A DNA stretch of 61,793 nucleotides, filler included, from Dugesia japonica (taxonomy: Eukaryota), in assembly GCA_001938525.1 (NCBI GenBank). It is 6 parts of 6 records of this genome, joined end to end, with 100 filler letters (N's around TTAATTAATTAA, not from the genome) between each part and the next. Parts side by side here need not be neighbours in the genome. Positions count along the whole stretch, not along the records: positions 48,837 to 61,793 come from MQRL01641042.1; 5 more parts are not named here. One strand, written 5' to 3'. The notes beneath the pieces are model-generated. The model made no database searches. It had not been told where the DNA came from and saw only the letters and a program-made list of their open reading frames with translations. Positions within the stretch are counted from its first letter, which is position 1. Each line of letters begins with the position of its first letter. The position numbers and the translations under genes were made by a program. Shown one piece after another: positions 1 to 61,793 of the stretch.

Positions 1-13120: not shown

Positions 13121-14202
13121 ATTGGTCTGCCGTGCAATATGTGGTACGAAATATTTGTTTTCTGTTCAGCTTTAACTAATCCTACCCATTCTACTTTTAT
13201 ATATCACCCGCAAAATCTTCCCTCTTTAAGAATCTGTATAATTTTTCTGATACTTTTCCGATATTTTCCCATGTTTTGACCCTCTGAGGATAATCAATTA
13301 CTTTATTTAACAATAGACGGCTCCAACAAACTCCTCTACTAGTAGAGCCCTGCCTTTTGGNNACTGCCCCTCGGAATCACTTTCATATACTTCTTCATAT
13401 CCATCGTTTGTATTAACATATTCATCTTCAATCGCATGTACTCGATTATATTTTGCTTTAGTATCGCTTTAGTATTTGCTTTAGTATGACCAATCTTATG
13501 ACATAACCAACATTCTATATTTCTTTTTCTTTCTTTTATCCACATGTCTATTCACGGTATGATTTACAGGTTTCTGATAATTTTGACTTGTAACTGTCGC
13601 GTAATTTGTAACTGCATTAACTCGATCTCTGTTTTTTCTACTCGATCTACTAATGTCATTGTTTCTTCAATTTTTTCTATATTCTCTTGTTTTCGCAAAG
13701 TTACTTCTTCTTCAACTTTTTTGTTATCTGAACAATATACTNNNATCTTTGCTACCATTTTTTCCTTAGTAAAATCTTTATTTGTAAATAATCTTTTTAC
13801 TAAATCTTTTACATTTTTAAAATAAACCTGAATCTCTTCATTTATACGCCTGTAGTTAATCAAATTTTAAAAACCTTTGATAACATCTTTTTCTTTCTCA
13901 AATGACTTATGTAAACGAGCCTAAAAACCTTCATTGTTTTTCAACGTCTTTGCATATTCTTCCAACAAATCTTCATCTAGCAAACAAGAGACTAATCTCT
14001 CCTGTTGTTTCTCATGAGTGATGTTTTTAGCTTCAAAATACAATTCACATCGCTTGATGAATTTCTCAATATCATCTCCTCTGTAGACAATTTCCGGCAA
14101 TAACCTCTCTGAAATAGAATCGGTATTTACTTCTGCCACCATGTTAGGTAAATCTTCAATTGTTGATTCATTTTGCAAATCAAAACTAATATTTTGAGAC
14201 AT
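13121..14202 (-). pseudogene. Ty3/gypsy gag (with zinc knuckle) and start of the protease region
   Basis: DIEKFIKRCELYFEA (gag-like), a coiled coil, and ECWLCHKIGH (degenerate CCHC). CVGLVKAEQKTNISYHILHGRP is homologous to MIGIIKEKQNAEISYDKMQGRL upstream of the protease at 16394. Confidence 0.75.
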
Positions 14203-15954
14203 TATTTATTTTACTACTACAACTCTGTTATTTGGAAATAATTATTATTGAAAAGAACTGATTTAAACGTTTAGCCGAATTAACTCACTTTCTATTGGCT
14301 AAAAATATTAAATGATAATTATTTCCTTATAGTGAGTATGCTGGGTGAGGTAGACTGTCATCGCTTTACTGAATTAGCGTTTGTTAAGTAGATTCTGCAA
14401 CAATCCGTCCGAGTATTTTTATGGAGAAGTAGGGACTTCTTTATTTTGACAAGACCAGAAAGGTTCAGTTTCAGGCTTTGATTCATTCCTTTGATTTAAT
14501 TATAATATTTCTTTGCTGTAATGGCTTCACTAGTTTTCAAGAAGATGTAAGGATCAGTGTTGTAGAATAATAACTTTCCATTGAAGCAGCTCTAGCTTAG
14601 GAAAATGTTTAGGAACTTCATATTAATTAATCTTTAAGCAGAAAACTCAAGGGTTGCCGTACAGTATTCACTTTTCATTGCGCGTCACAATGGAATTAAG
14701 AAAAAATTAATGCAGACGATACCTTCAAAATACGATTTTTTTTTTAATTTCTGTCCATTCGTGAAGTAAGAAATTTGAGAAACTTACTTAATTTTCTAAT
14801 TTCTCACAAATGTTTAAAAAAAGTCCATGGGTAAAACGTTTTATTCAAAAGCAAGATTCCGAACAGTTGAATTCGGATCAATTTCTACTAACTTTTTCAA
14901 TTGATCATTGTCAATTGTAGGGTTCTGTCAAACATTCAGCTGTATATTTGCTTTTTGTCTCTTTACTTATTTATACGATTGATATTTCGAACGATTTGCT
15001 CAACTTCTATTACATTCTGTAAAGTTATAGCAAATTTATTCTTATTTCTTTATCCAGCGTAAAATTTAAATAATTTACTTAAATTTTAAATTTTTAAATT
15101 ANNNTAAATAAATTACTGTTTTCACATTCAATATTATAAATTCAAAATAAAATTAAAAATAATAAAATATTTCAATCAACGAAAAATGCATCTAAAACAA
15201 AATCTTTCGTTAAACAATCGAGTAATTAATTATATTAATTTACGGATGATGAAGCACTAATATGAATTAATTAATGCATTATCAGTTTATGCGCATTTAT
15301 GCATACAAAATACAATTTTTTATCAATTTATTATTATCAGTATTTAAATACATTAAATGAAAAAAATAATCAAACAAAACATTTGATACAAATTGAGTCT
15401 TATCAGATTTGCTTTGACTTTCTAGGTTTTCTTTTGAACTAATAAATATCTTTAAACTCCATTAAGATAATATTTATAAAATTTCTTGTTATAAAAATTT
15501 TTTCTTAAATATAAAGTCAACTTTTACATTATGAATACTAATTTACATTTTATTTTATAAGCAAATTGTCATTTTTAACAGAATTTTAGTTAATATTTGA
15601 ATTAATCATTTATTAATGGCGTATTTTTGTTTTAATCATTGAAATTAACTGATTTATTTTTCTACTGAAGTACATTTTGATTTGCTTTTTTTTAATTATT
15701 TTAAATTTAAAGCCATTTTAAAAGAAACTTTCAAACATTGTGATTTTTATTTAATCAACCGAAAAAAAACTTTAATCAAATTGATTTGAAATTATTTTTG
15801 TACATAATTATCATATTTGAAATCTAAATATTTTTTATTGATTATTTTGTTTTTTTTTAAATAGAACTAATTGTATCATTATAATTATTTTACTTTATTT
15901 ACTGTTNGAAATTCTTCATTATTATTTATTTCTTTGCAGAGAATTTGTGAAATA

Positions 15955-16070
15955 TTAGGTCGTCCCATATGAAATGGCAGTTTTTAAATTGTAACTAAAC
16001 GAAATCATAAAGAGCTCTTAAAAACATTTTATTCATCAAAGTATTTTCCAATAAACTTTTGCCATCGACT
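15955..16070. mobile_element. Mariner-like terminal fragment
   Basis: TA|TTAGGTCGTCCCATATGAAATG mariner-type terminus followed by short degenerate sequence. Confidence 0.35.
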
Positions 16071-16369
16071 TTNAGACAGCCAATTCTTCAGCTATTTATC
16101 GAATAGGCTTTTGCAGATTGGCTTCAACAGCTATTTTTAAATGATGGCAGTTTATATATTATACTCATGGCAGTATTTGGTCTTCCAAGGTCATCATTTT
16201 TCATGATGAGGCTACCTGCTTAAGCTTCGTTTATATATCTTTGTGTTGATCTTTCGCTTACAGTGCTATCATACCGTTCATAGTTAATATTGTTAGTTGC
16301 TTTCGATGCTTTAGTATAAATTCATAAAGCATGCAAACCCGAATATGTTGTTCAACCCTGTTCTAGTAA

Positions 16370-19346
16370 ATACGAAAAGCTAACAAAGCAGAAATGATAG
16401 GAATAATTAAAGAAAAACAGAATGCAGAAATTTCGTATGATAAAATGCAAGGGAGACTCAGCATTTCAGTGATGATCAAGGGTGAACAGTTTGATTGTTT
16501 GTTGGATACAGGAGTAAGAAGAAATGTGGTGAACTTGAAAGGACTTAATAGACTCGGAGAAACAATGGTAAAGAAAATCTAGGAACGATTGCATTGTGCA
16601 AAGAACAGCTCATTAGAGACGATTGGAAAGATACGTTTCGAAGTTATAGTTTCAGAGGTGAGCAAGGATACTAACATTTATAATAGTAGAAAAATTAATA
16701 CCAGATCTAATTGGTGGAGTGGAATTTCAGAATACTTTTGGGTATCATCTTCAGAAAACGTGAAGGGTAGACATCAATAACCATCGAGAAAAATTTGTTT
16801 GCAACATCAAGGCAAAATTTGGAAGACAAATACAGTCGGGTAAAAGATTGAGAGATGCCATAGAGATTCTGGGAATTAACAAAGATTATAGATTGATTGT
16901 GATTATTCAGAATAATGAGGAAGTATTTATGTCGGATTTATGGGACATTGGATGTACACACTTAACGAAGCATCAAATAATCACGAAAGGAGGTCCAATT
17001 AACATAAAACCGTATCGCCAACCAATGAATCTAGAGGAAAAGATTGAAGATGCCATCAAGAATCTATATGATAATGATATCATCTGAAGTGTAATTTGCA
17101 ATGGAATACGCCATTAATATGTGTTTGGAAAAAGGAAAAAAAGGAAATGCGATTATGCTTAGACTTTAGATAGCTCAATGCAATAACAGAAAGACAAGAT
17201 TTTCCTATGCCAAATGTGGACGACATGCTAGATGCTTTGGAAGGTACGCAGTAGTTTAGCTCAATAGACTTGGGAAATGCATACTACCAAGTGAATCTCA
17301 GTGGCGATTCTCAAGAAAAGACAACTTTTTCGACCAAACAAGGGCAATTTTGTTTCAATAGAATGTCTTTTGAAATTGCAGTTGCACCAGGTACGTTCCG
17401 GGAAATGATGAATAACGTAATCGGAAAAATAAAAGGAGCGATGGTTTATTTAGATAATATTCTCATATTTACCGAAACAAAAGAGCAACACTATGAAATA
17501 ACCAATAAATTATTCACAGAAATTAAGAAAGCTGGTCTTAGAGTTAATCTGGAGAAATTTCAATTCAGGCGAAAGGAGATCAAATCTTTGGGACACGTTA
17601 TCAGTAAAGAAGGTTTCAAAACAGATCCAACTAAAATAGAAGCAATTAAGAACTTCGGTAAACCAAACTGCGTTAAGAAAATGAGAAGCTTTTTGGGAAC
17701 TTGCAATTACTATCGAAAGTTTATTAAAGATTATTCAAAGAAAGCTAGATTACTGGAACAGCTGTGTAGTTGGCCAAGTAACAAGTAAATTGAATAGATA
17801 AATGAATTAGTAGAAATTTTTAATGGAATGAAGGAGGCACTAATGATGTATCTAATATTATGTTTTCCAGATATATAAAGAAGCTTTATTTTGGACACGG
17901 ATGCGAGTTTTGATACGATTNNNNNNNNNNNNNNNNNNNNNNNNNNNNNNNNNNNNNNNNAGTAATTGCATATGAATCACACGCAATGACGAGTCATAAG
18001 AAAGGATATTGTATTAAACTGAAAGAATTGCTCGCAATTTACTACTTTTGTATTTATTTCAAACATTATTTATATGGAAAGAGATTTATCCTCAGAACAG
18101 ATCATGAAGCCATCGCGTTTATGCTAAGTACCAAGAATCCGATTACATCACAGTTTCAAACCTGGATTAATTATTTGAGCAGTTTAGATATAAAATTGGA
18201 ATAAAGAAAATGATTACTTCATACAAATCCTGATATGTTGTCAAGGAATAAATGTGGTACATGTACGCAATATTTAATGTCACATGAGGATCCCAAAAGT
18301 GGAAAATTAAAAACAATGATGTTAAATACAGTAGATATTCAAGAAAAACAGTGCACTTTTTGTGAGAATGATGAATAAACATGGATACCTGATGATAAAG
18401 TAAAAGAGGTTATAATGAGGATACACCATCTTTTGCGTCATGCTGGAGCAGAAAAAGTAGCTGCGTATATGAAGCATAAATATAACGTGAAACATTTGTG
18501 TAGCAAAGTACAAGAGATTGTCCGAAGTTGTATAACATGTCAAAAAGCTAAAGTGTTGACAAAAAAAATGAAGGAAGAAACAAATAAGACGCAACCAGCC
18601 AAAATGTTTGAACTGTTATTTATAGATGTATATGAACCACTGCTGGAGACAAGAGGTCTAAAGAATTATATTCTAGGTATAATAAACCAATGCAGTAAGT
18701 ATGAAGCCTTGATAGCAATGACGAGACAAGATGAAGATACCATCCGGAAAGTAATATTTGAGAAGTGGATTTAAAGTTCGGGTGTCCGAGAGAAATTCGA
18801 ATTGATTGTGGAAGAGCATTTGAGTCCAAATAAATGAAATATTTTGCAACTGAACATGGCATTACCCTCAGGTTTTTGAGTCCATATCATTATAAAACAA
18901 ATGAGCAAATCGAGAGGCAATTTAGAACTATGCGGGATACGAATAATGCAACGCTTAAAGAAAAGATAACTTCAGATTGGGCAGATGTATTACTAGAGAT
19001 AGAATTTACCTTAAATGCTACAAAACAGAAAACTATCGGGGAAAACCAAGCTGAAATCGTATTTGGGAAGAGAATAAGCAGAGAAAAATAGTATGAAACC
19101 AATACTCTAAGAGGGCACAAAGAACAAGAAGAATAAATATTGACCAAAAGACAATTCGAGATCGGTGATGAGGTCTTAGTGAAAGCTGAAACAAGAAACA
19201 AGAGCCAAGATCGTTATGAAGGACATTATAAGATCAAGTGGAAGATTCATGGCAGACTTTACATTCTGGAAGATACAAACGGGAAAAGACTTAAAAGAAA
19301 CGTGGAGAAGATCAAAATATTTCTTAAAAAGGGGGATAAAAGATAG
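16370..19346 (+). pseudogene. Ty3/gypsy pol (protease, RT, RNase H, integrase), multiply disrupted
   Basis: LLDTG (PR); PINIKPYR, RLCLDFR, AYYQV, MVYLDNILIF (RT); ILDTDAS, KELLAI, LRTDH (RH); H..HAG..C..C, SPYH..NEQIER, GDEVLVK (IN). The domain order is gypsy. Confidence 0.93.
19326..19336 (+). promoter_or_regulatory. Polypurine tract of the gypsy element; degenerate 3' LTR probably follows
   Basis: AAAAAGGGGGA at the end of the integrase. Confidence 0.6.
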
Positions 19347-21469
19347 TTTTTTTAAAGAACAGATTTAAATTTTTTGTCTTTAAAAACGGAATTTAGTAAA
19401 AATAGATTTTTAAATTTGTTTGTTTAATTAAGTAATGATGATATAGTTTGGATTTTAATAAAGTGTTGTAAATAATTCGAATTTTGATATTGATGATACG
19501 ATGAAATAATAAAACTAAATACCACCATTTCTTGATAGTTTCAGAGCATTTGTTAAATTTTGCTGGTTGCATATTTTAAATAAATGAAGCATGATATTTC
19601 CGTCGAACTTTTATTTTTGGGATAGCAAAAATTGTATATAGTTATTAATTTTCTTTTACTAAAGTAAATATTTGATTTTTACTGAATAACTTTAGGAAAA
19701 TACATNNNNNNNATATATATATATATATATATATATAGTAAATAAGAAACCATTAAACTTGACATGATGAGGGTCTTAGATTATTGAACTAATTTTAATA
19801 GAAAAAATCAGATTATTCAATTTCAATATTTGAAATGCATTATGAAATTTATTAATAAAATGTTTTAAACATCATTTTTAGAAATATTCTTTAACAAATA
19901 TAAACATTATTTTTTGTATTTGTAAATATTACATTTATATGTAACTGTAAATAAATTTCAATATGATAATAATAAAAATAAACACATTTTCATTAACACA
20001 AAGCCTATTTAATGAATTCTTTTAATTAACTTACAATTTTGATATTTAATATTTCATTTTTTAATTACTTTAAATCAGGACAAAATATTTTTCATTAAAA
20101 AATCTATTGAAAATTGGCTTATACCAAGAACGAATTTATAATAATAATTTTTTCTATAATTTTACTTTCCCTTATACATGAATCAATTTTAATAAATGAA
20201 ATTATTATAACTTCATAACAATTGTTACGTTTGATATATAAAAATTATTATAATTATTGTTGTTATTATTATAATTATAATTAAGATTATTATTATTATT
20301 ATTATTATTATTNNNNNNNNNNNNNNNNNNNNNNNNNNNNNNNNNNNNNNNNNNNNNNNNNNATTATTATTATTATTTTTATTATTATTATTATTATAAG
20401 GAAATAATTATTATTTAATATTTATAGCCAATAGAAATTGAGTTAATTCAGTACTATTTTTTAATCAGTTCTTTTCTGTACTTATACAGAAATAATTGTT
20501 TTCATATTGAATTTATTTTAGATTTATTGATTTGTCTGATGAAAATTCATAAGTTTCGATCATCTTATTAATAATTTATAAATATAGTTTGAAATTTTAA
20601 CTAATGGAAATTGGAAATTTCAATTTGAAAGCAACATCGTATTCTCAATTATTAGATTCTTNNNNNNNNNNNNNNNNNNNNNNNNNNNNNNNNNNNNNNN
20701 NNNNNNNNNNNNNNNNNNNNNNNNNNNNNATAATTATTTGTTAGTGGAAACTAAACAATTTCATTCTTCAACTGAAGTGCATTTGTAGATGCATTATTTA
20801 AAATTTTTAACTGATGATTTGCTTTATCGTTTTTTTTTAATTTAATTTATATTTTTTATATTATATTGATTTTTTGAAATTTAATTTTATCATGTCTAAA
20901 ATTTTCTTTTTTAAATTTTCTTTTTTTCTAATTTTTATATATTAAAATGATTTGTTATTCATAAACTAATACGATTGGATTGTTATCTAGAATTAGGTTA
21001 TACAAATATTTTTTATCAAAAATAAAAATAGTAATTTTATTCTTGAATATTCTAATAAATTTGCATTATTTAAAAACCTATTTAACAATATTTTGATTAA
21101 TTTAATATTCTTTAAAGTAAACTAATTATTAAAAATGCAATTTTTAAAAAATATTAATAATAAATTCAAAAACTTCAGTGATGAGGATTTTTGCATTTAA
21201 ATTAGAGGTTGTTTTGTTGTATTTGATTGAATATGTGAAAAAAATATTTTTCAATTGTTCTTTAACATCAATAATTTCAATGAATTATTCAATCAAAATT
21301 GTTATTGTAAAGTTTACTGTAATAGAATTTAATTATAAATTTCTAAGACTATAAGAAATATTATTTTCATAATAGATTAGACGAAAGAAATTTTGAATAC
21401 TGAAAATTATACTTGAAAATCAAAGGAAAATCAAATAATTTAAATATAATTTAATAAAATGTAAATAAT

Positions 21470-21569
21470 NNNNNNNNNNNNNNNNNNNNNNNNNNNNNNN
21501 NNNNNNNNNNNNNTTAATTAATTAANNNNNNNNNNNNNNNNNNNNNNNNNNNNNNNNNNNNNNNNNNNN
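21470..21569. other. Artificial contig linker
   Basis: N44-TTAATTAATTAA-N44. Confidence 0.97.
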
Positions 21570-21848
21570 TTTGAGAATGGAAATCTTTATTACACTGATA
21601 TTCTAGGAATCAGTAAGTCGACAACATCTGAAAATCAACCCGACAGTAGATCCAATGAACTTTCTCGCACGAAATTAATAGCTCTATTGTACACGTTTCC
21701 ATCTCTAGCAGAAATCATATTTATTGACAACTCTATCGATAAATGTCGAAAAGTAAATGACCACATTAATTACCTACAATCAGAAAAAGACTTCCCAAAG
21801 AATATTTCTTNCGACGGCAGAATAATACCCGATGAAGTAGATGGATAG
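21570..21848 (+). CDS. 5'-truncated open frame, unknown protein (possible HAD-like C-terminal motif)
   Basis: 92 stop-free codons from the contig edge: FENGNLYYTDILG...RTKLIALLYTFPSLAEIIFIDNSIDKCRKV...DEVDG*. Not in the ORF track because it has no early start codon. Confidence 0.45.
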   Translation, partial: FENGNLYYTDILGISKSTTSENQPDSRSNELSRTKLIALLYTFPSLAEIIFIDNSIDKCRKVNDHINYLQSEKDFPKNISXDGRIIPDEVDG

Positions 21849-21850
21849 TT

Positions 21851-22162
21851 TTACTGCAAATTACACAAACCCTCATTCTCGTGTCATAGCCACTCGACTT
21901 CTGCTTCAAGTTTTCATATTTGCATACCCTGGGCTTCATCTCTTCGAGTATACACTATATTTTGCTTCCTCAAAGTGGAAACCTCTACTGCTAGCATAGC
22001 TATCTTCTCCTGCAGGGATAGACAGGTTTGGGACCAGTTGGTGGTGGTTGCCAGTTGACTGTCTGTACTAGCGGAAAACTGCACTGCCGTGCCAACCGTT
22101 AGGCTGGGTCAATTATTAAAGAGCTGTCGATTTCGGGTCAGTTCTGGAGCATTTTCGTTCAT
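21851..22162 (-). pseudogene. Small coiled-coil orphan ORF (104 codons) with three in-frame TGA
   Basis: ccctttAG|ATG start; MNENAPELTRNRQLFNN*PSL...LQEKIAMLAVEVSTLRKQN...QI*KLEAEVEWL*HENEGLCNLQ*. Converges tail-to-tail with the 21570 frame. Confidence 0.5.
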
Positions 22163-23285
22163 CTAAAGGGGTATTGATTATTTCGACTTAATCTATAGAT
22201 TCTTTATGCGTTAACAAACTGTGTAATATGATCCTAATATTAGTAGTAAAGTCACGGACAGGGCAAATTATGATAACTATGATGATAGATGCGTTAATGT
22301 TGTTCTAAGAGGAGATTGGTCATTATAATTTCAGTATCTGGCGTGAAATGTCTCAACAATAACGGCAATCGTTGGTATCACGTGTGACTATATTAAGTTT
22401 AATAACTGAGTGGTCAATAGTTCTGAAGTTAATAGTAATAAAAGACATTAGCATGTTTGCACCTATGGTGAGTAGAGAAATTAATAATAATATTAATTTA
22501 ATCATAAAGGTATACTATACTACTAACTATATCAATTGCAAATAACGATACTAGATATGTAATATACTATATAGTAAAATTGTTAAATTTATGGTAGTTT
22601 CAATTTTTTGAGTAGTTAATAAAGACTATAGTTCATATCTAGAAATTTATAATAACCAGTGGCCTGAAGCAAAATTGTAATAATGGGAATAACAGTAGTT
22701 ACCTATATTAATAATGGACGTTGGTGTTTACAATGTTAATAATGAAAATAATAATTTCTTCTTTAGCTTTGTTGAAAATATACTCATTTACTTCCATTCG
22801 GGTTCCTTTGAATCTACAGAGGTACGGGCACCAGGATATGACAGATGGGCGGAAGGGCATGGTGAAGTATACAAAGGCAAACCAAGCGAGATCTTCTTTC
22901 AGAAACCTACATCTGATATGAACTTAGGATCGGGATCTCCAACGTTCATACCAATAAAATGTGTGCTAGCAAATTTCGTAAAAGGTGGTAGCATATTTAT
23001 AGAAAAAAAGAATGTGTGATAAGAAAGCGGAGCAAACGTGTAAAAATTGTAAATTATAAAAATCGGAAAAAAATTAAAAAATTACGAAAAATACAAAAAC
23101 AGTGAAAGTAGTCAATAACTAAAGAAAATACAAAAACATATACACAGAAAGAATGAATTATTACAATAATTACCCAGTCATACCATTCCCAGAAACTAAG
23201 CAACCAAGAAGATGGAGGAAAGTTGAAATCGAAATTCGAAAATAAACAAGAAAAGAAAAGGTAATAAAATAAATTTTCGTAGTAA

Positions 23286-23905
23286 ATTATTAAACGAATT
23301 AATAATAGATTATTAAACGATTTAATAATCCAGCTAGTATAAAAAATTGTTAAACGAATTGATAATGGATTTTTAAACGATTTAATAATCTAACAAATGT
23401 TAATAATTCTAATAATAATAATTAGAGCAATAATTCTAAAATCTTTGCTAACCGAGTAACCAAAATAAATTTATTAAACGATTTAATAATTTAACAATCT
23501 AACACAAAATTATTAAACGAGTTAATAATTAGCCAAATATTGTTAAGCGCATTAATAACCAACAAGTTATTAAACGTATTAATAATGAATTATTAAACGA
23601 TTTAATCATCTAGCTAAAGTCAATCTAGTTAATAAGTATTAAAACCTTATTTAACGAATAGATAACTATAATTAACTTTTGAAACAACGTATCAGTATTG
23701 TAGTAAAATGATAATTGATTTATCATTGGAATAATTATAAAACAAATTAATAAACTAAATCAAGAATCGAATTATTAAACGAATAATTAATCTTTCAGTT
23801 TTTGTAGCATCAGAATTATCAAATACAAATTATTAGACGAATTAATGATTTTACAAATATTAGGCTGTATTTATTTCTTCCATAATTATTAATCGCTTTA
23901 ATAAT
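23286..23905. repeat. Array of about 13 imperfect palindromic 21-mers, consensus ATTATTAA-ACGAW-TTAATAAT
   Basis: Copies start near 23286, 23309, 23346, 23369, 23470, 23509, 23539, 23566, 23589, 23646, 23771, 23829 and 23885. Spacers range from 2 to about 100 bp. Confidence 0.9.
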
Positions 23906-23942
23906 TGTTCATTATAAATAATTATAACAAATGATCATTTAG

Positions 23943-24900
23943 ATGTCAAAATTATCAAATAACCAAAAAATACTCCGAGATCAAGCCGGACGGCTAAGAA
24001 ATAAATTATGTGCCGGAAAACCTGCGAAAGAAGAAAGCTTAAAGAAAATCCCATGCAACAAAACTCAAAATGAATGGGCATCCACAATTCGAAAAGCCCA
24101 AAAATGGAAGTTGGAAGCAATGACGCTAAAATTGAGCAACCAACTACTGAACCACATTATAAACGAACAAACAAACCAGATAGAAGATGAGAAATCAAAG
24201 CAAAGAAGCGCTAAAGTTGCAGTGTCTTGTCTAAGAAGAAAGGTTGACGAATTACGATACGTCAGACACGCCAACAGAAATATCATAAAAGAGACCCAGC
24301 ATTGGAAACAGATGGCGATGCTCCGGGGTTACAACAAAAACAAAGTTGTAACTATCGATAAAAGGAAGAATAAAATAGAGGATCTCGAGGCAAAGCTACA
24401 AGCTGCACAAGAAAAATTAAGCAGATTAAAATCGAATGCAGATACGTTAAAAAAATGCAAAAAACCGAATATCAGAAATATGGTCGGAAATGAATATGCA
24501 AAGCATGTTGATAGCGGCCAATAAGGACAATAATAGATTAGATGCCACACTAGCCAGGCAAATCATGCAGCGAGCCACTACAAATTTAAAAAAGTATATT
24601 GTAGCAAACAAAGAATAGGAGGTCGCCAAAGAATGGAATGAAAAGAAGGAAAAAATGATTGAAAGCCTACGAACCAAAGTGAAGGAGCTTGCCGACAAGG
24701 AAGTAAAGTTAAAAGCTGATTATGAGCAGCAGTTAGAAAAGAAAGAAGAAGAGATACGATATCTGGAATATCTTCACGATACCATTTATAATACAATGGC
24801 AAATCAGAAGCTGCTTAAAAAAGACAATCGAACCAACGGACATGCCACTATCCAACAATCCTTACAAGAGACTTTTATCGAACAGTGTGATCATCATTGA
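23943..24900 (+). pseudogene. Basic coiled-coil orphan protein of about 318 aa, with one frameshift and one stop
   Basis: tcatttAG|ATG start. Removing one A from the A7 run at 24449-24455 joins ORF 23943 to ORF 24655, with a single internal TAG. Heptads IEDLEAKLQAAQEKLSRLK and IESLRTKVKELADKEVKLK. AATAAA lies at 24905. Confidence 0.6.
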
Positions 24901-25169
24901 CTTGAATAAACTATTGATAGACATGTTACAATAACTATCCAATTTTTGTGTTTATGTATATACTCATTTATATAACTTTCTTCTCTTGCTTCTTCTTGAT
25001 TATTCTTATCTTAGATACATGTAGTACCAATCTGTCAATCTATATAATTAAAAAATTCATGTAATTTTTATGATTTTATTTTTTTTTTGACTGCTATGCT
25101 CGGAACCAAATTCAATTCAATCCTAATCTATCCAATTCAAGTCAGTAGTCGAACTTTCTGGAATACTGA

Positions 25170-25215
25170 TTCGGGGACCGAATCTCAACGGGCCGCGGAG
25201 TAATCTGTTGGAACA
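25170..25215 (+). promoter_or_regulatory. Candidate PPT-region / 3' LTR junction
   Basis: TTCGGGGACCGAA-TCTCAACGGGCCGCGGAG-TAATC|TGTTGG resembles the TTCGxGGACGAA...GGGGAG.TG ending of many gypsy internal regions. The purine tract is imperfect. Confidence 0.35.
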
Positions 25216-39270: not shown

Positions 39271-40094
39271 TTAAACCATAAAAAAATAGAAAATATTAAA
39301 AGTTTTTAAATATTTTTATAATGTTTGTAAATTTGTTATTACCGTAATTATTTTCTTATAATGTACACGTCTAAAGTTTTTTTGTGCATTATAAGTTAAT
39401 AAATAATTTAAAAAATAAAAATTTCAATTTCAAAATGTATTGCGTTGTTAAATTAAGACTAATGTTAAAAATGTCATCAAACTAGCATTTGGAGTATTTA
39501 GTTCATCAGGCTCGACAATTTTATCAATAAAGCCAGGCTTTGAAAATCCAGAAAAGATAGTTTGAGAGGTTAGTTGATTTTTTTGATGTGTGCATTATTA
39601 GAAAATAAATACGGTATAATAATTCTTTATTAATGATTAATTATAATTTTTTTGAAAAATTTGCTATCATCTTTACGTTACAACTCACATTTACCAATAA
39701 ATACCATTTTAATAATATTAAATCGAATACGGCAGTTAAAAGTTCATATTTAAAATTTATATATGATAAGACTATAAAACTAGTTTTTTGTTTGTATTTT
39801 TTATTTTTTTAACAAGTTACAAACACAACATCTCCTATTAATACTAGACCTACATCTGAAAATTGTAAATAGTTTTATTTAAAATATTTTAATCTACCTT
39901 ACTAAATTGTTAACGAGAGGAATAAATAAAGAATATTTCACAATGGAATTCGATTTTGTTAAATACATTGCATATGCTGTAATTTGTCCCAGAGCAGCCC
40001 CAGTGTCAAATGCATTCTGAGAGATGCCATCTAAATACAAGCTGGGATTAGTAAGTGTACCTACATATAAAATAGTATCAGTTAATTTTTTGGT

Positions 40095-40194
40095 NNNNNN
40101 NNNNNNNNNNNNNNNNNNNNNNNNNNNNNNNNNNNNNNTTAATTAATTAANNNNNNNNNNNNNNNNNNNNNNNNNNNNNNNNNNNNNNNNNNNN
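40095..40194. other. Artificial contig linker
   Basis: N44-TTAATTAATTAA-N44. Confidence 0.97.
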
Positions 40195-41630
40195 TCTCTT
40201 GTAAATGGATGCAAACTCGTTGAATACATCTAAGAATTCCAGTTGTATCAACATCAATAAATTGATCATTTGAAAGTAATTCTACCACTTCATCAATCCA
40301 ATTTACTTTTTGTGCTAAGTACTGTAGCTGCAGTTTATTAATATTTGTATTTGCAAACTGAACTGCTGCATTGACAAATACAACATAACTCAGCCAGTTC
40401 AGCTAGAAAATTATTCAAAACCATCACAGCAGCATGAACTTGAGGATCTGTCAACTTTTTTAATATTTTATAATAGATCTTTATCCTTATCAACTTGTTT
40501 TATAAATAGTCAATTAACATAATATAATTTCTCGATAAGGCTTTTACAGACAAACATCTAGACATCCACAGCACCTCATTAAGTTTTCGAAATGAGATGA
40601 CATCATGGTCTGCAACATTGTATAATTCTTCAAATTCAGCTTTTTAACACTTGACCTACTGAAAGTAGTGTAANNNNNNNNNNNNNNNNNNNNNNNNNNN
40701 NNNNNNNNNNNNNNNNNNNNNNNNNNNNNNNNAATGTCCAGATCTTCCCCATGTGCAACACAGTGCTGCACTGTCAAATGTGTCACCTTTGCACAAAATA
40801 GAGCAGCAACACCATTGTGCTTACCTAACATTACTAATGCACCATCTGAACTTCTTAATTGCTTCATAAATAGTTTTACTGTCACAGGCTGTCAATTTAA
40901 CAACATCAGCAAAATATGTTCGATGGCACTTTACTGAAGTTGGTAGATACTTGATATAGATAATCAACATTTTAGTGGCTGATATGTCTGTACTCTCATC
41001 CACAATCAATGTATGAAATTGATAATCATGGATTTCTCTCATGATAGCTTCTCTAACAACAGAATCAATGCACTCGACAAATTCGAAAGCGTAATTTTTA
41101 CTTCACCAACTCTCTGGAATTTTAACATACTTCATCAAATGATTATAAATGTCTTGCACAGATAACATAGATGAATTCATTGAAATTGACAGAATAACAT
41201 TGTCTATCAAATTCTTTACTTGCTCACCTATGCTTCTGCGACGTTCGTTGAATTCTATTTTTGTCCACCGACCGCTGATTGTTTCGATAAGCAAATTGTT
41301 AATTCTATTGTCAGACTCCATCCTTCTCAATTTAGAAACCGATTCAAAGTGCACTTTTTGATAAAGACATCTTTTTAAGTAACCCATTTTCCAAAGGTCC
41401 CAGATCTTTCCAACCACAAACACATAAGAAGACTTGGCTTCCTCGCACATTTTGCAAACAACTTCTTTGACTTTACTGAACGTAAAGGTAGTTCCAAGAT
41501 TAACACATTTAGGTGTTTTTGAATCCACAGTTTCAGTTTTGACGAGTTCGTTTAGCAAAGACAGTTTAAAACTAATAGCAGCTTTTTTCATTGGCTCCAT
41601 CAAATCATCTTGATGTGTTCGTTTACCATT
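40195..41630 (-). pseudogene. hAT transposase (ZNF862-like), disrupted
   Basis: N-terminal CKMC zinc-finger-like region, TLIVDESTDIS, SDGALVMLGKHNGVAA, HCVAH. Confidence 0.85.
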
Positions 41631-42576
41631 TATAATTTATAGATATGGATATCAATTTTAAAACATTATAAAAATATATATGTGTTGTAAAGTAATTTTA
41701 TTTGCCTTAACGTATCCTTATAACATGCAAATAAGCATTGAAAGAATTCTTACAGTCTGGCCCAATTTATAGAATTATATTCTGACATTAATCAAGGTCT
41801 CCCGTAGGGAAGGAGAAGAGAATATCTAGATATATCTAACTAACTAGAATATAACTAGCATAACTAGAATATTCAGATTGTGTTATATTTCAAAACCCCA
41901 CAGGAGATGCCAACTTGTCAGTGAAGGCATACAGGCATAGCAGATAAGTAGCAGCTGTGTGGCTAAGCAACCTAAGACAGTGAAGTGAATATTATCTCTT
42001 CTTTTACATATACAGCTTTCCACTCCCACTTCCAGCGTCAAGTCATGCATCATTACCACGAGGATTTGAAGCAGGTCAAAATTCTTTCTCTTAGGCTGAA
42101 AAAGCATCATATGCTGACATTTTGTTTGTGTTCCCCTAAATATCCATTATCAAGATCATAAATCTTCCTTCTGAGAGGACCAGAGCATCATTTTAGATTT
42201 AATGCCATTAAATCAAACAAAGGAATTCTAAACTTAACTATGTCAAGAATAAAAATATTTGGATTCACAAGGAACAAATGTAATCAATTAGAAGAAATAG
42301 TGTTCCCCAGAAATCACAAGAATTATTCTTGCGCTCAGAATACATTTAGGTGCGCTGAGACATCAAACAAGCTGTACTCACGTTNGCGCGCAGCTTAGCA
42401 GGAACATTAATCACAATATATTTATCTCTATTATAGCAATTAGACTAACTAGGTAAAATGTAAAAATAATAAAAATGTAAATGGTATTATGGTATCGGGC
42501 GTCAAAAATAGTGGTTTGTAAATGAAATCTTACTAGTCTAAAAATCCAATAATGGTCTGAAAAACATACACTAAAC

Positions 42577-44075
42577 CAGTGATTCTCAAGGTGGGCCTAA
42601 GAAAAATTTAAATTGGCCTGAAAATATAGGTGGGCTCAAATTTAATCTATTTAATTTAATTTAATCTATTCATATTGATACTAATTTTACTTTAAAATTT
42701 TAATTATTATAATTATTGAAAATCACATTAATATTTGTTCATGTTTTTTTCTGTGAAGTGTAGAAATGTAGTTTGTTCCTAATGTTTTTCATGGAATATG
42801 ATGTTTTCCTGGTAAAATATTATGTTTCTGTTGAAAGTGTTTGAAGATTTCACTTTCTTTCTGTTTGAGATGTGTGTTTGAGTTTTGATTTTTTTATTAT
42901 ATTTTGCATGATTTGGCTACATTTCTTATTAATAAAAGGTAATTTAATTATTGTGTTTGTCTTTTGTTGGATTTTATTAAATTTTGTATTCGAGGATAAG
43001 TACTTTGATACAATTCTATTTTGATAACCATAATTTAGAAATTTATTTTTTTATCAACCTGAAGGAAGTCAATCTCATTTCTACATTTGAAGATAGTCTT
43101 CCAGCTCTTATTCTTTCACCCTCGATTATTCCAATTTTCTGCCTGATGGTAGTATTACTACTCCAGAGTAATATATGTCCACTGTGAAATAATTTCATGT
43201 ATAACTGGGTATTAATCATTCACCAGGTTTCTTTTGGATAAAGGTGTCCAGAAAAGGAATTTGAAAGTCGATTGACTTCTATTAAGTGAATTTGAGGTTA
43301 TCATTAATCCTATTGGCTAGTTCCAAAGTATTTTCTAAACTAAAATTAGTAACAAAGAAAATATCATCTATATATTTGTATCCTCTTCTTAGCTTTGAGA
43401 ATAATTTTATGTTCAATGTAGTTCATAAAAACTATCGCTAAAATAGGATACAAATTGTTACCGATTGCCAAACCACTTTTTTGTTTAAAAAGTTGTTCAC
43501 AGATAAAAATGCTGTCAGAGAACAGACACAAATTGATCAGAGATTGGAAATCATTTTTAATGATTTCTGGAATATCTGTATGTTCTTTATAACTTTCAAA
43601 AAAATCACTTATAATATCAATGAAATTTTCAAGTTCTTCAATGGAAACTAATCCATAAAGATTTGTTACATCCAATGAGCCAAATCAATCATCGTTCTGC
43701 TAGTCTTAATTTTTAATTCGTTCAACAAACTCGTAACTATTTTTCAAATGTGCGGGAATAAAACTTAAGTGGTCTCAAAATTTTTTATCGAAGCCTTTTC
43801 TTTATTTTAATGAAATCTAACGGTTTAAATTTTATATACTTATATTTAACTATGTTTTTCACATTTTAAACATAAAAACGTCTTTTTGTAATATCTTAGA
43901 ACTTATTTCAGTAGTGTAACTCAATCTTGATAGATAAACCAATTTTTTAAAGTATTATTATTCACCAAATGAATAAAGTTTATTTTTAGTTTTGACTTTT
44001 AGGACCTATGTGGCGCTGGAATTCTTTAAGCGTTGAGAAGTTGATTGCAGAGGAAAAAAAGGTTGAGAAACATTG
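42577..44075. mobile_element. Non-autonomous hAT element hosting a Penelope fragment
   Basis: Termini CAGTGATTCTCAA / TTGAGAAACATTG; 8-bp flanks CACTAAAC / CACCAAAC (TSD with one mismatch). Confidence 0.7.
42720..43775 (-). mobile_element. Penelope-like RT fragment
   Basis: SLDVTNLY, FKQKSGLAIGNNLYPILA, IDDIFF, IPFLDT. Clearly homologous to 60640-61450. Confidence 0.85.
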
Positions 44076-44123
44076 CACCAAACATTCACACAGATTAAAC
44101 TATTTAACCGATACACACATAAA

Positions 44124-44548
44124 ACCTAATAATACTAGGTTGGGTACACCCGATCTCGGAAGTTAAGGTATCCTAGGCCTCCTTAGTACTTATAACGTTA
44201 GCCGTGTCAACTGAACCTGACCGGTGTTTGACTAATGAGAACCTTACACATTTTCAGTGCAAAATGAAGTCCACCATTTCGTAGTTGATGTCTCGGTTGT
44301 TCAAAGTGATTTCGGTTAAGTTCTTTCAAATTCTCTTAGAAGTCTCTGTCTTAGAAGAGTTTTATCATTAGATTGTCAAAAGGACACTCAAAATCAGCTG
44401 GTAGATTCCGATCCCTTCTAGCTGATATCCTTGTGACATCCAATCTACGACGCTCATTCAATTGGGTCTTCAGTCTGCAAATGGATGTGTTTATCTCGGC
44501 GTATCAATACCTGTAGCTCCGTTAAACTTAATAAACACAATAAACCAA
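44124..44548 (+). mobile_element. 5S rRNA-derived SINE (SINE3-like), near full length
   Basis: Head ATACTAGGTTGGGTACACCCGATCTCGGAAGTTAAG..TAGGCC..TTAGTACTT follows the 5S rRNA 5' two-thirds, with one GATCTC unit collapsed. It has a non-5S body, an A-rich end and flanking direct repeats ATACACACATAAA (44111-44123, 44549-44561). Confidence 0.8.
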
Positions 44549-45779
44549 ATACACACATAAACCCAAACCTTTCAATATTCCCAAATACCTATTAAGTTAG
44601 TTTACCTAATAAGCCAAATACAGATAATATACTAAATCGACTTTAATCCCATTAAAATCAATAAGTTAAATACACATAATAAACATTATTCTATTTAAAA
44701 TTATTCTAATTAAATTGACATTATTAATGAGATGTTTTATAATTGTTAAAAGATATTTGTTTAANCTCAGTGTTGCAAACTTTTTAAATTTTAAATCATT
44801 CCCAGATAGAACTCAAATGAGTCACGGGAGCAACTAATGCCAATGTTCTTGGGGAGCAACCAGATTATAATGTTAAAATTGTCTGGGGCGACTAAATTAA
44901 AATTTTTTAACTAGTTTTATAACCTTTACACTTAATTTATTCAACGACTTCATTTANNNNNNNNNNNNNNNNNNNNNNNNNNNNNNNNNNNNNNNNNNNN
45001 NNNNNNATACTCAATCAATTGCTTAATTCATTTAATCATTCATTGTATTAATTTAATCTATCAAATTATTCTCTTCAATTCATTTGATTAACTATTCATT
45101 CAATTTTACATTTAATCTAGTCAATACATACAAATATTCTCTATGTATCACTTATTCCATAAAATTCACTGTAATAATTATACAATTCAATTAATCTAAA
45201 CAATCAGCTACCTATTCACTCACTCAATACAATTNATCTCCTACTAAATCCAACCATTAATAATTCGTTCGAACTGTATAATTCAGCCATTCACTCACTT
45301 AAAAAACACACCAATAAACTTAAACTAAATAATAACCCATATACCATTGTCGTTCAACCTATAGATAAAAATATAGAAAAAAGTATTTTTATAGATGAAA
45401 GTATAAGTGCAATTACAATATGAATAATCAAACGTTAAAAATTTTCTAAAGATTTTATGGATGTTTAAAAAACTTCATAAATTTACTAGAGGTTGATAAA
45501 TGTTTTCAAATATTTTCTAGAACTTAATGAAATATTACAAATAATTACTAGAAATAAATTTTCAAAATTCCACGTACAACATAGAAAAAATAATTCAAAA
45601 TTTGTTTAGAAGTGGAGTTATTTCTTCAAAGTTTAACTTGAAGTCGATTAATTTTTAAGATTTTCTAGATTCTAATGTTAATAATTGCCGGGGNNNNNNN
45701 NNNNNNNNNNNNNNNNNNNNNNNNNNNNNNNNNNNNNNNNNNNNNNNNNNNNNNNNNNNNNNNNNNNNNNNNNAAAAGT

Positions 45780-46500
45780 ATTTAATTAATTTATTCGAAA
45801 GAGTTTTCTATATACTAATGCTTGGATTATGAAATCTTATAATTAACGCCTCATACAACACTCTCTCACAATAATGTTAAAATTTAAAATGTCAACATTT
45901 GCATTACATCTATTTTATAGTTATGCTAGACACTACCGATCAGTGGTGTTTTAGTAAAATAAGAGGTACCGGAACGCCGCTCCGGCACGTCTCGGCCCCA
46001 ATATACCACTACTACCGACGCGATTGTGCTCATGAACCCTTGTACAAAGATGTCGAACATTATATTTGAAATTTATAAACAAGGTTAGAGCAAAATCCAA
46101 TTGGTTTATCGGATGTTTTAATAAAACCATTAACAATTTTATATGATGTAGAAATAATTTTTAAAAAATGAAGATCATTAGCAGTTTTTAGAATCAAATA
46201 CTTAATTTTTTTAAAACATCCAAAATAAAGAATTGGTGAAATAAATGACCCAACTAAGTTTAACAAAGCTTTATTATGTTCAGAATTATTCAACACAGTT
46301 TCATTCCTTTTATNNNNNNNNNNNNNNNNNNNNNNNNNNNNNNNNNNNNNNNNNNNNNNNNNNNNNNNNNNNNNNNNNNNNNNNNNNNNNNNNNGTTTGC
46401 TTGCAGTAACTTTAATAAATGTTCGATGCTTTTAATGGAGTTCGAATAGATTGAGGACAATGTACAAGAACGAAAAACTAAACTTTTTACCATGTAGTTC
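45780..46500 (-). mobile_element. Penelope-like 3' fragment (same family as 38150-39270)
   Basis: MVKSLVFRSCTLSS, CSNLVYKF, LYEALIIRFHNPSI; nucleotide similarity to 38160-38600. Confidence 0.75.
45941..46011. mobile_element. 71-bp hAT-type MITE inserted in the Penelope GIY-YIG region
   Basis: Termini CAGTGGTGT / ATACCACTA; 8-bp TSD CTACCGAT / CTACCGAC; absent from the homologous copy near 38290. Confidence 0.75.
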
Positions 46501-46820
46501 TAATGTTCTTTTACTGATATGATATTTTTCAGTTTAATTTTGATATTCAAATATTTATTATTTGTATTTCAATAAAACTATATTTACATCATCCTATAAA
46601 ATGTTTAGTGTTTGATATTTTCAAATAATTAAATCAACTCTTTTCCATTTAATAATAAGAAATTTTAATGTTTCCTGAAGTATCAAAACTAAATATAAAT
46701 AAATTTGAAAGGCTTATATATTATACAAAACAATATGTTTAATTTTGACTTTTCATTGAGGTTTAATAGAATGATTTTTACGAGTTTATGTTTTAATAGA
46801 ATGTTTCTCTGTAATTTTAT

Positions 46821-47375
46821 CATGGTTAACTTAATAAATTCGATGCTCGTCAGCTACTAAAAATAATACGTTACTCTTCGTAAGAAAATTCACAGAATAG
46901 CAAACGGAAGTGGGGTGTTCTGCAAAGTTATAAAAAATGTTTCAGAACTAGACAAAATCAATTTATCATCTATATACTAAACAAAAACACAAAATTGAAT
47001 TAAACAAAATTAAAAAACATTTAAGAACAAAGCCAAAAGTAACTTATATATATTTATTTTCCTAGATTTTTCTTTGGCAAACTGATCAAGAATATCACTC
47101 GTACTTAAGCTATCAAATAAATCTTTCTCAATTGATAAAATACTTAAATCATTGAATTTTCTCTGTCCCAAAGAAGATTGTAAATATTTTTTTTTTATTT
47201 TTATTGCTGAAAACTAATAAAATGAAAAATGAATTTTTAAAAAACTAATAACTAAATGAATAATAACTAAATAACTAATAATAACAAATATATATATCGC
47301 AAATAAAAATTGCCACCCCAAAAGGCTTGCTCTCTGAGGCTATAGCCCATTTAGTAATGTGGTTAGGGCGGCCCT
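46821..47375 (-). mobile_element. Deleted hAT derivative with transposase C-terminal remnant
   Basis: YLQSSLGQRKFNDLSILSIEKDL...ILDQFAKEKSRK (hATC end); terminus TTAGGGCGGCCCTG. Confidence 0.7.
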
Positions 47376-48668
47376 GAATTTTATCTGGAAGGCATTCTGT
47401 GTCTATTTGCTAAAAAATATACAAGATAGACAAACGAACTTTTGTGAGTCTTTTGATGAACATCAATTCTAATTGGTTTGTCTCAATCTTTTAGTTATTT
47501 CTTGTTATTTTTAATTTTTCTTCTTAAAAATAATTTTACTAATATATAGAAATAATTAAATTGTTTTTAATGCATTATTATATTTGTCTGCAAATCAATT
47601 TCTGTAATATAACATCAATTTTGTATCATTACTTTTAAAATAATTGATAATTAAAGTGCTATTATGTAATAAAAATAATCTAAAACATTTTAACATAAAA
47701 ATAATAACAATAATATTAGTTGAATTTTAAAAAATCAAATAATAAAATAGTTAATCCATGAAGAAAATTCGGATTTCTAACAAGAAATTATAGAAAATAT
47801 TTTATTACAATTACAAATATTGCTAGAATAAATGTTGGACAATATTTTGATCGAAAGCTTTTAATTTAATGACAAAAAAATTTTATCAACGTTTTTTAAT
47901 TTATTGAAAAAATAATGGTTTTGTTTTGAAATAATTACAGTACATAAGAAGTGAATGATTATTCTCAAAAATATCGGTTCACTTTTAATGGCAAAAAAAA
48001 TTATTTAATTTACAGATGAAATCAACTATGATAAATTAGTTTAAAATATACAAAAAAAATATTATTTCATGGAGTTATTAAATTATTATCAGTAATTTGA
48101 CTTTATTTTTTTGATGATCTATTTTAATTAATTAATAGCATAAAGAGATGTTTTGGAAAAAAAAACATTTACATTAAAAAATATAACTATTAAAATATTA
48201 AAATTAAATTAATTAATAATTTATGTTTTATTTTTATTTTTGAAATTGAAATTTTCTTTTTATCGTTTGACTGTATGAATTAACTAGAAATTAACCTTCG
48301 AGAATTTAATTTTTATTTTCATTTAAAAATAACAGCTAATAAATCTTTAATTATAATAAACCAATCTTTAATTAAAACCAACCAACACTTCGAAAAATAA
48401 ATATCCATCTTGATATTTAAAATCTATAAACGAATCTTATTTCTTTCTAAAACTATTAACTTATAGTTATAGGTAGTTTTATATTTTGATTAAAATATTT
48501 ATATAATTTTTATGTTAATAAAGTTAATAAAGAATTTTCATTTCATTTAGTTAGAATGTTAATTTTTAATTGGAAAATTTCTAATTTATAATGAATATAT
48601 TATTTATTGCAACATTGAACTTATTTAACTTGTTTACTAAATTAGTTCAAATATTAATATTATTCAAC

Positions 48669-48736
<68 letters not shown>

Positions 48737-48836
48737 NNNNNNNNNNNNNNNNNNNNNNNNNNNNNNNNNNNNNNNNNNNNTTAATTAATTAANNNNNNNN
48801 NNNNNNNNNNNNNNNNNNNNNNNNNNNNNNNNNNNN
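48737..48836. other. Artificial contig linker
   Basis: N44-TTAATTAATTAA-N44. Confidence 0.97.
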
Positions 48837-49228
48837 TTAGCCCCTGCCAGGGAGTTACGCACACTCCATAAATTGTTTTGGACAAAAGATGATAGGTGCT
48901 CGTAGGAGGGCAGTTGGGTGGTGGCGAATCCGAACACCGTGGGACTCTCTGACCACACACGCTCAACTCGTGGTATCGACGAAGAAACCGTAGTTGATTG
49001 CGGCGAAGGAGGATAATAGGGACGATCCTGCAGTGGACCGCGCCATTGATAGTAAGCCTCTCTCTCTTCGGCGTCCCAATTCCTATACTCTTCCGCTAAC
49101 TGTGGTGGCATATTGTAATTGTCAACCAGGACACCCGCGCTACGGTTATGTGAGTTTCGGTATTTGCGGAACGTCGACAACCCCGTTTGAATGTCCGTAG
49201 TGATTGTCCAGATATGCTCCATTATCAT
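48837..49228 (-). CDS. Orphan small protein C (63-aa shared domain + S/P-rich tail), runs to the contig edge
   Basis: Intact GC-richer ORF; tcttttgtAG|ttttATG; gapless homology to ORF 49396-49740. Confidence 0.75.
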
Positions 49229-49395
49229 AAAACTACAAAAGAGTTATGTTTTATTGTCTGTTAATAGAAATAAGTAAAATAATAGAACAATTATAAAACC
49301 AAAATTAAGAATTTCTAACGAAAAGCTAACAAAACACAGAATTTATTGGCTCTTTTTTAATACAACCACGATACCCATATTAATGAAAGAAGAGT

Positions 49396-49740
49396 TTAAC
49401 TATCTTCTCTCTCAATGCGGAAATGGGTACATTGCGACAATTGTCCGGGGGTAAGCGGAATCCATGCTGACCCCTCTCGCCATTGTAGGTGAACGTGATT
49501 AGTGATTGGGTCAACCGTCAAGACGCGGTGCAGGACTTCGCGTGATCGGTCGGGACCATTCCACTCATAATAGGCGTGACGCGCGATGGATGCTTGCTCT
49601 CGTTCCTGTTCGGATTCTCCGGGTGTTAGTACCGAAAAATCAACAGAGTCACCCGCATTGGGGTCATACGGATTGCGGTATCGTTTTACGACGATTTCTC
49701 CAGTGTACCGGTCCTGCAAAATCTCCCACTTGTATTCCAT
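49396..49740 (-). CDS. Orphan small protein B (114 aa; 63-aa shared domain + distinct tail)
   Basis: Intact ORF; CACTAAT branch-like motif, then tgttaAG|ttgATG; AATAAA at 49347-49342 followed by TCTGTGTTTTGTT; paralogue of ORF C. Confidence 0.75.
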   Translation of the reverse strand: MEYKWEILQDRYTGEIVVKRYRNPYDPNAGDSVDFSVLTPGESEQEREQASIARHAYYEWNGPDRSREVLHRVLTVDPITNHVHLQWREGSAWIPLTPGQLSQCTHFRIEREDS

Positions 49741-49855
49741 CAACTTAACAGTGCAGCAAAACATTAGTGATTATAATAAGAAAGCAAAGAAGAAAATTAT
49801 TAAAGTAAGTATTTTATTTATCATGAATAATAGAAATTGTTAAACCAAGATATAA

Positions 49856-50038
49856 TTAATCGGCATCCAAGTCTACCGGCACATCTAGCGGGAACATCTC
49901 GGCGAAGCATTGGAGGTCCGTCTCGTCCGGATGCTCTACAATCCCTTTGGTTAGATAATGCGCCACTAATTGTTTAGCTCGGACAGCTTGGCGCTGTTTT
50001 TTGATCCAGCGCAACATGTTACGGAGTTTGGCCGTCAT
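49856..50038 (-). CDS. Orphan small protein A (60 aa; basic N-half, acidic C-half)
   Basis: tatttttgtttcAG|ttgATG; MTAKLRNMLRWIKKQRQAVRAKQLVAHYLTKGIVEHPDETDLQCFAEMFPLDVPVDLDAD*; AATAAA at 49818-49813. Confidence 0.6.
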   Translation of the reverse strand: MTAKLRNMLRWIKKQRQAVRAKQLVAHYLTKGIVEHPDETDLQCFAEMFPLDVPVDLDAD

Positions 50039-52988
50039 CAACTGAAACAAAAATATAATGCCGGATTTATAGTTATGACTTAGAGAACCATCACACAACA
50101 GATAAGGGTCTGGTCTGGGAATTAGGAGTTATCTGTTGACAGACAGGCGGGGTAGTCATCGGTCAAAGAACCCGGCGACCCCTTGTTATTGGTCGGTTAG
50201 TAATATATTACTGGCTAGAACCAAGTCGTCGATCGATTTGACTCGGGAGCTCTTGGGATCTATTTTGTAATTAAACGAGAAATCGATACACGCATGCCAG
50301 GTCCGGATAATCGTAAACGTCATTATATATATACTGAGCCTTATTAACTGGTATGGCCAAGTTTATAATGGAGATCGGAAACGCATGGGGGTTTATCCAC
50401 TTTTTCGGAATACTAAATATTATCACGTCTAGAATAATAATGCTAATACTTATCATTCGGTCAATAGCCAAGCCAGGTTCGATGTGCTGGAAGCAGGCGT
50501 AATTATCGTCATGAGAAAATTGAAACCATTACCGCCTATAATAAGGCTAATATTAAGATTACTAGAAACAATGATAAGTAAGTTAGTACTAGATCGTGAA
50601 TCAACCACTTTATAATAGTGAGAAGAGTAGGACAATTAATAATAACTTGATTGATGTGGAATTCACGGTTACCACTCGACCTAGCAGTGAGAGAAGCTTC
50701 GTCGAAAAATCCTCTCTATTTCCCATAATATTTTGGTATAAAATTTTAATAACTCCGCTTCTTATCCACATAAATATTTCACTTCCAATAACGCGGCCGC
50801 ATCAATTAGTTAAATTAGTTATTCCTTATTTTAATATATAAGATTACGCATGGCCGTTATTTTAATTATAATTGTTGCTAATTAATGGGAATGTTAACAC
50901 CGATTTTACTGATTTAAAAATTACGCCTGTCGCTATAGGGATTATCCAAGGTCGTTTCCAGCTCACTGTGTGTATGCGCGTGATGTGTGTTGAGTTATTT
51001 GTCTTGTATACTGCGATCGTTAGTAGCATCGTAATTAGTCATGAGACATTGCTATAACACACGGTGAGTGTTGTCAGATAGATGCATTTAGTCTAGTTTA
51101 TGGCATGCTGAGGCTTTTTGTCAACGAATTTATCTCCAAGTGGAGTTAGTTTTTTCTCAGCTTTCATTATTACTGAACTAATGGTATTCGTAGGTCAGAA
51201 TAGTGATTTGCATCCACAGTGGATTTTAGTGTTAGCTCCTGATCGCTGCATCTCGGTTGTTTATCAACGCATAGGAATCTAATTGAAAATTCATCGCTCG
51301 CTGAACAACTATCTGTAGACTACTGCAAGGACAAATCACTTAATATCAGAGCTTAAAAGTTGATTCTGGAATTATAATATTTTATACTGACAACCGTAAT
51401 GAAATTTGGTTCTATTCTCGTGCGATAGATTTTAGATGTGATGCTTGGTCTTGTTAATTCCCGATGATGGAGTTTTTGGGATAGAATCGAGCCGATTAAC
51501 AGATAGATATTTATGTATGCTATAATGACGGATCAAGTGTGTTTTGTCGACTTATGATTTTTCCTCACGTAATGGTTATGCTGGAAATATATATTTTTTT
51601 TTAATTCTGGTTTCGGGGTAATTTTACTTTATTAATCAAATTTTTAGTTTATTTTTGAATCATTGATTTTAGTTAAGTAAAAATAAAGGAAAATATTCCC
51701 CTCGTACTCTCGTAGAAATCTTAATATAATAATCGCATTTTAGAATCCTCTCTTTTGTCTTCTGTCTAAAGTAAAACTAAAATTGAATTGGTAGACAAAA
51801 AATAGCTAAGTTTCCTGAGAGTCCGATTGGTACGTTCGATTATTTTCCTTATCGGAACATTAGAGTGATTATATTTAAAAAGGGGTAGCTCGTAGATTAT
51901 GATTATTCATTTTTATTTTATATAACATTATTAATTCAAATTACCAAACTCATTTTTATATAACCATTTATTAAAATTATTTCATAACAATAATAAAATT
52001 ACCAAAGCAAAAATTACTTATTTATAATCCTGGCGAAATCAACAATGAAAGTTAGACTCGTTCTGCAACGGTACGTAATGGGGGTCCTAGGTTTATCCGA
52101 AAAGCTTGATTGATAATCCAAATTCTGCGATGGCGTAATATGGCTATTCTTCTTCTAGAATAATTTTGATAGGAATCAGTTTATTATATCCCGACTCTTA
52201 CCGGTAGATTTTCCTTTCTTTTCTTTTTCACCAAATATGACTCAAGTAATTCGATAATGCCTTTTTAGGATTCGTGACCGATAGTTTTCTTATAATAAGA
52301 GTTTTCGTATCGGTTTCAAATTTTTGCGTATAATTCTACGACTTAGTAAATGAATAAAATGTGTGGTATTTTCATCTAAGATTGAAGGTCCTTTTATAGG
52401 ATTTTGTGTACACCACTACTGGTTCTTAGATTTGCCAGTATTNNNNNNNNNNNNNNNNNNNNNNNNNNNNNNNNNNNNNNNNNNNNNNNNNNNNNNNNNN
52501 NNNNNNNNNNNNNNNNNNNNNNNNNNNNNNNNNNNNNNNNNNNNNNNNNNNNNNNNNNNNNNNNNNNNNNNNNNNNNNNNNNNNNNNNNNNNNNNNNNNN
52601 NNNNNNNNNNNNNNNNNNNNNNNNNNNNNNNNTTCTGGAAGGTGGTATGTTTTTTCTTTGTAGGGTCCTAGTTGCACCGATGGATTCTCTTTCGGATTTT
52701 TCTTGTTTGATCGTTTTCTGACCACCAGGATTGGAGTTATTGGCCAGAAACATATTTTTTACCCATTTTCGTTTATTTTTGTTTTCAAATTAATTAATTT
52801 GTTGGTATTAATTAATTATTTTTTGTATTATTTTTTCTGGTTATTTCTTTTTGATTTAATAATTTCCTTTAATTATTGAGCATAATAACTTCCATTTTCT
52901 TTCCATACCTTTTTTTTTATTTTTCTTTTATTGTGGTATTTTGTGCTTCATCTTCTTCCTGGTTTATTAGGGGGTGTTTCACCCCAAC

Positions 52989-52989
<1 letters not shown>

Positions 52990-53040
<51 letters not shown>

Positions 53041-53090
53041 NNNNNNNNNNNNNNNNNNNNNNNNNNNNNNNNNNNNNNNNNNNNNNNNNN

Positions 53091-53158
<68 letters not shown>
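52990..53158. repeat. (AAT)n microsatellite (others at about 1588-1624, 4661-4726, 20287-20397, 48670-48736)
   Basis: Seen directly; most abut N gaps. Confidence 0.95.
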
Positions 53159-53159
53159 C

Positions 53160-53275
53160 CTATAACGGAATTGAAAAATTAACTTTTTTTTCAGTAGTTT
53201 TTTTTACGAAATTTTATTACATATACAGAGGCAATGGTTTAATTTTTCAATTCCGTTATAGCGAAATTCCGTATA
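53160..53275. mobile_element. MITE remnant with a perfect 23-bp inverted repeat
   Basis: CTATAACGGAATTGAAAAATTAA (53160-53182) / TTAATTTTTCAATTCCGTTATAG (53239-53261); the right end resembles a pogo/Tigger-type terminus. Confidence 0.6.
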
Positions 53276-55133
53276 CATAGTTTAGCTAAAGAGAGGTATG
53301 ATTGTATTAAATTATAAATATTTTTTGAATTTTAGAGACATTTGTGTTTTTAAATGCATTATTTTATAGAAATATTGATATGAGTTAATTTGTTTAATCG
53401 CTTCTGGCTTTATTGTTAGACCACATTGTGTTGAAACTGCTCTTCTCAGATTACTCCTCATATTCCTTTTTGTGGAGAATAATGGATTTAAGTTTGATAT
53501 TGATATTGTTTTTTATAACCCATTCCTCCTCTCCTGGTGAAATCAATTTAAGTATGCCGATTACAGCTGATCAACATTTTAGTTAATCGGCTTTAATGAA
53601 CCTTAACTAGCCGATTGTGGTTACTTAGTGACGTATTTTGAGTGCGAAACGATTTCAGAAATATTGCGTACAGCTTGATGAGACTTAGTTATTGGGCTTT
53701 AATTGAATCTACTTTACTTTTTTCTTTATCCTTTTTGCGTCTTGTTTGGCGAAACCCCGAGAATATAAAATAATTAAACTTTCCGCTACTGAGAAAAAAT
53801 AGCTATGATCAAAAGTGTAAAAACTGTTCTCAGTTTCTTGGAAAGAGTTTAGTTGTTATTCTGCATTTGTCATCTAAGCCTACCGCGGTAGCTTACATAA
53901 TTATATTGTGAGTGAAGGTACAAATTCTGATAATAATTGAATCAACCAGTTAAGTGAGTTGGGTGATTTGAATACAATTGTGATTAGCTATTTTTTTAGT
54001 GTCCCCCTAAATGAAGAGTATTCTGATTGGAAATGCACTCAATATTCTTATCTTTTTTTTGTGGTTTTTGACAGCTTTTAGCTGACCGAACCAAGTTCTC
54101 AATGTCTTGGGGAAGATTTTCTGGCTTGAAAGATGGCCTTTGTTATCATCGCGCATATTGCGTTTAGTATTGAATATTCATTTTTCAAACTTTTCACAAA
54201 AACCAACTCAATTTGTTTTTGAATAAATGTATTATGAAGACTTGCAATAGGGTCAGCCCAAACAAAAGAGGAGCTCGGTGAAAAGTTTCATACAAGAAAT
54301 AATAATAAAAAATTGTTGTTTTAGTTTTACTATATACATATATTAATATTACACTAGGAAATCTTTTATTAATACAATTAATTATGTTTTAAATTATTAT
54401 TAAGTTATTTATGGTATTTGTTTTTAAAACAAAAGACAAAAATAATTTAGTAATGACTAGGGCAATCTTTTATTTACCATGTAAAAAAGAAAAATATGAC
54501 TTTTTTGGCCAATATACGGACTTAATAATGAAATATTTTTACTCATTATACCAATTTTCACTAATCTTTCTTCTATGTACACTTTGATATGACATGGATC
54601 TTTACTAATGACATTTATTCAAAAATGACAACGATGTAGGGCCTTGTGTGGTCGCATCGGCCTCCAGCCGGCCTAAACTTACAGCATTGTNAATTAAACT
54701 AATGCGTAATATCGATGAAAACTGAAAATCTTCAACATTATATTACATAAAAGAAATATATAACCATATCTATGTGTATTATACTATACATTCAGCTTCA
54801 CTTGCAATACACTATGAAAATTTGTTCTTGAGACTCTAATGAATTTAGAATTAAATTATTAAACGAGCAAATGATTCGGTAATTTTTCGTTAATAATTTC
54901 AAGAATAGTTTCAATTTAAGTTTATTCTATTTTCTCATATTTTCAAACTCACTCATTCAAAGAATTATTCCTAAAAGACATTTTTCATTAGGTTACTTTT
55001 TTTGAAAATGGTTGCATATAGTCCATCTTATATAGTCAATCTTTAAATATTCGAAAATTTACATTTACATCAGATATTATTTGTTATTTCTTAATGATTT
55101 TTTTATTTTGATCTTTTGAACAAACTAAACAAT

Positions 55134-55480
55134 TTAGTACTTATAACATGAGCAGTGTCAACTGAGCCTAGTTGGCGTTTGGTTAGAGATAATCCTACAA
55201 ATTTTTAGTGCAAAAAGGAGTCCATCACCTCTTATTTGATTGTTCATGTGTTTTGGTGTTTTCAGTTAAGTCATTTAAAATTCTTTTAGAATTATCTGCC
55301 TTTGAAGAGTTTTCATCGTTAGGTGGTCAAAAAGACACTCAAAATCAGCTTACAGATTCTGAATTTCAACTAGCTGAAATCGTGGTGACTTCCGATTTAC
55401 GGTTCCCAGTAATGGGATTTTCAGTCTGGAAAATGGTTTTTTTAATCGCAGCATATTAATACGTGTAGTTCCATTATTAA
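55134..55480 (+). mobile_element. Second, 5'-truncated copy of the 5S-derived SINE
   Basis: Colinear with 44182-44525: TTAGTACTTATAAC, GTGTCAACTGA, AGTGCAAAA, GAAGAGTTTT, GACACTCAAAATCAGCT, CTAGCTGA, TTCAGTCTG, TGTAG. Confidence 0.8.
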
Positions 55481-56022
55481 TCTTTAGAATAAATTAGACA
55501 TTTTTCAAATCATTTCTTTGAATTATCTTTACGAATTTTCCAGTGTTTGGCATTTATACTCATTGATTATTTACCTGATTGTTCAATAATTCATATTTAA
55601 GATTTAAATTTTGGGGTTTAGAAAAGCCCCTTTAAGTCATTGTTTATTTTTGTTTTTTTTAAAGATTTCTAAAAATACGAGTAAAAACCGAACAATAAAT
55701 ACTTTTTGATAATTAACATCTACAATTAAATTAAAACTTTAAATTTAGAAAGATTGGCACAACTTTTACAGAAAAAATATTCAAAGAAAAATATTTAACA
55801 GAAAAATTTTAAAAATTTAACAGAATATTTAACTTTTAATAAGAAGGTTTTATTTTTTTAAAGTATTATTTTTTGAATAACTATGCCTAACTACAGAGTT
55901 TCTCAAAATTATTAATAAGTTATAGATCTTGCTAAAACATTTTTTAAAATTTAAAATTTTTTATTTTGTGTCAATATAATTTTTTTAAATCAATTTATTG
56001 TAAATTACTATAGTACGACAAT

Positions 56023-56384
56023 CAGTGCGGGATTTAGATGACGGGAGGCCTAAATTGTCCTACCTATGAGGCCCATCCACAGTATAAGTTCTCCATAGAC
56101 TCTGCCCCTTTATATCCCATTTTCATTATTTTAAAACACATGACAAATTACAATAAAACATATCAATACATATCAATACATATAAATATGCACTATGTTG
56201 TGAGTAGTATAATTTATATTATAATTATTACTGTGATTTATAATAAATTTATGCATTAACTAACCTTAAAAATTTTTGTTGGGAGTCAATTTTCATTATA
56301 AACTTATTACACCTCGAATAGAGACCCCTAGAATTCAAGGTTCTAGGCTTAAGCCTAATTAGCCTATAGGTAAATCTGGCACTG
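56023..56384. mobile_element. hAT-type MITE
   Basis: TIRs CAGTGCGGGATTTA / TAAATCTGGCACTG; TSD not clear. Confidence 0.6.
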
Positions 56385-57202
56385 ACTATAAAGGTATCAA
56401 AAAACCAAGACATTGGTTTGATAGATATTTTATAGACGTTTGTATTTATGATCTTGTAAATTAATAGCTAGATTAAAAAGCGAGAAATTAAATCAAGCTG
56501 ACAAAAATAAACAGTTTATTAATTATTTTGAAAAGATTATTAAATATTTTGGGAAAATATGTATATTAAAAGCTAGGAAAAAATTATTACGATTTTTTCC
56601 TGCTTTATATTGTTCGTAATAAATGAAATCGATAAATAATTTCATATTTTTACCGAATGTAATTCATTCATGTTTTTCCTTTTTCAAAAATTCAAGATTT
56701 TTCCTTTTTTTTAAAATCACAATTCAACCTTGAAACCATGCAGCATTATAACAAATACTCGTAATGTTTGTTTAAATAGATCATTTAAACTTTTTTGAAA
56801 ATAAGGATTATAAATAAGGAATAATTTAAGTCAGTTATTTTATTATTAATATGAAGTGTATGTTTAAAACGGGATTTTCAATCAATCGATTTTTATTTCA
56901 AGCTCATTTTCATCATGACAAATATTACTGATCACCCGATATCCGAATCAATTACAAATCTGTCTGCGAAAATCTATCAATATATTTAACCTCTTAACGC
57001 ACATACTCAAGTTAACTCGAGCGCACTAAACGAACCAAAATGTGTACACGCGAGATAATTCAGGTTACATAACATTTTATATAACTGCAATTTCTGTATT
57101 CGAATTTATACTGGAATTTTATTTAATAATCAAAAAATGAAAAAGGTTTTAAAATTTACTGCACCAAAGAAAATATTTATAGCACATGTCAATAGGCTAG
57201 CG

Positions 57203-57598
57203 CAAGGGTCAGCAACGAGTGGCCCATCATATATTTTTGTGTGTCCCACAAGGTAATAAAACATTACATTAAGTCAAGACCTGATAAACAAGAGGGTGCT
57301 GTGAAAATGCACAAGTGCTCTCTCATAGGTTTTAGCAATATGTTTTTGTGGCATACACGTGAATCTTTCTACTTTAAAACAGTGTGAATTATAAGAACTT
57401 TTGGCTTCTACTATAGCCTTTTTGATGAGGAATATCAATTTATTTACTCTACTTTCTGTGAAATAACCGATATTTAAAATAATCACACTTTTCTGCAGTA
57501 TAAAAATTCGACCAGGAAGTAATATATCTGTGTGTGTGTGTGTAAAGATTTTTGAGACTGAAAATGATCCACTATCCTAAAATATTTACCGACCCTTG
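57203..57598. mobile_element. hAT-type MITE
   Basis: TIRs CAAGGGTCAGCAA / TTACCGACCCTTG; TSD not clear. Confidence 0.5.
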
Positions 57599-59739
57599 AT
57601 CTATTGCACAAAAGTGTTGCGTAATTTTTTGCGAAGAATTATTAGTTGTTTCTAAAATGAATTCACATTAATATTTTCATTAATGAAAAAAATTGATATT
57701 TTTTGCGGTAATTTTTCAAAACATTATGCTTTAAGAGATAAAGCGATGCATGTCTATTATTACGATTACCTATAAAATAATTACATAAATAAATATTTAT
57801 TCGGTTTATTTTATAAATATATATAATTTGACTGTATAAAATATAATCTTTAATAAGAATAATTTTCTTAATCCGCCAGTAAACAATATCAAACATCACA
57901 AAAAAAATGTATTCCAAAAGAAAATCCCTCATGAATAAAATTCCAAAATCTAATCCGATTAATATCGAAAAAAATTGGTTTAATATAATCATAGACTAGA
58001 TTTTTATTATTTATTAAATTTAGAAAATTATTATAAATTTAATGAGAAATTTTCAGAAAAAAAAATCTGCCGCAATAATTGAACATTTTAATTTTATCAA
58101 TAATTTCCTGACAAACATTTTCGATAATTAATGNTCAATGGATTTTTATCAAGTCGATTAATATCTGGATCGGATTTCTAAGTATTAAATATAACAATTT
58201 TGTTTAAAGCAGAGACATTTTATTCGGCTATCGATTTCCGGTCAAGATTAAGAATTTCTCAGTAATTGCTATTGATTGTAGTGTGTAAGTATTTATATGT
58301 AAATTTCAAGAAAGAATTTTCATAATAATTATTGATAGAAAATTGGTGATCCCAAAAATAAGTTTTGTGATTCTTGAATATTTGAAAATGTATTGACAGC
58401 ATGACACAATAACTATTAATAAAACTAATGAANNNNNNNNNNNNNNNNNNNNNNNNNNNNNNNNNNNNNNNNNNNNNNNNNNNNNNNNNNNNNNNNNNNN
58501 NNNNNNNNNNNNNNNNNNNNNNNNNNNNNNNNNNNNNNNNNNNNNNCAACCTCTATAAATAATCAATAAAATAATTTTAATGTTGAATCCGTCAACTGAA
58601 CATTAATTTTAGGATTTATTGGAATTATCAACAAAGCTTCATACATCAATCTCCCCAATAATTATTAAATCCACTGAATAAAATTTTAAAATCAGAAAAC
58701 CCTATTGATTTTATACATTTGCTTTGATTCTGATCAATATTACTATTTAGTCTATCCTCTTGAACTTTGGCTCAGAAATGAAGGGATGTCTCTCCAATCT
58801 ATGATGAATTACATCCATTACATTTAAATTGATGGACCAAATCAGAATACAAGCATAAAAATTAAAAAAATTAATTTTTTTAATCAATAAAATAGGTAAT
58901 AAATTTAATGAATACACACCGAATTCAGTCATTGTTGCACAACGGAACGCTAGCAGAAACTACTTACAAATATAATTAGTACATATATTATTTTATTTTA
59001 AAATATTTGTTATTGTTTTTAGCTTTGATATTAAATTTATATACATTAGTTGTATTTTAGTTGTATTATTTTATTATGTTAAATTAAAATTCTAATAAAT
59101 TGCAGTTAACACCGAAAAACTGATAGAAAATCTAAATCTATAATCTAAATGTCCAATTTACTTACTGAATAACTCTGGAACACTCGTACAATAGTATTAA
59201 AATTCAATACTAATTTGTATTAATGTGTTGGAATTAGCAAACCAATGTACCATAACAGTTAACGGATATTTGAATTAGTTTTGAAGCTCCGATTAACTGT
59301 TGGTTTTTGTGTGAAATATACTATATTCATTTGAATTATCTCAATTAATTTTTGACTTAAAGAAAAGGTAATTTTTTTAGTAGTCTATTAGAATTAGGTT
59401 CTGAGCATACATACTCATTCATTTAAAAGTATGATAAAACTACAACAAAAAATATTTTATAAAAACAACTGGATACCTTTTCTTTCAATTCTGATTCCAA
59501 ATTAAAATTGAAAACTATATTTTTTTTAAATTCCACTTTTCTAAACTCAATATTAAAACAATTGAATTATTTCAACACATTTTCTTAATAATTTCCTAAT
59601 TATCAAAAACCTAAAAATATTCAAAAAAATTCTAGACAGTTAGCTACAAACTTTAGATAATAAAATTTAGATGTTCTCTAATTAATTAGTAATCTAAAAA
59701 TTTTGATCAAAGCTTTTATTTTAATTAATTCTAAAAAAT

Positions 59740-61500
59740 GATCAATGGTTACGTCCAACAATTATTCTCGCAATAATTGCAATTGTAAAACAATTATGGC
59801 TGTCGCCATCAACCGTGGACATTTTGATTTATTCAATGGTATAAAAATTTTCAAAATTCAAAATCACATTAAATTCTTAAGTGAATGTAAAAGAAGGAAA
59901 TTAATACCTTTTGGTTTGAGAATTCAAAACCAACTTGATAACACCTTTAATTGTCGCCAATTCTAATAATTGTCCTAATCACGTTTTCAGTTGTTGACTT
60001 TTCTTCGAAAAAAACTTTTTAGTGAAATTAATTATCTGCTAAAAAAATAAACCTCTATCTTTTCCTCTTAATAAATTAGATCAAGAAACGTTTAACAAAT
60101 ATAAAGAAATAAGGTCTCGTAATATTCAAAATGAAATAAGAATTCTACTTACTAAAAAATCTAAAACTGAAGACAATCAAAATCAAAATAAATTCAAATC
60201 AAAGTTTTTGGACAACTGTTCTTCCTTTCAAAAATCTTACTGAACATACATTCACCGACAAACAAATAAATTTACTTAACAAAGGTCCGAGCTACATCCC
60301 GGCCAATTCAAACGTTTCTGAATCATCAAATATTGCAATGATTAAACCTTCATTTACAGATTAAAATGTTAATCAAATAAATTAGAAAATACATCAAATG
60401 AAACATTTAATGATTCCCAAATTTTTTTCATCGAAATGGAATTATACACAAGCACTCAGACGCACTATACAAACTAAAAATTCTCCTATTATAAAAGATG
60501 ATAACAACATTAAGGATCTTAAATTTAAACTATTACAAACATATAAACACAACAAGGATAATAATTTAAAAAGTAATGAAAATCAAATTATCAAAGAAAA
60601 TAAAAATTTAAAATCAATTCATTTAAAATAAAAGCTTCGATCATGAACTTCATTGAAAATGAAATAATTCTTAAATTAAACAAGAAAATTCATCTATGGT
60701 TTAGATACATAGATGATATTTTCTTTGTAACTAAATTTTCTTTAGAGAACATTTTAGAATTAGCCAATAGTATAAATGATAAAATTAAATTCCCTTTAGA
60801 GAAATCAATTGACTTCCAGATTCGTTTTCTGGACACTTTAATCCAAAATAAACCTGGTGAAATATTAACTACCCAATTATATATGAAACCATTTCACAGT
60901 GGACATGCTAGTATATTATCTTAGAGTAGTAATACTACTACCAGCCAGAAAATTGGTATAATTAAAGGTGAAAGAATTCGAGCTGAGAGACTATCTTCAA
61001 ATGAAGAAATGAAATTGATTTCTCTCAAGTTGATAAAAAATAAATTAAAAAATAATGGCTGCTAAATAAAATTATATCAAAAAATTTATCTTTAAATACA
61101 AAACAAAATAAAATCAAACCAAAAATCAACACAGTTATTAAATTACAGAAACCAAGACAAAACTTTTGTGGTCCCAAATTCATTTGTGATGATAGAAATA
61201 TATGTAATAAGAAAATTGTCACCTATAAAATAACACACACCGTTTGTCAAGAAACATATATACGTGAAACATCCAGAACCATCCGAACAAGAATTAAGGA
61301 ATATCTGAAACAAGAAGAAATTGAAGTCTTCAAACACTTTCAACACAAACATAAAATTTCACCAGAACAACATCATATAACATGGAAAACAATAGGAACA
61401 GGCTACATTTCTAAACTACATAGAAAAAAAACATGAAGAAATACTAATCAAAGAAAACAATCCNAAAATAAATACAATATCGAAATATCGAATTGTTATC
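59740..61500 (+). mobile_element. Penelope-like element with an internal deletion of most of the RT
   Basis: N-terminal HIKFLSECKRRKLIPFGLRI and LLNKGPSY; WFRYIDDIFF, FLDTL, LYMKPFHSG; GIY-YIG-like VTYKITHTVCQETYIRETSRTIRTRIKE. Confidence 0.85.
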
Positions 61501-61793
61501 AAAAACCAAAAAAACAAATTTTGAGCGAAGCTTTTACTTTTATTTTAATTAATGGTCTAATTATACTCATATTTAGATGGAAAAATCAAAAAAATTCAAA
61601 AATTACAATTGCGGAATAAACTAGTTTACTATAAAAAACGTTTATTTCATAAACGTTTTGTCTCATTCTATGTAGTTGGAAACTTAAAGATCACAAACTT
61701 GGTTATTTCTTTGAATTATTTTTTAATTTAAATTTTGTTTATAATTTGATTTCCAGTTAGTAGATATTCTTTCAGTTTCTGTACGTTGAGAGG

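Follow-up and report, generated by a model that had tools for sequence, protein, structure and literature searches.

Three small open reading frames, A, B and C, lie in a row on the minus strand of one contig of the window, the 61,793-nucleotide stretch of Dugesia japonica DNA analysed here, and each begins 3-4 nt behind an AG (Table 1). Draft eukaryotic sequence makes up the window, which is AT-rich (14-43% G+C per kb) and contains many transposon remnants, including a Gypsy remnant; scans of it against Rfam and for tRNAs gave no match, and its joints are five 100-base linkers, N around a 12-mer. The contig that carries the ORFs starts at 48837, directly after such an artificial linker (48836), and the sequence to the left of the linker is not necessarily adjacent.

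At the predicted exon edges (slash) the minus strand reads AG/TTG-ATG ahead of A (50041/50038) and of B (49743/49740), with CACTAAT at 49769-49763 before the latter, and AG/TTTT-ATG ahead of C (49232/49228). An earlier note on this DNA had described minus-strand ORFs behind AG, with these three ATGs and CACTAAT, and had placed AATAAA at 49818 and 49347, about 70 and 110 nt from the next acceptor; both descriptions are borne out by the sequence, the measured distances from hexamer to next AG being 69 nt after A and 109 nt after B. Equally sound was its remark that the ORFs are far more GC-rich than their spacers, with about 50% against 22-24% G+C. The note had also taken each ORF to be complete, which holds for A (60 aa) and B (114 aa) but not for C, since the TAA close to the end of the contig belongs to another frame and C is still open where it runs into the 100-base linker at 48836. 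The spacers, measuring 115 nt (A/B) and 167 nt (B/C) from stop to next ATG, contain 46-49% T and are T-skewed on the coding strand, a skew that the region upstream of the cassette does not have. A third AATAAA stands at 49255, immediately before acceptor C, and further acceptor-like sites occur on the minus strand at 50680 and 50561.

Table 1. Features of the cassette and of the neighbouring LTR-like segment (positions in the window; a slash marks a predicted splice site)
Feature	Position	Strand	Description	Basis
ORF A	49856..50038	-	60 aa, orphan, two predicted helices, N-terminal half basic	stop 49856; no Pfam family
ORF B	49396..49740	-	114 aa, of which residues 1-67 form the domain also present in C and P0002	stop 49396; sequence comparison
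ORF C	48837..49228	-	130 aa or more, a paralogue of ORF B, interrupted by assembly linker	frame and alignment
Acceptor A	50039..50058	-	T-rich tract, CAG, first exon base 50041	predicted from sequence
AATAAA after ORF A	49813..49818	-	putative poly(A) signal	sequence word
Acceptor B	49741..49769	-	CACTAAT resembling a branch point, with a weak pyrimidine tract and AAG; first exon base 49743	predicted
AATAAA after ORF B	49342..49347	-	putative poly(A) signal	sequence word
Acceptor C	49229..49248	-	TCTTTTGTAG, first exon base 49232	predicted
Purine tract	50884..50891	+	AATGGGAA, 8 nt, directly before TGTT; candidate polypurine tract	sequence
LTR-like segment	50892..52989	+	TGTT...AACA, 2.1 kb with internal gap, ends at (ATA)n microsatellite	presumed pairing of ends
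Candidate donor of the earlier note	50961..50969	-	ACA/GTGAGC (GT at 50966), 6 of 9 consensus	sequence
Leader exon	52202..52367	-	predicted, ATG-free, 166 nt, ends at donor CCG/GTAAGA (GT at 52201)	start predicted from TATA spacing
TATA box	52391..52398	-	TATAAAAG, toward cassette, in high-copy core of LTR-like segment	sequence and depth

Proteins encoded by the cassette

Each of the three ORFs is a small gene that codes for a protein. The sequence comparisons show B and C to be paralogues that have been constrained as coding sequence; they form an orphan family with P0002 as the single outside relative. Aligned pairwise, they match at 37% over 67 aa (E 2e-12), with Met 3 of C (49222) as the start that aligns with Met 1 of B; an additional in-frame ATG lies upstream of B at 49764. 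Nucleotide identity between the two at the three codon positions is 31, 40 and 22 of 67 (p 0.007), different codons are used at 14 of the 22 degenerate residues in common, and the BLOSUM sum is 111 in the coding frame against at most 38, stops included, in the five other frames. Taken together, the paralogy, the codon-position pattern and the frame scores point to an origin by tandem duplication and to retention as proteins in the coding frame.

With B as the query, 1.84 billion representatives yielded three matches, one of them credible: P0002, a 94-aa protein encoded on a 512-bp contig, which matches both B (E 7e-8) and C (E 3e-21, pairwise). P0001, a repetitive phytoplasma protein in which no stretch passed, and P0003, a low-complexity repeat, were set aside as noise. 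P0002 was likewise alone among the 218 candidates of a profile search (profile A1). Homologue searches of the protein sets, made with B and C, found none among five candidates near the length of B or among 186 longer ones for C. No relative was found in the viral contigs scanned or in one metagenome search, and five motif matches from a second metagenome search were attributed to chance (best tblastn E 0.2). Pfam assigned no family at its cut-off to A, B or the incomplete C, PF04195 (TRP28) included; sequences in the PDB gave no match, and an Atlas search yielded nothing firm, its top scores of 0.89 and 0.79 being leads only.

The structural model of B (pLDDT 70, pTM 0.47) places a hairpin and a long, confidently predicted helix across the domain common to B, C and P0002, and that of A is of lower quality (pLDDT 66, pTM 0.26). 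Fold searches made with the model of B gave no Foldseek match at E 0.001 (viral, pdb) and a best VIA Z of 3.4, and offer no evidence for a new fold.

A high-copy repeat beside an LTR-like segment

In DNA run X1, 2414 contigs aligned to 48837-52440, most of them 90-95% alike, and those identical to this copy had a depth of 12-19. Summed contig depth, which is not equivalent to copy number, reached 5,600-39,000 in the ORF bins (5,600-9,300 over A and 12,000-39,000, the highest of the cassette, over C) and 430-1,240 at the spacer positions listed. A profile that is deep over ORFs and shallow over spacers is what coding constraint among diverged copies would be expected to produce. The cassette belongs to a high-copy, presumably dispersed repeat. 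Among the 12 of 22 indels listed, all five that fall in the cassette sit in spacers, and those near the AATAAA at 49347 in other copies adjoin the hexamer without entering it. Nine of the 40 substitutions listed (of 226) lie in ORFs, as four silent changes, five missense changes and no stops, a split that is no test of selection; none of these listed substitutions or indels falls in an AG or AATAAA word. Two joints seen in the DNA (48871-48945 and 49741-49893) were rejected as splices, being single contigs of depth 5 with no GT-AG ends.

Upstream of A, from 50047 to 50893, depth is 47-138. An increase of about sixfold runs from 41 at 50713 to 270 at 50938, and the TGTT that opens the LTR-like segment at 50892 falls inside this interval. 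A purine tract like the one before it precedes three of the 808 TGTT sites in the window, that at 50892 among them, by a rule framed post hoc. Over most of the segment (50894 to 52345) depth is 130-660, with 240-295, a moderate value, at the donor region (52201). The bin 52346-52440 has a mean of 14,836, of the same order as the ORFs; positions 52361-52364 stand at 850-960, and the deep core is therefore placed over the TATA side of this bin. A 6-bp hairpin lies 4 nt from the right end of the segment. Rolling-circle elements have such hairpins too.

The repeat carrying A-C is likely an LTR retroelement. No second copy of the LTR-like segment was found elsewhere in the window, the contig ending at 48837; gag and pol were not found within 48837-52989, the contig stopping at the linker, and no target-site duplication was found in the contig. 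On the minus-strand reading no primer binding site was seen, as TTCCCATT follows the segment with no TGG, a result that bears on orientation only. Together with the purine tract, this favours the 3' LTR of a plus-strand element, to which A-C would be antisense. The A-richness of the segment's minus strand, a property that the Gypsy remnant in the window has on its sense strand, favours the opposite orientation. We put the odds at about two to one for antisense genes at the 3' LTR of a plus-strand element; the other option is a 5' LTR followed by A-C and then gag.

RNA matches to the region numbered 7 among 13.6 million records in run X13, 3 among 11.6 million in X16 and 0 among 10.5 million in X12; the runs are perhaps from another strain, and these counts, that of X12 included, are no measure of expression or splicing. 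All 10 reads are partial and less than 95% alike, none lies at an acceptor, and there is no joint, leader or poly(A) end among them. Diverged copies are the source of the reads over ORF A. The first mates of these reads all lie on the minus strand; if the library was stranded in the usual way, the RNA would be plus-strand and not an ORF A message. Plus-strand RNA would be compatible with genomic RNA of the element or with host read-through.

Predicted expression and alternative readings

Facing the cassette from within the LTR-like segment are a TATA box, an ATG-free stretch that begins about 30 nt downstream of it, and a donor at 52201 that scores 7 of 9, tied best among the four donor-like sites in 3 kb of the minus strand. 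This arrangement accompanies two of the 128 TATA-like words in the window, and by composition 8% of matched stretches are free of ATG. An ATG-free leader would suit all three acceptors, which differ in phase; a leader with a terminal AUG would share the frame of A and B but would open a 29-codon frame across the start of C, out of register.

We favour, at a probability of roughly 0.55, a reading in which A-C belong to an LTR retroelement as accessory genes that are probably antisense to it, with one leader predicted to be cis-spliced to alternative last exons. Minus-strand transcription would start near 52367, from the TATA promoter inside the LTR, and U1 would use the donor at 52201. The acceptor chosen (A, B or C) would define the last exon, and that exon's own AATAAA would end the message, so that each mRNA would carry a single ORF after the ATG-free leader. 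On this reading the acceptor-ORF-poly(A) unit was multiplied by tandem duplication, as in B and C. If the genes are antisense, as the 3' LTR reading has it, their poly(A) signals would be unable to cut the genomic RNA. By analogy to the accessory proteins of retroviruses, our guess is that these small proteins may act inside the cell and regulate the element itself or its silencing by the host. Counted against this reading are the weak acceptor B and the two further acceptor-like sites, the short purine tract, the only moderate depth of the donor region, the A-richness of the segment on the minus strand, the strand of the ORF A reads, the lack of any splice junction among the RNA reads, and the lack of gag, pol, a second LTR and a target-site duplication in the contig. 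The earlier note had offered a shared cis-spliced leader as one of two mechanisms; it is the better fit of the two, given the TATA box, ATG-free stretch and donor, all predicted, and its likely place is 52398-52201. The donor that the note had proposed near 50967 does exist, as one of four and not the best.

An unlikely alternative takes the ORFs as real accessory genes and attributes the AG and AATAAA words to the T/A-rich make-up of the spacers, with expression of the ORFs from short promoters of their own or as one polycistronic RNA. AATAAA is indeed common, being present in 16.5% of all 63-nt windows and, when either spacer is shuffled, within its opening 63 nt about 5% of the time; the one at 49255 has no fitting role, acceptor B is weak, and the antisense gene of maize Grande has a promoter of its own (PMC7264820). 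The acceptor context counts against this alternative, with 96 of 1954 ATGs in the window (4.9%) having an acceptor-like context against three of three here (chance about 1e-4, by a loose rule fixed only after the sites had been seen). Acceptor and AATAAA occur together at one of the 80 gap-free ORFs of at least 50 aa, namely ORF A, in a count that was taken from the first ATG and left out B, with its upstream in-frame ATG, and the open-ended C. The T-skew of the spacers, which the region upstream does not have, also argues against incidental signals, as do the 115-167-nt spacers themselves, in which no TATA-linked promoter was seen.

Slightly less probable is that the genes and splice signals are real and the carrier is something other than an LTR element: a transposon of a different kind, an endogenous DNA virus, or a host gene cluster that was amplified and has alternative last exons. 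Depth falls about 40-fold immediately upstream of acceptor A, which would allow the high-copy and LTR-like stretches to be two distinct units; gag-pol and a second LTR are absent from the contig, and the hairpin lies near the right end of the LTR-like segment. Yet the TG...CA ends, the purine tract and the depth step coincide, the depth of the TATA core is of the same order as that of the ORFs, and the viral contigs scanned hold no relative. Of the "mobile or viral element" with a battery of small proteins put forward in the earlier note, a mobile element carrying several small genes is supported, by the high-copy state, the B/C paralogy under coding constraint and the LTR-like neighbour.

The least probable reading is a high-copy animal retroelement with its own operon of orphan genes, grown in tandem, whose transcript would be cut at each poly(A) site and each downstream ORF capped by host SL trans-splicing: the 69 and 109 nt from hexamer to acceptor are near the ~100-bp intergenic peak of Macrostomum and C. 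elegans (PMC8629364), and the terminal AUG of a flatworm SL (PMC12582326) would be in frame with A and B, but a cis donor lies upstream behind a TATA box, with four donor-like sites predicted on the same strand, and that AUG would open the 29-codon frame out of register with C, leaving the SL-operon reading of the earlier note without support.

LTR elements are known to carry extra ORFs of unknown function, as a rule one or two each. If the cis-spliced, LTR-driven reading is true, at least three small genes in duplicated acceptor-ORF-poly(A) units under one LTR promoter would amount to expression in the style of a complex retrovirus in an invertebrate retroelement. B, C and P0002 would then stand as a new protein family kept in very many copies, and A-C as candidates for element-encoded regulators or anti-silencing proteins. 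Were the leader the host SL, the result would be much more surprising.

Comparison with known systems

Like the SL operons of nematodes and flatworms (spacing per PMC8629364 and PMC5832876), the cassette combines a poly(A) signal, a short U-rich spacer and an acceptor immediately before the next ATG. Those operons hold mostly conserved host genes, whereas here the units belong to a repeat with an upstream cis donor; trans-splicing is said to require an acceptor without an upstream donor (PMC8629364), and all reported flatworm SLs end in AUG (PMC12582326). No account of a transposable element using SL trans-splicing, or of a spliced battery of small ORFs, was found in the literature searched, which left out subscription journals, Repbase and the Burro ORF supplements, the last of which may already describe such ORFs.

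On the favoured reading, the Burro giant Gypsy elements of planarians (PMC6431247) resemble the present repeat in being LTR elements of high copy number that carry accessory ORFs and reside in an invertebrate with an AT-rich genome. Burro elements encode a giant gag-env-pol polyprotein, the counterpart of which would lie in internal sequence outside the present contig. Their described accessory content comprises MATH, BIR, BCL2, ankyrin and env-like domains, none of which was found in A, B or C, and the parts of PMC11410931 and PMC8532177 consulted hold nothing further on Burro accessory ORFs. The plant Ty3/gypsy elements Grande, RIRE2 and Retand carry antisense extra ORFs between pol and the 3' LTR (PMC7264820, PMC11963269) that are, like A-C on the favoured reading, orphan-like, antisense and retained in many copies. 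The plant ORFs are mostly longer than 600 bp, those of Retand carry TRP28 and that of Grande has an internal promoter, whereas the cassette ORFs encode 60-130+ aa with no Pfam domain, include tandem paralogues and have an acceptor before each.

Spliced antisense RNA from the 3' LTR is the source of HBZ in HTLV-1 and APH-2 in HTLV-2 (PMC3185765). There is no sequence relation between these genes and the cassette, which resides in an invertebrate host, and each of the viral transcripts serves a single gene whose ATG lies in exon 1, in contrast to the at least three acceptors, each with its own ATG, behind a predicted ATG-free leader here. What the viral and planarian arrangements would share is an antisense start in the 3' LTR, an LTR exon spliced to an internal ORF, with the splicing predicted in our case, and a poly(A) signal of its own.

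Mobile-element remnants and host-type sequences

Remnants of mobile elements and other features are listed below.

Features elsewhere in the window
Feature	Window position	Strand	Basis
Polinton-like remnants	26847-29288 and 10982-12375	- (both)	Domain matches and frame by eye
Two mariner/Tc1-type transposases, both broken	33712-36773	-	HTH_48, Transposase_1, DDE_3
Ty3/gypsy remnant, decayed	16764-18771	+	Matches to RVT_1 (E 9e-13) and to an integrase zinc finger
Inverted copy pair, 83-85% alike	42744-43684 and 60604-61433		Frame in both
Histone-fold fragment	32718-32888	+	CENP-T_C and Histone matches
Host proline-rich protein, exons	2340-5318	+	Repeated Y-x-K-P motifs; AG/GT ends normal

The Polinton-like remnants include a type B DNA polymerase match (E 4e-5), as well as a C2H2 zinc-finger ORF and a piece of an rve integrase, and one of their frames is, by eye, like a packaging ATPase. 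The frame shared by the inverted copies had no match in Pfam; judged by eye, it resembles those of Penelope-like RT/GIY-YIG elements. The histone-fold fragment is probably a piece of a histone pseudogene.

Artificial joins

Five 100-base linkers are present at 12942, 21470, 30994, 40095 and 48737. In each, a 12-mer that carries stops in every frame is flanked by 44 N on both sides. Because these are artificial joins, the sequences on either side may be unrelated.

Signals near acceptor C and in the LTR-like segment

Close upstream of acceptor C, the predicted 3' splice site before minus-strand ORF C, there is a second acceptor-like site (TTTCTATTAACAG), accompanied by a third AATAAA (window 49250-49275, minus strand). 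In the LTR-like segment beside the ORF cassette, a perfect 6-bp hairpin (window 52971-52985) sits 4 nt inside the right end. An AATAAA also occurs at window 52185 on the minus strand; the donor predicted at 52201 precedes it by 16 nt. In some retroviral LTRs, the poly(A) signal is suppressed by a donor placed just ahead of it.

Follow-up and report, generated by a model that had tools for sequence, protein, structure and literature searches.

The stretch of DNA analysed here (the window, 61,793 nt from Dugesia japonica) contains, at the left edge of the contig 48837-52442 (GC 0.37), a cassette in which three small genes lie in a row on the minus strand; the GC content of the window is mostly 0.19-0.33. 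ORF A (49396-49740) encodes 114 aa and ORF B (48837-49222) at least 128 aa, and the first 63 residues of each, encoded by 49740-49552 and 49222-49034, respectively, constitute a shared domain. ORF B is open into the adjoining gap and, since no stop codon is reached before position 48836, it is incomplete. The co-oriented upstream neighbour of the pair is ORF C (49856-50038, minus strand, 60 aa from its ATG), a third cassette gene that is unrelated to A and B and matches no known family. It lies beyond the coordinates considered in the sequence-only reading that preceded this work, which had placed both domain peptides correctly. Two ATG frames of at least 114 aa arise in 1 of 500 local shuffles.

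The base composition of the cassette genes is foreign to their surroundings. ORFs A, B and C have a GC content of 0.51-0.52 and a GC3 of 0.50-0.59 (0.51 and 0.50 for ORF A), compared with a GC3 of 0.19-0.36 in three host-like exons and of 0.11-0.37 in 15 other coding pieces of the window. The Gypsy pieces within the window, with a GC3 of 0.24-0.36, are also unlike the cassette.

The genes are separated by short AT-rich spacers, the signals of which are predictions only. The spacer between C and A (49741-49855, minus strand, 115 bases, GC 0.22) carries AATAAA at 49818-49813, a TATA-like box at about 49775, a T-rich tract and an AG 3 bases before the ATG of A. In the spacer between A and B (49223-49395, minus strand, 173 bases, GC 0.24), where insertions and deletions among the copies cluster, AATAAA at 49347-49342 is followed by a T-rich tract and an AG 10 bases before the ATG of B. 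Just 5' of the ATG of C (50039-50071, minus strand), a TATA box at 50071 is followed 28 bases on by TCAGTT, which is initiator-like or splice-acceptor-like. All three start codons are located at an AT-to-GC boundary after a T-rich tract, with AG-to-ATG distances of 3, 3 and 10 bases. In front of C and A, but not of B, a TATA box is followed at 28-30 bases by an initiator-like motif, a combination reached in 7 (C) and 74 (A) of 5000 shuffles; the AATAAA motifs of the two spacers are within chance (9% and 15% of shuffles). As the TATA, initiator and AG patterns were chosen after the sequence had been seen, they serve as leads only, and the same bases before the start codons would fit splice acceptors as well as initiators. 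A single gene with three exons spliced together was considered and is less likely, because each ORF has its own stop codon and homology starts exactly at the methionine in three proteins; the differing AG-to-ATG distances disfavour it as well.

The remainder of the window is of mixed origin. Its six parts meet in joins of 100 bases (12942-13041, 21470-21569, 30994-31093, 40095-40194 and 48737-48836), each with a 12-base linker providing stops in all frames, and the order across these five joins is therefore no evidence of linkage. At 664-5321 lie the exons of a host gene with a FERM domain (FERM_C, E 4e-7), after which come repetitive and proline-rich exons. A decayed Polinton/Maverick lies on the minus strand at 9000-12941, with integrase-like and packaging-ATPase-like frames recognized by eye, the ATPase piece having no Pfam match, and a broken protein-primed polymerase B (PF03175, E 2e-8) together with a C2H2 zinc-finger frame at 26844-30261 represents a second Polinton remnant. 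Gypsy remnants are found at 13042-19213, where the minus strand carries gag-like frames (13400-14205) and the plus strand pieces of reverse transcriptase and integrase; the contig from 13043 begins with TGTTG, the same pattern as at the candidate terminus described below. Two broken mariner/Tc1 transposases are present at 33709-36773. Penelope-like reverse transcriptase and endonuclease were recognized by eye at 42727-44524, 55134-55476 and 60604-61448 in copies that are 75-85% identical and have no Pfam match. Frames of 193 aa and 93 aa at 23943-24900 are coiled-coil-like, match no family and are probably a transposon remnant.

The duplicated domain and its relatives

The two 63-residue domains align without gaps, and our recount gave exactly the 24 identical positions reported earlier. 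BLASTP of ORF A against ORF B found 25 of 67 residues identical (E 3e-12), and the local score of the domain pair was 118, compared with a maximum of 57 among 5000 shuffles. Identity by codon position 1, 2 and 3 amounts to 29, 39 and 22 of 63, respectively, and when 67 codons were bootstrapped 20000 times, position 2 failed to exceed position 3 in no more than 0.02% of the replicates. Together with a saturated pS of 0.76 and a pN of 0.45, these values indicate that the duplication is old and that the protein has been conserved. W, Y, R, G and P are the conserved residues of the module, in which neither a catalytic set nor a membrane segment was seen; by sequence analysis the ORF proteins are hydrophilic and carry no membrane segment or cysteine pattern. 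A two-domain profile detected no third copy of the domain elsewhere in the 61,793-nt window.

The tails that follow the domain behave differently. Their score of 22 was equalled by 1941 of 5000 shuffles, and a comparison restricted to the vicinity of the diagonal gave a p value of 0.07. With scores near the shuffle level the tails of A and B count as unrelated, as had been stated before, with a faint hint of likeness. Good cover by contigs from other copies, at an identity of at least 80%, extends over the tail of ORF B, and each tail thus looks like a retained part of its own gene. Of the proposal of a constant N-terminal domain with a variable tail, the fixed module and the differing tails are borne out by three proteins, but among the copies the tails do not look hypervariable.

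The third of these proteins comes from outside the window. The profile search that had been suggested was carried out as a full scan of 1.84 billion representative proteins and returned three matches. P0001 (94 aa, E 2e-16), a singleton encoded on a 512-base ENA metagenome contig, is the sole outside member of the domain family. Its first residue is the same methionine and it aligns without gaps, with 25 of 63 identities to A and 27 of 63 to B (about 40% with either) and 17 invariant columns, and it continues into a tail of its own that is weakly like that of B (150 of 3000 shuffles). Homology from the methionine onwards combined with a separate tail fixes the limits of the domain independently. 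The other two matches, P0002 and P0003 (E 4e-5 and 1e-4), come from bacteria and are long repeat proteins in which the score accumulates over five repeats; they were discarded as noise.

Further searches yielded no relatives. A word-indexed protein search with ORF A gave 5 candidates, none at E 0.001, and the same kind of search with the alignment of A and B gave 89 candidates of near length and 1360 longer ones, none at E 0.1. Exact look-up of five ORF forms found no match, and no relative was found among 2.9 million viral contigs or among metagenome contigs, prokaryote genomes, phages and plasmids. In the Atlas, ORF A had a best value of 0.79 with an unnamed entry and P0001 had no usable match. 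That the family was not recognized at first reading is in keeping with the library searches, in which a refuting Pfam or viral match was looked for and not found: best E values were 0.13-0.15 in Pfam, 0.14 in PHROGs and 0.67 for PDB profiles, and NCBIfam returned nothing, so that neither a family, at the curated cut-offs, nor a solved structure is matched. Transposon proteins from animals without annotation are scarce in these libraries, and absence from them is weak evidence of rarity.

Structure prediction was uninformative for the domain (pLDDT 38-57 with an alignment of two rows) and gives no support to the folded protein proposed at first reading. The pLDDT was 52 for ORF A folded with the two-row alignment and 45 for ORF B folded by itself, and the shared domain differs between the two models. 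The proposed fold check was nonetheless run with the low-confidence model of A; at E 0.001 Foldseek gave no match in the PDB or among viral models, and the best Z in VIA was 3.6. At this model quality the outcome of the fold search is evidence neither for a new fold nor for disorder. The tail of ORF A, which we take to resemble a chromodomain, had no Pfam match to Chromo or Chromo_shadow at E 1, and the best fold Z was again 3.6 with the low-confidence model.

Copies, selection and expression

Contigs assembled from four sequencing runs align on 48837-50320 (1.5 kb) in large numbers, namely 2714, 2104, 2080 and 796, and most are 80-95% alike; at one site, in ORF C, up to 94 contigs differ. Thousands of diverged contigs over this stretch make the cassette part of a large, diverged repeat family, and the suggestion that a repeated element carries the genes agrees with these counts. 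Read roughly from the contig numbers, the copy number is in the hundreds to thousands. The summed contig depth of 4000-41000 over the ORFs and of 40-70 at 50087-50320 (X1) is a rough hint; it does not amount to a copy number and gives no ranking of the gene parts. Contigs of other copies extend about 190-200 bases past 48851, so the repeat family continues into the gap. A 586-base contig that occurs in three runs at a depth of 7-12 is identical to the window over 50053-50320; it supports the assembly there, and one of those runs may be the source of the window.

Differences between copies preserve the reading frames. Among the ORF differences listed, 16 of 28 are synonymous and 12 are not, none creates a stop codon, and 28% would be expected to be synonymous (p 0.001); as the variant tables comprise the 40 best-supported rows each, with 237 and 369 more, this count comes from a biased sample and is no dN/dS. 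Coding sequence makes up 76% of the part compared and holds 1 of the 12 insertion or deletion rows listed (13 more rows exist). Purifying selection on ORFs A, B and C is supported by these sequence comparisons, and the selection on the protein that had been claimed from the domain pair is thereby backed by the codon-position bias (0.02% in the bootstrap) as well as by the synonymous excess among copies.

Little RNA was detected. In three raw RNA runs, of which 25%, 25% and 6% were sampled, 7, 3 and 0 reads fell on the segment, all of them partial and less than 95% alike, and the run that gave none has no weight as a test. The reads lie on ORF C, where they are few and stem from a divergent copy, and on 51620-52103; in the three sampled runs no read fell on ORF A or B and no splice joint was seen. 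A contig set that we guess to be RNA covers A and B, and it may contain DNA.

Purifying selection would also be expected if A, B and C were a host multigene family or operon, for example one resolved by spliced-leader trans-splicing, that had been expanded by segmental duplication, and the operon-like order of stop codon, AATAAA, about 70-115 bases, T-tract with AG, and ATG fits such an arrangement. A host origin is nevertheless very improbable in our view, given a codon composition unlike that of the host-like exons, thousands of divergent contigs, almost no poly(A) RNA and no annotated relative in any proteome searched. Over all readings, the cassette is very probably cargo of some mobile element.

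The upstream stretch and a candidate element end

Upstream of ORF C follows a non-coding stretch (50072-52345) that is near-unique from about 50087 to 51250 and shared with some copies from 51257 onwards. Contig cover over the segment starts at a high level on the ORFs, drops almost to zero at 50289-51256, is moderate up to 52345 and reaches its maximum at 52346-52442. This best-covered block contains, on the minus strand, a TATA box at 52398 that is directed towards the ORFs, and a donor-like site is predicted on the same strand at 52204. A plus-strand AATAAA lies at 52353, at the edge of the block.

A candidate end of the element is located at 52971-52989 on the minus strand, about 3 kb upstream of the cassette and after a sized gap. 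It consists of TGTTG followed by a 6-bp G+C hairpin and adjoins a (TAA)n microsatellite (52989-53158, with an internal gap) as the right flank. The sequence matches TGTNR, the pattern described for Gypsy LTRs and for Ginger ends (PMC2836005). A further (TAA)n microsatellite at 48669-48736, left of the linker gap, is possibly the left flank and lies on the other side of the join. The hairpin is not significant (z -1.2), and TGTTG at 52989 may be a variant of the microsatellite, since CAACA also precedes the left one. The window contains no LTR pair and no repeat of the candidate end, and the segment has no long inverted repeat or TIR, no Rfam family or tRNA and no convincing primer-binding site or polypurine tract. 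Gag, pol, integrase and transposase are absent from 48837-52989 (4.1 kb), and the left end falls in the gap. Matches of the 19-base end motif in two metagenome contigs showed no further likeness and were put down to chance.

The hairpin that is directly followed by (TAA)n, together with the AATAAA that borders the best-covered block on the plus strand (52353), would suit a plus-strand element carrying the ORFs as antisense cargo in a long 3' region. Such an element could be a Retand-like one with LTRs, or a non-LTR or Penelope-type one that terminates in a stem-loop with a (TAA)n tail. Poly(A) signals private to the ORFs would in that case spare the genome RNA of the opposite strand, and antisense ORFs between pol and the 3' LTR are known (PMC11963269). 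On the other hand, the best-covered block has a canonical minus-strand TATA box, cover does not climb steadily to the right end and the hairpin does not rise above chance. We consider an antisense arrangement improbable.

The position of the candidate end beside a microsatellite also bears on an origin from an endogenous DNA virus or a giant DNA transposon with a Ginger-type integrase that inserts into microsatellites and of which we would see the end, with compact early genes, each equipped with a TATA-initiator and a poly(A) site. The lack of introns in the GC-rich genes, the shortness of the AT-rich spacers and the TATA box with initiator-like motif before C and A agree with this idea. In endogenous nimaviruses with a Ginger2-like integrase, the ends start with GTTG, insertion is into (AT)n and 22-477 copies occur per genome (PMC10871703). 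These nimaviruses and Ginger elements share with the present locus a TGTTG-type end beside an AT-rich microsatellite, a multicopy state and many ORFs of unrecognized kind (PMC10871703; PMC2836005), but the locus differs in that no inverted repeat, integrase or nimavirus gene is seen and the target is (TAA)n and not (AT)n. Furthermore, no viral gene, core genes included, was recognized among the three ORFs, no relative was found in the 2.9 million viral contigs, the TATA-initiator pattern is missing before B, and a gene-free variable stretch of 2.3 kb is unlike a compact virus genome. A viral or giant DNA transposon origin is unlikely, although not negligibly so.

Polintons carry small ORFs of unassigned kind, and their ends have short AG/AGT repeats. 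The presence of Polinton pieces at about 9000-12941 and 26844-30261 raises the question of whether the cassette is part of a Polinton/Maverick like these decayed ones. The pieces are on other contigs, at least 18 kb off in window coordinates, their GC3 is 0.11-0.21 as against 0.50-0.59 in the cassette, and the candidate end is devoid of AG/AGT repeats. Membership in a Polinton strikes us as very improbable.

A proposed large Gypsy-type carrier and a possible role of the small genes

We give an even chance to the explanation that A, B and C are small, intact, selected genes of a high-copy repeat, that they lie in an accessory region near the end of a large Gypsy-type element, i.e. one with a retroviral integrase, and that their soluble products are regulators helping the element to be expressed in its host. 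Planarians, with an AT-rich invertebrate genome, are described as having giant Gypsy elements that carry accessory ORFs and number in the thousands (PMC6431247; PMC11410931; PMC8532177). The extra ORFs of LTR elements are usually expressed from spliced messages (PMC5408684), one such extra protein exports element RNA (PMC10309623), and antisense ORFs between pol and the 3' LTR exist (PMC11963269).

In a Gypsy-type element of this kind, A and B would have arisen by an old tandem duplication of the whole gene unit, after which the two acquired different tails. Each ORF may be translated from a separate short message. Such a message could begin with a leader initiated at the conserved TATA box at about 52398 and joined, through the predicted donor at 52204, to an acceptor before the start codon, or it could be initiated at a TATA-initiator belonging to the ORF itself. 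The 63-residue module would then serve as a binding domain, with the tails determining the partner. By analogy with accessory proteins of LTR elements, the foremost candidate for the job of these proteins may be countering host silencing or handling element RNA, an assignment that, taken by itself, we hold only tentatively. The earlier suggestion of an anti-silencing or host-interaction effector gained no support from the fold searches. A more far-reaching version, in which an undescribed giant element between transposon and virus targets microsatellites, has reached hundreds or thousands of copies in an animal genome and carries an array of small genes and a modular counter-silencing domain with exchangeable tails, appears to us rather improbable.

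The closest parallels differ from the cassette in what they encode. The giant Gypsy elements Burro/GYPSM1 of planarians share with it an AT-rich invertebrate genome, very many copies, accessory ORFs and a proposed regulatory cargo, but their cargo of BIR, BCL2, MATH, ankyrin and RING domains has Pfam matches (PMC6431247); ORFs A, B and C have none above cut-off, hence none of these five domains is recognized in the visible ORFs, and the present locus shows no gag-pol. Published primers for BURRO1, GLT2 and Gypsy8, a single one per element, found no match in the window, a comparison that tests little. The extra ORF3s of bdelloid LTR elements, CERV of Cer1 and the antisense ORFs of Retand are likewise small accessory proteins with separate messages, some of which regulate element RNA (PMC5408684; PMC10309623; PMC11963269). 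In comparison with these, the cassette has no family match and consists of three short genes in a row, two of which are old paralogues.

Accessory genes on mobile elements are known as such, and it is the domain family that is undescribed in the libraries searched. The literature covered by our check contained no description of the domain motifs or of such a cassette. The element may already be catalogued in Repbase, and if it is present in a repeat library the novelty reduces to the domain family and the layout of the cassette. For animals, very little is known about regulators and counter-silencing proteins encoded by transposons. A new small domain that is selected, duplicated and multicopy is a direct candidate for such a transposon-encoded regulator, and it provides a probe for a large, abundant element that fragmented assemblies have missed.
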